A stretch of 64,000 nt of DNA, from positions 20,954 to 84,953 of the forward strand of contig JAOZFN010000012.1 of NCBI GenBank assembly GCA_027492205.1, read 5' to 3'. A program made the position numbers and the translations under genes. This DNA comes from Thermoproteota archaeon (lineage in GTDB: Archaea > Korarchaeota > Korarchaeia > Korarchaeales > Korarchaeaceae). Below, piece by piece: positions 1 through 64,000 of the stretch. The stretch's first letter is position 1; the number at the start of each line of letters is the position of its first letter. Under the pieces are notes generated by a model. The model was not told where the DNA came from and did not search any database. It worked only from the letters and a program-made list of their open reading frames with translations.

Positions 1-1036
1 TCCTCCCGCCCGTCCACGGGATCGTCACCACGTCGTCGACGAATATCCTGTCGCTGTCCGCGTACAGGGAGACCCACCCCCTGCCCGGCACGGCGGAGAG
101 CCAGGCGTCGTTCCACCTGAGGAGGTCCTCCGGGACCAGCCGGATCTTCGCCGTGTATCCGTCGGCCTCGGCGTACACCCCGAGGTAGATCTTGGCGTGG
201 GATTCGGTGGCGTTGGCGACGTAGATCGCGTTGAACCTAGAGTCTATGGGGAAGGAGTCCTGCCCCACCATGCAGGGGACTAGCCAGCCGCGGTAGGAGG
301 CGTTGATCATCCAGACCCTCTCCTCGGCGTCGGTCATGAGGACGGCGGAGCAGTTCGTGTGTGCGTTCAGGAAGGCGGCGGACATGGGCGGGGAACTCCA
401 CACTGCGGGCCTCCTCGGAGCGAGGAACTCGTCCCTAACCCTGACCCTGCCGTCGTCGTAGGTGGCGAAGAGCACCGCGCCGACCCTGGCGTTCCGGCAC
501 TCGTACGCGAGGAGGCCCCTGGCCGCCCCCAGGGTTCCGTACCTGTCGACGCCCGCCACCCAGAGGAGTGGAAGCTCGGGGTTCCAAGGGTTCGTCGTGG
601 CCTGGGCGAATCCGAAGTGGTACATCCCCCCGAAGTGCCTGTTGTCTGGGGTGCGAACGGTCCAGAGGTTCCCGACCTTGACGAACCTTAGCGGGGCGGC
701 CTCGTTGGGCAGCTCGGCGTACCTGTTGGCCACCGGCCCCCCTATGATTATCAGCGGCCTGTCCCGCAGGTCTGAGGGCGCGACGCTCGAGGCGTTGAGC
801 ACCGCGACCTCTCCGCCCAGCCTGAACCTTATGAAGTCGGCCAGCTCCGCGGCCGCGTCCCAGTCCTCCTCTGCCGCCGAGTCCCCAACTATTATCGTCG
901 CCTGAGGATAGCCTGAGGTCGTGAGCAGCGCCGAGAGAGGGCAGATCCCCCTCAGCTCCAGCGGCTGCGAGTGCAGCGGAACTGCCGAAGCTGCGAAAGC
1001 GAGCAGGGTGATAGCGGCGGCAAGTCGCGCCTTCAT
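1..1036 (-). CDS. Secreted protein with S-layer-like domain (partial; runs off window start)
   Basis: Not in ORF track. Manual translation from ATG 1036: MKARLAAAITLLAFAASAVP (signal peptide)...ATIIVGDSAAEEDW...LIIIGGPVANRY...LWVAGVDRYGT, motifs seen in archaeal S-layer-type domains. TTATA box about 26 nt upstream. Confidence 0.7.
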   Translation of the reverse strand, partial: MKARLAAAITLLAFAASAVPLHSQPLELRGICPLSALLTTSGYPQATIIVGDSAAEEDWDAAAELADFIRFRLGGEVAVLNASSVAPSDLRDRPLIIIGGPVANRYAELPNEAAPLRFVKVGNLWTVRTPDNRHFGGMYHFGFAQATTNPWNPELPLLWVAGVDRYGTLGAARGLLAYECRNARVGAVLFATYDDGRVRVRDEFLAPRRPAVWSSPPMSAAFLNAHTNCSAVLMTDAEERVWMINASYRGWLVPCMVGQDSFPIDSRFNAIYVANATESHAKIYLGVYAEADGYTAKIRLVPEDLLRWNDAWLSAVPGRGWVSLYADSDRIFVDDVVTIPWTGGR

Positions 1037-1213
1037 GGACAGGTCTGCGTCACGGCCTCACGCTATAAGCATGAGCCGCCAGGCGGCGAACAGTAGTTTC
1101 GGGGTCCGTTACCCCAGGTGCGATCACTGCTCACTCTGGGATGGCTTCTTCATCCCCTCCCGTTACCGCGATAGCTCGGTATAAAAGGTAAGCCCGTAGC
1201 AATCCCTTGGCCG

Positions 1214-2521
1214 GTGGCTCTCATGAGGGTGATGAGGGGAGACGAGGCCTGGAAGTACGTCGCGTCCCTGGAAACGAGAGATATAGAGAGCTGGCTTTTC
1301 AGACAGGCGGTCGAGCCCGTCATCAGGGACGTGAGGATAAGGGGCGACACGGCGATCGCAGAACACCTGGTCAAGGCATACGGCGTGGAGATCACCCCGG
1401 AGGATTTCCGGGTCTCGAGGTGGGAGATCGAGGATGCCACTTCAAAGCTCTCTCCCCAGAACAGGAGGCTCATCGAGGAGTCCATCGAGGTGATCGAGGA
1501 CTTCCACAGGGGTCAGATGCCGCAGACCTACTCCAAGAGCTATCCCTGGGGTGAGGCGTGGATCTCCTGGGAGCCCCTCGACAGGGTCGGGGTTCACGTG
1601 CCCGAGTACGACGAGGTGGCCTACGTGTCCACCCTCCTGTTCGCAGCCGTCCCGGCGAAGGTTGCCGGGGTCAGGGAGGTGGCCGTCTTCACGCCCCCGC
1701 TGGGAGGCGGGAGAATCCACCCGGTCCTCCTGGCCGCCTGCGGCATCCTGGGGATAGAGGAAGTCTACAGGATAGGGGGGGCCGTGGCCGTGGCCGCCAT
1801 GGCCTACGGCACCTCCAAGATCCCGGCGGTCGAGAAGATATTCGGGTCGGGGGACAGCTACTTCATGGCGGCCAAGCAGATCGTAGCGCCCGATGTGCCG
1901 GTTGACATGCCCTCCGGGCCGTCGGAGACCGTCGTCCTCGCCGACTCCTCGGCGGATCCGAGGGTCGTCGCGGCGGAGATGGTCGCCCAGGCTGAGCACG
2001 ACGTGGACTCCATGGTGCTGCTCCTCACCGACGACGAGGGGCTAGTTGAGGAGGTGTTGAACATCATCGAGGAGATGGCCAGTTCTCTGGACAGGGGCGG
2101 GGTTGCCAGGGAGGCACTGAATGGTAGAGGGGCCGTGCTGGTGTTTGAGAACCTCGACGAGGCGGTAGAGGCCGTTAACGTCATCGCCCCCGAGAGGGTG
2201 ACGGTCCTCTCGTTCAAGGACTCGTCTCTCGCCGCCGAGATAAAGAAGGCCGGCGCCGTCTTCGTGGGGCCCTACACCGTCAGCGCCTTTGGAGACTACG
2301 CCCTGGGCATAAACCAGCTCCTGCCCAGCGGCGGACACGCGAGGAGGTTCGGGGCGCTGACGGTGCACAGCTTCCTCCGACCCGTGGCGCACGGGAGGGT
2401 CAGCCTCGACGGGGCCAAGGAGCTCGCCGACCTGGTGGCTGGGCTGGCCAGGTTGGAGGGACTCACGGCGCACGCCGAGGCCGTCAGGATCGCCACTTCC
2501 TCCCCGTCAGCCCGGACCTGA
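1214..2521 (+). CDS. hisD: Histidinol dehydrogenase family protein (atypical active site)
   Basis: GGAVAVAAMAYGT, DMPSGPSE, QAEHD, GDY, EGLTAHA motifs; APER replaces APEH. Confidence 0.8.
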   Translation: MALMRVMRGDEAWKYVASLETRDIESWLFRQAVEPVIRDVRIRGDTAIAEHLVKAYGVEITPEDFRVSRWEIEDATSKLSPQNRRLIEESIEVIEDFHRGQMPQTYSKSYPWGEAWISWEPLDRVGVHVPEYDEVAYVSTLLFAAVPAKVAGVREVAVFTPPLGGGRIHPVLLAACGILGIEEVYRIGGAVAVAAMAYGTSKIPAVEKIFGSGDSYFMAAKQIVAPDVPVDMPSGPSETVVLADSSADPRVVAAEMVAQAEHDVDSMVLLLTDDEGLVEEVLNIIEEMASSLDRGGVAREALNGRGAVLVFENLDEAVEAVNVIAPERVTVLSFKDSSLAAEIKKAGAVFVGPYTVSAFGDYALGINQLLPSGGHARRFGALTVHSFLRPVAHGRVSLDGAKELADLVAGLARLEGLTAHAEAVRIATSSPSART

Positions 2522-3218
2522 GGGCCTCGTCCCTCTTGGCCCTCGCGAGGACGCTCGCCGCCGCCACCGAGGGGAACCTCTCGTCCGCCTTGGGCTCGAC
2601 GACGAGGGTCGCGCCCGGCGGAACGAGGCTCCTGAGCCGGGACTCCAGGGCCCCGGAGTCGAACGCGTCCACCGCCACCACGTCCACGCGCTCCAGTCTC
2701 TCCAGCACCTCCCCCAGCACCTCGAGGTGCCACTCGGCCAGCAGCCTGTTCAGGGTCCCCCTGACCCACACCTCGGAGAACTCCTCCGGGGTCACTAGCC
2801 GAACCGCTCGATCTAAGCACCTCTCCTCGATCCTCGCTGCGACGGCCCGGATCATCCCCCTGGGAATGGACTTCGTCTCGGTCATCCCCCTGGCCCTGAG
2901 CCACGCGGCCGACTCCGGGTCCAGGGCCACGGCGGCCACCACGATAGGCCCCTCATCCTCCCCCTTTCCCGCCTCGTCAGAGCCGACCTCGATTCCCCTG
3001 GGCCTGAGCAGGGAGCGCTCGACCAGGGGGATGAGCCCCTCGTGGTAGACCGCCTTCCCTGTCCTGTAGACCACCACCAGGTCCCCTCCGAGCCGGGCCC
3101 GAAGGACCTCGTACCTCCCCGGCTCTTGGAACTCGGCGCCCTCCTCCTCGAGCAGGGAGGCGAGCCTCTCGACCTCCGCCTCCAGCAGCCTAGTGCTTAC
3201 CTGCCTTCTTCGCGCCAA
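2484..3218 (-). CDS. Type 2 ribonuclease H with N-terminal TBP-like domain (RNase HIII-like)
   Basis: GSDEAGKG..GPIVVAAV, VDAF, KADERFPSVAAASVLAR; N-terminal RARLGGDLVVVYRTGKAVY. Confidence 0.8.
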   Translation of the reverse strand: MARRRQVSTRLLEAEVERLASLLEEEGAEFQEPGRYEVLRARLGGDLVVVYRTGKAVYHEGLIPLVERSLLRPRGIEVGSDEAGKGEDEGPIVVAAVALDPESAAWLRARGMTETKSIPRGMIRAVAARIEERCLDRAVRLVTPEEFSEVWVRGTLNRLLAEWHLEVLGEVLERLERVDVVAVDAFDSGALESRLRSLVPPGATLVVEPKADERFPSVAAASVLARAKRDEALRSGLTGRKWRS

Positions 3219-4512
3219 CGAGCCTCACCGCCGCGGCGACCATCCCTGCGGCGAGGGCGACGGCCACGATGGTCTTGGCCGGGACGCGGGCCTGCGCCAC
3301 CACGGTAACGGGGATCTGGACGGTGGCGTTTAGCTCCTCGGCCGGGTAGGGGTTCACCCACGTGACCGTGGCGCGCACGGTGTAGTTTCCCGGCTCGGGG
3401 GCGGTTAGGGTGACAGAGACTACCTCAACCTGATAGGGGCCGAGAGGCCCCATCTGGACCTCTCTCCTGAGGTCCCCCAGCTCCACGCTTAGCACGGCGG
3501 AGGACACGTTCCAGGGGGAGTCGTTCGACACCCGGAGGGTGAGGTTCAGGACGCCCCCGGCCTGAACCTCCGAGGGACTGTCTATGGCCTGTAGCGACAG
3601 TTGAGAGTTCTTCACGATCCTGACCTCCCTCGTCAGCATGGCGGCGTAGGTGGCGTCGTCGTACCGGTAGTTGAACAGAAGTATCAGGGTGTGCCTGCCA
3701 GCCTGAACGTCCGGGTTGATCACGAACGACCGGCTCACCAGCTTGACCTCCGATGGCCCGATCGGGCCCACCTCCTCCTGCACCAGCTTGCTCAGGAGGG
3801 TCGACCTGATTGTCAGGTTGGAGTCGGTTATCGGCACGCTCGTCCTGACGAGTCCTCCCGTCTCTGGATCGATCTCCCAGGCCTCCTCGGTGTTGGCGAT
3901 CGTCAGCTTGATGGTCAGCGTCCCAGGCGGCTCAAACTCCCCTGGCTGCACCTCAAGGGTCACCTGGGGGCCCCAGGGTGCCACGGAGAGCCTCTCCTCC
4001 CTCGAGTGATCCACGGTGATGAGCGTGCCGTTTGGAGTCTCCTCCAGCGCCTGGGCCTTGACGTAGATAGTGTAGTCACCCGGGGGGGTCGAGAGGGGGA
4101 TTATCACCCTCGCCCTGACGGAGACGACCCCGATCTTCTGGGCCGAGACCCTGATGGTGGACCCCTCCACCGACACGTTGGTGATCTCGTTGAGGTCAGG
4201 GTCCAGGGCGACGACCCGGGTTATGTTGTATGGCATGCTTATGGGGATCATCAGGCTTATCTCGGCGCTCTTCAGGGTGTTTGTGGACGTCACAGTGCCT
4301 CCACCCACGAGAACGCTCTTGGAGAGGTTGTACTCGACCATCACCTCACCGCCCTGCCTCACGGACTCCGGGTAGACCCACAGGACCGGCAGATACGGCC
4401 GTATCCGCTGAGCCGAGACCGGCCTGACGGGCGGTAAGGCGAGCGGCGCGAGGACCGTGACGGCGATCAGCAGGGCCCCCCTGACCCTCATCTCGTCCCC
4501 TCCACCGACCAC
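3190..4512 (-). CDS. Membrane-anchored cell-surface protein with CARDB/Ig-like domains
   Basis: Signal peptide, beta-rich N-G-containing domains, N-x-T/S sequons, C-terminal TM helix followed by basic tail. Confidence 0.7.
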   Translation of the reverse strand: MVGGGDEMRVRGALLIAVTVLAPLALPPVRPVSAQRIRPYLPVLWVYPESVRQGGEVMVEYNLSKSVLVGGGTVTSTNTLKSAEISLMIPISMPYNITRVVALDPDLNEITNVSVEGSTIRVSAQKIGVVSVRARVIIPLSTPPGDYTIYVKAQALEETPNGTLITVDHSREERLSVAPWGPQVTLEVQPGEFEPPGTLTIKLTIANTEEAWEIDPETGGLVRTSVPITDSNLTIRSTLLSKLVQEEVGPIGPSEVKLVSRSFVINPDVQAGRHTLILLFNYRYDDATYAAMLTREVRIVKNSQLSLQAIDSPSEVQAGGVLNLTLRVSNDSPWNVSSAVLSVELGDLRREVQMGPLGPYQVEVVSVTLTAPEPGNYTVRATVTWVNPYPAEELNATVQIPVTVVAQARVPAKTIVAVALAAGMVAAAVRLVGAKKAGKH

Positions 4513-4547
4513 AGTTTTAAGCAGCTCGCGACGCCAGTCAGGCGAGG

Positions 4548-5282
4548 ATGCCGGCGCTCGAGGTACTTCGACTTACGAAGCGGTTCGGGGACTTCACGGC
4601 GGTGGACGGGGTCACGTTTCAGGTCGAGGAGGGGGAGATATTCGGCTTCCTCGGCCCCAACGGGGCCGGGAAGACCACGACCCTCCGGATGATCTACGGG
4701 GTCCTCACGCCGACGGCCGGGGAAGTCCTGGTCAGGGGTAAGAGCGTTCGCGAGGATCCGGAGGGGGCCAAGGCGCACCTGGGGGTGATGCCCGAGGACG
4801 CGGGCATCTACTCCAGGCTGACAACGGAGGAGAACCTGGTGTACTTCGGCAAGCTCAGGGGGATCCCCGAGGGGGAGCTGAGGGGGAGGATCCCCCAGCT
4901 GCTTGCCAGGCTCGGGCTGACAGAGAAGAGGTACGTGCTGGCCGACAAGCTCTCCAAGGGGATGAAGCGCAAGCTGTCCTTCGCCAGGGCGATCCTACAC
5001 GAGCCCGACATACTCCTGCTCGACGAGCCGACCTCGGGCGTCGACGTCATGAGCGCCAGGGAGATCAGGTCGATGATCTCGGACTACGCCTCGGGAGGGA
5101 GGACCGTCGTGATCAGCACCCACAACATGTGGGAGGTCCAGCAGCTCTGCACGCGGGTGGGAATAATCAACCGCGGCCGGCTGATCTACGTCGGCTCTGT
5201 CGAGGAGCTGGAGAGGTTGACGGGAGAGGAGGAGTTCGAGGAGGTCTTCGTGAGGCTGATAAGGGGGGAGGTGGCAGAGTGA
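4548..5282 (+). CDS. ABC transporter ATP-binding protein (NatA-like)
   Basis: GPNGAGKTT, LSKGMKRK, LLLDEPT. Confidence 0.9.
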   Translation: MPALEVLRLTKRFGDFTAVDGVTFQVEEGEIFGFLGPNGAGKTTTLRMIYGVLTPTAGEVLVRGKSVREDPEGAKAHLGVMPEDAGIYSRLTTEENLVYFGKLRGIPEGELRGRIPQLLARLGLTEKRYVLADKLSKGMKRKLSFARAILHEPDILLLDEPTSGVDVMSAREIRSMISDYASGGRTVVISTHNMWEVQQLCTRVGIINRGRLIYVGSVEELERLTGEEEFEEVFVRLIRGEVAE

Positions 5283-6619
5283 GGCTCCGGAGACCCCGAT
5301 CCGGCTCAGAGGGGGTCGTTAGGTTCACCAGGGGCCTGGCCGACCTGGGCTACTCCCTGCCCAACAGGCCCTGGCTCGTCGTCGCGTGGAAGGAGCTCAC
5401 CGAGGCCCTCAGGGACAGGAGGACGATCATCAACGCGGTCCTCCTCCCGATGATCCTCATGCCCATCGCCGTGGGGCTGCCCATGCTCTTCCTCAGCCCG
5501 AAGACCTCCCCGCCCAGGATAGCGATAGTGCCTGCCGACCCCGGGGCCCTCCCCCTCGTGGAGAGGATAACAAGCGAGGTCCCCGGAAACTTCACCATAA
5601 GGACGCCCGAGTTCAACGCGACGGACGCCATTCTGAAGGGCCTCGTCGACTTGGTCGTCGTGATACCCGAGGGCTTCTCCGCCAACATCTCCCAGGGCGG
5701 GTCTGCGAGGGTGATCTACCTCTACGACCCCTATCAGCTGAAGTCCTCCACGGCCATGGGCCTCGTTCAGGGGGTCGTCGACGAGTACAGCAAGGAGATC
5801 GTGAGCGAGAGGCTGAGGAGTCTCAACCTGTCGGAGGAGTTCGTGGAGCCGATTAGGGCGGTCAGCTACCAGGTCACGGCAACGGGCGCCGCGGCCACGG
5901 CCGAGTCCATGTTCGGCGTCATGCTCCTCCCAATGATGGTCGGGGTGCTTGCGATCACGGGAGCTAGCTCCTTCGCCCTGGACATGGTCGCCGGTGAGAG
6001 GGAGAGGAAGACCATCGAGGCCCTGCTGACCGCTCCTGTGAGGAGGATCTCCATCCTCGCGGGCAAGTACGTCGCCCTGACCGTCCTCGCGGCAGTAATG
6101 GGTGTCTCGACCATAGCGTCGGTCGTGCTCAGCGTCGGCGTCATGGCGGTCGCCGTCCCGGTGGAGGAGCTCGTCCCCCCTCAGGCCGCCCAGGCGGCGG
6201 AGAGGGCCGGGATAGGCCTCGCCTCGCTCTCCAAGATATTCCCGCAGGGGACCAGCCCGACCGTCATCCTGCTGGGGATAGGGGCCGCCATGCTCCTGGC
6301 CGCCCTCACGGGAAACGCCATCGTAGTCATGGGGGCCAGCTTCGCCAAGAGCTTCAAGGAGGCCCAGCAGTACGTCGGCGCCATCACCGGCATCATGGTC
6401 CTGCCGATGATCGCGGTCCCCTACGCGCCAGCCAGACTCCTGGGGCCGATGAGGTTCCTGCCCATAACATCCGTCGCGATGCTGGCCAGAGACCTGATCG
6501 TGAACCCCGGCGACGTGGCGGCGCTGACGACCTCCGGCCTGGCCTCCGTCGTGTATCTGGTGGCATTCTTGTTGGCCAGCGCGAAGCTGTTTGGTAGGGA
6601 GTCGGTTGTGTTCGACTGA
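5279..6619 (+). CDS. ABC-2 type permease (NatB-like)
   Basis: KELTEALRDRR, AGERERKTIEALL, multiple TM helices; GTG start overlaps ATPase stop. Confidence 0.85.
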   Translation: MRLRRPRSGSEGVVRFTRGLADLGYSLPNRPWLVVAWKELTEALRDRRTIINAVLLPMILMPIAVGLPMLFLSPKTSPPRIAIVPADPGALPLVERITSEVPGNFTIRTPEFNATDAILKGLVDLVVVIPEGFSANISQGGSARVIYLYDPYQLKSSTAMGLVQGVVDEYSKEIVSERLRSLNLSEEFVEPIRAVSYQVTATGAAATAESMFGVMLLPMMVGVLAITGASSFALDMVAGERERKTIEALLTAPVRRISILAGKYVALTVLAAVMGVSTIASVVLSVGVMAVAVPVEELVPPQAAQAAERAGIGLASLSKIFPQGTSPTVILLGIGAAMLLAALTGNAIVVMGASFAKSFKEAQQYVGAITGIMVLPMIAVPYAPARLLGPMRFLPITSVAMLARDLIVNPGDVAALTTSGLASVVYLVAFLLASAKLFGRESVVFD

Positions 6620-6648
6620 TGTCGGCGCGACGTTCGGGGCGGCTAGCG

Positions 6649-7434
6649 TCAGGAGATCACCGCCAGCGCCACCACCAGCCCCAGGAGGCCAAAGGAGACC
6701 GCAAACACCCCGGGGCTGACCCTCCTAGACAGCCTCATGAGGGCGTGCATGGACGCGTAGCCGGCGCCCGCCGCGGCTGCGGCTGAGAGGATCTGCGCGA
6801 CGCCGACATCCACAGCACCGGTGAGCGCCACCAGGCCGGCGGCGCCGAGAGAGGCCGGTATGGAGAGCAGGAAGGACAGCTTCAGGGCCCTCTCGGCTTC
6901 CAGTCCCATTAACATGAGGCCCAACACCGTGATCCCAGACCTGCTGACTCCCGGGAGCGCGGCAACGCCCTGAAGGGATCCCACGAGCGCCCCCAGCTTG
7001 ACGGGATCCGCAGGCCCGACCTCGACCGCCCTACCCTCCGCTAGTAGGAGCGCGAGTCCGAGGGCGGTGAGCAGGGTGGGGGTCACCAGCGCGAGGGCGG
7101 CGCTCGACGGCACCCTCGTGGCGAGCAGGTAGAATGGGACGCCGGTGAAGGCGGTGACGGCCGTGCCGACCAGTAGGTACTTGAACGCCGCTGGGTCCCC
7201 GCCCTCGGCGCGGAGGGGCCACATGACGGCCGCGGCGAGCTCCGACCTGAGGTAGGCCGCGGCCGCGAGAGACGTCCCGAGGTGGAGCCAGAGGGCGGTC
7301 GACACGGCCGAGGCCGGGGGCGCGCCCGCTAGCATCGAGAGGAGGACGGAGACCTGCCCCTCGCTGCTGACCGGCAGCCACTCCAGCACGCCCTGAACGA
7401 GGCCCGCCAGTATCGTTGCGACGGTGGGGTTCAA
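6649..7434 (-). CDS. uppP: Undecaprenyl-diphosphate phosphatase (BacA family)
   Basis: GLVQGVLEWLPVSSEG and PGVSRSGIT motifs. Confidence 0.85.
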   Translation of the reverse strand: MNPTVATILAGLVQGVLEWLPVSSEGQVSVLLSMLAGAPPASAVSTALWLHLGTSLAAAAYLRSELAAAVMWPLRAEGGDPAAFKYLLVGTAVTAFTGVPFYLLATRVPSSAALALVTPTLLTALGLALLLAEGRAVEVGPADPVKLGALVGSLQGVAALPGVSRSGITVLGLMLMGLEAERALKLSFLLSIPASLGAAGLVALTGAVDVGVAQILSAAAAAGAGYASMHALMRLSRRVSPGVFAVSFGLLGLVVALAVIS

Positions 7435-7877
7435 CGCCGCCCACCGCCCTGAACCACCCTCTTGGCCACAGAGGACATCAGATACACGCCTCGGAGGGTC
7501 TCTCCCCTGGTCTCCATCTGCCTAATGTCCTCGACGGTGAACCATCCCCAGTCGTCGTGTTCCTCCGGCCTGAGCACCGGCTCGCCGCTGTGGAAGGCGG
7601 CGTAGAGCGGTATGATGAACTGAACGGAGCCGTAGCCGTAGACGAAGGAGAACGTGTCCACCGGGATCAGGTCGACTGGTCGCAGCTTGAACCCAGTCTC
7701 CTCCTCCAGCTCCCTCGACGCGGCCTCCCGCGGGGTCTCGCCGAACTTCAGGCTCCCCCCGGGTATCTCCCACTTGCCGCCGTACCTCTTCTTCTTTGAC
7801 CTCTTTAGGAGGAGCACCTCCCCCCGTCCGTTGAAGACAACGACGCAGGGGACCACGTGAATTCTCCTCTTCTTCAA
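7431..7877 (-). CDS. NUDIX hydrolase
   Basis: Nudix box GGSLKFGETPREAASRELEEETG. Confidence 0.9.
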   Translation of the reverse strand: MKKRRIHVVPCVVVFNGRGEVLLLKRSKKKRYGGKWEIPGGSLKFGETPREAASRELEEETGFKLRPVDLIPVDTFSFVYGYGSVQFIIPLYAAFHSGEPVLRPEEHDDWGWFTVEDIRQMETRGETLRGVYLMSSVAKRVVQGGGRR

Positions 7878-7896
7878 TCCCCCCGCCTCGACGCCC

Positions 7897-8331
7897 TCAG
7901 AACAGGGGCCGCCTCGCTTGCTTCCTCGGCCTCTTCGCGTAGATGGCGGCCACGAACATAGAGCCTCCGCACTTGGGACAGGCCTCCCCCGTCTTCAGGC
8001 CCACGTACTCTCCCTCCCTGAACTCCCTCTCCTTCCAGTGCCCACAGTCGACGCACTGAAGCCGAGAAACTATTGTGGGCTCCTCCTCCTCGGGCGAGAT
8101 CTTCATCCTGAGCACATCGTAGACCATCTTCAGCGACAGCATCAGCCCCGTGACGCCGAACAGCACCTGAAACCATGCGTCCATTCCCGGCGTCTCGGTC
8201 CTAGACCCCGCCGCCCTGATGCCGTAGTAGATTATTATCAGAGAGAAGGCCGCCAAGCCCAGCGACATGACTATCATCAGGGCCGTCGCTGCGAGCGTCG
8301 GACCCTCCTTGGCCTCCCTCTCCTCAGGCAA
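7897..8331 (-). CDS. Two-TM membrane protein with C-terminal zinc ribbon
   Basis: Two hydrophobic helices, CVDC...CPKC; overlaps the upstream DUF1512 gene. Confidence 0.65.
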   Translation of the reverse strand: MPEEREAKEGPTLAATALMIVMSLGLAAFSLIIIYYGIRAAGSRTETPGMDAWFQVLFGVTGLMLSLKMVYDVLRMKISPEEEEPTIVSRLQCVDCGHWKEREFREGEYVGLKTGEACPKCGGSMFVAAIYAKRPRKQARRPLF

Positions 8332-9553
8332 CGGCCATCACCTCTGCCCTCCCCAGGGTATTGCCCACCCCGACCGTGTTCCCTATACCGGCAACGATGA
8401 CCACGTCACCGGGCTTCGTCCCCTCCCTTATCGTTCTCCTGACCCTCTCGATGACCTTGTCGACGGCCTCGGCTATCTCCTGAGCCATCGGGGTGATGGC
8501 CTCAAGCAGGTCCTGCTTGATCACTATGGAGTGTACGGGGATCGAGTACTGAGAGGCGACCTCCTCGATCTTCCACTTCTCCGGGCCGGGGTCCCCGATG
8601 GCCGCGCCGGAGCCCTCGGCCACCTCGCCGGTGGGCTCGCCCTCCAGCTTCGTTGCCGCGTCTATCATGACGATCTTCGCCACCTTTCCGCCCCTGGACT
8701 CCACGATTCTCCTGATGGCCTCTCCCGGCTTGCCGACTTCCCCTCCGGGCCCCTTGGCCTTGACGACGATGACCCTCCTGTCCTCCAGCTCCACCTCAGC
8801 GGCGACCACGTTCTTGGCGACCTCCTCCACGGGGGCATCCCCTATCAGCCTGAGGGCGATCAGGGGGCCTATGCTGTCTCCAACAGGCACTCCCTTCTGA
8901 AACGCCGTCGAGGAGCGCCAGTAGGCCCTGGCGATTCGCATGATCTCCGGCAGCTGCATCTGGACCTGAGCGATGTAGATCCAGTTCTGGGTCTTCCTGC
9001 CCAGCAGATAGAAGTGCCTGACTATCCTGAAGATCAGGTCGAGGACTATGACGCCCTCGAGCTGATCCCTCAGGTTAGCCCTCTTCACGCTGTCGGCCTT
9101 GGGGGCTGCCCTCTCCACGAACCTGTTGAGGGAGTCCTCGGCCTCGTCCAAGATGTTCTCGAGCCTCCTTATGGCGCCGGTCGGGTCGAGCGTGACGGGC
9201 GAGATTGTGAAGAATCCCTTAGCCTCCTGGAGGATCTTCTTAACCCTCTCTCCGTCCCCGCCGAACTTGGAGGCCTCTTGGAGGAAAGTGTCGGAGGCCT
9301 CCCTGGTCAGCTGCTGCAGCTGGCCCAGCGCCCTGGCTATCTGGTTCATCCACATCTGGACCTGCAGCTTGCTGCCGTAGATGTTCAGCACGGCGATCAT
9401 GATCATGAAGATTATCCAGTTCAGCCAGCTGTCACCCAAGTCGCCCGCCTGGGCGCCCGTAAGTCCTTCGAGCAGTCCCTTTTCCAACAACCAACTGGGG
9501 AGCAACCCATTCCCTCCCCAAACTTTTCGAGACTGGGGCCAGCCAACGCACAT
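8324..9553 (-). CDS. DUF1512 family protein (start may be about 60 nt downstream)
   Basis: PVGDSIGPL, IDAATKLEGE, AIGDPGPEK, GIGNTVGVG. Confidence 0.75.
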   Translation of the reverse strand: MCVGWPQSRKVWGGNGLLPSWLLEKGLLEGLTGAQAGDLGDSWLNWIIFMIMIAVLNIYGSKLQVQMWMNQIARALGQLQQLTREASDTFLQEASKFGGDGERVKKILQEAKGFFTISPVTLDPTGAIRRLENILDEAEDSLNRFVERAAPKADSVKRANLRDQLEGVIVLDLIFRIVRHFYLLGRKTQNWIYIAQVQMQLPEIMRIARAYWRSSTAFQKGVPVGDSIGPLIALRLIGDAPVEEVAKNVVAAEVELEDRRVIVVKAKGPGGEVGKPGEAIRRIVESRGGKVAKIVMIDAATKLEGEPTGEVAEGSGAAIGDPGPEKWKIEEVASQYSIPVHSIVIKQDLLEAITPMAQEIAEAVDKVIERVRRTIREGTKPGDVVIVAGIGNTVGVGNTLGRAEVMAVA

Positions 9554-9589
9554 TTAAAGATCAGAGGGAGAAGGGCGGCCTCGATCGGG

Positions 9590-9796
9590 ATGATCGAGGA
9601 GAAGTACTGTCCGTTATTCAGCATGGGTAGCGGATCGCCCGTCAGGTGCCTGGGAGAGAGGTGCGTGTTCTACCAGAGGGCGGACGGGATGGAGGGGACC
9701 TGCGCCATGCTGGAGGGGCTGTTGGCAGTTCAAGACCTCTCCCAGCTCGCGGAGGAGATCGTGGCCGCCCAGAGGGTCGAGGAAGAGGGCACTTAA
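9590..9796 (+). CDS. Small Cys-rich hypothetical protein (68 aa)
   Basis: MIEEKYCPLFS...C..ERCVFY...C; TTTAAA box upstream; 3' end of shadow ORF 8267..9796. Confidence 0.55.
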   Translation: MIEEKYCPLFSMGSGSPVRCLGERCVFYQRADGMEGTCAMLEGLLAVQDLSQLAEEIVAAQRVEEEGT

Positions 9797-9819
9797 GCCG
9801 GGAAATAGGGGATCACCCG

Positions 9820-10149
9820 TTGAGGGAGCCAGAAGGCGAAGGGGAGGGAGGGGCGCGGGGGACGGAGGCGGACCCCTGCGCGCTGGTTGAGATGGCGCTC
9901 CTCGCATACCTCAGAGTTCACGGACGGCGGATACTGGAGGTCGCAGCGCCCTCCGGACAGTCGGAGGTTAGGATAGCGCTGAGGGCTCTGTTCCGGTACT
10001 TCTCCCCCTCAGGGAGGTACAGGAGGCTTGTGGAAGCCCTCAGCGACTGCGACGAGCTTCCCCTGAGGATAGTGGAGGAGGACGGGGAGCCATCTGCCGT
10101 AGTCCCCCTCGAGTACGTGAGGAGGGCGGTTCGGAGTGAGGGAATGTGA
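9820..10149 (+). CDS. Hypothetical protein (start uncertain)
   Basis: Host-like codon usage; stop overlaps the next gene. Confidence 0.45.
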   Translation: MREPEGEGEGGARGTEADPCALVEMALLAYLRVHGRRILEVAAPSGQSEVRIALRALFRYFSPSGRYRRLVEALSDCDELPLRIVEEDGEPSAVVPLEYVRRAVRSEGM

Positions 10150-10804
10150 GGGGCTCGTGGCCTTCGACATGGACGGAACGCTCGTGAGGCTCGAGAGCTC
10201 ATGGGCGCTCATCCACGGGGCCATGGGGACCGAGGAGGAAGCGAGGGTCAACATGGAGAGGTACTACAGGGGCGAGCTCTCCTACGACGAGTGGGCTGAG
10301 CTCGACGTGGCTCTGTGGATGGGCAAGGACTTCTCCCCGGCACTGAGGGCGATTGAGGAGGTGGAGCCCGTCGACGGCGCCGGTGAGGCATTGAGGGCGC
10401 TCAGGGTGGCAGGGCTCACCGTTGGCGTCATCAGCTCCGGGCTCGACCTGATCCTCAGGAGGTTGGAGTCGCTCCTCGGGTTTCGATTCGACTTTGCTGT
10501 GACCAACGAGCTCATCATTGATGGGAGTAGGCTCGTCGGCTGGAGGGTGAACGTGCCCTTTCACTCCAAGGGTGACGTGCTCCTCCGGGTGGTCAGGCGA
10601 CTCGCCGTTCCCCTCTCCAAGGTTGCGGTGGTTGGAGACGCGGAGAACGACCTAGGGATGTTCAGGCTGCCGGTGGGGCTAAGGGTGGCGTTCAACCCGG
10701 CCTCCCACAGGCTGGAGAGAGGGGCAGACGTGGTAGTCAAGTCCGAGAGTCTCATCGACGTCGCGAAGGCCATTGCAGACTGGTGCGAGGGAGATCGCAC
10801 CTGA
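10136..10804 (+). CDS. HAD-family phosphatase (phosphoserine phosphatase-like)
   Basis: FDMDGTL, ISSG, K, VGDAENDL. Confidence 0.85.
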   Translation: MRECEGLVAFDMDGTLVRLESSWALIHGAMGTEEEARVNMERYYRGELSYDEWAELDVALWMGKDFSPALRAIEEVEPVDGAGEALRALRVAGLTVGVISSGLDLILRRLESLLGFRFDFAVTNELIIDGSRLVGWRVNVPFHSKGDVLLRVVRRLAVPLSKVAVVGDAENDLGMFRLPVGLRVAFNPASHRLERGADVVVKSESLIDVAKAIADWCEGDRT

Positions 10805-10843
10805 TCCGGCAAGGTAATATGGGCGGGTCGCGCCCTCTTCGAG

Positions 10844-11620
10844 ATGGAGAGACCCGCGGTCATGGGACTCGACGACCCTGCCATCGAGATCCTCGGTTCC
10901 GTGCTCGCCAACGAAACTGGTAGGAGGGTTCTGGCGGCCCTAGCGAGTGGGCCGAAGAGCCCGAGCGACATAGCCAGGGAGCTGGGCCTCCCGCTGACGA
11001 CCGTCAAGCACCACGTCGACAGGCTCGTCTCGGCGGGGATCGTCCAACTCGTCGAGACCTCTCCGGGCAGAAAGGGGAGGAAGAGGATCTACGCCCTCAG
11101 GTCGCCCGCGCTCGTGATAATCCCCTCGAGCAGCGAGGGGGCCGCCATCAGGGCGATCCGCGGTTGGGTCATGGAGAGGGCCAGCGCGGTGATCTCCCTC
11201 AGGAGGCCGATACTGGCTGGCGTGCTGGCCGCCATAGTGGTTGGGATTGGGTCCGGACTGCTGGCCACCCACGCGTTTCTGGCAGCTCCCCCGCCCATGC
11301 CGTCGGTTCAGGCCGGTGTGAGTGCGAAGGGGGTCCCGGCAGCCACTTCAGAGGTCCCCCCGTCACCAACCGAGCCGCTGTATCAGACCCCAGAGGAAAA
11401 AGCCGGACTTGACGAACTTGCGACACCCAGAGGGGCCTCAGGGGGCGAGTTAACGGCCATCGCCGTGGCCGTGGTCTGCTCGTCGGCGGCCGGGGCAGCG
11501 GTCTTCTGGGCGGCGACCAGGTCACGGCTGGAAGTCGGGCGGAAGGGGGTCGCCCCTGCAGTGAACGACCCCTCTGTACCTCCGGACGAAGTTGGGGCAG
11601 GCGTAGCAGAAGATGAATGA
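10844..11620 (+). CDS. ArsR-type HTH regulator with C-terminal transmembrane segments
   Basis: SPSDIARELGLPLTTVKHHVDRL; two hydrophobic helices flanking a Pro-rich linker. Confidence 0.7.
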   Translation: MERPAVMGLDDPAIEILGSVLANETGRRVLAALASGPKSPSDIARELGLPLTTVKHHVDRLVSAGIVQLVETSPGRKGRKRIYALRSPALVIIPSSSEGAAIRAIRGWVMERASAVISLRRPILAGVLAAIVVGIGSGLLATHAFLAAPPPMPSVQAGVSAKGVPAATSEVPPSPTEPLYQTPEEKAGLDELATPRGASGGELTAIAVAVVCSSAAGAAVFWAATRSRLEVGRKGVAPAVNDPSVPPDEVGAGVAEDE

Positions 11621-11812
11621 CACCCTCTTTCCCAGCACGGGACAGTCGACGGCGTCCTTGGCGAACTTTCTGACGGTGCTCTTGCCGAGCATGTCCTCTA
11701 TCTTCTTCTTGAGCTCCCTCCTCACCCTCAGCGCCCTCTCCAGCTTGACGACCTCGACCTCGTACTTGTGATCGGCGGACATCCCGTCTTCGGGCCCGCG
11801 CACCCCTACCAA
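11522..11812 (-). CDS. Small Cys-rich archaeal protein
   Basis: VDCP...FCYACPNF...HC. Confidence 0.6.
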   Translation of the reverse strand: MVGVRGPEDGMSADHKYEVEVVKLERALRVRRELKKKIEDMLGKSTVRKFAKDAVDCPVLGKRVSFIFCYACPNFVRRYRGVVHCRGDPLPPDFQP

Positions 11813-11843
11813 TTTTTAGGGGTTCGCCCCGACCCGCCGAGAG

Positions 11844-12557
11844 ATGAGGTCTGTCATATTCGACGTCTGGCACACGCTGATCGAGCCAGCAGCGGGGGAC
11901 GAGGAGTATTACGGCCTCAGGGTTCGTCGACTGCTCGAGAGCTGCGGGCTCAACCCTTCTCCCGACCAGCTCTCCCGCGCCTTGGAGGTCTACAGCGAGG
12001 TCAGGTCAGAGGTTGAGGCCAAGAGGAGGGCCACCCTGATCGAGGTGCCCGCCGAGGAGGAGATCTCCCTGTTCTTTCGGAGGCTGGGCATCGACTGCGC
12101 GGTGGGGCCCGAGCAGCTGAGGGCGTACGCCGAGCCCTTCCTGAGGCTAACGGTCCTGAAGGAGGGAGCCAGGGAGGTCGTCGAGTTCCTGCACCGAGCC
12201 GGGCTTGCCCTGGGCGCGCTGGCGAACTCACCCTACGGGGAGATGGTTAGGCTTCGGCTGCGGGAGGCGGGCCTCTCCGGGCACTTCAGGGCGATCGTGT
12301 GCTCCGGCGACGTGGGGCGTCGGAAGCCCCATCCCGTGGCCTTTCAGGCAGTGCTGCGCGGGCTCAACTCTTCCCCAAGTGAGGCCCTCATGGTGGGTGA
12401 CGACCCGGGGGCCGACGTCGGCGGGGCAAAGTCAATAGGCATGAGGGCGGTTTGGGTGTTGAGGCCAGGTGTAGCTCCCCCCGACGACGCCGACGGCGTC
12501 GTCGTGGACCTGAGAGACCTTCTGAAGGTCGTTCGGGATGTGGGGTGGTTGACTTGA
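11844..12557 (+). CDS. HAD-family hydrolase
   Basis: FDVWHTL, RKPHP, MVGDDPGADVGGA. Confidence 0.85.
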   Translation: MRSVIFDVWHTLIEPAAGDEEYYGLRVRRLLESCGLNPSPDQLSRALEVYSEVRSEVEAKRRATLIEVPAEEEISLFFRRLGIDCAVGPEQLRAYAEPFLRLTVLKEGAREVVEFLHRAGLALGALANSPYGEMVRLRLREAGLSGHFRAIVCSGDVGRRKPHPVAFQAVLRGLNSSPSEALMVGDDPGADVGGAKSIGMRAVWVLRPGVAPPDDADGVVVDLRDLLKVVRDVGWLT

Positions 12558-12835
12558 GGAGGAGGCTCCTCGACGTTCTAGCCTGCCCCGCCTGCCATCA
12601 CCACCCGCTCAAGCTCGAGGTCCACTCTGAGGAGGAGGTCGAGTGGAGTGGTCAGAAGCCAACGAGGCCCCTCTGCGAGCGCTACTGCGCCATGAGCGGC
12701 GGCCCCCTGCCGGAGGATCCTGAGACGTGCGTAGAATGTATGAGGCGGGACGTGATGGCCGGGTCGCTCGTGTGCGAGGGGTGCGGGAGGAGGTACGGGA
12801 TATCGGAGGGAGTCCCCGACCTCCTGATCCCCTGA
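12554..12835 (+). CDS. Trm112-like methyltransferase activator
   Basis: (M)RRRLLDVLACPAC...GSLVCEGCGRRYGISEGVPDLL; TTG start overlaps previous stop. Confidence 0.75.
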   Translation: MRRRLLDVLACPACHHHPLKLEVHSEEEVEWSGQKPTRPLCERYCAMSGGPLPEDPETCVECMRRDVMAGSLVCEGCGRRYGISEGVPDLLIP

Positions 12836-12874
12836 CCGAGAACCTTTTATTTCGAGGTCGAAGGGGGTGACGGG

Positions 12875-12995
12875 CCCCCGGTAGCTCAGTGGCAGAGCGG
12901 CCGGCTGTAGGGTTAGGCGAACTCGCCGACCTCCGTCGGCGGCCGCTCGCGCAGTAACCGGCAGGTCCCGGGTTCAAATCCCGGCCGGGGGACCA
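12875..12995 (+). tRNA. tRNA-Tyr(GTA) with 46-nt intron (12911-12956) at 37/38; CCA encoded
   Basis: C1-G72 acceptor stem CCCCCGG/CCGGGGG, A73, GGTTCAAATCC T-loop, anticodon stem GCCGG/CCGGC, BHB-like splice motif. Confidence 0.92.
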
Positions 12996-13009
12996 CCCCC
13001 CAGAACAAT

Positions 13010-13408
13010 TCACTCGCCCTCGAGCGCGTGGAGCTTGCGGAGCACCTCCCTCCCCAGGGTGGTAGTTTCTAGGTCGGCCCCCACCACGGCCCCGGCCGCC
13101 GCCCTTAGGTCGTCGATCTTCATCAGGCTTAGCACGCGCCTAGCCATCCTCCGGAGGATCTCCCACCTGTCTGCCAGTTGATAGAGGTCGACGTCGCCGA
13201 CCACCAGGCCCGAGCGTATCAGCTTCTCCCACGCCGCCTTAAACGCCTGGTCGCTCAGCAGCTCTAGGCCATCCCGATCGAGCGAGGCAAGAATCGACCA
13301 GGCCTCCGCCGAGACATGCGGGGGCGCTGCGTCGTCCCCCAACATCAGCCCTCGGAGGATTTCTACCAGCCTCGACCTGGTTGAAGGATCCCTCACGCGA
13401 ACGTCCAC
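13010..13408 (-). CDS. Hypothetical protein
   Basis: Host-like codon usage; last gene of the KaiC-like/V4R run. Confidence 0.55.
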   Translation of the reverse strand: MDVRVRDPSTRSRLVEILRGLMLGDDAAPPHVSAEAWSILASLDRDGLELLSDQAFKAAWEKLIRSGLVVGDVDLYQLADRWEILRRMARRVLSLMKIDDLRAAAGAVVGADLETTTLGREVLRKLHALEGE

Positions 13409-13426
13409 CCACTGGGAGTCCAGGGA

Positions 13427-14218
13427 CTAGATCCTCATTGCCCTGACGGAGATCTCGTCGTAAGGATCGCCTAGGGCCTCGCACCTGACCTCCTCACCGA
13501 CCGTGGGGATTCTCCATATCGCCGAGATGAAGCCCGTGAGTATCCCCCTGAGTATGTTGCTCCTCTTCGTCTCGCCCCGCTGACCCGAGCACTCGAATGA
13601 CCCCCGGAGCCTGACAACTGCCCTTCCCTCCTCCGAGAACTCGACGATCTCGTACCAGCTCATCCACCCGCAGCTCCTGAGGGTCCCCAAAAAGAGTTCC
13701 AGCATCTCCCTCCCGTCCAGCGCGGCAATCTTGACCAGTTTCCGGTAGGAGTCCTTCCCCGCGGCCACTCCCATGTGATAGAGGAAGGCCTCACCCGCCG
13801 GACCCCAGTACCTCCTCACCGCCTCGAACAGGGATCGGGTGGAGTCCAGCGGTATCACCCCGGCCCTTTCTCCCAGGAGCAGGAGGCCGCTGAGGACGTC
13901 GTTCACCCACAGGCCGCCGACCCTCGAGCCGCCCGCGCGGACCTCAAGTACGCCCTCAATTTCGGCGATCTTGGTCCTCAACTCATCGGCTCGAGCCCCC
14001 GGGGGGGCCTCTATCACGAACGTCGCGGTGTACTCCGGGCCCACGCTGCCCTGAATGCCGCCCAGGACTCTAGCGCCCTCCTCCTCGAGGGCCCTCATGA
14101 TCTCGGAGAGCGGGGGATCGTCTGGCTTCAGTTTGAGACCTAAGATGACCACGTCGCCCTCTCGAGGGCGCGCCAGGGCCGGAAACGGGACGCCAAACAT
14201 CGAATGGCCCCCCATCAC
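13427..14218 (-). CDS. ACT + V4R domain protein
   Basis: N-terminal ACT-like fold; GxG-like GWM, SFEC, E..C.A.GDPY V4R motifs. Confidence 0.75.
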   Translation of the reverse strand: MMGGHSMFGVPFPALARPREGDVVILGLKLKPDDPPLSEIMRALEEEGARVLGGIQGSVGPEYTATFVIEAPPGARADELRTKIAEIEGVLEVRAGGSRVGGLWVNDVLSGLLLLGERAGVIPLDSTRSLFEAVRRYWGPAGEAFLYHMGVAAGKDSYRKLVKIAALDGREMLELFLGTLRSCGWMSWYEIVEFSEEGRAVVRLRGSFECSGQRGETKRSNILRGILTGFISAIWRIPTVGEEVRCEALGDPYDEISVRAMRI

Positions 14219-14940
14219 TCGAGCCTCATGGGGCCGAGCACTATGAAGCCTGAGTCGGTGATCGCCACCCCGTAGTGCTCCCTGCTGTGCCTAGAGAGCC
14301 TCAGCTTCACCACGTTGATCCTGGTGGTCAGGCCCTCCCTCGTCTCCTCGTGCCTGAGGATGATCAGGCCGTCGGCGATGAACTCCTCCACACCTGACAG
14401 GCGAACGGGCCCCAGCATGGGGAGCTCGGCTATCAGGAGGGTGAGCATCCCGACGTCGTGGGTGATTCTAACGATCATGCTCAGGAGGGGCCTGACCTGC
14501 TCCGGCGGGAGGAACTGAAGCATGGCCGAGACGCTGTCCACCACCAAGAGGTCTGGCTTGGTAGACTCCACCCTGGCGATCATGTTCTCGAGGGCCGTCC
14601 GTACGTACTCGGTGGATGCCGTGAAGGGGATCAGCTCCTGAAACGTGGCCAGCTTCCTCTCCTCCAGCTCGTGTAAGTCCATGCCGAGCAGCCTGAAGTG
14701 GAGGCGGATCTGGTCAGCCGGCTCCGACAGGGTCATGTAGAAGAACCTCTCGCCGTGGCGAGTGGCCCTGTGGTAGGCGATCTGACCCGCGAGCGTGGTC
14801 TTCCCTGTCCCCGGGTTTCCGGCTAGCAGGATGGCCGAGGGCCTCGGGAGCCCGCCTCCCACTATCTCGTCGAAGCCCGGGACTCCCGTGTCAACCCTCT
14901 TTATCTCGGCCACTCTCTCCCCTGACAAACCCACCACCAC
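14215..14940 (-). CDS. KaiC/RAD55-family RecA-fold ATPase
   Basis: TGVPGFDEIVGGGLP, GNPGTGKTT, LVVDS, EFIADGLI, VKLR. Confidence 0.9.
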   Translation of the reverse strand: MVVGLSGERVAEIKRVDTGVPGFDEIVGGGLPRPSAILLAGNPGTGKTTLAGQIAYHRATRHGERFFYMTLSEPADQIRLHFRLLGMDLHELEERKLATFQELIPFTASTEYVRTALENMIARVESTKPDLLVVDSVSAMLQFLPPEQVRPLLSMIVRITHDVGMLTLLIAELPMLGPVRLSGVEEFIADGLIILRHEETREGLTTRINVVKLRLSRHSREHYGVAITDSGFIVLGPMRLE

Positions 14941-15092
14941 CGATTTAAGGGGCCTCGGGCCTTTCGAGCCTCATCATATCTCGGTGATCACCTCCAACCT
15001 CATTGGCCCCCGGACACCCTTTGAGGATATATATTCAATTTTCCCGGGGGGCGATGGGCAGCTAATCCACGCTACGTCGGTGATTGGGTTCC

Positions 15093-16502
15093 TCATCTTT
15101 TCCGGGCGGAGAGCGCCTCCTCTTTCGGTTTACTTGTCGCGCTTGAAAGCCTCAGATCGACGATCTCGCTGGCGATCATCTCAAATTCGGCGAGTTCGCT
15201 CTCTGAGTGAGCCTCGGGGAATATCGTCGCGAACATGATCGCCCCAGACGACTCCAACTTGGGTCGGACGGAGGACAACATCTCCACAACTCTCTCGTGG
15301 CCGTTGACCGCCACCAGGTCGGTCAGGCTGTCCAGAATTATCACCGCCCCCTTCACCTCGGCCAGCCTGTGCAGAGCCCCGCTGACGTGCTGGACGTCAA
15401 CCGGGATCCTGAACGTCCGGACCCCGGGGTTCCCATGGTCGCGCCCGTCGGCAAACGTCGACAGGTGAATGACCAGCTCCGCCTCTTCAGTTAGGGGCTC
15501 AAATAAATCCAGTAGAGAGCCCCTCCGCGTCACCAAGATTGTTGGGCGGCCATCGGGTAGAGACGTCTTTAGGGAGAGGTACAGCCTCTCGATGAACCGG
15601 GTTCCCGGCGTCCCCTTCACCAGGTAGACCCCAGCCTTATCGACCTGGAACTCCACCGGAGAGGGGGTCAGCAGGGACGTCGAGCCCGAAAAGTAGAGGA
15701 GTGGCGGGAGGGCCAGGGCGCCCGATGCCACTACGGAGCCGTGCCCCCAGATGCTGACCAGGATGGGGGGGAGGTAGAACAGGTCGTCCGCCAGCATGAC
15801 CAGCGAGGCGGCCAGCCCGGTCAGGTACCCGCCAAGCAGGCTGGATATGAGCCACCTGCCCGGGCCCCTCATCCCAGGCACGATCGTCGACAGTCTCATC
15901 GCGGGCAAGGAGAGCATCAGGACGAACGCCAGGTGAACGAGGGCGTCCGGCATCTCCGGCGTTGGTCTGAGGCCGTACTCCCACCCGAGGAGACTCTGCG
16001 CCGCCGCCGCGGCCGGGGCTCCCAGCACCCATATGACCGAGGCTCCCAGGAGGTTGACCCTGGGGGGCGGCCTCAGGTACCGCAAGAAGGCGGCCAACTT
16101 TGTGACGGCAGCTGAGATGAACCACGACATCCCCAGCGCGCCGGCCACGAGGCTGGCCGCCCCCAGCGCCCTGGTCGCGGGCGTGAGTTCGAACACGGCG
16201 CGCATCAGCATGACGTAGATTCCGAAGGCCAGCAGCAGGGCGCTAGACAGGGAGCGACCCCAGTCGGGCAGGAGGAAGGATTCGATTCTCTCCTTCCAAG
16301 TCACAAAGAATGTGAATAGGAGAACCATGGTCAACATCGTCGCGCCCGCCCTCAGGAGGAGGGCCATCGGGTCAAAGGACTTGGGAATCCAGTTTTGAGA
16401 ATCGTAGATAGTATACGCAAATGCGGCGGCTATCCAGGCTCCCGAGAGACCTAGCGAGATCACTACCGTCCTGAGGGGGGCCCTGTGGGCTAGATGGCTC
16501 AT
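15093..16502 (-). CDS. Multi-TM protein with C-terminal DUF835-like (inactive RecA/KaiC-fold) domain
   Basis: About 7-8 TM helices, then YLVKG...ILVTR...VIILDSLTDLVAVNG. Confidence 0.65.
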   Translation of the reverse strand: MSHLAHRAPLRTVVISLGLSGAWIAAAFAYTIYDSQNWIPKSFDPMALLLRAGATMLTMVLLFTFFVTWKERIESFLLPDWGRSLSSALLLAFGIYVMLMRAVFELTPATRALGAASLVAGALGMSWFISAAVTKLAAFLRYLRPPPRVNLLGASVIWVLGAPAAAAAQSLLGWEYGLRPTPEMPDALVHLAFVLMLSLPAMRLSTIVPGMRGPGRWLISSLLGGYLTGLAASLVMLADDLFYLPPILVSIWGHGSVVASGALALPPLLYFSGSTSLLTPSPVEFQVDKAGVYLVKGTPGTRFIERLYLSLKTSLPDGRPTILVTRRGSLLDLFEPLTEEAELVIHLSTFADGRDHGNPGVRTFRIPVDVQHVSGALHRLAEVKGAVIILDSLTDLVAVNGHERVVEMLSSVRPKLESSGAIMFATIFPEAHSESELAEFEMIASEIVDLRLSSATSKPKEEALSARKR

Positions 16503-16631
16503 CGTCTAATCCTCTCCTTTCACGGGGCCATACTCTTACACTTTTTTGATTAATGCTCGCGGTCAAATAATTAAGTCTTTTGAGTCAATGTTAAACCGGA
16601 GGCTTGCAAATAGCCACCCGGGAGCTCGCTG

Positions 16632-17588
16632 CTAAGGTCTGAGGAGCACCACCCTCTTGGAGCGGCTCCTGACGATCTCGAGGAGTCTGGGGAGGTCTCT
16701 CTCGAGCAAGGTGAATCCGGCGGCGTTCGGATGACCTCCTCCCCCGAACGACCTGGCTATCTCGAGAGCGTCTATGGGCCCGCCGCGTCGAGATCTCAGG
16801 GACACGCGCGAGTCGTTGCCCCTCCACCTCCCAAGCGTGACGATCAGGTCGACTCGATCCCGAAGGGCCTGGTGTATCAGGGGGGACAAATAGCCCGGAA
16901 TTCTCCTGGCGTCCACGACGGCGACCAGCCCGGCAGGTCCAGCGTCTCCGACGCGCGACGGCAGCGACGATATCCACCTTATCTCCTCCGAGTTCACCCT
17001 CTCAACCTCGGCCCAAGCTCTCTTGACCTCTGGAATCTCCAGCAGCTCCTCCTCTCGCTCGGGTCTGAGCTCCAAGAGGGATCTCACAATGGAGCCCAGG
17101 ACCCGATCTCTCTTGCCCGTCCAGAATATCCTCTTGACGGCAGACGTGAAGGCGGCGGCGCAGAAGCCCACGTCTCCCGAGTCAACCCTGGACGTCAGCT
17201 CCACGAGCCCTCCCAGTTCTGGAACGTCTATCCTGCCAGCGAACTCTCTCCATATCACGCTCGCAGCCGACGGGGCCCTCGGATCGAGGATCGCCACCTC
17301 GGCCCTCTCCCGCGCCAGATCCACGTTGGACTGATGGTGATCGAAAAGGATCAGGCTGCCGCCAGCGGGCGGAGGCAGGTCGGCGACCACGTGAAAGCTC
17401 TTCCGAGACCTCTGAGCCCTGTCCGGGCTCTCAAACCTCATGCTCACCTCGCCCCCCAGCGCGGCGTAGATCAGGGCGGCGGATACCAGCCCGTCCAAGT
17501 CCTCCCCGTGAGAGAGAACTGAGTACGGCGGATCCACGCTCGCGGTGAGCCAGTCCAGGATCTCGACGCCGCGAGGGGGCAAGGCCAA
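16632..17588 (-). CDS. DHH/DHHA1 phosphoesterase
   Basis: DLDG, FDHH, SLRS, GGGGHPNAAG. Confidence 0.85.
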   Translation of the reverse strand: MALPPRGVEILDWLTASVDPPYSVLSHGEDLDGLVSAALIYAALGGEVSMRFESPDRAQRSRKSFHVVADLPPPAGGSLILFDHHQSNVDLARERAEVAILDPRAPSAASVIWREFAGRIDVPELGGLVELTSRVDSGDVGFCAAAFTSAVKRIFWTGKRDRVLGSIVRSLLELRPEREEELLEIPEVKRAWAEVERVNSEEIRWISSLPSRVGDAGPAGLVAVVDARRIPGYLSPLIHQALRDRVDLIVTLGRWRGNDSRVSLRSRRGGPIDALEIARSFGGGGHPNAAGFTLLERDLPRLLEIVRSRSKRVVLLRP

Positions 17589-17654
17589 CTCCTCCGCGGC
17601 CGGTCCAGCGCGCGGGGTAAAAATAGTTCGCGTGGGTCACCGGCCGGGAATCGC

Positions 17655-18104
17655 ATGGGGAGAAAGGTGCTGGTCGCCGGAACCTTCGACATCCTCCACC
17701 CCGGCCACGCCAGAATGCTTCAGCACGCCAAGAAGCTCGCCGGACCCGACGGAGAGCTGGTCGTAGTCGTCGCGAGAGACGCGAACGTGAGGGTGTTCAA
17801 GGGGAGGGAGCCCATTCTCCCGGAGGAGGAGAGGGTGTTCATGGTCTCCTGCCTGAAGCCCGTTGACAGGGCCATCCTGGGGGATCCAGAAGATCCACTA
17901 GCCACGGTGGAGAGGGAGAGGCCGGATATCGTCGCGCTGGGGTATGACCAGTGGCCGGACGAGGACTGGATCAGGGGCGAGCTGAAGAGGAGGGGCCTGG
18001 ACTGTGAAGTCGTGAGGCTGCCGAAGTTCGGATCCCCGCACAACTCCACAACCGACATAGTTCGTCGAATAGTCGAGGTGTTCTGCGGGGGGGCGCCCTC
18101 ATAG
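17655..18104 (+). CDS. ribL: FAD synthase (cytidylyltransferase family)
   Basis: GTFDILHPGH, VVARD, LGYDQ, STTDI. Confidence 0.8.
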   Translation: MGRKVLVAGTFDILHPGHARMLQHAKKLAGPDGELVVVVARDANVRVFKGREPILPEEERVFMVSCLKPVDRAILGDPEDPLATVERERPDIVALGYDQWPDEDWIRGELKRRGLDCEVVRLPKFGSPHNSTTDIVRRIVEVFCGGAPS

Positions 18105-18144
18105 GAGGGTAAGACTATTATCGGCTCTCAGGGATCATTCGCTG

Positions 18145-18208
18145 GCGGCCGGGGCGGGTGCTGGCAGACCTCTGAGGGGCTTCGCCCTTGCGATTGACCC
18201 CCGGCCGC
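18145..18208 (+). ncRNA. Candidate structured small RNA
   Basis: Perfect 10-bp stem GCGGCCGGGG/CCCCGGCCGC enclosing CTGA-hairpin-GCGATTGA; AT-rich box about 25 nt upstream. Confidence 0.3.
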
Positions 18209-18239
18209 AACCCCCTTCTTCAGGGCCCGCCCGAGATCA

Positions 18240-19991
18240 ATGTTATTATGGCACGGGCGGTGGACCAGCCCCAAGTCCGGCGGGAGGTGCGAGGACCTGG
18301 GGAGGTGGATAGTGGCCAGCGCGTGGCCCTACGTCTACTCGCTCCCCCACCTGGGAAACCTGATAGGCGCCCCCCTCTCGGCCGACGTCTACGCTAGGTT
18401 CCTCAGGAGGAAGGGGGAGGAGGTCGTCTTCGTCTCCGGGAGCGACGAGCACGGCACCCCCATAGAGGCCGAGGCGCGCAGGAGGGGGATCCGGCCGAGG
18501 CAGCTGACCGACGAGATGCACGAGAAGATCTCCTCGCTGTTCGAGGCATTCAGGATCAGCTACGACAACTACACCAGGACCGAGAGCCCCGTGCACGTTA
18601 GGTTCGTACAGGAGTTCTACTCCAGGGTCTACGAGAACGGGCACATATTCGACGAAGAGATAGAGCAGCTCTACTGCGAGAACTGCGGCATATTTCTCCC
18701 CGACAGGTTCGTCGTGGGGACTTGCCCGTACTGCGGCAACCCGAAGGCCTACGGGGACCAGTGCGAGGTCTGCGGTAGACTCCTCACCCCGCTCGACCTC
18801 ATCGGGCCAAAGTGCGCGTTCTGCGGGTCGACTCCAGTCGTTAAAAAGACGAGGCACTGGTTCTTCGACCTGCCGAAGTTCTCCGACGAGCTGAGAGAGT
18901 TCATAGAGCTGAACAAGAACTTCCCGGAGAACGCGAGGAACATGTCCCTTGCCATGATAAGGGAGGGCCTCAAGCCCAGGTCCGTCACGAGGGACAACGA
19001 GTGGGGCATCCCCGCGCCGTTCCCCGGGGCGGAGGGGAAGACCATATACGTCTGGATGGAGGCGGTCTTGGGCTACGTGTCGGCCGTGAAGGAGTGGGCC
19101 GAGAGGCGGGGGAAGCCCGAGCTGTTCGACGAGTTCTGGAAGGACCCCCAGACGAGGAGCGTGTACTTCATCGGGAAGGACAACATCCCGTTCCACACGA
19201 TAATATTCCCCGCCCTCCTGATGGCCAGCGGCCAGGGCTACGTGCTTCCCTACAACGTCAGCTCCACCGAGTTCCTCATGTACGAGGGACAGAAGTTCTC
19301 CAAGTCCAAGGGCATCGGGATATGGATGGACGAGGCCCTCGAACTCCTGGAGGCGGACTACTGGAGGTACTACCTGATCGCCACCAGGCCGGAGACCAAG
19401 GACTCCAGCTTCGCGTGGGCCGACTTCGAGGCCAAGATCAACAACGAGCTCAACGACGTGCTGGGGAACTTCGTCCACCGCACCCTCACGTTCACGGCCA
19501 GCAGGTTTGGAGGTGAGGTCCCCGCCCTAGACCCCTCGGACGAGGAGGCAAGGTCCGCGATATCAAGGGCAGAGGAGCTGGCCGAGAGGGCCGAGGACAG
19601 CCTGTGGAGGTTCAGGATGAGGGAGGCCCTCGCAAGGGTAATGGACATCGCCAGGGAGGGTAACGCCTTCCTCAACTCCAGGGCCCCCTGGGCAGACCTC
19701 AAGGAGGGCAGGGTCGAGAGGGCCGGGAGCACGATATCAGCCGCCCTCACGCTGGTGAAGGGCCTGGCGCACTACCTGGAGCCGTTCCTGCCCGACACGT
19801 CCGAGAGGCTTTGGGAGATGCTCAGGCTCGACGGCAGCCCCCACGAGGCCACCTGGGACCGCGCCTTCGAGCCCCTGCCTGAGGGGCACCGGATAGGGGA
19901 TCCCAAGCCCCTGTTCAGAAAGGTGAAGAAAGAGGAACTCATCGAGAGGCTGGTGGAGGTCAGGGCTGCTCGGGCTCAACCCGAATCTTGA
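18240..19991 (+). CDS. metG: Methionyl-tRNA synthetase (no C-terminal tRNA-binding domain; true start probably 18297)
   Basis: AWPY, HLGN, GSDEHG, Zn knuckles, GKDNIPFH, KFSKS. Confidence 0.95.
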   Translation: MLLWHGRWTSPKSGGRCEDLGRWIVASAWPYVYSLPHLGNLIGAPLSADVYARFLRRKGEEVVFVSGSDEHGTPIEAEARRRGIRPRQLTDEMHEKISSLFEAFRISYDNYTRTESPVHVRFVQEFYSRVYENGHIFDEEIEQLYCENCGIFLPDRFVVGTCPYCGNPKAYGDQCEVCGRLLTPLDLIGPKCAFCGSTPVVKKTRHWFFDLPKFSDELREFIELNKNFPENARNMSLAMIREGLKPRSVTRDNEWGIPAPFPGAEGKTIYVWMEAVLGYVSAVKEWAERRGKPELFDEFWKDPQTRSVYFIGKDNIPFHTIIFPALLMASGQGYVLPYNVSSTEFLMYEGQKFSKSKGIGIWMDEALELLEADYWRYYLIATRPETKDSSFAWADFEAKINNELNDVLGNFVHRTLTFTASRFGGEVPALDPSDEEARSAISRAEELAERAEDSLWRFRMREALARVMDIAREGNAFLNSRAPWADLKEGRVERAGSTISAALTLVKGLAHYLEPFLPDTSERLWEMLRLDGSPHEATWDRAFEPLPEGHRIGDPKPLFRKVKKEELIERLVEVRAARAQPES

Positions 19992-20718
19992 TCTCCACGC
20001 TCGCCCTGGCCAGGGGGTGCCCCGGGGCGCCGATCACCAGGCCGACCGAGTCCGTCACGTTGCTGGCGGTGGCGTTGGCGGGCACGGTCAGGGTCCAGCT
20101 GATGGTTGCCACGCCGTCCGGGCCGGTCTTCGCCGGGTTGGGCGTGAACGTGGCGATCCCCGCCCCGCCGGCCATGGACTTCGCGAACACCAGGGCCCCC
20201 GCCACCGGCCTGCCCAGCTCGTTCCTCACGGTGACCGTGATCGTCGCCGAGACGTTCACCGACGTGTTGGCCTGGGAGTGGGCGACGACCTCCTCCGGGC
20301 TGACCTCCGCCCGCACCTGCAGCTCGCCGCCGTAGTAGACGGAGAACGGGACCTCGGCCGTGACCTCCCTCCCCCCCACGGTGGCCACCACCCTGGCGAC
20401 GTGGAGGCCCACCGAGTAGACCCCCTCCTCCAGGAAGACCTGAACCGAGGACTCCCTAGACCGCCCCAGATCGAACGCCTGCACCGGCTTAAGCTCCGGG
20501 CCCTGGAGTATCTCCAGCCTGGCGGTGGACGGGACCTCGTCGAACCTGACGGTGATGGTCACGTTTCCGTTCAGGGGGACGTCCTGAGGGTCGGCGATCA
20601 CCTCCACGCCCGCGCCCCTCATCGCCAGCGGGGGTACCAGGAGCAGGAGGGCGAGCGCGACATTGAGGGCTAAGGCAAGCTGGAGCTTCCTGTTTCTGGC
20701 GAGGCTCACCGAACTCAC
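19960..20718 (-). CDS. Secreted/membrane Ig-like domain protein
   Basis: N-terminal basic + hydrophobic signal (RNRKLQLALALNVALALLLL), beta-rich, TVRNELGRPVAGA; 3' part of ORF 19960..21408. Confidence 0.6.
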   Translation of the reverse strand: MSSVSLARNRKLQLALALNVALALLLLVPPLAMRGAGVEVIADPQDVPLNGNVTITVRFDEVPSTARLEILQGPELKPVQAFDLGRSRESSVQVFLEEGVYSVGLHVARVVATVGGREVTAEVPFSVYYGGELQVRAEVSPEEVVAHSQANTSVNVSATITVTVRNELGRPVAGALVFAKSMAGGAGIATFTPNPAKTGPDGVATISWTLTVPANATASNVTDSVGLVIGAPGHPLARASVEIKIRVEPEQP

Positions 20719-20799
20719 GGGTCGGACCTGAGATCCCCCAAAATTAAGGTTGACCAGTGGGAACCGTTTTTTACCGCGGGTCCCAGGACAACACGACGG

Positions 20800-21921
20800 A
20801 TGTTGAGAGGACTCGGCGAGAAGTACGTGGGCGATCTGGAGCTGATAGAGAGCCCCCGCTACATATTCTTCGGCCCCGACGCCCTGAAGAAGACCAGCGA
20901 GACCCTGAGGTCGCTGGAACTCGAGGGGAAGGCCCTCATAGTGACGGGCGGGGAGCGCACCTCCAAGATAGCCTGGAGGCTGGGCGAGTTCATCGAGGGT
21001 GACGGGTACGAGTTCCACGTGCACCAGGTGACCTCCCGCCACCCCGACGTCAGGGACGTGGAGGCGGCGTTCAAGAGACTCAGGGAGTTCGGCGCGGGAT
21101 TCGTGATAGGGGTCGGCGGAGGCCGAGTGCTGGATGTGGCAAAGCTGACCGCCCACTGGGCCGGCGTGAGGTACGTCAGCGTGCCGACCAGCGCGAGCCA
21201 CGACGGGATAGCCTCTCCGTCCATTAGCTTCCTTCTGGCAGAGACCGTCAAGGCCGTCAAGGGAGAGAGGTGGGCGAAGCCCGAGTCTCCCACGGCTGTG
21301 ATCGCCGACACGAGGGTGATAACCCAGGCCCCGGACGTCACGAGGAAGTCCGGCTTCGGCGACCTGGTCGCCAAGATAACGGCGGTTAGGGATTGGGAGC
21401 TGGCCCACAAGTTAAAGGACGAGCCGTACAGCGAGTATGCCGCCAGCATGTCCCTCCTAAGCGCCCAGCTGGCCATGCAGCACGCCGAGGACATAAGGCC
21501 TGGGACGGAGGAGTCCACCAGGCTCCTGGTGAAGGCCCTCATAGGGAGCGGCGTCGCCATCAGCATAGCCGGCAGCAGCCGGCCTGCCAGTGGAAGCGAA
21601 CACCTGTTCAGCCACGCCCTAGACAAGCTCGCGAGGGAGGAGGGATTCAGGAACGCGCCTCACGGCATACAGTGCGGCCTGGGCGCGATAATGATGGCCT
21701 ACCTCCAGGGACAGGAATGGGAGAGAATAAGGGACAGCTTGAAGGCAGTCGGGGCTCCTGTGACCGCCGAAGAGGCCGGGCTCGATCCACACGTGGTCGT
21801 GAAGGCCCTCACAATCGCTCACACAATCAGGAAGAGGTACACAATCCTTGGAGAAACTGGACTCACCGAGAACGCCGCCAGGAAGCTTGCGATCAGGACG
21901 GGCGTCATCCGCCAGTTCTGA
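20800..21921 (+). CDS. egsA: sn-glycerol-1-phosphate dehydrogenase
   Basis: GVGGGRVLDVAK, PTSASHDGIAS, SRPASGSEHLFSHALD, HGIQCG. Confidence 0.95.
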   Translation: MLRGLGEKYVGDLELIESPRYIFFGPDALKKTSETLRSLELEGKALIVTGGERTSKIAWRLGEFIEGDGYEFHVHQVTSRHPDVRDVEAAFKRLREFGAGFVIGVGGGRVLDVAKLTAHWAGVRYVSVPTSASHDGIASPSISFLLAETVKAVKGERWAKPESPTAVIADTRVITQAPDVTRKSGFGDLVAKITAVRDWELAHKLKDEPYSEYAASMSLLSAQLAMQHAEDIRPGTEESTRLLVKALIGSGVAISIAGSSRPASGSEHLFSHALDKLAREEGFRNAPHGIQCGLGAIMMAYLQGQEWERIRDSLKAVGAPVTAEEAGLDPHVVVKALTIAHTIRKRYTILGETGLTENAARKLAIRTGVIRQF

Positions 21922-21946
21922 GGCTTCCCGTACGCGCCGGCTCCGG

Positions 21947-23737
21947 TCAGACGTAGTATCGGCCTGAGGCTCTGGCCTCCACGTCCAGCCTAGAACCCGG
22001 CTTGTTAACCCTAGGCCTACCCGTCCTTGGATCTCTCCTGAACGTTATGCCCACCTCACGCAGGAACTCGTTCATGCCCCTCTCCACCGGCATGGGGCTC
22101 GAGGCGTGCCCCTCAACCCCGGGATCCCCCGTGAAGAGGATTATGCGGTCCGCCAGCGCCTCTATGGTGATCAGGTCGTGCTCGACGACTATGGCGGCCC
22201 TGTCCTCGCCCTCGACCCTCCGCTTGATGGCCTTGGCGAGGGCCAGCCTCATCTCAACATCCAAGAAGGCGCTCGGCTCGTCCAAGAGGTAGATGTCGGC
22301 GTCCATCCCCAGCGTCGCCGCCACGGCCACCCTCTGGAGCTCCCCTCCGCTCAGCTCAGAGAGCCTGCGGTCCATCAGCCCGTCCACGCCGAGCCTGTGG
22401 AGGACCTCGGCCCTGAAGAAGCTCGAGCTCAGCTGTGAGCCCGCCATCGACCTCAGAAGGGAGTAAACCGTGCCGTCCTGCTCCGGCCTGACGTACTGGG
22501 GCTTGTAGGCCACCTTGACGTCCTCGGCCAGGACCTCCCCGCTGGTGGGCTCTGTCGCCCCGGCAAGCATGGAGACGAACGTGGTCTTTCCTATGCCGTT
22601 GGGCCCGACGGCCACGACCACCTCCCCCGCCCTCAGCTCCCCGGGCTCCACGGTGAGCCGGAAGGCGGAGTCGTACTCCTTGGCGAGTCCGCTGTAGCTC
22701 ACCAGCGGGGGGGTCTCCACCTTCCCGGCCGTCGACCTCCTGCCGAATGAGATGCTGTACTCCCTGAACCTGACGTTGTCGTCCGGCAGGTAGCCGTCCA
22801 GGAAGATGTTGATGCCCTCCCTGGTCCCGTGGGGGTGGCTCACCACGCCGAACACGCCCCTCACGCCGTAGAGGATGTGGATGTAGTCGCTCAGGTAGTC
22901 GAGGACCGCCAGGTCGTGCTCGACCACCAGCACGCCCTTCCCGGCCTCCGCCAGGCCCCTGATCACGGACGCGATCCTCATCCTCTGGAAGACGTCCAGG
23001 TAGTTGCAGGGCTCGTCGAACATGTAGACGTCGGCCTCCTTCGAGGAGGCGGCGATCACTGCGACCCTCTGGAGCTCTCCCCCGCTCAGCTCAGAGAGCC
23101 TTCGATCCATGAGATCCGACAGGCCCAGCGTCTCCGCCAGCTCCCTCGCCACCCCCCTCTCGTCAGCCCTCTCCAGGGCCTCCCTCAGCGTTCCCGGGAA
23201 GGCCCTGGGAAGGAGGTCGATCCTCTCCGGCTTGTGGACCACCCTGACCCGGCCGCCGGCCAGCCTCTCTAGGTAGTTCTGGATCTCGGTGCCGCGGAAC
23301 CTCCTGATGACCTCGTCCCAGTCCAGCTCGGCGTGGGGGTCGCCCAGGTTGGGGACGAGCTCGCCCGACAGTATCCTCATGATCGTGGTCTTTCCTATGC
23401 CGTTGGGCCCGACGAGGCCCACGACGCCCCCCATCCTCACGATGGGGAGCCTGAACAGGACGAACCCGTTGACCCCGTACCTGTGGATCTCCTCCCCCTC
23501 GAGCGGGGCCGGCAGGTTGACTATGGACAGTGCGGAGAACGGGCACTTCTTGACGCAGATGCCGCAGCCCACGCACAGATCCTCGTCTATCACCAGGAAG
23601 CCGTCCTCCAACCTGATGGTGTCCTCCTCGCCTGCCCTGACGCGCGGGCAGAACTTGATGCACTCCTGGCCGCACTTCCTCGGGTTGCACCGATCCCTGT
23701 CGACCACCGCTATCCTTCTTGCGTCCACCGCCGGCAC
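21947..23737 (-). CDS. Ribosome recycling ATPase ABCE1/Rli1
   Basis: N-terminal FeS domain, two GPNGIGKTT NBDs, LSGGELQRVA, RPRVNK. Confidence 0.95.
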   Translation of the reverse strand: MPAVDARRIAVVDRDRCNPRKCGQECIKFCPRVRAGEEDTIRLEDGFLVIDEDLCVGCGICVKKCPFSALSIVNLPAPLEGEEIHRYGVNGFVLFRLPIVRMGGVVGLVGPNGIGKTTIMRILSGELVPNLGDPHAELDWDEVIRRFRGTEIQNYLERLAGGRVRVVHKPERIDLLPRAFPGTLREALERADERGVARELAETLGLSDLMDRRLSELSGGELQRVAVIAASSKEADVYMFDEPCNYLDVFQRMRIASVIRGLAEAGKGVLVVEHDLAVLDYLSDYIHILYGVRGVFGVVSHPHGTREGINIFLDGYLPDDNVRFREYSISFGRRSTAGKVETPPLVSYSGLAKEYDSAFRLTVEPGELRAGEVVVAVGPNGIGKTTFVSMLAGATEPTSGEVLAEDVKVAYKPQYVRPEQDGTVYSLLRSMAGSQLSSSFFRAEVLHRLGVDGLMDRRLSELSGGELQRVAVAATLGMDADIYLLDEPSAFLDVEMRLALAKAIKRRVEGEDRAAIVVEHDLITIEALADRIILFTGDPGVEGHASSPMPVERGMNEFLREVGITFRRDPRTGRPRVNKPGSRLDVEARASGRYYV

Positions 23738-23753
23738 CCGCTCGGGGTTCGGC

Positions 23754-24374
23754 TCAGCGCTTTAGAATCTCTTCCCTCCCCATGTCGAAGGCCCGGAGGT
23801 TCAGCTCCAGGTACCTCCTCGGAGCCTCCTTCTCCAGCGCCCTCCTAAGGGCTCCCTCCTCGAACGGCAGCACTCCGAGGGCGTCCACGGCCCCAAGCAG
23901 GACCGAGTTCGTCACGACGATGTCGCCGGCCCTCTCGGCCACCTCCACCGCGTTGAGCGCCTCGAGCCTCCTGGGCTCGAGGGTCTGCAGGGCCTCCAGG
24001 ATCTCCTCGACCCTGGGGATCCTCTTCCTCTCGAGATAGGCGCCTATAGGGGCCACCAGGTGGGTGTTCATTACTATCGAGGTCCTCTCGGTTATGTAGC
24101 TGGCGTACCTCAGGGCCTCTATGGGCTCCAGGGCGACCAGGAGGTCGAGAGTCCCCTCCATTATCAGCGGGCTCACCACGTCCCTTCCCATCCTGATCTC
24201 GGTCTTGATGGAACCGTACCTCTGGGCCAGGCCGTGGACCTCGCTCTGCACGAAGTTCAGCCCCGAGTCGAGGGCGGCGCGTGTGATCACCCGGCTGGAG
24301 AACAGGATGCCCTGCCCCCCGACGCCGGCTATGATGACGTTGAACTCGGACACGTCAGACGCCAATCTTCTCAC
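23754..24374 (-). CDS. iorB: Indolepyruvate:ferredoxin oxidoreductase beta subunit
   Basis: GVGGQG, SEVHGLAQRYG, LEPIEALR. Confidence 0.9.
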   Translation of the reverse strand: MRRLASDVSEFNVIIAGVGGQGILFSSRVITRAALDSGLNFVQSEVHGLAQRYGSIKTEIRMGRDVVSPLIMEGTLDLLVALEPIEALRYASYITERTSIVMNTHLVAPIGAYLERKRIPRVEEILEALQTLEPRRLEALNAVEVAERAGDIVVTNSVLLGAVDALGVLPFEEGALRRALEKEAPRRYLELNLRAFDMGREEILKR

Positions 24375-26250
24375 CCCTCCAATCCAGGGAGCCCTCCATC
24401 GGCTCTATCGCCCCGTACGGGCACACGTCGACGCAGGAGCCGCAGCCGAAGCACACGGTAGGATCTATCTCCACGACCTTGCCGGTGTCCACGAAGGCCG
24501 GGCAGGCGTAGGTGTTGATGCAGACCCTGCAGTAGGTGCACTTCTCCGGGTCGACGCGGTAGGGGACGATCTTGACGCCCTCCCTCCTCAGCCTCCTCAC
24601 GGTGAGCAGGGCGCACTCCCTGCGCATTATCACGACGGACACTCCGTCGTGCTTCATGGCCTCCCTTACAGCGTTCTCGGCGGCCTTGAAGTCGAAGGGA
24701 TCGACGACCTGAACGTGCTCCACGCCCAAGCCTCGCACCACCTTCTCTATGTCCAGTGCCGGCACCTCCTCGCCAGTGGCCGAGACCGGCACTCCTGGGT
24801 GCGGCTGGTGGCCCGTCATGGCGGTTATCCTGTTGTCGAGCACCACCAGGAGGAACTTCCTCTTGTGGTGCACCGCGTTGATCAGCGCCGGGATGCCCGC
24901 GTGGAAGAACGTGGAGTCCCCTATCAGGGCGACGGTCTTCTGGTCCGTGGCGAGGCTGATGCCGTTGGCGAAGCCAACCCCGGATCCCATGGCGTGGGTC
25001 ACGTCTCCCAGGTTGAAGGGCCTCTGGAACAGGAGGGCGTAGCAGCCGATGTCGTTCAGGTAGACCGCAGTTCCGGCGGCGCGCCTTATCACGTAGCCCG
25101 AGGCCCTGTGCGGGCAGGCTGGGCACATCACCGGTGGCCTGCTCACGGCCAGCTCCAGCGCCGGCTTGGCCCTCTCCTCCAGGGCCGAGAAGTCGATCGG
25201 CGACGGCCTGCCAGTCACCCTCGATAGCGCTCCCACGACCAGCCTGATGTTCAGCTCCCCGACCCTCGGCAGGAGTCCCTGGGCCTTCCCCAGTATCTCC
25301 ACGTCCGGGGCGGTGTCCTTAGCTATCGCCTTGACTCTCTCCTCCAGGTACGGGTCGAGCTCCTCGACTATCAGAACCCTCTGGAGGCCGCGGAGGAACT
25401 CGCCGATCCTCTCCGCCGGCAGGGGGTTGGTCATGGTCAGCTTGAGTATGGGGACGTCGAGCCCCATGGCCCTAGCGGCCTCGAGGACGTACGCGTAGGC
25501 CACTCCAGAGGTTATCACGCCAAGGTCCCCGCTCCCGCCCCTGACCTCCGCCAGCTCTGGGGCCAGCTCCCTCTCAATCCTGGTCAGCTTCTCCAGGAGC
25601 TCCCTGTGATGCTTCCTTGCTATGGCGCCGACCTGCACGTACCTGTCCGGCTCGGGGGGCTTGAACCTGCCCTTCCCCCTCCTCTCCCTGATCTCGCCCA
25701 GCCTCACGGGCGCCCTGGTGTGGCTTATCCTGGTGGTGGACCTGACCAGGAACGGCAGGGCGTACCTCTCCGAGAGGTCGAAGGCCCTGTACACCAGATC
25801 CTTGGCCTCCTGAGGCGTGGAGGGCTCGAGCATCGGCAGGCCCATTGCCACGGCGTAGTGCCTGTTGTCCTGCTCGTTCTGGCTGCTGTGGGCGTGGGGG
25901 TCGTCGGCGCTGACGACGACGAGCCCGCCTATGGTGCCCGCGTAGGTGAGCGTGAAGAGCGCGTCCGCCGCCACGTTCACGCCGACGTGCTTCATGAAGC
26001 ACATGGCCCTCAGGCCGGACCACGCGGCGCCTATCGCAACCTCAGAGGCCACCTTTTCGTTGGTCGCCCACTCGAAGTGGAACCCCAGCTCTCTGGCGGC
26101 CTCCGCCAGGGTCTCTCCGATCTCGGTGCTGGGGGTCCCCGGGTAGGCCGCGGCCACGTCCAAACCGGCCTCTATGGCCCCCCTGGCAATCGCCTCGTTC
26201 CCAAGAAGTGGTACAATCGAACCAGGGGGGGAGAGAACCGCCTTTGACAT
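24355..26250 (-). CDS. iorA: Indolepyruvate:ferredoxin oxidoreductase alpha subunit
   Basis: LGNEAIARG, YPGTPSTE, RPPVMCPACPH, GDSTFFH, C-terminal ferredoxin; start set at MSKAVL. Confidence 0.92.
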   Translation of the reverse strand: MSKAVLSPPGSIVPLLGNEAIARGAIEAGLDVAAAYPGTPSTEIGETLAEAARELGFHFEWATNEKVASEVAIGAAWSGLRAMCFMKHVGVNVAADALFTLTYAGTIGGLVVVSADDPHAHSSQNEQDNRHYAVAMGLPMLEPSTPQEAKDLVYRAFDLSERYALPFLVRSTTRISHTRAPVRLGEIRERRGKGRFKPPEPDRYVQVGAIARKHHRELLEKLTRIERELAPELAEVRGGSGDLGVITSGVAYAYVLEAARAMGLDVPILKLTMTNPLPAERIGEFLRGLQRVLIVEELDPYLEERVKAIAKDTAPDVEILGKAQGLLPRVGELNIRLVVGALSRVTGRPSPIDFSALEERAKPALELAVSRPPVMCPACPHRASGYVIRRAAGTAVYLNDIGCYALLFQRPFNLGDVTHAMGSGVGFANGISLATDQKTVALIGDSTFFHAGIPALINAVHHKRKFLLVVLDNRITAMTGHQPHPGVPVSATGEEVPALDIEKVVRGLGVEHVQVVDPFDFKAAENAVREAMKHDGVSVVIMRRECALLTVRRLRREGVKIVPYRVDPEKCTYCRVCINTYACPAFVDTGKVVEIDPTVCFGCGSCVDVCPYGAIEPMEGSLDWRGEKIGV

Positions 26251-26388
26251 ACTATCAGCTCCCCCGCGAGCCTCGGGGGGATTTGGTTTAAACTTTGAGC
26301 AATTTTTGGGGGCCCCGCCTCCCGGTGTCCGGATGGCTCCCACGCGGCCTCAGGCCGGGGCCCGATCCCTCTGACCTCTGGCACACGG

Positions 26389-27792
26389 TCAGAGACTCTT
26401 GGTCCTCTTCCACCACTCGACCATGGCGGCCACGGCGCCGACGGCCCTCTCCGGGGTCGGGAACGCGGGTACCCCCCTGGAGTTGAGCAGGTCGGCGGCC
26501 CGCTCGGACCTCTCCCCTCCCATGAGCATGACTGCCATGGGCTTGTCGGTCCCCTCGGCCGCCCTCAGAACGGCCCTGGCTATCCCCTCGGGGTCGGTGA
26601 CGGCGGTCTCGCAGTAGAGCACGATCACGTTGTCCACCGACTCGTGCTCCAGCGCAGCTCTAACGGCCCCCTCGAACTCCGGCTCGGCCGCCTGGCCGGT
26701 GAGGTCGACGGGGTTCTTCGGGCTCCCGAAGGGAGGCATGTAGGAGCGGAAGGTCTCCTTGAGGTCCTCGGGCGGGTCTATGAGGTCGAGCCCCGATAGC
26801 TCGGCGGCGTCGGTGGCCAAGACGCCGGCGCCTCCCCCGTTGGTCACTATGACCGTCCTGGTCCCCCTCGGGACCCTCCTGGACGCGAAGGCCCTGGCCC
26901 AGTCGAAGGCCTGCTCGACGCTGTAGGCCCTCAGGATCCCGGTCTGCCTGAAGACGGACTCGTAGACCGCGTCCATGCCGGCCAGGGAGCCCGTGTGGGA
27001 CGAGGCCGCCATGCTGCCCCTCGCGCTCCTCCCCGCCTTGAGGACGATCACGGGCTTCCTCGGGGTTACCCTCCTGGCGACCTCCATGAACCTCCTGCCC
27101 TCCTTGACCCCCTCCATGTAGACCAGGATCACGTCCGTGTCCTCGTCCTCAGAGAGCCAGAGCAGGAGGTCGGAGTCCTCGATGTCTGACTTGTTGCCCA
27201 CGCTCACCACGGCAGAGAGGCCTATCCTCTCGGTTATCGTCCAGCCCATCAGGGCGATTCCGAGGGCCCCGGACTGCGTGATGAAGGCTATGGATCCCGG
27301 GAGGACCTTCGTCGGCCCGAACGTGGCGTTCATCCTCGCCGGGGTGTAGACGACGCCGAATATGTTGGGCCCCAGGACCCTCATCCCCCTCTCGTGGGCC
27401 CTCCTGACGAGCTCCTCCTCGAGCTCCCTCTCTCCAACCTCCGAGAACCCGCTGGATATCACGGCCACCGCCCTCGCCCCCTTCTCGCCGAGGTCGTCTA
27501 TCGCGTCCAGAACGTACCTGGCCGGGATGGAGACGACCCCCAGGTCAACGGTCCCCGGGATCTCGGAGACGGAGTGGTAGCACCTGAGGCCCAGGATCTC
27601 GTCCGCCTTCGGGTTCACGGGGTATATCCTCCCCCGATACCCGTACTCGACGAGGTTCTTGAGGATCTCGTGTCCTATCTTTCCAGGGGTCCTAGAGGCC
27701 CCGATCACAGCGATCGATGACGGCCTGAACAGAGCGTCCAGGGCCCTGACCGATTCCAACGCCCGCGACCTCCTCGCGGGCGAAAGCGCCAC
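26389..27792 (-). CDS. acdA: ADP-forming acyl-CoA synthetase alpha subunit
   Basis: IGASRTPGKIG, GPNIFG, QSGALG, SHTGSLAG, NPVDLTG. Confidence 0.9.
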   Translation of the reverse strand: MALSPARRSRALESVRALDALFRPSSIAVIGASRTPGKIGHEILKNLVEYGYRGRIYPVNPKADEILGLRCYHSVSEIPGTVDLGVVSIPARYVLDAIDDLGEKGARAVAVISSGFSEVGERELEEELVRRAHERGMRVLGPNIFGVVYTPARMNATFGPTKVLPGSIAFITQSGALGIALMGWTITERIGLSAVVSVGNKSDIEDSDLLLWLSEDEDTDVILVYMEGVKEGRRFMEVARRVTPRKPVIVLKAGRSARGSMAASSHTGSLAGMDAVYESVFRQTGILRAYSVEQAFDWARAFASRRVPRGTRTVIVTNGGGAGVLATDAAELSGLDLIDPPEDLKETFRSYMPPFGSPKNPVDLTGQAAEPEFEGAVRAALEHESVDNVIVLYCETAVTDPEGIARAVLRAAEGTDKPMAVMLMGGERSERAADLLNSRGVPAFPTPERAVGAVAAMVEWWKRTKSL

Positions 27793-27820
27793 ATGGGTAA
27801 AATCTTTTCCATCGATGGGG

Positions 27821-28336
27821 TCATCCGCTCAGGAGGTCTCGAATCACTTCGGTGGCCCTGTCTTTGGCGTGATGGATGTTTTTAACGCTCTTACCTCTCT
27901 CTTTCATCTCAGAAGCCGACCTCAGGGCGTATCCAACTGCCAGGGGGGCGCCGTACCTCTCGTCCACCACGACCACAAGGTCCCCCTCCTCGACGTCGTC
28001 GTCCACGTCCACTACGCCCGGCCCCATCACGTCCGCCCCGTTCAGGATGAACCTGACCGCGCCCTGGTCCACCACGACCCTCTTCACCCTGACCCCCTCC
28101 CTGAGGGCGCCGACGAATGGAACGACCTCCCCGGTGGCCTTCTGAACCAGCACCGGCCTGCCCTCGTACAGCAGGACCCTCTCGGTCCCCTTGCCCGTCT
28201 CGTACTCCACGGCCTCCAGCGAAACCTTCAGCCTTGGGAAGAGGGTCGCCAGCTCTGGGTGTCGCTCTATGAGCGAGCCCACTATCTCCCTGCTCTCCCT
28301 AGCGGAGATGAAGTACCTCTTCTGCTTAGCCGGCAT
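27821..28336 (-). CDS. PUA-domain RNA-binding protein (MCT-1/Tma20-like)
   Basis: VVVDQGAVRFILNGADVMGPGV. Confidence 0.85.
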   Translation of the reverse strand: MPAKQKRYFISARESREIVGSLIERHPELATLFPRLKVSLEAVEYETGKGTERVLLYEGRPVLVQKATGEVVPFVGALREGVRVKRVVVDQGAVRFILNGADVMGPGVVDVDDDVEEGDLVVVVDERYGAPLAVGYALRSASEMKERGKSVKNIHHAKDRATEVIRDLLSG

Positions 28337-28394
28337 CCCGGCCGGGTCGCGCGGGCTAAATTTATATTCCGGATCACCGGGCGGCCCACGCGGT

Positions 28395-28471
28395 GCCCGG
28401 GTGGTGTAGCCAGGCTAGCATAGGAGCCTGTCGAGCTCCAGACCCGGGTTCAAATCCCGGCCCGGGCGCCA
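28395..28471 (+). tRNA. tRNA-Asp(GTC), CCA encoded
   Basis: GCCCGGG/CCCGGGC acceptor stem, GGAGC-CTGTCGA-GCTCC anticodon arm, GGTTCAAATCC; TTTATA box upstream. Confidence 0.95.
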
Positions 28472-28827
28472 CCCACTCCCTCCATCGACCCGCCGCCCCC
28501 TCACGAGCGGCGGCCCACGCCCGGCCGTCCGTCCCTCAGTCGATTTCCGGGTGACGTTGGCCGAACATAGGTTGCGACTCGGTCTCGCCGCCAGGGTGCG
28601 TGCACGTCTTGCGCTTTCCAGGCCTACCCAAGCCTGAGAAGGCCCCTCTCACGGCCCCCCGCGTCGCTCGGGGGGTTCCAGTGACGAGGGCCGAGGCCGA
28701 GACCGGGAGGTCCACCGCTCGCGGGTTCGCGGAGGCCGGAGCTTCGACGTAGACTAGGGAGGGCTAGAGGGGGTCAAGAGAGAGCCCCCGATCTCGGCGT
28801 CTCCCTGGGGGACGGGTTCCTGCCCGC

Positions 28828-30141
28828 CTAGGACCCGCTCCCGGCGGACGCCCAGCCCAGCCTCCCAATCCAGGTGAGGGAAGCCGCGGCCGAGAAGGCG
28901 GCGAGGAGGAGGCCAGACGTGATTGCGGTCTCGACCACCCCAACCGAGTCCCCGAGCCGGCCGCCGGCCGCGATGCCCGCGGCGAGCGCCACGGAGAGCA
29001 CCGAGTCCACGACCGCGAGACCCCTGCCCCTAGAGCCCTCCGGGAGGTGTGCCAAGAGGTAGCTCCTCCACGAGACCCAAAGCACCGCCTCGAGAACGCC
29101 AAAGAGGGCGCCGACCACGTAGGGGTTGGGGAACACGGGGAACAGAATCGTCGTGACGCCTTGAAGGCCAAAGGCCATCGAGATCAGGGTTCCCGTCCTC
29201 CTCGACGTGTCGACGCCCTCCATGGCGACGTAGGCGGCCGCCGAGGCCAACGACATGGACAGGAAGAGGTCTCCGTAGGCCCCCGGCCCCAGGTCCGAGA
29301 GTACGGGGGCCCAGAGCGCCCTCCCCATCCCGAACAGGGCGTTCCCCGCGAGCCCGTAGGCCACCAAGGGGACAATCTCTGGGGTGAGCAGGGGGCGGAT
29401 TCCCGGGATCCGCTCCCTCCGACCATCCCCACGCCCCCCGTCGACCGAGGGGCCTAGGGAGCCCGCCCCCAGCCGAGCGAAGAGGGTTCCCGAGACGAGG
29501 AACAGGGCGGCAGACAGCAAGGCGGCCGGCCGGTGGCGCTCCTGGGCCTCTAGGACCCTCCCTCCCAGGGAGTAACCAACCCCGCTCCCCACCGAGTCGG
29601 CCAGGCTTATTCTGGAGACCAGCCTCTGAAGGGCCGGGCTCACCCCGCCCGACACCTCCGGGAGGGAGGCCTCGAGGCCGTAGCCCCAGAGGTCGAGGGG
29701 CAGGGAGGCGGCGACGGCGGCGGCCCACGCGCCGGCCGTCCCGAGGTCCAGCATACGCTGCGACGCGGCCGACACCACCGACGCGAGGAGGAGGCCTAGG
29801 AGCGCCGCCCTCCTGGCGCCAAGCCTGTCCACGACCCAGCCGGCAACGACGGACGTGACGACGTATGGGATCATCTCGAAGACGAGGGTGAGCCCGTAGC
29901 CCAGCGAAGTCCCGGTGGCCTCGTATCCAACCCACTCTATCGCCACGTAGAGGACGCCGGACGCCACCGACGCGGTGAGCGTCGCTGCCAGCAGCGCCAA
30001 GACCTCCCTCCACCGCAACCAGGCCTCCCTCCCGGTGGCCCCGCCGAGGAGATCAGCGGGTATCCAGCCCGCGCCGCGCGGCCGAACGAGGGCTCTCGGG
30101 CGCCCTCCAGCAGCGGGGCAGCTGGTCCGGCTTGCCCCCAA
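28828..30141 (-). CDS. MFS transporter (start uncertain)
   Basis: GWVVDRLGARR motif A, about 12 TM helices, PEGSRGRG. Confidence 0.75.
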   Translation of the reverse strand: MGASRTSCPAAGGRPRALVRPRGAGWIPADLLGGATGREAWLRWREVLALLAATLTASVASGVLYVAIEWVGYEATGTSLGYGLTLVFEMIPYVVTSVVAGWVVDRLGARRAALLGLLLASVVSAASQRMLDLGTAGAWAAAVAASLPLDLWGYGLEASLPEVSGGVSPALQRLVSRISLADSVGSGVGYSLGGRVLEAQERHRPAALLSAALFLVSGTLFARLGAGSLGPSVDGGRGDGRRERIPGIRPLLTPEIVPLVAYGLAGNALFGMGRALWAPVLSDLGPGAYGDLFLSMSLASAAAYVAMEGVDTSRRTGTLISMAFGLQGVTTILFPVFPNPYVVGALFGVLEAVLWVSWRSYLLAHLPEGSRGRGLAVVDSVLSVALAAGIAAGGRLGDSVGVVETAITSGLLLAAFSAAASLTWIGRLGWASAGSGS

Positions 30142-30183
30142 CTCGACTTAATTATCCCCCCGACAGCCGTCGGCTGAGGCGGG

Positions 30184-33100
30184 TTGAGGGTCCAGTCGCT
30201 GCCTCTGCTGGCGCTGCTCCTCTTCTCCACTCTGGCGGCCGGAGGCGGGCCCCCGTCGGCGGTCCATCAGGGGGCGGAGGGCCCCGAGCTCGGCGTCTAC
30301 GAGCCCTGCCCCTCCCCCGGGGACTGCGACGTGAGGGCGGGCCTCAGGAGGATCGTGGAGGCCGGGGGGAACGCCGTCCTGGTGACGGTGGTCGACGGCG
30401 AGAGCGCCCTCTACCCCTCGAGGGTCCTTCCGATGGCGGACTACGCCGACCCGGGATACGTCTCGAGCGTGGTGAGGGAGGCGCACCGCCTGGGCCTGAG
30501 GGTCTACGCCTGGGTCAACATCCCGCACGAGCACTGGCTTAGGGATCACCCGGACTGGATCGCGGTGCTTTCCGACGGGAGGCCGGCGGACTTCTACGAG
30601 GACGACTACTTCCACAGGATAGTCTCCCCGGCAAGGCTCGTGAGGGAGCCCGAGTGCGTCTCGACCCTCAGGGCCCTCTTCAGGGAGATCGCGTCCATGG
30701 GCTTCGACGGCGTGGACGTGAACGACAACTTCCAGTTCTCCGACCAGTACATCGAGTCCCAGGACGTCTCGCTACTCACGAGCTACGACGAGTTCACCGT
30801 GAGGGCGTTCGAGGAGGACACGGGCATCCACGTCCCCGGATCCGGCCCGAGGGAGTGGGCAAGGTTCCTGGAGTCCGACGAGGACGCCTGGCGGGCCTGG
30901 GTGAGGTGGAGGGCTAGGCAGGTCACGAGGCTGATCGAGACCATCGCCGGCGCGGTCCACGAGGTAGACCCGAACCTGCCGGTTAGGCCTCACCTGCTGA
31001 TCTGGGACCCCCTCGCCACCTACGGGCTTGACTACGCCGCCCTGGCGGAGGCGACCGGGACGGGAACCCTCTACGTGATGGTCCCGTCGGAGGAGCCGAG
31101 GGCCTGGCACGTGCGGGCCGTGACCCAGGCCAGGCGCGCCGGGGCGAGGGTCGTGGTGGCCTCCACGTACCTCCACGGGATCTCCGACTCGGAGGACCCG
31201 GTGGGCGAGGCGAGGAGGAGGGGGATGTGGCTGGCGGAGGCGGGGGCCGACGCCCTGTACGTCCACTGGTTCGGGGACGCCGAGGGCCTCTCCCTCTGGG
31301 ACGCGGTTCGCGCCGTCTTCCAGGGGTTCTTGGAGGTGAAGTCGGCCGGGGAGAGGTTTCGATGGCTCTACGGGGCAAGGGCCGTCTCGCTCTGGATGGG
31401 ACCGGAGGAGGCGGCCGAGGCTGACGTGGCCTCGGTCGTGGGGAGGCTGGCCGGCCAGGGGGTGAGCCTCATCGAGCTGGACGTGGGACTCAGCTCCTAC
31501 AGCCTGATGTACGACGATCGCGGGTTCGAGGAAGTCCTGCGGGTGGTCAGGGAGGTCGCCGACGAGGCGCACGGGAGGGGACTCAGGGTGGCCGTTTACC
31601 TCCCGGCGCTCGAGGTGGTGTCAGACGCGACCGCCGGACGGACGTTCTGGGTCGAGCACGGGGGGTGGGTGCAGAGGGCGCTGGACGGTACACCTCTCCT
31701 GGCCACCGGGAGGGAGCTGGACGTGGTCTGGGTGGGGCCTTACGAGGAGGACGCCTGGGTCTCTCCAGCGTCCCCCCACAGGTGGGTGATAGCGGACCGG
31801 GCCAGGAGGCTCGTGGAGGAGGGTGGGGCCGACGCGGTGTGGCTGGACGTCCCCCACATGCCCTCCTACCTGACGGAGGAGCTGAGCGACCTGTGGCCCG
31901 ACGCCTCCGAGTGGGGGGCCCGGTCGTTCGGGGAGCTCTACTGGGACGACCCGCCGTCGAAGCCCGACTGGGACGACCCGGCCTTCAGGAAGTGGCTGGC
32001 GTGGAGACACGAGGTCACGCTGGACTTCGTCCTCGAGGTGGCCGAGGCCGTCTACGAGGCTGGAGGCGTGCTGATGGTCGAGACCTCGGCCAACGACGCC
32101 TCGGGCAACGAGCTGGGCTTCGACCCCACGCTGCTGAGGTGGTGCCCCATAGTGGCGCTGGTTCCCGAGATAGGCCCGCCGGCCTGGGGAGAGCGGGCCG
32201 GGGCGGATGTTAGGGCCTGGTCGGACTACCTGGCCATGCTTAAGCACGCCAGGTCCTGCACCCCGGGCAGGCCGGTCCTGCCGCTGACCTACGGCGTTAA
32301 CCCGGCGGACGCTGCCAGGCAGCTGGCCCTCGTGCTCGCCTCGGCGGACGGGTTCTTCGAGACGAACTTCGACGGCTACATGACCGGGTCCGTCGGTCCC
32401 GAGTTCAGGGAGAGGGCCTTCAGGCTCGTCAGCCTCCTCTCGGGGCCGAGGCTGTCCGAGGCAAGGGTGGCCGTGCTCTTCTCCAGGGCCTCGAGGGACT
32501 ACGTGGACGGCTACGTCAACGACATCTACGACGCGTCGGGCACGACCCACATGGCCGCCTTCAGGGGGGCGGTGGAGGCGCTGGTGAGGGCGGGGGTGCA
32601 GTTTGACGTCCTCCCGGTGGAGGAGCTGGGGCCCGGGGAGCTCGATGGGTACGAGGCCGTCGTGGCGCCTCAGGTGAGGTGCCTTGGCGAAGGCGCCAGG
32701 CGCGCCCTCTTGGAGTATGGGGGGACCCTGCTCGTGATCGGAGAGCTCGGGTCTATGGATGAACTGGGAGGCCCAGCTGAGCCGCTGGAGGTGGGGGTGA
32801 AGGTGACGGTAGGAGACCTCGCAGACCTCCTGGCGGAGTACGCCTCGGAGGTTGAGGCGCCCGGGGGTGTGGTGGTCGAGGAGTTCTCGATCCCCGGGTG
32901 CAGGCTCGCGGCGGTCGTGGCCACCGCCGGCGCCGGCGGTGAGTTCCGGGTGCCCGAAGGCTCCTGGGTCCTGAGCCTGGACTCCTGGTCGGCCTGGCCG
33001 TCCGACGGGGCCGAGCCCACCCCTGACTCGGCCGCCCTCGTGATCTTGGAGGCGTTGCCGGGCGGCGGGAATCTGGACCTGGGCCGAGCCTTGGCCTGGG

Positions 33101-33510
33101 CCCCCTCGTCGGTGGACTCGGACCTCAACCCCGAGGCGCGGCGCCTCACGGGAACCGAGCTCCCCTCCACGGTGATAGCCCTGGGAGGCCCCCAGGTCTA
33201 TCCCGGAGTGTGGAAGGGATCGGAGGTCGAGTTCCTGAGGGACGGAGGGCCCTATCACGCCCTCAGATACCCCAACGGCACGCTGGAGTCCTCCTTCGGC
33301 TCGGAGGACTACGCGGTCGTGTGGGTGAGCAGGTGCGGCGGGATCACGCTGGTCAGGGTGGCGGGGGTGACGAGGTTCGGCACCCGGGCCGGTCTCCTCT
33401 GGCTGCTGAGCCGCGGCGAGGTGGACGGGGAGTACACGGTTCTCAGGTGGGTGGACGACGGGGACGGCGCGGTTGAGCTCACGGAGGTCGAGGTCGTGGC
33501 CTCCTGGTAG
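30184..33510 (+). CDS. Large secreted multidomain glycoside-hydrolase-like protein
   Basis: Signal peptide; two TIM-barrel-like units (EAHRLGLRVYAW/HPDW/FDGVDVND; EAHGRGLRVAVY/DAVWLD); GH42-like middle domain; S-layer-like C-terminus. Confidence 0.7.
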   Translation: MRVQSLPLLALLLFSTLAAGGGPPSAVHQGAEGPELGVYEPCPSPGDCDVRAGLRRIVEAGGNAVLVTVVDGESALYPSRVLPMADYADPGYVSSVVREAHRLGLRVYAWVNIPHEHWLRDHPDWIAVLSDGRPADFYEDDYFHRIVSPARLVREPECVSTLRALFREIASMGFDGVDVNDNFQFSDQYIESQDVSLLTSYDEFTVRAFEEDTGIHVPGSGPREWARFLESDEDAWRAWVRWRARQVTRLIETIAGAVHEVDPNLPVRPHLLIWDPLATYGLDYAALAEATGTGTLYVMVPSEEPRAWHVRAVTQARRAGARVVVASTYLHGISDSEDPVGEARRRGMWLAEAGADALYVHWFGDAEGLSLWDAVRAVFQGFLEVKSAGERFRWLYGARAVSLWMGPEEAAEADVASVVGRLAGQGVSLIELDVGLSSYSLMYDDRGFEEVLRVVREVADEAHGRGLRVAVYLPALEVVSDATAGRTFWVEHGGWVQRALDGTPLLATGRELDVVWVGPYEEDAWVSPASPHRWVIADRARRLVEEGGADAVWLDVPHMPSYLTEELSDLWPDASEWGARSFGELYWDDPPSKPDWDDPAFRKWLAWRHEVTLDFVLEVAEAVYEAGGVLMVETSANDASGNELGFDPTLLRWCPIVALVPEIGPPAWGERAGADVRAWSDYLAMLKHARSCTPGRPVLPLTYGVNPADAARQLALVLASADGFFETNFDGYMTGSVGPEFRERAFRLVSLLSGPRLSEARVAVLFSRASRDYVDGYVNDIYDASGTTHMAAFRGAVEALVRAGVQFDVLPVEELGPGELDGYEAVVAPQVRCLGEGARRALLEYGGTLLVIGELGSMDELGGPAEPLEVGVKVTVGDLADLLAEYASEVEAPGGVVVEEFSIPGCRLAAVVATAGAGGEFRVPEGSWVLSLDSWSAWPSDGAEPTPDSAALVILEALPGGGNLDLGRALAWAPSSVDSDLNPEARRLTGTELPSTVIALGGPQVYPGVWKGSEVEFLRDGGPYHALRYPNGTLESSFGSEDYAVVWVSRCGGITLVRVAGVTRFGTRAGLLWLLSRGEVDGEYTVLRWVDDGDGAVELTEVEVVASW

Positions 33511-33565
33511 TCGTCCGGGACATCCCGGGGCCGCCGTGGGCGCCGCCTCGGGGCCGACCTGACGC

Positions 33566-34072
33566 TCAGCCGCGGGGCTCGGATCTCGGTATCAGGTTCT
33601 CGAAGAGGCAGGGGACGTCGGGGACGAGGCCCCTCACCCGACTGGCATACTCCTCGTACTCCCTCCCGAACTTCCGCCTGACCTCCGGCTCCTCCACCAG
33701 GTAGACGAAGGCCACCACCCCGAGCACCTGGACGGGGGTCGCGACGATGAGGTGCGAGAGGGAGTCCAGGGCGAGGGCCAGCCCGACCGAGAGAACCGCC
33801 AGGCCGAGGTGGTTCGGGTGCCTCACGCAAGAGTATATTCCCACGGTGACGAGTCGATCGATCTGGCCGAACCCGCCGGGGCGCGACTTCCCGTACAGCC
33901 TCAGGTGCCTCCCGGCCGAGGCGCTGAGCGCGAACGCCAGGCCGATCAGGAGGAAACCGAGCACCCTTGAGGGGAGGCCCAAGAGGCCTCCCCAGTTCAT
34001 CCTGGCCGAGACTGCGAGCCCGAAGCCGTAGAGAGCCAGCCAGTAGGCGAGCTTCCAGGCCTGAGATCTCAC
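33566..34072 (-). CDS. Isoprenylcysteine carboxyl methyltransferase/PEMT family membrane protein
   Basis: LVTVGIYSCVRHPN, EEPEV...FGREYEEY. Confidence 0.8.
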   Translation of the reverse strand: MRSQAWKLAYWLALYGFGLAVSARMNWGGLLGLPSRVLGFLLIGLAFALSASAGRHLRLYGKSRPGGFGQIDRLVTVGIYSCVRHPNHLGLAVLSVGLALALDSLSHLIVATPVQVLGVVAFVYLVEEPEVRRKFGREYEEYASRVRGLVPDVPCLFENLIPRSEPRG

Positions 34073-34150
34073 GCGATCGACCTCCAGCCTCGGAACCGAA
34101 CGGGGCGCGGACTCAACCGGATCGGCCCGGGTTGGGCCCGAACCCCCGGG

Positions 34151-34664
34151 TCACAGGTAAGCACGGATAGCCCTGCTGCCCTCGGGCCCGAAGATCTCAA
34201 CTATAAACCTCTCGGATGGGTCCTGGACGCCTGACGGCACGTAGACTACCCATAACTCGCCAGGTTCCAGCCTCGGATCCGCTGAGCTGTCCCAGGGCAG
34301 GCCCTTGCAGTCCAGGTAGCACGGCGACAGTGTGTAGGTGCCCGTGGAGTTCCTGAGCACCAGGGCCCAGTCCTGCTCACACCTGTACTCCTCTATAGGC
34401 TCGTCTCCAACGTTCTTTATAGCGACGGATAGGGCCTCCGCCCCTGCAGGGGGCGGGAACCCAGGGGTAGCCCGGGACCGTGTCCCTCGGGTTCACCGAG
34501 ACTATCCCCAGCTGATACTTGACGTGGCTCCTGACCACCGCGCGGTGGACGGCGCCCGTTATGACCTGCCCCACCGGGCTGAATAGGGGCAGGGAGACGG
34601 CCACGGCTATGACCAGCAGGACGACCTCCGCGGCGACCCTCGATATTCCGGCTCCCCTGTTCAT
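34151..34664 (-). pseudogene. Archaeal pilin-like gene split by a frameshift near 34440-34470
   Basis: Class III-like signal RGAG|ISRVAAEVVLLVIAV; continues in another frame as AEALSVAIKNVG...LEPGE...FGPEG. Confidence 0.6.
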
Positions 34665-34715
34665 TAATTAACCCAGTACACAATATTGGGTCGATTCCGG
34701 ACATGACGTTGCCGC

Positions 34716-35606
34716 CTAATTAGCCACGCCCCCGACTAGGTGTCTGTCGAGGAACCCGAGCACCCTGGAGAGGTAGGTCCCTCCCTCGAGCTTTATCGTC
34801 CTGACGTGCTCCGCGTCTGTCTCCCAGAGCTCAACGTCGGGGTTCACGCGCCTGGCCCTCTCGACGAACTCCCTCACCTCCTCGATCCGGACGAGCGGAT
34901 CCCTCCGACCCGCCACCACCAGTAGGGGCTTCTTCACCCTCCCGGCGTACGCCATAACGTCGACGGCCCTGGCTCCGCTCAGCAGGAGCGCGATCGGCTT
35001 GACCAGCGGGTAGATCCACTCGGGCAGCCCGGCGAAGTACCTCAGCCCCCTGGCGCCGGTGCGGTCCATGTCGATGGGCGGGCTGTCCGCCACCGCGCAC
35101 GCCACCCGGTCCCCCTCGGCTAGGGCCCTGATCGCCACCACGCCGCCCATCGAGAAGCCCACCAGGCCCACCCCGCGGGCGGCGCGGGGGTGGTTGGACT
35201 CCAGCCAGTCGAGCGCGGCCCGAAGGTCTTCCAACTCCCTGACGCCGAAGGTGGTCCTCGACCCGCCGCTCCTGCCGTGGGCCCTGAAGTCGAAGGCGAG
35301 GACGTTGTACCCCCGCCTGGCGGCGGCCTCCACCACCGGGGTGATGTAGAAGGCCCACCTGCTGGCGGTGTACCCGTGCAGGGGAATCACCGTGCGGTCA
35401 GACCCGCGGTCGACCCACCAGCCCGAGAGGGTGACCCCGTCGCCAGCGGCGAAGGTCACGTCCTCGTAATCCAGGCCGGCGTCGGCAGGGGTCCACTCCC
35501 CCACGTGCCTCGGCGGGGTGACGAGCCTGTAGCCCACGTAGGACAGGAAGGCCCCCGCCGCCAGGGCGACCGCGAGGGGGAGCGCCAGAGGAGTCACCGC
35601 GCCCAC
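34716..35606 (-). CDS. Alpha/beta hydrolase
   Basis: HGY, DFRAHGRS, GFSMG, D and H of the catalytic triad. Confidence 0.88.
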   Translation of the reverse strand: MGAVTPLALPLAVALAAGAFLSYVGYRLVTPPRHVGEWTPADAGLDYEDVTFAAGDGVTLSGWWVDRGSDRTVIPLHGYTASRWAFYITPVVEAAARRGYNVLAFDFRAHGRSGGSRTTFGVRELEDLRAALDWLESNHPRAARGVGLVGFSMGGVVAIRALAEGDRVACAVADSPPIDMDRTGARGLRYFAGLPEWIYPLVKPIALLLSGARAVDVMAYAGRVKKPLLVVAGRRDPLVRIEEVREFVERARRVNPDVELWETDAEHVRTIKLEGGTYLSRVLGFLDRHLVGGVAN

Positions 35607-36862
35607 TCACCCCCCGCCTCCAGTCTCCTCATCCCCCACACCAGGGGGAGCGCCGTGAACACCAGAAGGGCGCCCAGCGGGAAGAGGATCCTGTAGTTGC
35701 CGCCGAAGAGGTCTACCACCGCGCCGCCCAGGGTCCCGGCCAGCATGACCGGGATGGACTTCGTGGCCTCGTAGACCCCGTAGTACCTGCCCGTGAACGC
35801 CTCCTTCTCGTACTCGGTGAGGAGGTCGCCCACAACCGGGTAGGAGGCGGCCATCAGCGCCCCCCAGCCGACCCCTCCCAGGAACAGGGCGGCCACTATC
35901 TCCCCCCTGGTGTGGACGAACCACCCCCAGGCCAGCGGGAGGGCGAATATCAGGCCACCTATCACTATGCTGAGCCTCCTGCCCACCCTGTCGTAGACGT
36001 ACCCTCCCGGGAGGGAGCCGAGGAGGACGGCGACGTTGAACAGGGCCATCAGGTACAGCCCCAGGGGGGTGACGCTGTCCACGGCCTCCTTGGTGGCAGA
36101 TCCGTGCAGTATGAAGGCCAGTATGCCGTAGAGGAAGATGGCCACGAACTCGAAGCTCATCCACCACAGTATCTGGGCCACGTAGAATCTGAGGAAGTCC
36201 CTGTTGCCGAATATGCTAGCCAGGTACTCGCCGATACCCTCCTCCCCCTCCATCCCCGGCGGCTCGGGCTCCCTAACCTTCAGCACCGTGAAGACGGCGG
36301 CGCCGGCGAGAAATGCCGAGGCGATGGCGAACGGCCCGAAGTGGCCGGCCCCGTACTTCGCCGCCAGCACCCCGCCCACGCCGAACAGGAACAGGTTACC
36401 GGCCCACTCCCCGAGCGTGATGAACCCGCTCGCCTTCCCCCTCTGGCCCGACTCTATGGTGTCCGGCATGAGGGCCCTGAACTGAGCGGTGTAGACGTGC
36501 AGGGAGAGGTAGAGGAACCCGAGGGTCGCGGCGAATCCCCAGAGCGGGACGCCAAGCGCGTACGCCGTGTATATCGTGGCGGAGGCCACGCCCGCCAGGA
36601 TGCCGCCCACCAAGATGAAGGGCCTCCGCCTGCCCATCCGAGAGCGGAGCGTGTCGCTGTAGTACCCCAGGAGGGGCGGCGCCGCCAGGCCGATTATGCC
36701 CTCCAGGGCGAGGATGGCCCCCTTCACGAACGCCGACTCGGTGTAGTGCGAGAGGAGCGGAAAGGAGAAGCCCTTGTTCAGGGCCCACCCAACGCTCCTG
36801 CTGAATCCAAGGATGGAAAGCCCCAGGATGACCCCCCAGTCGAACCTCCTCCCTCTTGTCAC
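35594..36862 (-). CDS. MFS sugar transporter
   Basis: GYYSDTLRSRMGRRRPF, DRVGRR. Confidence 0.85.
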   Translation of the reverse strand: MTRGRRFDWGVILGLSILGFSRSVGWALNKGFSFPLLSHYTESAFVKGAILALEGIIGLAAPPLLGYYSDTLRSRMGRRRPFILVGGILAGVASATIYTAYALGVPLWGFAATLGFLYLSLHVYTAQFRALMPDTIESGQRGKASGFITLGEWAGNLFLFGVGGVLAAKYGAGHFGPFAIASAFLAGAAVFTVLKVREPEPPGMEGEEGIGEYLASIFGNRDFLRFYVAQILWWMSFEFVAIFLYGILAFILHGSATKEAVDSVTPLGLYLMALFNVAVLLGSLPGGYVYDRVGRRLSIVIGGLIFALPLAWGWFVHTRGEIVAALFLGGVGWGALMAASYPVVGDLLTEYEKEAFTGRYYGVYEATKSIPVMLAGTLGGAVVDLFGGNYRILFPLGALLVFTALPLVWGMRRLEAGGEWAR

Positions 36863-36980
36863 GACAATCCCTCCGCGAAGGCGCGAGAGAGCCTGGCCGG
36901 TCGCGGGAGACGCGGCTTACTTATAACAGCCCCTCCGGCCCTCGGCCCCGTCGACGCCGCGGAAGGACCGGTGAGGTCAG

Positions 36981-38489
36981 ATGGGGGTCAGGGTGGTCGT
37001 GGTGGGCGCCGGAGTCGTGGGCGCCAGCGTGGCCAGGGTCCTCAGCAGGTACGAGGGGCTGGAGGTCCACCTCGTAGACGCCAACCCCGACGTGGGCTGG
37101 GGGGTGAGCAAGGCCAACACCGGCATAGTGCACGGCGGCTACGACGACGACCCCGATCGCTTCCCGCTCAGGGCGGAGCTCTGCGCGCTCGGGAACGAGA
37201 TCTGGCACAGGTGGGTCGAGGAGCTCGACGTCCCACACACCTGGAGCGGGGCGCTCGTGGTCGCCCTTGAGGGAGATCAGAGGAGGGAGCTGGAGTCGCT
37301 CCTGGAGAGGGGCAGGAGGAACGGCGTGCCGGAGTTGAGGATAGTCGAGCGGGAGGAGGCCCTGGCCATGGAGCCCAACCTGACCCAAGAAGTCGAGGCG
37401 GCGCTCTGGGCCCCCACGGTTGGGCAGATCCACCCGGTTCGTGCGACGGTGGCCATCGTGGAGAACGCCGTGGACAACGGGGTCAGGGTCCACCTGGAGA
37501 CCGAGGTGAGGGGCGTCAAGGTGGAGGGAGGGGAGGTCAGGGGGCTGGAGACATCCCGCGGATTCCTGGAGGCCGACGTCGTGGTCAACGCCGCGGGCCT
37601 CAGGGCCGACGAGCTCGCGGACATGGCCGGGGTTGAGTTCCCGAGGATCAGGCCGAGGAGGGGAGAGTACTGGATATTCGACCGCTCCGCCGGGCCCAAG
37701 CCGAGGCGGGTCCTGTTCCCCACACCCACTCCGACCAGCAAGGGGGTGGTCGTGACGACGGAGGTGAGCGGGCACCTCATGATAGGCCCGAACGCAGAGG
37801 ACCTCCCTCCGGACGCCAAGGGCGACGTGGGGAACACGGCGAAGGGACTGGAGGAGGTATGGGAGAGGGCCGGGGAGCTCTGGCCCAGGCTGCCGCCCAG
37901 GAGGCTGGTCATAAGGACCTTCGCAGGGCTGAGGCCTGAGCCGGAGGGCGGGGACTTCGTGGTTGGTAATACGGAGGTCTGGGGGTTCGTGAACGCCGCG
38001 GGAACCAGGTCGCCAGGGCTCACGGCGGCCCCGGCCATCGCCCTGAGGGTGAGGGACGCGCTTGTCGAGCTCGGGATCGAGCTCAGGGAGAAGGGCGAGT
38101 GGAAGGCCACGAGGAGGGACATCGAGTCCACCATCGACCTGGGATGGCGGGAGAGGGTCGAGAGGGCCAGAGATGACCCGCTCAGGGGCAGGGTGGTCTG
38201 CAGGTGCAACCTCGTCACCGAGCGCGAGGTGCTGGAGGCGATCGAGAGGATGCGGGCGGTGGGCGTGAGGACCCCGAGCATCGACTCGGTGAAGTTCAGG
38301 ACCGGGGCGACCTCGGGCACCTGCCAGGGGAGCTTCTGCAGGGTCAGGCTCGTCGAGCTCCTGGCCAGGGAGTTCGGCGTTCCCCCGTGGGGGGTCACGC
38401 TGAAGGGGAGGGGGAGCGAGGTGGGCGTCGGTGACGTGAAGGTCCTCCTCAGGGGGGCGAGCACGGGGGGTGAGGGGAGTGAGGAGTAG
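36981..38489 (+). CDS. FAD-dependent glycerol-3-phosphate dehydrogenase-like subunit with BFD-like [2Fe-2S] domain
   Basis: GAGVVG, SKANTGIVHGG, FAGLRP, SPGLTAAPAIA, CRC...CQGSFC. Confidence 0.85.
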   Translation: MGVRVVVVGAGVVGASVARVLSRYEGLEVHLVDANPDVGWGVSKANTGIVHGGYDDDPDRFPLRAELCALGNEIWHRWVEELDVPHTWSGALVVALEGDQRRELESLLERGRRNGVPELRIVEREEALAMEPNLTQEVEAALWAPTVGQIHPVRATVAIVENAVDNGVRVHLETEVRGVKVEGGEVRGLETSRGFLEADVVVNAAGLRADELADMAGVEFPRIRPRRGEYWIFDRSAGPKPRRVLFPTPTPTSKGVVVTTEVSGHLMIGPNAEDLPPDAKGDVGNTAKGLEEVWERAGELWPRLPPRRLVIRTFAGLRPEPEGGDFVVGNTEVWGFVNAAGTRSPGLTAAPAIALRVRDALVELGIELREKGEWKATRRDIESTIDLGWRERVERARDDPLRGRVVCRCNLVTEREVLEAIERMRAVGVRTPSIDSVKFRTGATSGTCQGSFCRVRLVELLAREFGVPPWGVTLKGRGSEVGVGDVKVLLRGASTGGEGSEE

Positions 38490-39753
38490 GGTCGAGGGGC
38501 GCAGGGACGTCGTGGTCGTCGGGGGCGGGCCGGCCGGGATGGCCGCCGCTGCCAGGGCCGCCGAGATGGGCCTAGACGTGCTGCTGGTGGATGAAGGAAG
38601 GAGGCTCGGCGGCATACTGCCGCAGTGCATCCACCCGGGGTTCGGCGTCCACTACCTGGGAGAGGAGCTCACCGGGCCCGAGTTCGCCCAGAGGCTGGCA
38701 TCTCGCGTGGAGGACGCCGGCGTAGACTTACTGCTGGATGCGCACGTGCCGGAGGTCAGGTGGATCTCCCACGCGGAGAAGGGCGTGCGCGTGCTCTCCC
38801 CAGGCTTCTCGGGGGAGGTGAGGACCGGGGCGGTGATCTACGCCGCCGGGGCTAGGGAGAGGCACCGCTTCGAGATCGGGATCCTTGGGGACAGGGTGGC
38901 CGGGGTCTACACGGCCGGAGAGGCCCAGACGATGATGGACGTGTACGGTATCCTGCCGGGAAGGAGGGTGCTCGTCGTCGGCTCCGGCGACGTGGGGATG
39001 ATCGTGGCAAGGAGGTTCGCCCTGGAGGGGGCCGAGGTGGTTGGAGTCGTCGAGATAATGCCCTACCCTGGCGGGCTCACGAGGAATGTGGTCCAGTGCC
39101 TGGAGGACTTCGACATCCCCCTCCTGCTGAGCCACAGGGTCGTCGCGGTCAGGGGGAGGGGGAGGGGGAGGGTGGAGAGGGCCGTCCTGGTGAGAGTTGA
39201 CGAGGGGCTGAGAGACGTTCCCGGGACCGAGACGGAGGTGGAGTGCGACACGGTGGTCGTGTCGGCCGGGCTGGTACCAAGGATGGAGGTCCTGCGAGAG
39301 CTGGGGGCGCTGATCGATCAAGCGACGGGAGGCCCGATGGTCAACGACAGGCTGGAGACCACGGTACCGGGAGTCTTCGCCGCGGGGAACGCCCTCGTGA
39401 TAAACGATCTGGTGGATCACGCCGCCGAGCAGGGCGAGCAGGCCGCCGAGGGGGCGGCCGAGTTCCTGAGGAGAGGGGGAATCCCTGCGACCGACTGGGT
39501 GAAGCTGAGGCCGGGCGAGGGAGTCAAGCTGACGGTACCTCAACTCCTCAGCGGGGAGAGGGACGTCTGGGTCTACTTGAGGGTCGCCAGGCCCGTCAGG
39601 AACGCGAGACTAAGCCTCAGGGGAGCGGGCAAGGAGGTCAGGCTCCCGGTGGTCAGGCCGGCGGAAATGGTCAGGGTCAAGCTCATGGCCGGGGAGGTCA
39701 GGCGGGCTAAGGTCGGGGGCCGGGAGGTCGTTGCGGAGGTGTACGGAGGTTGA
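38470..39753 (+). CDS. NAD(P)/FAD-dependent oxidoreductase
   Basis: GGGPAG, LGGILPQCIHPGFG, GSGDVG, FAAGN. Confidence 0.88.
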   Translation: MRGVRSRVEGRRDVVVVGGGPAGMAAAARAAEMGLDVLLVDEGRRLGGILPQCIHPGFGVHYLGEELTGPEFAQRLASRVEDAGVDLLLDAHVPEVRWISHAEKGVRVLSPGFSGEVRTGAVIYAAGARERHRFEIGILGDRVAGVYTAGEAQTMMDVYGILPGRRVLVVGSGDVGMIVARRFALEGAEVVGVVEIMPYPGGLTRNVVQCLEDFDIPLLLSHRVVAVRGRGRGRVERAVLVRVDEGLRDVPGTETEVECDTVVVSAGLVPRMEVLRELGALIDQATGGPMVNDRLETTVPGVFAAGNALVINDLVDHAAEQGEQAAEGAAEFLRRGGIPATDWVKLRPGEGVKLTVPQLLSGERDVWVYLRVARPVRNARLSLRGAGKEVRLPVVRPAEMVRVKLMAGEVRRAKVGGREVVAEVYGG

Positions 39754-40163
39754 AGGATCGAAGGGAGGTCAGGAGGCTGACCTGCATCGTCTGCCCCCTG
39801 GGCTGCGAGATTGAGGTTCTGCTGGACCGCGGCCCGGGCGGAGATGTGAGGGTGCTCGAGGTTGAGGGGGCCGCTTGCCCCAGGGGGAGGGAGTGGGCCG
39901 CTCGGGAGGTGACAGACCCCAAGAGGGTCGTGATCACCGTGGTGCCGGTGAGGGGCGGAGACCCGCCGACCGTGAGCGTGAAGACGGACAGGCCGATCCC
40001 CAAGTCCAGGATCCCGGAGTTCATGAGGGCCCTGGCCGGGCTGGAGGTGGAGGCGCCCGTGAGGGTGGGTCAGGTCCTCGCCAGTGGGGTGCTCGACCTG
40101 GCGAACGTGGTGGCGACCAGGGAGTCAAGATCGATGGGGAGAAGTCTCGGAGAGAGGCCGTGA
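39750..40163 (+). CDS. DUF1667 Cys-rich protein
   Basis: TCIVCPLGC...CPRG, SVKTDRPIPK. Confidence 0.85.
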   Translation: MKDRREVRRLTCIVCPLGCEIEVLLDRGPGGDVRVLEVEGAACPRGREWAAREVTDPKRVVITVVPVRGGDPPTVSVKTDRPIPKSRIPEFMRALAGLEVEAPVRVGQVLASGVLDLANVVATRESRSMGRSLGERP

Positions 40164-40343
40164 GGTCCCCTGCGGCCTACCACCTACCCTACCCCACGAA
40201 CGGGGAACCGGGAGTATGGGGATCACGATTCCCGATATAGGGGAAGTAGCCCAGGCCGGATGGGCATCCGTGCTCTGGAGGCCCCCTCCCGCCATATCCA
40301 GACAAGGGTTCAACGCGTCGGCGGTCTTCGGCGTCTCAGTGAG

Positions 40344-40363
40344 CACGTCAGTACGAACCTGCG
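40344..40363 (+). promoter_or_regulatory. Conserved upstream box, copy 1 (precursor 1)
   Basis: CACGTCAGTACGAACCTGCG; 18/20 identical to 40618-40637; ends 55 nt before ATG 40418. Confidence 0.6.
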
Positions 40364-40417
40364 AGAAACCGTGTTATCAACGGGGGAGGATCCCCGCGCA
40401 GGTCCGGGTGGTTGAGC

Positions 40418-40534
40418 ATGGCCGTACTCTCCGCGTTCTTCGGGCTCGGCGCGGAGGACCTCAGAGCCTCCGTGACCGTCGCATCCTGCTCGGCCTGCTG
40501 CCTGGCGGGCGGAGGGGGGACCCTCATCGCCTAG
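40418..40534 (+). CDS. Putative RiPP precursor peptide 1 (38 aa: MAVLSAFFGLGAEDLRASVTVASCSACCLAGGGGTLIA)
   Basis: Manual translation; GGTGG SD; paralog of 40692..40811; T-tract downstream. Confidence 0.75.
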   Translation: MAVLSAFFGLGAEDLRASVTVASCSACCLAGGGGTLIA

Positions 40535-40617
40535 GCCCCCCACCTGCCACTTTTTTCTCGATAAATCCGCTTTTTTCAGCCAATAGAGTAAGATCCGACT
40601 ATGTATGGATATGTTAT

Positions 40618-40637
40618 CACCTCAGTACGAATCTGCG
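40618..40637 (+). promoter_or_regulatory. Conserved upstream box, copy 2 (precursor 2)
   Basis: CACCTCAGTACGAATCTGCG; ends 55 nt before ATG 40692; followed by TTTTTA. Confidence 0.6.
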
Positions 40638-40691
40638 GATCATGATTTTTACTTCATACTGGCCGGAGCCTCAGCCCAAGGGGTGAGGTGT

Positions 40692-40811
40692 ATGGCGAGC
40701 GTGCTGGGCGAGTGGAGGGATGTGAGCGCCGCCGACATCGGCGACGGCGTGACGGCCTGGCCTTGCGCCTTCTGCTGCCTCCTGGCGGGAGGGGGCACCC
40801 TAATCACCTGA
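40692..40811 (+). CDS. Putative RiPP precursor peptide 2 (39 aa: MASVLGEWRDVSAADIGDGVTAWPCAFCCLLAGGGTLIT)
   Basis: GGTGAGGTG SD; immediately upstream of radical SAM gene; T-tract downstream. Confidence 0.8.
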   Translation: MASVLGEWRDVSAADIGDGVTAWPCAFCCLLAGGGTLIT

Positions 40812-40848
40812 GGGTCCCTCTCTCCTCATTTTTTGGGCGTGAACGGGG

Positions 40849-42257
40849 GTGTTCGGCGTGTCTAGGCCGGTCCTGAAGCCATTCGTCGGGATCAGGAGAG
40901 AGGATTTCGGGGTGATCCTCTACAGAGGAGGCTCCGACCAGATTCAGGCGGTCCACCCAGTCGCCGCGTACGTGCTCACCCTCATGGACGGGAGGAGGAC
41001 TTTGAGGGAGATCTCAGAGGCCTTGGCGAGGGAGCTCGGCAGGGGCGTTGGGGACGCCACGGAGATAGTCGAGGTCGTGCTGGACAGGTACGCCGACTAC
41101 GTCGACCTCGAGGGCTCCCACGTGAAGGACTTGCCGAGCCCGGAGGAGCTGCTCGAAGGAGTACCTGCTGAGATCCCCCCGGAGGAGGCCCTCCACGGCA
41201 GGCTCAGCGCCCCGACGGGCTTCGGCTACATCGTGACCCACGCCTGCCCCAACAGGTGCAGGTACTGCTACGCCGCCGCCTGGAGGAGGGCGAGGCTCGA
41301 GGACGACCTCGTTCCGCTGGACGTCATCCTCAGGACCGTGGACGAGGCGGCGGATGTCGGGGTCAAGACGATCCTGATGACCGGCGGCGAGCCGTTCATG
41401 AGGCCCGACCTGGTGGACATAGCCGAGAGGGCCCTGAAGAGGGACATCTTCGTCTACATACCAACCAAGTCGCTGATAACGGAAGAGAAGGCCAGGAGGC
41501 TCAGCGAGGCCGGCTTGGGCTGGATCCAGGTGAGCATAGACTCGCCAAATCCGGAGACCGAGGACTTCCTCGTGGGGCCCGGGGCCCACGCGAGGCTGAC
41601 GACCACGGTCAGGAACCTGGTCAGGCACGGGATCGACGTGAGGGTCAACTCCGTCGTCACCTCGTACAACGTCGGGGAGGTTCCGAGGCTGATCGAGTGG
41701 CTCTACGAGATGGGGGTCAGCAGGATCTCCCTCTCACCGTATCAGTCCCCCCACGACAGGGTCGACGACGACCTCTTCCCCTCGGTGGGGGACTACGCCT
41801 GGCTGCTGGACAGGATCAAGGAGCTGCCGAGGCACCTGAGGGACGCGCTCGACCCGGCCGGAATACGGGCGATAGAGAACGCCGTGAGGGTCAACGAAGA
41901 CGAGCTGGAGGATGTGGTGGCCCTGAGAAAGTGCTCCGCGGGAAGGAGTTCCCTCGTCATACTGCCGGACGCAGGGTTTCGTTCTGCGAGAGGGTGGCGC
42001 TGGACGAGAGGTTCGTCGTGGGAGACCTGAGGAAGCAGTCTCTCATGGATATATGGAGGTCGGAGAGGCTGGAGAGGCTGGTGTATCCACCGAGGGAGCT
42101 GTTCTCCGGCACGGCGTGCCACGACTGCCCCGTCTTCGACGAGTGCACCAGGCTGGGGAAGAGGTGCTACGTGAGGGCCATGGACGCCTACGGGGAGCCC
42201 TTCGCCCCGGACCCGATATGCCCGGCCGCGCCGCGGGTGGAGGGCAGGTTCGTGTGA
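40849..42257 (+). CDS. PqqD/RRE-radical SAM-SPASM peptide maturase (1-nt frameshift at about 41971)
   Basis: N-terminal LMDGRRTLREI PqqD-like helix; CPNRCRYC; TGGEP; SID; SPASM CSAG...PD(G)RVSFC...GDL...IW...CHDC..FDEC...C...DPIC split over two frames. Confidence 0.88.
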
Positions 42258-42263
42258 CGGGGG

Positions 42264-43256
42264 GTGGGTGAGGTGGCGTCGGGCGTCGCGCGCGACGCGG
42301 TGATCGCCGAGAACCTGGTCAAGTACTACGGAGACTTCAAGGCGCTCGACGGCGTCTCTCTGAGGGTCGAGAGGGGAGAGGTCGTGGCCCTGCTGGGCCC
42401 CAACGGGGCTGGGAAGACCACCACCATCGGCATACTCTGCGGCCTCATGTCCGCGGACGCCGGCAGGGCCTTCGTCCTCGGGGTCCCGTCGACCGACAAG
42501 GATGGGGTGAGCAGGCTGATCTCCTACGCCCCGCAGGAGACGGCCCTTGACTACCTGATGAGCGTGGAGGACAACCTGAGGTTCATCGGCTGGCTGAGGG
42601 GGCTTAGGGGCGGGCGGCTCAGGGAGCGGATCGAGCGGGCACTGAGAGAGTTCGGCCTCCTCGAGAAGAGGGGGGTCCCGGTCATAGCCCTCTCGGGTGG
42701 GCTGATGAGGAGGGTCCAGCTGGCCGGGGCCCTCATGCTGGAGCGGGAGGTGCTGGTGCTGGACGAGCCCACCCTCGGGCTTGACCCCATGGGCAAGATG
42801 ACGGTCTGGCAGATGGTCAGGGAGAGGGCCAGGAGGGGGGCGGCCGTGCTGGTCGCCACCAACGACATGCACGAGGCCGAGGTGCTCGCGGACAGGATAG
42901 CCTTCCTAAACAGGGGCAGGATCGTCGCCTTCGACACGGCCGACAGGCTCAAGGCCCTGTCCGGTAGCTCCTACCTGAGGCTGCGGCTGGAGCCCGGCTG
43001 GGAAGACCTGGTCAGTCCGCCCCGGGGGTCGAGGGTCCTCGGGGACGGGTGGATCGAGGTCGAGTACCGCGATCCGGGGGAGGTGGCCGAGATCGTGGCG
43101 TCGCTCTCCGGCGCCAGGATCCTCGACATGAGGCTGAGGGGGCCCACCCTGGACGACGTGTTCAGGAAGCTGGCGACCGAGTCGGAGGCGGTTCCAGAGG
43201 GCGGCGGGGCGGGCGTGAGGGTGGTGGCCGAGGTCCAGCCACAGGCCGGGGGGTGA
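42264..43256 (+). CDS. ABC exporter ATP-binding protein
   Basis: GPNGAGKTT, LSGG, LDEPT, PTLDDVF. Confidence 0.9.
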   Translation: MGEVASGVARDAVIAENLVKYYGDFKALDGVSLRVERGEVVALLGPNGAGKTTTIGILCGLMSADAGRAFVLGVPSTDKDGVSRLISYAPQETALDYLMSVEDNLRFIGWLRGLRGGRLRERIERALREFGLLEKRGVPVIALSGGLMRRVQLAGALMLEREVLVLDEPTLGLDPMGKMTVWQMVRERARRGAAVLVATNDMHEAEVLADRIAFLNRGRIVAFDTADRLKALSGSSYLRLRLEPGWEDLVSPPRGSRVLGDGWIEVEYRDPGEVAEIVASLSGARILDMRLRGPTLDDVFRKLATESEAVPEGGGAGVRVVAEVQPQAGG

Positions 43257-43260
43257 TGCC

Positions 43261-44007
43261 GTGCTCGCGCCTCTCATCTGGAGGGAGTTCAAGATTCACT
43301 CCAGCAAGGCCCTGGCCCTGAACCACCTGCTCGGCCCCACCTCCTACCTGGTGTTCTTGGGGCTCAGCATATCCTTCAACTTCGGGACCGTGCCCTACCA
43401 AGGCATGGCGGTGAGCTACCTGCACTTCATAATCCCCGGGCTCATAGCGATCCAGACCTACCAGCTCTTCGCCACGACCTTCTCGCTCACCAGGCTCGAC
43501 ATCTCCACCAAGATGATCACGCTGATCATGACCTCCACCAGCTTCGTGAACTACATGGTCGCGAAGATAGCCTTCGGCATGCTCGTCTCGCTCGCGACGT
43601 CGGCGTACCTCCTAGGGCTGGGCTGGGTCATCGCCGGCCCCACGGAGGTCACGCTCTCGGGGCTCCTCACGATGGTCGCGGGGATAGCGCTGGGGGACCT
43701 GCTGTTCTTCTCACTCGGGCTGCTCATGGGCCTCAAGATAAGGAGGGAGGACGTGAGAGACGCCATCTTCGCCCTGGCGGGAACGCCGGCGCTCTTCTCC
43801 AGCACGGCCTTCTACCCCATGGACAGGGTGCCGGCGCCCCTCCGGCTGGTGGCCAGGCTGAACCCCATATCCCACATAGCAGACATCGTGAGGGCTGGCT
43901 ACCTGAACGCGAGCCCCGACCCGCTGACCTGCCTCCTGCTCGCGGCCTACGTGGCCGCCGCCGCGGGCGTCACGTACAGGGCCGTGAGGCGGTTCGTCGT
44001 CAAGTGA
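43261..44007 (+). CDS. ABC-2 exporter permease
   Basis: YLHFIIPG, FSSTAFYP, LNPISH; 6 TM helices. Confidence 0.88.
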   Translation: MLAPLIWREFKIHSSKALALNHLLGPTSYLVFLGLSISFNFGTVPYQGMAVSYLHFIIPGLIAIQTYQLFATTFSLTRLDISTKMITLIMTSTSFVNYMVAKIAFGMLVSLATSAYLLGLGWVIAGPTEVTLSGLLTMVAGIALGDLLFFSLGLLMGLKIRREDVRDAIFALAGTPALFSSTAFYPMDRVPAPLRLVARLNPISHIADIVRAGYLNASPDPLTCLLLAAYVAAAAGVTYRAVRRFVVK

Positions 44008-44036
44008 GCGCCCGCGGCGCAACACTTTTATTTGAT

Positions 44037-44054
44037 CAATCAATCGATTGATTG
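44037..44054. promoter_or_regulatory. Perfect 18-bp palindrome (operator candidate)
   Basis: CAATCAATCGATTGATTG directly after TTTTATTT box, overlapping the start of 44048..45100. Confidence 0.6.
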
Positions 44055-45100
44055 TGCCGGGTGGGGACGACCTCAGGGACGCCGGGAGGATAGTGAGGCA
44101 CCTTCTGTTCAACAGCCTCGATGTGGAGTCCCTGAGCATCCGGGGAATGGAGAGGGCGCTGGGAATACCCTTCTCCAGGCTCAGGCGACTCCTCAGGTGG
44201 CTCCAGAGTGAGGGAATAGTCGTGGGGTATCAGGTGGGCACCTCGATGGCCTTCAGGGTCTTAGACCTGGAGAGGGCCGTTCACCTCGGCCTGGTGAGCC
44301 TGTCCACGGAGGACCTGGAGAGGGCCGTATACGGCTCCATGGCGCTGCCGGCCTCGGTCAGGGGCATGGTGCGCGACGACCTCACCCTCAAGTTCCTGCC
44401 AGCGTCCAGCGACCTGCCGGGGCCCTACCTCGCGGCGATAGGGGACCTGAGGAGGAGGTGGGACCTACTCTATCAGGCGGCCAGGAGGGCCTTCACGGGC
44501 GGGGACGGGGAGAAGGTGCGGCAGACGGGCCCAGGGGGGGCCGACGGCATGGAGGCCGGCCTGAGGCTCCTGGGGAGGGATTTCGTGTCCAAGGTGGGCC
44601 TCATCCCCCTCCTGTACCTCGTGGCCGTCAGGCAGATCAAGGTCCCTGTGGAGGTCGAGCTTGACGAGGACGACATAGAGGGCATGCTGCACAGGCTCAG
44701 GGTCGAAGCCGGCGTCGGGGAGGAGGAGGTGAGGCTCCTGAGGTACTTCCCCTCCCTGGACCCCATAGCCCTGTTCGCGAGGGACGTGGTCATGGAGCTC
44801 GGGGTTCCCGAGGAGGTCAGCGAGGAGGAGCTCAGAGGGGCTGTCTCCAGGGTGGCGGAGAAGTACCTCCGCCTCCTGCTGAAGTTCTCCCGCGGGAGGC
44901 ACCCGTCCAGGGAGGCCAGGCTCGTGGAGGCGCTGACCCTCAGGCACGGGGCCCTGTTCGGCATACTGACCGGGGCCCCGGCGGATCTCGTGAGGGAGTG
45001 CCTCTCCAGGGCGAGCGAGCTGGAGGAGGGGTCGGACCCATGGGAGGGGAGGGGCGGGTTGAGGTCGATGGGGAGGTGTGGGGATGCTCGAGCTGGCTGA
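44048..45100 (+). CDS. Putative transcriptional regulator with N-terminal wHTH
   Basis: LSIRGMERALGIPFSRLRRLLRWLQSEGIV...VG. Confidence 0.6.
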   Translation: MIVPGGDDLRDAGRIVRHLLFNSLDVESLSIRGMERALGIPFSRLRRLLRWLQSEGIVVGYQVGTSMAFRVLDLERAVHLGLVSLSTEDLERAVYGSMALPASVRGMVRDDLTLKFLPASSDLPGPYLAAIGDLRRRWDLLYQAARRAFTGGDGEKVRQTGPGGADGMEAGLRLLGRDFVSKVGLIPLLYLVAVRQIKVPVEVELDEDDIEGMLHRLRVEAGVGEEEVRLLRYFPSLDPIALFARDVVMELGVPEEVSEEELRGAVSRVAEKYLRLLLKFSRGRHPSREARLVEALTLRHGALFGILTGAPADLVRECLSRASELEEGSDPWEGRGGLRSMGRCGDARAG

Positions 45101-45422
45101 ACCTCCCGTCGCGGATGCCGAGGCCGTGTTCTCCCTCAGGAGGAGTAGGGTCAGGAGGGAGGTCCTCTCCTTCCTAGCCAGGATACACCCGAGGGCCTCC
45201 TACCCCAGCGAGATAGCCAAGGCGATAAACGCCAGGGCTGACCAGGTCCTCGCGGCGCTGAGGGGCTACGGGACCAGGTACAGGAGGGACATATCCCTCC
45301 TCGGGCTCGGACTCGTGAGGGAGGTCGGGAGGGGACCCAAGCTCACCCTCTACGCCGCCACCGAGAAGGGGGTCAGGGTGGTCGCCTACCTGAGCATGGT
45401 CGAGTACAACCTCTCCCAGTGA
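45084..45422 (+). CDS. EarA-like (DUF1495/COG3373) winged-helix transcription regulator
   Basis: SLRRSRVRREVL...P.ASY.SEI...V..AL.G.G.RY...SL..LGLV...T.KG resembles the EarA family as recalled. Confidence 0.7.
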   Translation: MLELAEPPVADAEAVFSLRRSRVRREVLSFLARIHPRASYPSEIAKAINARADQVLAALRGYGTRYRRDISLLGLGLVREVGRGPKLTLYAATEKGVRVVAYLSMVEYNLSQ

Positions 45423-45691
45423 GGGCCGCCCGAAAGGGCCGACGAAGTACATCCAGCGTCCACACACGGCTCAGTTCTTCTCCACTCGGCTTTCTCGCCG
45501 CCGTCCTAGGGCTGACTCGGCCCTCCGCCCAGCCGCGTGCGCCTCACAGCGCGGCTCAGGGTTACTCACGGGCCACGAGCCCGCGCGCGGCCGGGCCAGG
45601 ATCTCAAGAGGGCCCGAGGGGAGCGAGAGGCAGCGGCGCCGCCCTTATAACAGGGGGGCGGGAGGGCGTCGCCTGTCACCGGTCTAGGGAG

Positions 45692-46825
45692 ATGGCTTGG
45701 ATGAGGGTTGGCCTGAAGGAACTCCTCCTCGGCGCGGCTTCGGCGCTCGTCCTCGTTGGTGTGCTCGCCTGCTCACTGCTGTGCATCCCGTGGCACCTGC
45801 TGCCGGACTCTGAGGCCTTGCCCGCCGTTCTGGGCCTAGCGGCAGCCCTCGGCGCGGCCGCCGCGGGGAGGGCCCGCGGCGGGGTCAGGGTGGCCGCCTG
45901 GCTGGCTGCGGTCGCCCTGGCCGCGCTCTCACTCGCCGCGGTCGGCTCGGCGCTCGGGTTCAGGGTGGTCCCGAACTCGCCGTACGCGTCCGTGACCCTC
46001 GCGAACGTGCCCTGCGACGGTCCCCTGATCCTGAACGTGACGGCGATACCGTTCCACGTCCACGTCCAGCCCTGGGGTGGTGAGGACGTGTCTGCGGTGA
46101 TCGAGGCCCCCTCAAACCTGGTCGAGGAGGTGGAGAGGGGCGTTACCATCTCGCACGCCGTGGACCCATCCGACGGCACCCTCCACCTGCGGATCCAGAG
46201 CGAGTACAGGAGGCCCATCGCGATCGGGTGGCTCGCCCTCTCCCCGCCCGAGCTGACGCTCAGGGTGATGGTTCCCTGGGCTGGCGGCTGCAGGGTGCTG
46301 CGGGCGCACGTCTACACCGTGAGCGGAGACGTGGCCGTGCGTGTGGACGTCGATCGGTTATCCGTCCAGAGCGTCCACGGGAGCCTGAACCTCTCGGGGG
46401 ATTTCGGGGTCCTGGAGGCCGAGACCGTCAGCGGCGGCGTCTTCCTGAGCGGAGGGGTGCTGCGCGGCGGGACCGTGAGGTCGACCAGCGGCGACGTAAG
46501 GGGAGAGATCCGGGCCGCTGGAGCTCTCGGCCCAGCGGGAGCAGGCGGCACCCTCCACCTGAGCACGACGAGCGGGGACATAGAGGTCGAGATCTCGAGG
46601 GGAGAGGACGTCCACCTGGAGATCTACGCCGGCACGACGGGCGGGCGCGCGACCCTGATGGAGGCCGGTGGCGGCTCGGGAGGCGGCCTCGACGTCGCGG
46701 TCATCTCCGAGGGTGAGGTCAGGGGGAGCGTCGGGCCCCCCGGGGGACGAGAGTTCAGGCTCGTGGCCGAGACAACCAGCGGCGACGTCACCATAAGGTA
46801 CGCCGGGGTCTGGCGGGCCGGGTAG
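45692..46825 (+). CDS. Membrane protein with DUF4097 beta-strand repeats
   Basis: Three N-terminal TM helices; repeated TVSGD/STSGD/TTSGD motifs; TTATAA box upstream. Confidence 0.7.
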   Translation: MAWMRVGLKELLLGAASALVLVGVLACSLLCIPWHLLPDSEALPAVLGLAAALGAAAAGRARGGVRVAAWLAAVALAALSLAAVGSALGFRVVPNSPYASVTLANVPCDGPLILNVTAIPFHVHVQPWGGEDVSAVIEAPSNLVEEVERGVTISHAVDPSDGTLHLRIQSEYRRPIAIGWLALSPPELTLRVMVPWAGGCRVLRAHVYTVSGDVAVRVDVDRLSVQSVHGSLNLSGDFGVLEAETVSGGVFLSGGVLRGGTVRSTSGDVRGEIRAAGALGPAGAGGTLHLSTTSGDIEVEISRGEDVHLEIYAGTTGGRATLMEAGGGSGGGLDVAVISEGEVRGSVGPPGGREFRLVAETTSGDVTIRYAGVWRAG

Positions 46826-46894
46826 GTCTGGGGCGCATTCCGCCCGCCCCGGTGGGAGGGCGGAGAGCGTAATTTCCGCCGGCGGCCGCCCGCC

Positions 46895-47387
46895 GTGCGC
46901 GCCCTGGAGGGTACCACTCCACACCTCGCCAGGCTCGAGGCGATCTACCTGCTGGCCCTGGCGGTCGCGGCCTCCGGCTCGGGCGGGCAGCCCTGCCCCG
47001 CGGCTCAGGCAGGGGTCCCGAGGACCGAGGCGGCGTTCGAGGAGTTCGCGTCGCGGTCCTCTTCAGCGCTCCTGACCCTGGCGCTGGCCGTGATCCACCC
47101 CCTCCTGGCCCTGGCGCCGACCGTCTCGGTCGCCCTGTCCTCGGCCTGCGCCCCGTTCTCGATGGGCGTTGCGGGCACGGTCGCCCTGGGAGGTTGGCCG
47201 GCTCCCAGCTCATACTGCTGGCGGCCTCCATGGGCCTTGCGGAGAGGGCCAGGCAGGCCTCACCCGGGCCGGGGCCGGGGGAGCGGCGGAGAGGTGGCGC
47301 TCAACGGTCGAGTTCCTGAGGGGGGCGATACCGACGGTACTCGCGGCCTCCCTGATCCCCTCCCTCCTGGAGGCGGCTGGGGCGTGA
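46895..47387 (+). pseudogene. Fragmented membrane-protein gene (possibly SpoIIM/DUF95-like)
   Basis: Hydrophobic segments in three frames, ending ...IPSLLEAAGA. Confidence 0.3.
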
Positions 47388-47390
47388 CCC

Positions 47391-48182
47391 ATGGGGCCGA
47401 TCCCCGTGAGGAGGCTCGCCGGGGCGCTGACCCTCCTGGCCGTAGCGCTGGCCCTGCCGTCGGGCTGGGAGGTTCGGGGGCCACTCGAGGGCCTGGCGCG
47501 CCTGGTCGGTGCCCTGATCACGTCAAGCCCGTTGGTGCTGGGGGCCTGCGTCCACAGGTCCCTCCCAGAGAGGCACGACGGGCCCGACGACCTCGGCGGC
47601 CTGATTACGGAGGGGCCCTACTCGGTCGTCAGGCATCCGTTCTACCTCACCATGATCTTGGCCGGGCTGGGGGCGGCCGTCTACTCGCTATCGACCGGCA
47701 TCCTGCTGTTGGCGCTGACCTCAGGGCTCCTCTGGTCGCTGGCCGCCGCCCTGGAGGAGCGAGGACTCAGGAGGCGGCGGCCGGGTGAGTACGAGGAGTA
47801 CTCGCGCCGCGTGCCCATGCTGATCCCCTCCCGCGGCGCCGGGGGGCCGGGAGGAACTCCGACTCCCGGGGTTAGGAGAGAGGTCCCCCGAGTCGCCTAC
47901 CATCTAAGGGGGCGTCGGACTGTGGGGGCCGACTCGATGGGTCCGTGTATTGGAGGGGTGTGGGTGCGGCCCCGGGTAGGTCCGGGGGAGAGTCGGGCTC
48001 AGGACATCCCAAGCCTGGCCTTGATGAGGGCGAGGTCCTCCTCTATCTTTCTGAGCCTCTCATCCAAGAGAGACTTCAGGTCCAGCCTCAGCCGATCGAA
48101 GCCCTCCTTGATCTCCTTCTTCAGCTCCTCCTTCGCCGACCGAACCTCGGTGACGAGGAGGTCCTGCTTGCCCAGCACCTGA
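47391..48182 (+). CDS. ICMT/PEMT family membrane methyltransferase (tail beyond about 47850 probably read-through)
   Basis: LITEGPYSVVRHPFY, EERGL...EYEEYSRRVP. Confidence 0.7.
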   Translation: MGPIPVRRLAGALTLLAVALALPSGWEVRGPLEGLARLVGALITSSPLVLGACVHRSLPERHDGPDDLGGLITEGPYSVVRHPFYLTMILAGLGAAVYSLSTGILLLALTSGLLWSLAAALEERGLRRRRPGEYEEYSRRVPMLIPSRGAGGPGGTPTPGVRREVPRVAYHLRGRRTVGADSMGPCIGGVWVRPRVGPGESRAQDIPSLALMRARSSSIFLSLSSKRDFRSSLSRSKPSLISFFSSSFADRTSVTRRSCLPST

Positions 48183-48622
48183 TCCATCTTGCCGAGCATT
48201 GAATCCTGCTTCTCCAGCATGAGGTCCTGCTTCTCGAGCATGAGGTCCTGCTTCTCCAGCATCAGGTCCTGCTTGCCAAGGAGCTGATCCTGCTTCTCCA
48301 GCATCTGCACCCCGGCCTGCACTATCTTGACGAGCTGCTCCAGGCTGAAGACCCTGTAGAACGACTCTACGTCGGGCACAGGGCCGGGGTGCTCGGCCAC
48401 CTCGACGGACTGCACCTCTGCAACGGGGGGCCTCTCCTCCATAGCCATCCCAACGAACTCCTCCAACGCCGCCTCAGGCCCGTCCGCCAGAACCTCGAGG
48501 GCCCCGTTGAGGTTCCTGGCGTAGAACCCGGTGAGACCGAGCGCGGTGGCGCGCTGGAAGAGGAAGAGCCTGTAGCCAACCTCGGTGACCCTCGGCCCCC
48601 TGATCAGCAGCCGCCTGGCCAT
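47999..48622 (-). CDS. Acylphosphatase-domain protein with heptad-repeat coiled coil
   Basis: GPRVTEVGYR, GFYARNL, VLADG; (MLEKQDL)n. Confidence 0.75.
   Translation of the reverse strand: MARRLLIRGPRVTEVGYRLFLFQRATALGLTGFYARNLNGALEVLADGPEAALEEFVGMAMEERPPVAEVQSVEVAEHPGPVPDVESFYRVFSLEQLVKIVQAGVQMLEKQDQLLGKQDLMLEKQDLMLEKQDLMLEKQDSMLGKMDQVLGKQDLLVTEVRSAKEELKKEIKEGFDRLRLDLKSLLDERLRKIEEDLALIKARLGMS
48158..48304 (-). repeat. About 7 tandem 21-nt coding repeats (KQDLMLE)
   Basis: Imperfect repeats such as AGGTCCTGCTTCTCCAGCATG. Confidence 0.8.
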
Positions 48623-48879
48623 TCACGGTAACCCCATCCCGAGCGCTATTAAGCGTGGTGAGACGGGAAGCTTTCTCCGACCCCCGGGGACTCGACGATG
48701 GACTGACCAAGGCGCGGCCGGGGGGCCCTGGAGGGCGGGGCAGACAGAACCCGAGGCGGGGGACGAGGTCCTGAACTCCGCACAGGCGGCGAGCGGGGAG
48801 GGGTCGGCACCCCGTGAGGGAGCTGGCGGCCGGCGGGTCGAGAGGGTGGGGTCGCCGGGGGGCACCCCGGCCCTATGCG

Positions 48880-49497
48880 CCCCGCCCCCCTGAGAGAGGC
48901 CTCCATGAGCTCCTCAGCCAGCTCGACGCACCTCTCTGCCGTCTCCCGATCGGTCACGTGCCTAGAGTAGTCGGCCCTCTTCCTGGCCCCGTACAGCTCG
49001 AGCAGACCGGCGGCCTCTGCCTCCAACCCGAGGTTGGCCACGGCGTTGGCCAGCTTGTCGTCCCTCCTCGGCACCCCCCTCTGGCCGGTCGAGACGACGA
49101 AGGAGTTCCGCGGCCATCCTGGCCGACATGTAGGCGGCGCTGGCGGCCTTGTCGTAGCACCCGACCTCCAGGTCGATCCTAGCCTGGATCAGCAGGTGTC
49201 TGGCCTTTTAGAAGCTCAACCTCGCCCTCCTCCACGGTCATGGGGCTTAGCCCCTCGACTCCGAGCCTCCTCTGGACGTCCAGGGCGGCCCGGGCGACCA
49301 GCCTGAGGGCCTCGGCGTCCACCCCGTCCACGAAGACGAAGACGTTGCTGTCTTACGGCAGGTCGTCGGGCGAGCTCCTGGCGGCGACCCTCCTGAGCCT
49401 CCGCCGAGCCTCCTCTGGAGCTCCGCCTGGGACTCCCTGACCAGCTCGAGCCAGGGGGGCTCTCGGCGGTGAGGTCCACTAGGTACGACACTCCCAC
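48880..49497 (-). pseudogene. Decayed MNT-like/HEPN toxin-antitoxin locus
   Basis: MNT-like PDDLP*DSNVFVFVD with in-frame stop; HEPN YDKAASAAY...RKRADY...AE.CVELAEE broken by two frameshifts. Confidence 0.65.
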
Positions 49498-49679
49498 ATG
49501 CCCAGGCGCCCGGGGGCCCTAAGAAGGCCCTCGCGCCGGCATCCGAGGCGCGGCCGTCCGGCGCCCGATCCCGGGGGGCTGTAGAGGTCGCGGCCACGCG
49601 CTGCCGGACGGCCAGACCCGCGGCCTGATCTCAGAAAGCCTTTAAGTCTGGGAATTTTCCGAATTCTGGGTGAACGTCA

Positions 49680-49925
49680 ACGTCTGAGGTCAGGGTCAGG
49701 ATCACCAAGAAGTTCACCCTGTACATCCCCAGGTCGATAGCCAGGGCCGCGGGCCTCAGGGAGGGGGACTACGTGAAGATGAGGGTCGATGGCTCCAAGG
49801 TAATCTTGGAGCGGGTGCCCGATCCATTCGAGCTGGCCCTGAGGGGGCCCAAGTTCGCCAGGGTCACGTTTGAGGAATTCGAGAGGGAGTCCGAGGAGAT
49901 GCAGGATGCGCTCTTCGGCGATTAG
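49680..49925 (+). CDS. AbrB/MazE-type antitoxin (VapB) with ACG in place of ATG
   Basis: (T)SEVRVRITKKFTLYIPRSIARAAGLREGDYVKMRVDG; SD GGGTGA 6 nt upstream; not in ORF track. Confidence 0.7.
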   Translation, partial: TSEVRVRITKKFTLYIPRSIARAAGLREGDYVKMRVDGSKVILERVPDPFELALRGPKFARVTFEEFERESEEMQDALFGD

Positions 49926-50364
49926 AATACTCCTGGACTCGACCTACCTGCTGCCCATCCTGGGAGTCGACGTGGAGGGCGTCGACGAGGCTCTGAGGGT
50001 GCTGAAAAGGCTCAGATCCAGTGGGAGGGCGGAGTTCTATTACACGGAGTTCAACCTGATCGAGATTCTGGGAAAGATAGGCAGGACCGGCTACGACCGG
50101 GGCAGGGTGCTCGCGGGCCTCAACTCCATCGAGGAGGAGTTCAGGCTCACCCGCCCAACGGTCGAGGGGTACCTGAGGGCCCTGGCCCTCAGGAGGGTCG
50201 GCTTCAGGGATCTCGTAGACCTGCTCCTCTACGCCACATCCCTGACGAGGGACCTCCTGTTCCTGACGAGGGACGACCACCTGATCGAGTTTCTAGAGGG
50301 GCGGGGCGAGGACACCCGGAGGGTGCTTCACGAGAGGTCCCTGATAGAGGAGTACGGGAGATAG
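49906..50364 (+). CDS. PIN-domain toxin (VapC-like)
   Basis: ILLDSTYLLP, E, D..D, LTRD; overlaps the antitoxin. Confidence 0.85.
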   Translation: MRSSAIRILLDSTYLLPILGVDVEGVDEALRVLKRLRSSGRAEFYYTEFNLIEILGKIGRTGYDRGRVLAGLNSIEEEFRLTRPTVEGYLRALALRRVGFRDLVDLLLYATSLTRDLLFLTRDDHLIEFLEGRGEDTRRVLHERSLIEEYGR

Positions 50365-50436
50365 TAGGCCCCTGGAGCGGAGTGCCACTGAGGGGCATCA
50401 AGCCCGTCGCCGTCACGTGCTGATCCCCGGATGTCC

Positions 50437-50549
50437 TCCTCAACCCTGCCGCAAGAGGCGGCCAATCTGCTTTGAGACCCACAAACTTTTGCGGGCTATT
50501 CAGGAGAATCCTCTTTCAACCCTGCCGCAGGAGGCGGCAAATCTGCTTC
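50437..50549 (-). CRISPR. Two trailer-end repeats of a different 37-nt repeat variant
   Basis: CTTTCAACCCTGCCGCAGGAGGCGGCAAATCTGCTTC (50513-50549) and a degenerate copy (50437-50473), in register with array 1. Confidence 0.8.
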
Positions 50550-50587
50550 AGAGTGACAAACAACGGAGGCCTGGTCTGCGTTACGGT

Positions 50588-53500
50588 CTTTCAATCTCTG
50601 CCCTTGGAGGGCTCTGATTGCTTCGGGCCGTAGCGGGCTCCTGGCACCTCCCTGACCTCCCCCTCGCTTTCAATCTCTGCCCTTGGAGGGCTCTGATTGC
50701 TTCGTGATGAAGATTGGTGTTCGGTACGCCTGGTTCTCCCCCTCACCGGCTTTCAATCTCTGCCCTTGGAGGGCTCTGATTGCTTCGCAGCTCGAGGCCG
50801 TGCTCGGCAGGCCGATCCCGCGCCCCAGGCTTTCAATCTCTGCCCTTGGAGGGCTCTGATTGCTTCGCAGCTCGAGGCCGTGCTCGGCAGGCCGATCCCG
50901 CGCCCCAGGCTTTCAATCTCTGCCCTTGGAGGGCTCTGATTGCTTCGGTCTGGCGCGGGGGATACAGGAGGCAATCAGGAGGTTGGACTTTCAATCTCTG
51001 CCCTTGGAGGGCTCTGATTGCTTCGAGGCAGGCGCGCATGCTCAGGGCGGAGGGGCTCGAGCCCAGGGGCTCTTTCAATCTCTGCCCTTGGAGGGCTCTG
51101 ATTGCTTCGTAAGGAGTCTCTGACCTAACTCTGATGTATTTGACACGTATCTTTCAATCTCTGCCCTTGGAGGGCTCTGATTGCTTCGACACGGCGATAG
51201 TCACACAGGATGAGTTCGTCTTTGACCTCGACGACTTTCAATCTCTGCCCTTGGAGGGCTCTGATTGCTTCGGGTGGGTCCGGGTCCACCCCCCCGCCCC
51301 AGCCGACGGCGCCGCCCCTTTCAATCTCTGCCCTTGGAGGGCTCTGATTGCTTCCGTCTTCGGGTCCACCCCAGCCTCCTCGCACCGCTGGATGAACCAG
51401 CCTTTCAATCTCTGCCCTTGGAGGGCTCTGATTGCTTCCACCGACCTGCTGAGTGAGGGGCGGCCTCCCCTCAAGGCGCAGGGGCTTTCAATCTCTGCCC
51501 TTGGAGGGCTCTGATTGCTTCTCGATGATCAACGCCTTCCTTCCATCTATGCTGACTATCCTTTCAATCTCTGCCCTTGGAGGGCTCTGATTGCTTCCAG
51601 GGGACGGCCATGTGGAGCGCCGCCGTGACCGTCAGCCTCCTCCCTTTCAATCTCTGCCCTTGGAGGGCTCTGATTGCTTCCACCTTGACGGTCACCCGCC
51701 TCGGCCACTCCCCGCCCCACTCGCTTTCAATCTCTGCCCTTGGAGGGCTCTGATTGCTTCATAGACGAGCACACGGACCACGCGAACCGCACGACGACGG
51801 ACTCAGACTTTCAATCTCTGCCCTTGGAGGGCTCTGATTGCTTCGTGATGTCGCTCGGCAGGTCCACGTAGAGGGCGAACCTGCCCAGCATCTCCCTTTC
51901 AATCTCTGCCCTTGGAGGGCTCTGATTGCTTCTGGGAGGAGTTCGACCCCCGCCCTCCTTAGCTCAGTAGTCTCGAAGGCGCTTTCAATCTCTGCCCTTG
52001 GAGGGCTCTGATTGCTTCTGAGCAGATCAGCCTCGGCGTACAGCCCACCTATCCCAGTCCTTTCAATCTCTGCCCTTGGAGGGCTCTGATTGCTTCGCCT
52101 ACTACCCCATCGTTCTCTCTTATCAACCGCAGCACTTTCAATCTCTGCCCTTGGAGGGCTCTGATTGCTTCTACAAGTTCTTCGGGATTAGGATAGACGT
52201 ATCAACGCCCGTTCCTTTCAATCTCTGCCCTTGGAGGGCTCTGATTGCTTCGCCTACTACCCCATCGTTCTCTCTTATCAACCGCAGCACTTTCAATCTC
52301 TGCCCTTGGAGGGCTCTGATTGCTTCGTCCTCTACGACAGCTGGAAGGAGCGGTACGGTTGGCCCGGGAACAGCTTTCAATCTCTGCCCTTGGAGGGCTC
52401 TGATTGCTTCTTTCGTCACGGGAGGTTGACGGAAGTGGACCCGTACAGGTCGGCCCTTAACCTTTCAATCTCTGCCCTTGGAGGGCTCTGATTGCTTCGT
52501 ATCCAGACGAACGCCGCGCCCCGCTTCGGCGGTCTTTCAATCTCTGCCCTTGGAGGGCTCTGATTGCTTCGAGAGACCACTTGGAGAGGTTCGTTCATCG
52601 CCACAGAGATGAGTCTTTCAATCTCTGCCCTTGGAGGGCTCTGATTGCTTCATGCTCCGTATCAAGTCTACTGCACATCTTCTGCAGGTCTTTCAATCTC
52701 TGCCCTTGGAGGGCTCTGATTGCTTCTCCACGGAGCTCGGCCCCTACCCCATGTCCTACAACTCCTCCACCTTTCAATCTCTGCCCTTGGAGGGCTCTGA
52801 TTGCTTCTCGATGAGTGGGGCGCCTCCTCGTCCGTCGCGACCTCAGCTTTCAATCTCTGCCCTTGGAGGGCTCTGATTGCTTCAATTGGGCGCGGCAATT
52901 CCTGCAAATGCAACCGCCACTCCGTCTTTCAATCTCTGCCCTTGGAGGGCTCTGATTGCTTCATCGTGCAGGGACACTTGGTCCTCTGGCCCGTCGGCGC
53001 TTGGCCGCTTTCAATCTCTGCCCTTGGAGGGCTCTGATTGCTTCATGTGCAGAGGCCAGACGTGCTCAGCGCTGCCTACAAGCTCGTCTTTCAATCTCTG
53101 CCCTTGGAGGGCTCTGATTGCTTCGCTGGACCTCCTCCCCGTCGACTGGCTCCCGCCGGAGGTCTCCTTTCAATCTCTGCCCTTGGAGGGCTCTGATTGC
53201 TTCTCGTAGTCGGTGAATATCATGTAATCCCAGCCCTCTTCGTACTTTCAATCTCTGCCCTTGGAGGGCTCTGATTGCTTCCTTGGGTCTCTTGATGTTC
53301 CTCGTTATAGTGGGCGGCGGCACAAAGACTTTCAATCTCTGCCCTTGGAGGGCTCTGATTGCTTCGTTCCAGTGTATGATAACCCCCTCATCCTCTTGGC
53401 TCGACTTTCAATCTCTGCCCTTGGAGGGCTCTGATTGCTTCTCTGGGTCGCCTCGATGGCCTCGGCCTTGCTCGCCGCTACTTTCAATCTCTGCCCTTGG

Positions 53501-56500
53501 AGGGCTCTGATTGCTTCTGGCCTGGTTGCCTCGATAGTCGTCATGAAGAGGTTCCTTTCAATCTCTGCCCTTGGAGGGCTCTGATTGCTTCTTTGGTGGC
53601 CTGAGGTCGTGACCGTCAGGCCCCAGAAGCGACCCTTTCAATCTCTGCCCTTGGAGGGCTCTGATTGCTTCGCGGCACAATCGTCCAGTACGGCGACGAA
53701 GTATTACTTTCAATCTCTGCCCTTGGAGGGCTCTGATTGCTTCGACGAGGAAAACCCACGCCCTGACGAGCGCGCCTCTGGTGACGTTTGCGCTTTCAAT
53801 CTCTGCCCTTGGAGGGCTCTGATTGCTTCTTCGAAGATGGGGGGCAAGAAACGGAATGGAGATTAACGTAATCACTTTCAATCTCTGCCCTTGGAGGGCT
53901 CTGATTGCTTCCGGAGGAAGAGTGGGAGCAAGAAGGGGAAGGGGGGAGGTGACTTTCAATCTCTGCCCTTGGAGGGCTCTGATTGCTTCGCCCGAGCCCG
54001 CCGCTCACGATCCCACCTCCCCCGCGCCTTTCAATCTCTGCCCTTGGAGGGCTCTGATTGCTTCGAACCTCATCGCCGCGTGGTTGAGGTCGCGCGGCGT
54101 GTCCTTTCAATCTCTGCCCTTGGAGGGCTCTGATTGCTTCGGCGCGGCATGAAACTCGCCGTCCGCACGACCGGCAATTCGGCGAACCTTTCAATCTCTG
54201 CCCTTGGAGGGCTCTGATTGCTTCACTATGCACGATCGGTGGAGGGAAATTGGGAAAGAATACGAATTCACTTTCAATCTCTGCCCTTGGAGGGCTCTGA
54301 TTGCTTCGCTAAGGGCGAGATACTAGCTGGAGATGCCCAGCTCCGGGATGGCGCTTTCAATCTCTGCCCTTGGAGGGCTCTGATTGCTTCGACTTCGGGA
54401 TCTTGATCCTCTCCAGCCTAGATGGGATGAACCTCTTTCAATCTCTGCCCTTGGAGGGCTCTGATTGCTTCGAGAACCTCTCCGCCTCCCTTATGTCCGT
54501 CCACGCCCTGACGGGACTTTCAATCTCTGCCCTTGGAGGGCTCTGATTGCTTCGAGTTAGGTGCGGGGCGCCCAATCGACGCATTTCAATTCCGCCCACT
54601 TTCAATCTCTGCCCTTGGAGGGCTCTGATTGCTTCCGCGGCGGTGAAGGGGGCAGTATACCTATCGAAGTCAGGTAGAGATTCTTTCAATCTCTGCCCTT
54701 GGAGGGCTCTGATTGCTTCGAGGTCAGGTACACCCCCTGGCCCGGCGGCGGCGAGAGCCTTTCAATCTCTGCCCTTGGAGGGCTCTGATTGCTTCGAGCT
54801 CCGGCGCCTCAGGCGCCAGGCGCTCGAGCTGCGCGCTCACTTTCAATCTCTGCCCTTGGAGGGCTCTGATTGCTTCAACAGACTGCGCGAGATCAAGAAC
54901 AGCGTCATCGACATGAAGACTTTCAATCTCTGCCCTTGGAGGGCTCTGATTGCTTCCTGGAGCGGCTCAGCAAGACCAAGCTGACCCCGAGGGCCGTCAC
55001 TTTCAATCTCTGCCCTTGGAGGGCTCTGATTGCTTCCCCAGAGAGCACCCTCTTCCTGTACTCGACGCGGGTGTGGACTTTCAATCTCTGCCCTTGGAGG
55101 GCTCTGATTGCTTCGTCGAGGATCTCAGGGCGCAAGTCGAGGGCATGGCTAAGGTCATCTTTCAATCTCTGCCCTTGGAGGGCTCTGATTGCTTCGAGCT
55201 CGCCAACAAGAACATCCACCTGAGCGACAGGACGAAGGCCAGTCATCTTTCAATCTCTGCCCTTGGAGGGCTCTGATTGCTTCAGTATTCCCCGTTAGCA
55301 TCCTTGATCTCTCTGACTCCCCACTTTCAATCTCTGCCCTTGGAGGGCTCTGATTGCTTCTTGGGGCGGCTCGCACCTCCACATGCACGTCCTGTAGATC
55401 GCGCACCTCTGCCTTTCAATCTCTGCCCTTGGAGGGCTCTGATTGCTTCGTACCAGATCTTGCCGGCGGCCAGGGGCGGGTCCGATGTCAGGCCCTTTCA
55501 ATCTCTGCCCTTGGAGGGCTCTGATTGCTTCAAGATAGCGAGCGAGAGGAGCGACCCCTATTTCCTCGGAAGGGCTTTCAATCTCTGCCCTTGGAGGGCT
55601 CTGATTGCTTCTAGGTGCCGGCGGTCTGCTGAAGCGTTACCTTGATGCCGTAGTAGGCTTTCAATCTCTGCCCTTGGAGGGCTCTGATTGCTTCGAGTTT
55701 CTCCAGCCAGTCGCGCACCTCCTCCGCCTTGTGCTGCCTACTTTCAATCTCTGCCCTTGGAGGGCTCTGATTGCTTCGCGCGGTAGCACCCGGCGGCCGC
55801 ATAACGTCGTTGACAACCACATGTTTCTTTCAATCTCTGCCCTTGGAGGGCTCTGATTGCTTCGACAAGAGAACCGGCAGGAAGGTTCCCGCGGACCTCT
55901 ACCTGCAGCCTTTCAATCTCTGCCCTTGGAGGGCTCTGATTGCTTCGGAGATCGTCATAACCGAACAAAGCGGACAGGATCTACCCGAACTTTCAATCTC
56001 TGCCCTTGGAGGGCTCTGATTGCTTCGTTATCAAGGCCCGGCCGCGGAATGCGCGGCGGGCCGGGAGGCCACTTTCAATCTCTGCCCTTGGAGGGCTCTG
56101 ATTGCTTCAAGGTGTCGAGGAACCTTAAGGGTGTAGGTGTAGTCAAGAGAGAGTGTCTTTCAATCTCTGCCCTTGGAGGGCTCTGATTGCTTCGGAGGAG
56201 GGTTCAGGTCAGGGGTTGTGGCACCACAGGTTGACCCTCTTTCAATCTCTGCCCTTGGAGGGCTCTGATTGCTTCGGGTTGTTCGCGTGAGAATAGCACA
56301 CGCCGTATTGACCAGTCTCTTTCAATCTCTGCCCTTGGAGGGCTCTGATTGCTTCGGGAGGTGTGAAGGATGAATTGGACCATTGAAGTTTGGGGTAGCC
56401 TTTCAATCTCTGCCCTTGGAGGGCTCTGATTGCTTCAACTCTCTATCCGGTATTTGTTGTGCCCGGACCGATTTTTCTTTCAATCTCTGCCCTTGGAGGG

Positions 56501-56837
56501 CTCTGATTGCTTCGAGGACAAATGCCATCATGGGGTCTATGTCAACCTCTGGTCCGTCCGTCTTTCAATCTCTGCCCTTGGAGGGCTCTGATTGCTTCAA
56601 CTTACGAAGATTTCAGGCCATTTCTCAGTTTCTTTATCGATCTTCTTTCAATCTCTGCCCTTGGAGGGCTCTGATTGCTTCACCCACCCCATTATTTTTT
56701 GCCCCCGAAAGGGCGTGCTTTCAATCTCTGCCCTTGGAGGGCTCTGATTGCTTCGAAGAGGTAGGTCCTCCTCAGAATCCTCCCCTTCCTACCCCTCCTG
56801 CTTTCAATCTCTGCCCTTGGAGGGCTCTGATTGCTTC
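50588..56837 (-). CRISPR. CRISPR array 1: about 78 repeats of 37 nt (GAAGCAATCAGAGCCCTCCAAGGGCAGAGATTGAAAG), spacers about 35-51 nt
   Basis: Identical repeats counted by eye; 3' ATTGAAAG handle and leader position indicate minus-strand transcription. Confidence 0.98.
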
Positions 56838-56989
56838 CCCCCCATCTATCTGGGCTGGGGGGCACATCGGGGTTACCCCGCCGCCCGATTCCGGGCGCGC
56901 TGCGCTGATCGACGACTCCGGCGCCGCCTTATAAAGATCAGCGCTCCACCGGCGCCTCCCCACTATGGGTTCTTTTCGTGATAGCTACT
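56838..56989 (-). promoter_or_regulatory. CRISPR leader of array 1
   Basis: Non-coding; minus-strand TTTATAA box at about 56929-56935; degenerate repeats lie at the opposite end. Confidence 0.65.
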
Positions 56990-57826
56990 TCACGTATACT
57001 TCCTGATACTCCTGACTCTCTTTGCTTTCTTTCTCCAAAACGATACCTTTACCACGCCGAATCCTACGGTGGTTCTCCTCCCGACCCCGCTGAACTCGGC
57101 GAACCTCAGTAGGGCGGAGACCACCCTACCGTGAAAGGCCGTCAGAGGACGCAGAGAGTAGCTGAGGACTCCGGTGTAGCCGACCCTCACGACGGGCTCC
57201 GTGCCGTACCATATCCTCACGGCCCCGCTCTCGAGCCACGATGGTGATGTGGGCTGTGCCAGCCGCACGCCCCCCAGCTGGGGCTCGCCGAGCCTCAGGT
57301 GATCTGGTGCGTTGGCGTTCCAGGCCGCGATCGGCCTCTGGAGGACCTCCCAGAGGGGAGGTGGGAACGCCTCCCCGTCGAGGATCGTCTGAGTCATCAG
57401 CCTGAGCCTGACCCCCGGGGCGACGGGGCTCTTGGTCAGCAGGTCCCCGTAGCTCACCCTGCCCACCTTGACCTCCGCCACCTCCACCGGGACCCCGTTA
57501 ATCTTGAGGTGGGAGTTGAACAGCCCCCTTACGTAGGGGTCCACGAACTCGTCTCGGAGGAGCTTCACCGTGAGGCGCACGTGGTCTCCGGGTGGGACTG
57601 TAGCCGTCACACCTCTCACGTACTTCGCGGCCGTGGTCATCCTGCTCACAGAGTACGGTGTGCCGAGCTTCAGTATTCTGGAGAGACTATGCAGCTCCGA
57701 GGCCAGGGACGGGTCTGCCACCTTGAGGGCCGAGAACAGGGTGAACTGGGCGATCCTACCTGAAGAGGGAACCTCGTAGATCAGGGTCGTGGAGGGGTAC
57801 AGGTATGCCGTGACGATCGCGGGCAA
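56990..57826 (-). CDS. cas6: CRISPR-associated endoribonuclease Cas6
   Basis: SELH...PYSVS; C-terminal FSGVGRRTTVGFGVV Gly-rich loop; adjacent to array. Confidence 0.88.
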   Translation of the reverse strand: MPAIVTAYLYPSTTLIYEVPSSGRIAQFTLFSALKVADPSLASELHSLSRILKLGTPYSVSRMTTAAKYVRGVTATVPPGDHVRLTVKLLRDEFVDPYVRGLFNSHLKINGVPVEVAEVKVGRVSYGDLLTKSPVAPGVRLRLMTQTILDGEAFPPPLWEVLQRPIAAWNANAPDHLRLGEPQLGGVRLAQPTSPSWLESGAVRIWYGTEPVVRVGYTGVLSYSLRPLTAFHGRVVSALLRFAEFSGVGRRTTVGFGVVKVSFWRKKAKRVRSIRKYT

Positions 57827-58112
57827 TGGAACTCACCACTTCTGATTGCGCCGATCCCCAAGTCTTGCCGAGGCTTGTAAGAGATAACTTTTCCGCCGGC
57901 GGCGTCGCGTTGATCGTGCAAATCGACCGGAGGTGTTGCGTACTCCGCGAAGCAGCCTAGGCAAGAGGCGCCTCGGAGCGGACCCTTGCTTCCCTGAGGG
58001 CCGAAAACGCGATCTGCCACGGGCTGGATGAGGGACGAGCGCCTCTGGCCGATAGGCCCGATTAGTCTTCTCTGACTTTCCCGTCTGTTCCTAGTCTCTG
58101 GGTCAACCCTTA

Positions 58113-59483
58113 TTGGCTGTCGCCGAGAATGTACGCGTGCCCAGGGCCGCCTCACCGTCCCGCAAGTATCTCGGCGTCTTTGCGGGAGATGCGATACTCC
58201 GAGGGGTGAAGAGGGACAGGCTGTCTCGGGCCAGGGATGCGCTCCGCAGGTTGGGACACGCCCTGAGGTCCGACGGGCATCACTCTTCGGTCCTCGATGA
58301 CTACCTCATCGCCCGCCTGCCTAGTGGCACCATCAAGGTCGTGCTCGACGAGGGTAGGGTGGACCAGAGCGTCGCGGCGCCTCTTCTCGCCTGGCTGAGG
58401 TCGACCGGAGACGGGGGAACGGCGGCGCTGATCTGCTGGGACGCGTCCCTCTCCGTCGTGAGAGAGGTCAGCAGGAGCGAAAGCTTCGTGGTCTTCATCT
58501 TGTCGAGGATGGAGAGGGTCGGCCGGGCAGAGACCATCCGCCCGCTGGAAGAAGCTCTTGAGAGGGTGGGTCTGCGCTTTGGGGAGTTCGCGACCAGGGC
58601 AGAGAATCCGGACGGCGCCCTCGAGGCCGAGTCGAGGATGATGGCGTTGGAGTCGGCTCTGGAGTCGGCGGCGAGGGACCTCGCAAGGTCAGCCTCGCTC
58701 GTGTGGCCTGAGAGGCTCGCAGAGGCGGTGGAGATGCTGCGAAGGCGTGCCAGGGAGGGTGCTCCCGAGGAGGAGCTCAACCTGGCGCTCATGGATCTGC
58801 TCGAGGCCGCAGGTTGCCTGATCGACCGCGACAGGTCCATGGGACCGGGCAGGCCGGACATCGTGACGTTGGCGCCACTCTGGACCCTGTTCGAGCTGAA
58901 GAACGAGCGTGCAGATCTGACCTCCGTGGAGCAGGCTAGGGACTATCTGGAGGAGTACGGGAGGGCGGGGAGGCTCTCCCAGTCGGGGGTCGGGGTAGAG
59001 TGGGGCGCCGCGCTCGTGGCGACGTCTGCGTCGGCCGAAGTCGTCTCTAGAGGCAGGAGAGAGGGTGTCGCTGTGATGACCTGGGACCAGGTGTGCGATC
59101 TCCTAGAGGCGGCGTTCCTCAAGGCCTTTCCCATAGGTCTGGCCAGGATCAGGCCGAGGGACCTGGCGGAGAGGGACCCGTGGGACATCATCAGGGGGCA
59201 GATCGAGAGATGGGAGGTTGAGCTGAAGCTGCGCTCGACCGTGCTGCGGATCCTGAGGGAGGCTGGAGCCCTGCCAGCCGAGGAGATCCTGTCCCTCTTG
59301 CTCGCCCGGGGCGTGGAGGTTGGCACGGTAGACGTCGAGAGCGTCCTCACGGAGCTATCCGGCCCCCTGGTGGGCCTCGTAGAGCGAGGCGAATTGGGAT
59401 ACTCTCTTCGGGCGGGCGAGGCGGTTGGGAGGGCTCACAGGGCTATTTCGGTGGTGGTGAGGGAGGTTTGGGGCGATGGCTGA
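58113..59483 (+). CDS. PD-(D/E)xK nuclease-domain protein with C-terminal wHTH
   Basis: EEELN...GRPDIV...FELKN...VEQARDY; C-terminal helix-turn-helix-wing (GLVERGELGYSL). Confidence 0.65.
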   Translation: MAVAENVRVPRAASPSRKYLGVFAGDAILRGVKRDRLSRARDALRRLGHALRSDGHHSSVLDDYLIARLPSGTIKVVLDEGRVDQSVAAPLLAWLRSTGDGGTAALICWDASLSVVREVSRSESFVVFILSRMERVGRAETIRPLEEALERVGLRFGEFATRAENPDGALEAESRMMALESALESAARDLARSASLVWPERLAEAVEMLRRRAREGAPEEELNLALMDLLEAAGCLIDRDRSMGPGRPDIVTLAPLWTLFELKNERADLTSVEQARDYLEEYGRAGRLSQSGVGVEWGAALVATSASAEVVSRGRREGVAVMTWDQVCDLLEAAFLKAFPIGLARIRPRDLAERDPWDIIRGQIERWEVELKLRSTVLRILREAGALPAEEILSLLLARGVEVGTVDVESVLTELSGPLVGLVERGELGYSLRAGEAVGRAHRAISVVVREVWGDG

Positions 59484-60210
59484 CGGTCGTGTCCGGCCCA
59501 TGCCCTCGTACAGCTACCCCGGGTTGAGGGTCCTGGAGGCCATCGCTGAAGGACTCGGGTCTTGGAGTCGGGCAAAGACCTGCAGGGAGATCTCAGAGCT
59601 CCTGGAACTTCCCAAGAGGAGAGTTCAGGCGGCCTTAGCCGGCCTAATATCTCTGGGGCTGGCTCGACGAGTTAGGAGATCGGCTGGATATCTCTACAGG
59701 GTCGAGGGAGGGGCGTCCGTCGAGGAGGCGGCCCTTTCCCACCCTGAGGTTTCCCGGGTGCTGTGGATCTCACTCACGTCCCCCTCGACCGTGCCGGAGA
59801 TCGCGAGGATGCTGTATCGTGGAGGGAGGAAGTCTACCCGTGAGAAGAGGGCGACGTACACCGTGAGGTTGGCTGAGGATCTGGGACTAGTCTCCAGGTC
59901 CTCCAGGGTGGTGAGGGTCACCGAGGAGGGTGCAGTCGCGGCAATGGCAAGGGCTCTAGAGGGGGCCTACAGGAGGGCCACGCACGTGCCCGGGGAACCC
60001 GTGACGCTCACCAGGCTGAGGGAGGAGATGGCCAGGAGGGGTCTGAGCAGGGAGGCCTTCAACGCGCTGATACTCGACGCGGTGGAGGCCATACCGGGCG
60101 CGATGCTGAGTCCCGCACCCGCATGGAGCAGGACCGTGGTGAGAGACGCGATCAGGGATGAGAGAGGGCGGCTCCTCTACTTCCTCTCGATCTGGAGGGG
60201 TGGCGGATGA
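59476..60210 (+). CDS. Multi-wHTH DNA-binding protein
   Basis: TCREISELLELPKRRVQAALAGLISLGLARR; TVPEIAR...LAEDLGLV; VTLTRLR. Confidence 0.6.
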   Translation: MADGRVRPMPSYSYPGLRVLEAIAEGLGSWSRAKTCREISELLELPKRRVQAALAGLISLGLARRVRRSAGYLYRVEGGASVEEAALSHPEVSRVLWISLTSPSTVPEIARMLYRGGRKSTREKRATYTVRLAEDLGLVSRSSRVVRVTEEGAVAAMARALEGAYRRATHVPGEPVTLTRLREEMARRGLSREAFNALILDAVEAIPGAMLSPAPAWSRTVVRDAIRDERGRLLYFLSIWRGGG

Positions 60211-61586
60211 GGGCGTCTGTGGGCTACGAGAGGTACGGCCTCAGGAAGAACCCGTTCCCCCACCACGGCTCCTTTCCGGTTGGTGACCCGGACGAAGGCA
60301 GGTACTCCTCGATCCTAGTCGGGAGGGAGGGGCTCAAGGGGGAACTGGACAGGAGGCTCGTGAGCCTGAGGGAGGGAGAGGGTTCGGCGGTGCTCCTCCT
60401 GGTGGGGAGGTACGGGATGGGGAAGACTCACGCCCTGAAGTACCTCGAGCACGCCGCGAAGAGGAGGTACGACGGCGTGATACCGGTCTACGTGAAGGGG
60501 CTCAGGTCGGCGAGCATGCTGAATCTGCTCTCGGAGGTGGTGAGGTCCCTTGACTCGCAGCTGGGCAGGGAGTTCCTCCGAGACCTTGCCAAGGCCGTGC
60601 TCAGGAGGGCGCAAACTAGGCTGGCGCGAATGCCCGACCTGAGGGCGGCTCTGCGGGGGGTTGCGTCGGGGGACACCTCTGCCCTCGCGTGGCTCCAGGG
60701 GGCCCAGCTTGGCCGGGCGGAGCTAAGGAGGCTGGGGGTGATCATGAACCTAGACGACCACTCGGCGGTGGATGTTCTCTCCGCCCTAGTCGACATCATC
60801 TGGGGCGTGCTGGGGAGGAAGCTCCTGATACTGGTGGACGAGCTGGACGAGGCGCTCTCGGCCTCCAGTAAGGATCAGGTTGCCTCCTTCTACTCCAGCA
60901 TCCGGCAGCTGATCGACAAGCTGCCGGAGGGCGCCCTTCTGGTCTTCTCAGCCAGCGAGGCTGTCTTGAGGGACGAGGAGTTTGGAATAGCGGCCTTGAG
61001 CCCGGCCCTCGAGAGCCGGCTCTGGGGGGCCTGGGACGTCCTCATGCTCGGCCCCCTGACGGGCGGCGAGATCCGGGAGATGATAAGGCGGTACCTGAAG
61101 GCGTTCAGGACGCCAGAGGCAACGGGAATGGTTGAGGACGAGTACCCATTCACCGATGGGGCCCTCTCCGCCATTGCGGAGATCTCCGGTGGAATTCCTA
61201 GGTCCGCGCTGAGGCTGGCGAGCATCTGCCTAGCCGAGGGACTGGAGAGGGGGTTCAGAAACATCGACGGAGACCTGGTAAGGGAGGTAGCCAGGCAGGA
61301 GGCTGAGAGGGTGGAGGAGGTCAGATCTGAGGTGAGGGCTGCCAGGAGGAGGGCGAAGAGGGCGAAGACCATCGAGCCCATACTGGACGAGGCCCACGCC
61401 AAGAGGAAGATACTGGAGGTCCTCTCGGGAGTGGGCAGCCTCACCCAGTCCGAGCTCAAGAGGAAAGCCAAGCTGCCCAAGCCCCTGTACGAGCGGGCAA
61501 TCGAGGCGCTGGAGCGGGAGGGGCTCGTGGAGAGGAGGAAGAGGGGCGGGGGATACAGGGTCTACCTGCTGGGTGGTGCCGCGTGA
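60207..61586 (+). CDS. AAA+ P-loop ATPase (ExeA/Cdc6/DUF2791-like) with C-terminal wHTH
   Basis: YGLRKNPF, LVGRE, Walker A GRYGMGKT, Walker B ILVDELD, ALESR, SGGIPR. Confidence 0.8.
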   Translation: MRASVGYERYGLRKNPFPHHGSFPVGDPDEGRYSSILVGREGLKGELDRRLVSLREGEGSAVLLLVGRYGMGKTHALKYLEHAAKRRYDGVIPVYVKGLRSASMLNLLSEVVRSLDSQLGREFLRDLAKAVLRRAQTRLARMPDLRAALRGVASGDTSALAWLQGAQLGRAELRRLGVIMNLDDHSAVDVLSALVDIIWGVLGRKLLILVDELDEALSASSKDQVASFYSSIRQLIDKLPEGALLVFSASEAVLRDEEFGIAALSPALESRLWGAWDVLMLGPLTGGEIREMIRRYLKAFRTPEATGMVEDEYPFTDGALSAIAEISGGIPRSALRLASICLAEGLERGFRNIDGDLVREVARQEAERVEEVRSEVRAARRRAKRAKTIEPILDEAHAKRKILEVLSGVGSLTQSELKRKAKLPKPLYERAIEALEREGLVERRKRGGGYRVYLLGGAA

Positions 61587-62605
61587 GAAAGACCGTCATA
61601 GTGGACACCCCGGGCGTAAAGCTGAGAGTGGAGGGAGAGAGGCTCGTCTTCTTCTCCTCGGGGAGGCGGGAGGAGATCCCGCTGGACCAGATCGAGTGCC
61701 TGGTGGTGTGCGAGGGGGCGTCGGTCACGACGGATCTGCTCTCCCGCGCGGCGGCCAGGGGGATAGCCGTGACCGTCACGTCGCTCAGGGGAGAGCCGCG
61801 AGCGCTGGTCTTGCCCGCCACCTACGGGGGGACCGCCAAGACGAGGAGAGAGCAGCTGAGGGCGTACGACGATCTCAGGGGAGTTGAACTCGCCAAGGCC
61901 TTCGCGAGGGCCGCCATAGAGTCCAGGGCAACGATGCTGTCGAGACTGGCGAGGAACAGGGAGGGCAGCATCAAGCTGAGGCTGATGGACACCGCGGCGA
62001 GGGTGAGGGGGTCCCTGAGGGAGCTGTCCGGCATCTCCGGCCGCCTGGACGACGTCAGGTCGAGGATCATGGGGGTCGAGGGCAGGGCCGCCGAGGAGTA
62101 CTTCCGGGCCCTGAGCCTAGTCGTCCCAGCCGAGTACGGGTTCAGGGGGGTTAGGACGAGGAGGCCGCCCAGAGACCCGCTCAACGCCGCCGTCAGCTTC
62201 GCCAACTCCATGGTGTACTCGGAGGCCTTCAGGGCGTCGGTCATGGCCGGCCTGGATCCCTTCTCCGGCTACCTCCACGCGGACAGGTCCGGCAGGACAA
62301 GCGTCTCCCTGGATCTGGCGGAGGAGTTCATCGTCTACGCGTCTCACAGATCCGTGATGCCGCTGTTCACCAAGAGGGTGCTGGACCCAGAGGGCGACTT
62401 CACGAGAAGGGGTGAGGGCGTCTACCTGAGGGGCAGGGGGAGGAGGCTCGTTGTGGAGAGGGTCTTGGAGGCGATGGAGTCTCGGGTGGAGTACAGGGGG
62501 GAGAGCTGGAGGCTGAGGGACGTCATCCTAGGACAGGCCCGGGCCATTGCCGCCTTCGTGAGGGGGGACTCCCAGGCGTACGAGCCCTGGAGGTGGAGGG
62601 GGTGA
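61583..62605 (+). CDS. cas1: CRISPR-associated endonuclease Cas1
   Basis: MGVEGRAAEEYF, RRPPRDPLNA, GLDPFSGYLH, LDLAEEF. Confidence 0.95.
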   Translation: MRKTVIVDTPGVKLRVEGERLVFFSSGRREEIPLDQIECLVVCEGASVTTDLLSRAAARGIAVTVTSLRGEPRALVLPATYGGTAKTRREQLRAYDDLRGVELAKAFARAAIESRATMLSRLARNREGSIKLRLMDTAARVRGSLRELSGISGRLDDVRSRIMGVEGRAAEEYFRALSLVVPAEYGFRGVRTRRPPRDPLNAAVSFANSMVYSEAFRASVMAGLDPFSGYLHADRSGRTSVSLDLAEEFIVYASHRSVMPLFTKRVLDPEGDFTRRGEGVYLRGRGRRLVVERVLEAMESRVEYRGESWRLRDVILGQARAIAAFVRGDSQAYEPWRWRG

Positions 62606-62615
62606 GTGGTCGGGC

Positions 62616-62912
62616 TTGATGACGCTCGTGGTGTACGACATAAGCGACGACAGAGTTAGAAGGGCCGTGGAGAGGAGATGCAAGGACTACGGGCTCAGGC
62701 ACATCCAGAGGAGCGCGTTCGCCGGGATCCTGCCGAAGAGCCAGAGACTCTCGCTGTTCTACGAGCTCTCTGAGATAATGAGGGGGAGGGAGGGAGCGGT
62801 CAGGATCTACGTGATGGACAGGCGGCTCTACGGGATGACCATGAGAATAGGCAGGGTCGAGGGGTTCGACCCGGACCCGGACTACGGGGGGCCAGGGTAC
62901 GTTGTGGTGTGA
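62616..62912 (+). CDS. cas2: CRISPR-associated Cas2
   Basis: LVVYDISDDR, YGLRHIQRSAF. Confidence 0.95.
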   Translation: MMTLVVYDISDDRVRRAVERRCKDYGLRHIQRSAFAGILPKSQRLSLFYELSEIMRGREGAVRIYVMDRRLYGMTMRIGRVEGFDPDPDYGGPGYVVV

Positions 62913-62964
62913 GCGGTGACGTCCATGAGGGCCACAGAGGTGCGTCCAAGCCCCGCGGATACGC

Positions 62965-63567
62965 GTGATGCGTCAGCCTCCTCACCGGCTCAACCAGCGA
63001 CGGCGAGGTGACGGAGACACGATAGCGGTGTCAGAGATCAGGCAGTACCTCTACTGCCCGCGAATCGTCTACTGGAGGCGCGTCCTCAAGATGGGTGGTG
63101 TGGAGACCCCTCTCATGAGGAAGGGAAGGGAGAGACAGGCCAGGGCGATAAGAGACTCCCTCCAGCTGGTCCCGCTTAGGGGGTGCAGGGTTGAGAGGGA
63201 CGTAGACCTCCACTCGGGGAGGCTGGGGCTGAGGGGGAGGCTCGATGGGCTCCTCATCTGCGGGGACAGGGCGTACCCGCTCGAGGTGAAGTTCGCTACG
63301 CCAGCGAGGTCTCACAGGGTTCAGCTGGCCGCATACGGAATGCTCGTGGAGGAGAACTTCGGAGTGAGGGTCGACGAGGGATACCTCTACTATCCGGGAG
63401 GCGCTGGGCTGGTCAGGGTGGAGGGACTGGGGAGGATGAGGGGAGAGGTCCTGAGGATCATAAAGGATCTCAAGGGAATTATCAAGGGAGAGTATCTCCC
63501 ACCGCCGACGAGGAACAGGTCTAAGTGCCGGGTGTGCGAGCACTTCTCTGTGTGCAGAGGGGTGTAG
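62965..63567 (+). CDS. cas4: CRISPR-associated exonuclease Cas4
   Basis: YCPR, GRLD, EVK, QLAAY, CRVC...C. Confidence 0.93.
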   Translation: MMRQPPHRLNQRRRGDGDTIAVSEIRQYLYCPRIVYWRRVLKMGGVETPLMRKGRERQARAIRDSLQLVPLRGCRVERDVDLHSGRLGLRGRLDGLLICGDRAYPLEVKFATPARSHRVQLAAYGMLVEENFGVRVDEGYLYYPGGAGLVRVEGLGRMRGEVLRIIKDLKGIIKGEYLPPPTRNRSKCRVCEHFSVCRGV

Positions 63568-63577
63568 TTCGCGCGAT

Positions 63578-64000
63578 CTTTCAATCTCTGCCCTTGGAGG
63601 GCTCTGATTGCTTCGGTCAGGAGGGCCCTGAAGAGGGTGAGGCTCAGGGCCAGGGTCGACTTTCAATCTCTGCCCTTGGAGGGCTCTGATTGCTTCGAGC
63701 GGCCGACACGCCGCTCTCGCCCCAGTTTTTTACCTCGCTTTCAATCTCTGCCCTTGGAGGGCTCTGATTGCTTCCGTGTCCTGCCGACGAGGCAGGCGGA
63801 TGTCTACGCCAGGGTGATCGCTTTCAATCTCTGCCCTTGGAGGGCTCTGATTGCTTCACACCGCATAAGGTTCCTTAACATTCTCTCTGAGCCGATCTTT
63901 CAATCTCTGCCCTTGGAGGGCTCTGATTGCTTCGGTTCAATCACCTCCCGCGCTCCTCCTGGGCGGCGGGTGGTAGTAGCTTTCAATCTCTGCCCTTGGA
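63578..64000 (-). CRISPR. CRISPR array 2 (same repeat; 5 full repeats + 1 partial; continues beyond window)
   Basis: Repeats at 63578, 63660, 63738, 63821, 63897, 63980. Confidence 0.97.

Follow-up and report, generated by a model that had tools for sequence, protein, structure and literature searches.

Two short, Cys-rich reading frames lie upstream of a radical SAM/SPASM gene in an uncultured korarchaeon. The question raised by this locus is whether they encode precursors that the enzyme matures and, if so, into what kind of product. The gene architecture can be read directly from the window (the whole 64-kb stretch of DNA analysed), in which pepA, pepB, the maturase and an ABC-2 pair (42264-44007) follow one another on the same strand, with further features around them:

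40348-40363, forward strand: 16-nt element, first copy, some 55 nt before the pepA ATG and within a tandem duplication
40418-40534, forward strand: pepA, 38-aa precursor peptide with a leader of about 23 aa and a core of Cys-x-x-Cys-Cys, a Gly run, Thr and a hydrophobic tail
40551-40556 and 40571-40576, forward strand: two T6 tracts after pepA, resembling oligo-T terminators
40622-40637, forward strand: 16-nt element, second copy, some 55 nt before the pepB ATG
40692-40811, forward strand: pepB, 39-aa paralogous precursor peptide
40809-40834, forward strand: hairpin (stem 40809-40828) followed by a T6 run, after pepB
40849-41971, forward strand: maturase, first frame, with an RRE/PqqD-like region (about 40885-41088), CxxxCxxC (41245-41268), a bridging region and the first SPASM Cys (41932-41934)
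41972-42257, forward strand: maturase, second frame after a 1-nt deletion, with the rest of SPASM and six of its seven conserved Cys
42264-43256, forward strand: DrrA-like ABC transporter ATPase (ABC_tran, 98.8 bits)
43261-44007, forward strand: ABC-2 type permease (ABC2_membrane, 35.2 bits)
44048-45100, forward strand: protein of 350 aa whose N-terminal region is winged-helix, unassigned in Pfam and NCBIfam
45078-45422, forward strand: 114-aa EarA-like winged-helix transcription factor (PF07381 EarA, 79.2 bits), beside the 350-aa gene

Within the ORF list, pepA appears as a 40-aa call from a TTG at 40412, with the ATG at 40418, and pepB corresponds to the 3' end (39 codons) of a 68-aa frame called from an ATG at 40605. 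A sequence-only reading of this DNA had proposed the two as paralogues; its coordinates and translations are correct, and the paralogy is borne out when the entire 1.94-Mb assembly is searched in six frames. There, pepA returned three matches at E <= 10, consisting of itself, pepB (E 1.7e-4, 46% identity) and a chance-level match inside a 262-aa frame (E 0.455). Neither peptide has a Pfam or NCBIfam family, and no enzyme or peptide of the cluster attains any curated NCBIfam cut-off. Relative to a 96%-identical sister genome (G001), pepA carries one synonymous and one Thr-to-Ala change and pepB three differences, all synonymous, such that the peptides diverge by 1.7-2.5% and their intervening spacer by 6.4%. 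Other variants likewise keep the core: P0163 has seven leader substitutions relative to pepA and an identical 15-residue core, P0160 has four relative to pepB and is identical from Val-Thr onward, and in these as in P0162 the core is conserved while the leader drifts.

The DNA around the peptide genes bears further signals. No other non-coding block is as well conserved between the duplicated units as the 16-nt element, which occurs exactly twice in the 64 kb (at 40348 and 40622) where 0.04 occurrences are expected; none of 100 shuffles reached two. One base of the second copy, at position 40635, differs in G001. The element is possibly a promoter or operator. The suggestion that each short frame has an SD and a downstream T-tract also holds, with purine-rich SD-like stretches 1-6 nt before each ATG (GGGTGG at 40406-40411 for pepA and GGGGTGAGGTG at 40680-40690 for pepB) and T6 runs after both genes. 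Since the assembly lacks a 16S rRNA gene, these stretches were judged against the general archaeal consensus in place of the host anti-SD. Oligo-T is an archaeal terminator, and the region contains four terminator-like sites compared with 1.6 +/- 1.4 in shuffled sequence.

Turning to the maturase, its domain content is that of an RRE-rSAM-SPASM enzyme. Pfam identifies Radical_SAM at 99.7 bits, and the CxxxCxxC residues C133, C137 and C140 are invariant among 22 homologues, as are seven SPASM Cys. The start may lie at a GTG at 40858, where the SD spacing is better. A PqqD-like N-terminus, also part of the sequence-only reading, is borne out by the model fold and the structural alignment described below; the HMM match (22.7-22.8 bits) falls just short of the Pfam cut-off of 23.4, and PqqD is matched at E <= 0.01 in six of the 22 family members. 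The frameshift implied by the earlier talk of a repaired enzyme is present, one G being missing at about 41970-41971 relative to G001. As a result, Pfam SPASM (32.7 bits) is matched solely in the second frame (41955-42254) and one of the seven Cys remains in frame, compared with 49.3 bits and all seven invariant Cys in the intact orthologue P0001. The gene is intact in two sister genomes, as a 469-aa open frame of 96% identity in G001 and as a frame open to the contig edge in G002.

Because the deletion removes most of the SPASM domain, the cluster in this assembly is either inactive or mis-assembled at the deleted base. The first alternative, a decaying relic in which the deletion is real, the maturase dead and the peptides no longer matured, is a serious contender that falls short of an even chance. 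The break sits in mid-gene. Outside intergenic DNA, the window and G001 differ by seven single-base indels, and no other of these falls well within a gene: the rest are at the end of a DAO gene or in a stretch near the 5' end of a DUF4097 call that is itself doubtful. Loss does occur in this genus, since in G004, on a short contig, the enzyme gene is recognisable only over its final third, and G003 has no maturase copy. What argues against a relic is that the two precursor genes, the exporter and all other parts of the maturase remain intact, at 96-98% identity to G001 with its unbroken enzyme gene. One base dropped from a G-G pair is, moreover, an error typical of the consensus sequences of metagenome-assembled genomes.

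The AF2 model of the enzyme (pLDDT 88.0, pTM 0.87) has a confident radical SAM core and an N-terminal unit of three strands (13-18, 21-26 and 32-35) and three helices (37-45, 52-63 and 67-80). Its best Foldseek matches in the PDB are full-length RRE-rSAM-SPASM peptide maturases, led by SuiB (5v1t_A; E 3e-17, TM 0.64/0.67, 469 alignment columns) and followed by PqqE, CteB (5wgg_A; E 1.8e-15) and SkfB. PqqE is the sixth-best structural match, and CteB and SkfB are among the ten best. The alignment to leader-bound SuiB spans the full length, including the N-terminal RRE region, and a conserved cognate precursor gene adjoins the enzyme gene. When the enzyme was modelled with pepB, its clusters and SAM, the median ipSAE was 0.34 (runs 0.48, 0.34 and 0.33) and the best control reached 0.01, with at least 59% of contacts common to the runs and a partner pLDDT of at least 57. 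When the tool was calibrated, 58 of 80 solved complexes and 2 of 110 mismatches passed the mark, with scores of at most 0.60 in just seven of the 80; because leader-bound structures of SuiB and CteB exist, the pass may reflect likeness to them. The model thus gives a slight hint that the pepB leader may bind the RRE. The fold does not fix the chemistry, since the best match, SuiB, makes a Lys-Trp carbon-carbon link.

Small ORFs with a CxxCC-x(3-9)-GG/GT core lie immediately upstream of homologous enzymes, on the same strand, in nine fetched loci (L029 with two copies, L030, L033, L079, L083, L089, L090, L098 and L102), from other korarchaea, two unclassified or WOR-3-like bacteria and six Bacteroidota. 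The strict motif has no hits in ORFs of up to 120 aa across 354,446 nt of 80 unrelated rSAM-SPASM metagenome loci. In the wider enzyme family, a Cys-rich small ORF lies upstream in most loci. It had been asked whether close homologues of the enzyme lack CxxCC neighbours; the nearest with genomic context, L030 and L033, have them. Each has a single precursor, which shows that a pair of peptides is not characteristic of the family. The GGGTLI tail proposed as a conserved acceptor does not extend to these relatives, as only GG or GT after the Cys triad is common to them and the L030 peptide ends in GT. In a tree of 75 enzymes, the window's family, L030, L033, the korarchaeal enzymes of genus g2 and L041 form a clade (SH-aLRT 99). 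The CxxCC core occurs in two separate parts of this tree (at least 2-3 changes), and motif and enzyme are therefore not simply co-diverging.

Precursor-enzyme adjacency thus extends to both archaea and bacteria, and in one bacterium the four-gene cassette is co-inherited. The L030 locus, from a 33%-GC bacterial MAG, has the window's order of peptide, enzyme, ABC ATPase and ABC-2 permease, with about 35-38% identity in all three proteins (ATPase, 37% over 299 aa; permease, 35% over 218 aa). Shared DNA as an artefactual source of the cross-genome peptide matches is excluded by the contrast of 33% with 65% GC. The proposal of a RiPP-type cluster of precursors, RRE-rSAM-SPASM maturase and ABC-2 exporter in an archaeon agrees with both architecture and domains; as a specifically archaeal system it fails, the same core and once the whole cassette being present in bacteria. 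An ABC ATPase is paired with an ABC-2 membrane protein here, and such a pair adjoins the enzyme in three of 78 loci. The transporter is DrrAB-like and not a DrrAB member, because the drrA (TIGR01188; 227 vs 312 bits) and drrB (45.9 vs 223) cut-offs are unreached. As had been remarked, no leader peptidase is visible: a scan of 14 flanking ORFs between 35.6 and 48.6 kb found no peptidase domain.

Downstream of the exporter, the 350-aa protein is a candidate regulator. It occurs in seven of 43 genomes and, within the phylum, is confined with the maturase to the same two genera; its gene adjoins the maturase cluster in every locus with enough flank. Its model is poor (pLDDT 49.8) and confident for residues 1-60 only, which form helices and a beta hairpin. 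Homologues of the neighbouring EarA-like protein adjoin a 365-aa gene in the genus-g2 loci.

What the enzyme does to the Cys-rich core is best approached through known systems. The sbo-alb operon has ABC transporter genes downstream of its maturase. Sactipeptide and ranthipeptide clusters (AlbA/subtilosin, SkfB, CteB/thermocellin-SCIFF and PapB/freyrasin) resemble the window in their N-terminal RRE, radical SAM core, seven-Cys SPASM, Cys-rich precursor directly upstream and ABC transporter genes downstream. They differ in having spaced Cys with distal acceptors or CxxxD/N repeats where the window has a compact CxxCC and Gly run. The window's peptides are also very short (38-39 aa), with no peptidase and a korarchaeal host, and no family cut-off is reached. 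Among curated thioether synthases, StsB (NF045574) scores 86-94 vs 625 bits and PapB (NF047865) 60 vs 340, the latter with the g2 enzyme only; AlbA (NF012164; 57-60 vs 850) and SkfB (TIGR04403; 53 vs 300) are matched by bacterial relatives only, AlbA being absent from the best 25 matches for P0001 and SkfB from the matches listed. SuiB/streptide offers the best full-length structural match and the same three-domain layout, at 17-18% sequence identity; precursors of the window's clade all keep at least two Cys, unlike SuiA, which is not known to involve Cys chemistry.

An archaeal parallel is CrpC of Methanococcus voltae, which the available text of PMC13692751 describes as an RRE-rSAM-SPASM enzyme with seven SPASM Cys, a neighbouring Cys-rich substrate (CrpA) and a second, paralogous substrate-like gene sharing its N-terminal region, all of which recall the window. 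According to the same text, CrpA has a mass of 28.8 kDa and ten repeats of 17 residues, in contrast to a 38-aa peptide, and CrpC belongs to TIGR04463, which is not among the best 25 matches for the window's enzyme; unlike the window, no exporter is reported in that text (PMC13692751). The seven-Cys SPASM pattern is reported for the thioether-forming CteB, Tte1186, QhpD and CrpC in the portions available of PMC10352776 and PMC13692751. Bacteroidales GG-leader rSAM RiPP clusters, described bioinformatically and with none characterised experimentally in the available part of PMC10352776, have homologous enzymes (25-30% identity) that form a separate clade in the enzyme tree. Six Bacteroidota loci have the same CxxCC...GG core behind a Gly-Gly leader; these clusters have Gly-Gly leaders and outer-membrane barrel neighbours, whereas the window has short non-GG leaders and a DrrAB-like pair.

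These parallels point by analogy to thioether cross-linking as the most likely chemistry. An unlikely alternative is the same RiPP cluster with other Cys chemistry, for example a thiooxazole-type heterocycle or some other change centred on sulfur, yielding a metal-binding peptide or signal instead of an antimicrobial. A Cys-x-x-Cys-Cys triad is a classic metal-binding arrangement, yet the window's cluster has no metal-handling gene. Radical SAM/SPASM enzymes with other Cys chemistry exist, and the L033 enzyme weakly matches SbtM ('thio(seleno)oxazole modification radical SAM maturase'), although its 56.7 bits are far under the 350-bit cut-off. Uptake of the product would fit the TonB-receptor-like outer-membrane barrel that follows the Bacteroidota enzyme in all four loci scanned and in 29 of 78 loci by tblastn; this barrel, however, adjoins many Bacteroidota members of any peptide type and is absent from the archaeal and L030 loci. 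A regulatory circuit would fit the two korarchaeal winged-helix proteins, which have the cluster's phyletic pattern. Thioethers are nonetheless the most common outcome when RRE-rSAM-SPASM enzymes act on Cys-rich substrates, as far as the available text of PMC13692751 and PMC10352776 indicates.

That the precursors instead give rise to an intracellular redox cofactor, as in PQQ or mycofactocin biosynthesis, and not to an exported peptide, is very improbable. The highest NCBIfam models for the intact enzyme are indeed MftC (103.1 bits) and PqqE (94.8 bits), the latter also prominent among the structural matches, but both scores are far below their cut-offs (265 and 381). None of the scanned neighbours is a partner gene of either pathway, and in L030 the enzyme and an ABC exporter are inherited together. 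Furthermore, the peptides are without the Glu/Tyr or C-terminal Val-Tyr features of PQQ and mycofactocin precursors. As for pepA and pepB being chance frames in a 65%-GC intergenic region while the enzyme has another substrate, spurious ORFs do abound in high-GC DNA (129 of at least 30 aa in 14 kb) and the peptides lack a family, yet the idea is scarcely credible given a core motif kept beside homologous enzymes in genomes from 32% to 65% GC and missing from the 354-kb control, variants that differ in the leader only, exclusively synonymous pepB differences, and indels vs G001 that spare both ORFs and would break an overlapping 200-aa frame (40084-40686). Both pepA and pepB are genuine genes for precursor peptides.

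The RiPP cluster reading, with its whole mechanism from leader-RRE binding through a thioether as the most likely link to export or protection, is accordingly graded as probable. Two tandem-duplicated genes would supply precursors of 38-39 aa with a variable N-terminal leader and an invariant core, in which the Cys-x-x-Cys-Cys triad precedes a Gly run and Thr. The downstream enzyme would bind the leader through its N-terminal winged-helix RRE and use its SAM cluster and two auxiliary clusters to modify the Cys-containing core, most likely by joining Cys sulfurs to carbons of downstream residues in sactionine- or ranthionine-type thioethers, which would make the peptide small and rigid. The DrrAB-like ABC-2 transporter encoded alongside may export this product or protect its producer, and the product may have biological activity; a two-component mode of action and antimicrobial (archaeocin) activity would follow by analogy only. 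Literature searches found no published description of such a cluster. The kind of system, an RRE-rSAM-SPASM RiPP cluster, is itself already known and, with a product of uncharacterised chemistry, this cluster is a genuine natural-product locus in an uncultured korarchaeon.

Five tightly packed genes, all on the + strand, occupy 40418-44007 of the window (65% G+C), and both the reading of 40100-44300 and the ORF listing bear out the gene layout proposed by the sequence-only reading:

40418-40534, + strand: short ORF pepA (sequence reading and ORF list)
40692-40811, + strand: short ORF pepB (sequence reading and ORF list)
from 40849, + strand: radical SAM gene (Pfam Radical_SAM, 99.7 bits)
42264-43256, + strand: ABC ATPase (Pfam ABC_tran, 98.8 bits)
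43261-44007, + strand: ABC-2 permease (Pfam ABC2_membrane, 35.2 bits)

In Pfam, the enzyme also matches Fer4_12, its PqqD match of 22.7 bits is slightly below the cut-off of 23.4, and SPASM (32.7 bits) is found in the window in the second reading frame only. The layout matches the standard logic of RRE-dependent RiPP maturation. A short leader and conserved core would be processed by the RRE-rSAM-SPASM enzyme and the product passed to the exporter, while the T tracts after each peptide gene, at 40551-40576 and 40829-40834, may provide an excess of precursor transcript. The AT-rich TTTTTA at about 40646-40651 may serve as a TATA box; a sigma-70 promoter scan of the region gave no match, as expected for an archaeal host. 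None of the 14 flanking ORFs scanned carries a peptidase domain, in keeping with the earlier remark that no leader peptidase is visible. The upstream genes (an MFS transporter, two FAD oxidoreductases and DUF1667) bear no relation to the cluster. Downstream, a DUF4097 ('toastrack') membrane protein is encoded at 45419-46825, with a counterpart at 10660-11985 of locus L018. The first 170 nt of this gene show several 1-nt and 11-nt indels relative to the sister genome G001, and the true start is probably downstream of that in the 468-aa call.

In this particular assembly the cluster is broken. Of the seven SPASM cysteines, one alone, the first, lies ahead of the break, and G001, which is 96.5% identical, has one more G at about 41970-41971 and an unbroken 469-aa frame. 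The missing base reflects either a true mutation or a consensus error. In a second sister genome, G002 (86-87% protein identity), the enzyme frame is open up to the contig edge. The 13.1 kb aligned between the window and G001 contain 19 indel runs, twelve of which are single-base. Five of these twelve are intergenic, and only the radical SAM indel lies well inside a gene, the other six being located where a gene ends or within the uncertain 5' stretch of the DUF4097 call. Archaeal SSU rRNA was not found in the window's assembly (17 contigs, 96% complete). Elsewhere, in locus L015 (contig C213 of the korarchaeal genome G004, 1757 nt), what is recognisable is confined to the final third of the maturase gene and the beginning of the ABC ATPase gene, which match window 41828-42730 at 76% nucleotide identity; the remainder of the contig has no match to the 5' part of the enzyme. 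Either this copy is rearranged or truncated, or the contig is chimeric.

Several independent lines indicate that the short ORFs are genes. When the whole assembly was queried with pepA, pepB was returned at E 1.7e-4 with no other credible match, and the two are paralogues. The duplication takes in about 70 nt of upstream DNA, including a 16-nt block that occurs exactly twice in the 64-kb window, at 40348 and 40622, against an expectation of 0.04. Relative to G001, pepB has three differences, all synonymous, and pepA has one synonymous and one Thr/Ala difference. Divergence reaches 6.4% in the spacer between them versus 1.7-2.5% in the ORFs, and all indels fall outside pepA and pepB. A peptide profile searched against 5.8 billion proteins returned seven clusters. 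Among these, a pepB variant has four leader substitutions with an identical core, a pepA variant has seven with an identical 15-residue core, and two bacterial peptide families likewise change the leader and keep the core. Eight peptides were also compared with Pfam and NCBIfam, where no named precursor family was found.

The association of such peptides with related enzymes extends well beyond the window. Eighty loci around enzyme homologues were fetched, on contigs from one genome per species, and in nine of them the enzyme is directly preceded by small ORFs on its own strand in which GG or GT comes no more than a few residues after C-x-x-C-C. The G001 locus has two copies. One copy each is present in L030, from an unclassified bacterial MAG of 33% G+C, and in L033, where NCBI attributes the peptide to a candidate division WOR-3 bacterium. 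In six Bacteroidota loci (L079, L083, L089, L090, L098 and L102) the core follows a Gly-Gly leader. The system is thus less exclusive to archaea than had been suggested. As a control, every small ORF in the six frames of 80 unrelated rSAM-SPASM loci (354,446 nt in total) was checked for the strict motif, with no occurrence; these loci came from a metagenome contig scan with generic patterns, which returned mostly distant rSAM-SPASM loci. One of the metagenome-scan loci, L108, has a related Gly-Gly-leader peptide with CxxCC and a Gly run further off.

Other members of the enzyme family are accompanied by other peptides. In g2, the second korarchaeal genus with the enzyme (34-35% identity), a different but related peptide of 44-51 aa lies directly upstream, and its Thr-Asp-Val-Cys-Pro-Val-Ala-Cys segment and hydrophobic Lys-Tyr/Phe tail are invariant in six variant clusters. 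Nearly all remaining members have Cys-rich small ORFs upstream, according to crude automatic labels. Enzymes from Methanothrix (L034, L040), Paenibacillus (L035, L037, L039, L042) and one Syntrophobacteraceae MAG form a well-supported sister clade, a further uncurated rSAM RiPP family common to archaea and bacteria; twin precursors of 60-70 aa with many CxxxC repeats occur in the Methanothrix and Paenibacillus clade.

The gene order of L030 is exactly that of the window: peptide, enzyme, ABC ATPase and ABC-2 permease. Compared with the window, the enzyme is 35-38% identical, the ATPase 37% and the permease 35%. Divergence this even across three proteins, with one genome at 33% and the other at 65% G+C, speaks for the four genes moving and functioning as a unit and for an ancient date of any transfer from one domain to the other. 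The ABC pair adjoins the enzyme in only three of 78 loci, namely two of the window's genus (g1) and L030. Just upstream of the L030 cassette, at 598-1878 on the - strand, lies a gene for a 426-aa HTH_28/HTH_32 protein. These domains are typical of transposases, and the neighbour is consistent with mobility of the cassette. In all four Bacteroidota loci scanned, the enzyme is followed by a CarboxypepD_reg plus OMP_b-brl_3 outer-membrane barrel resembling a TonB receptor:

L079, 4465-6783: outer-membrane barrel
L098, 4423-6723: outer-membrane barrel
L089, 2784-5105: outer-membrane barrel
L102, 4038-6464: outer-membrane barrel

By tblastn, a barrel homologue is present within the fetched flanks of 29 of 78 loci, irrespective of peptide type. 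This neighbour hints at uptake of the product or its passage through the outer membrane.

The intact orthologue carries CxxxCxxC and seven SPASM cysteines, which are invariant in 22 homologues. Its AF2 model is confident (pLDDT 88.0, pTM 0.87) and begins with three strands and three helices in the layout of an RRE. Foldseek against the PDB gives SuiB in its leader-bound form as the best match (5v1t_A; E 3e-17; TM 0.64/0.67; 469 columns), followed by PqqE and then CteB, SkfB, BlsE and anSME; a sequence search of the PDB gave generic rSAM matches only. No named NCBIfam enzyme family reached its cut-off for the window fragments or for the intact enzymes P0001 and P0002, and six homologues from bacteria and Methanothrix were likewise below every cut-off. 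The best scores, all far under, were for MftC (103 versus 265), NirJ2 and PqqE (95 versus 381), and StsB scored 94 versus 625. At E <= 1e-30, an exhaustive representative search returned 365 proteins, most of them 440-490 aa long and aligned end to end, with the best match at 42% identity; the closest metagenomic homologues are P0004-P0007, at 38-42% identity. The enzyme belongs to a sizeable, uncurated family.

A tree was built from 75 enzymes, leaving out L031, L045 and L074 (<430 aa), L059 and L108 (ORF chosen wrongly or too long) and L029 (the G001 locus itself). Its 'otherCys' and 'none' labels, assigned by whether an ORF that ends <450 nt upstream has two or more Cys among its final 40 residues, include false calls; the CxxCC and g2 labels alone were checked by eye. 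The window's enzyme forms a clade (SH-aLRT 99) with the CxxCC-type L030 and L033, two g2 enzymes and one Eubacteriales sequence, which has a long branch and upstream DNA cut by the contig end. Since the CxxCC enzymes of the six Bacteroidota loci group separately elsewhere in the tree (clade support 100), the motif needs at least two to three gains or losses.

Within the korarchaea, 43 species genomes of the GTDB phylum collection were searched. The enzyme was found at E <= 1e-40 in seven (G000, the window's own assembly, and G001, G002, G004, G005, G009 and G012), and G018 has an N-terminal fragment at a contig end; all enzyme-bearing genomes belong to two genera. Seven of the 43 (G000, G001, G002, G004, G005, G009 and G018) also have a gene for a 350-aa protein, located downstream of the permease in the window. 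The two sets coincide save for G012, where the enzyme contig is only 3.7 kb, and neither gene was found in the other 35 genomes. No family was found for the 350-aa protein in Pfam or NCBIfam, and its model is poor (pLDDT 49.8), only an N-terminal winged-helix region being confident. The gene is always paired with one for an EarA-like winged-helix protein of 107-118 aa (PF07381, 79.2 bits), and wherever the flank is long enough the pair adjoins the enzyme or the peptide, on the downstream side in g1 and in divergent orientation to the peptide in g2:

window, 44048-45422: 350-368-aa protein and EarA-like pair
L012, 7398-8817: 350-368-aa protein and EarA-like pair
L013, 4154-5570: 350-368-aa protein and EarA-like pair
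L021, 1334-2738: 350-368-aa protein and EarA-like pair

The winged-helix proteins are probably parts of the system and would most simply be regulators. In the two g2 loci whose flank is long enough, the 3' end of the maturase gene faces a convergent OsmC-like gene (thiol peroxidase family):

L012, 5101-5565: OsmC-like gene, convergent to maturase
L013, 7396-7815: OsmC-like gene, convergent to maturase

Turning to the chemistry, the intact enzyme was modelled in complex with pepB, three clusters and SAM; the median ipSAE was 0.34 versus 0.01 for the best control, a pass so low that by the tool's calibration it is more often wrong than right unless the pairing is likely beforehand. At least 59% of contacts were common to runs and partner pLDDT was at least 57. 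The model lends slight backing to the enzyme-pepB pairing, and the pass may reflect likeness only, because solved leader-bound relatives exist. Cysteine is the one constant across all precursors of the enzyme family. According to two papers, the seven-Cys SPASM pattern is that of CteB, Tte1186, QhpD and CrpC, and its open iron site can bind a substrate cysteine (PMC13692751; PMC10352776). With cysteine constant in the precursors and this shared pattern, the best guess is formation of a Cys-to-carbon thioether. The proposed GGGTLI acceptor tail is not conserved as such: after the Cys triad, only Gly-Gly/Gly-Thr is common to the peptides. With Gly-Thr as the end of the L030 peptide, the Leu-Ile-Thr/Ala tail of the korarchaeal peptides is not required. 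The residues between the Cys triad and Gly-Gly/Gly-Thr are the shared candidate link acceptors. Rival readings give the enzyme another Cys chemistry or the product another role.

In kind, this is a sacti/ranthipeptide-like cluster, and neither its enzyme nor its precursors belong to a curated family. The finding is real, with stronger support than the window by itself could give, because bacteria and archaea share both the motif and the cassette. Work on radical-SAM RiPPs has been extensive in Firmicutes and very scarce in archaea. In the openly available literature searched, no description of the CxxCC core or of a korarchaeal RiPP was found; a search for archaeal RiPPs with radical SAM enzymes returned no paper, and among the titles and abstract openings listed for korarchaeal RiPPs and for CXXCC with radical SAM none bore on such peptides. 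The nearest archaeal precedent is CrpC of Methanococcus voltae, which modifies a large repeat protein and not a 38-aa peptide. The earliest biochemically characterised archaeal SPASM thioether synthase found dates from 2026 and acts on a protein (PMC13692751).

Taken jointly, a more ambitious reading is rather improbable: that the CxxCC-x(3-9)-GG/GT peptides are an undescribed RiPP family whose compact precursor/RRE-rSAM-SPASM/ABC-2 cassette crossed between Bacteria and Archaea, that the three adjacent cysteines give a new, very small sulfur-bridged or sulfur-heterocyclic scaffold, that the korarchaeal cassette is wired to two dedicated winged-helix regulators, and that the exported peptide is a cell-cell signal or a metal-sensing or scavenging molecule and not a toxin. 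If true, this joint reading would give a deep-branching lineage of thermophilic archaea its first peptide-signalling or metallophore system.

There are thousands of uncharacterised rSAM RiPP clusters, and until its chemistry is established this one is a good genome-mining lead rather than a surprise. The system is minimal and directly testable, with a 38-aa substrate, one enzyme intact in sister genomes and one exporter, and its core motif is conserved from korarchaea through WOR-3-like bacteria to gut Bacteroidota, yet is in no curated family. The structure of the product would reveal how an rSAM-SPASM enzyme handles three cysteines that are almost adjacent and would tell whether the gut Bacteroidota versions share the scaffold. 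In korarchaea, the strict co-occurrence with two winged-helix proteins offers a handle on regulation or sensing.
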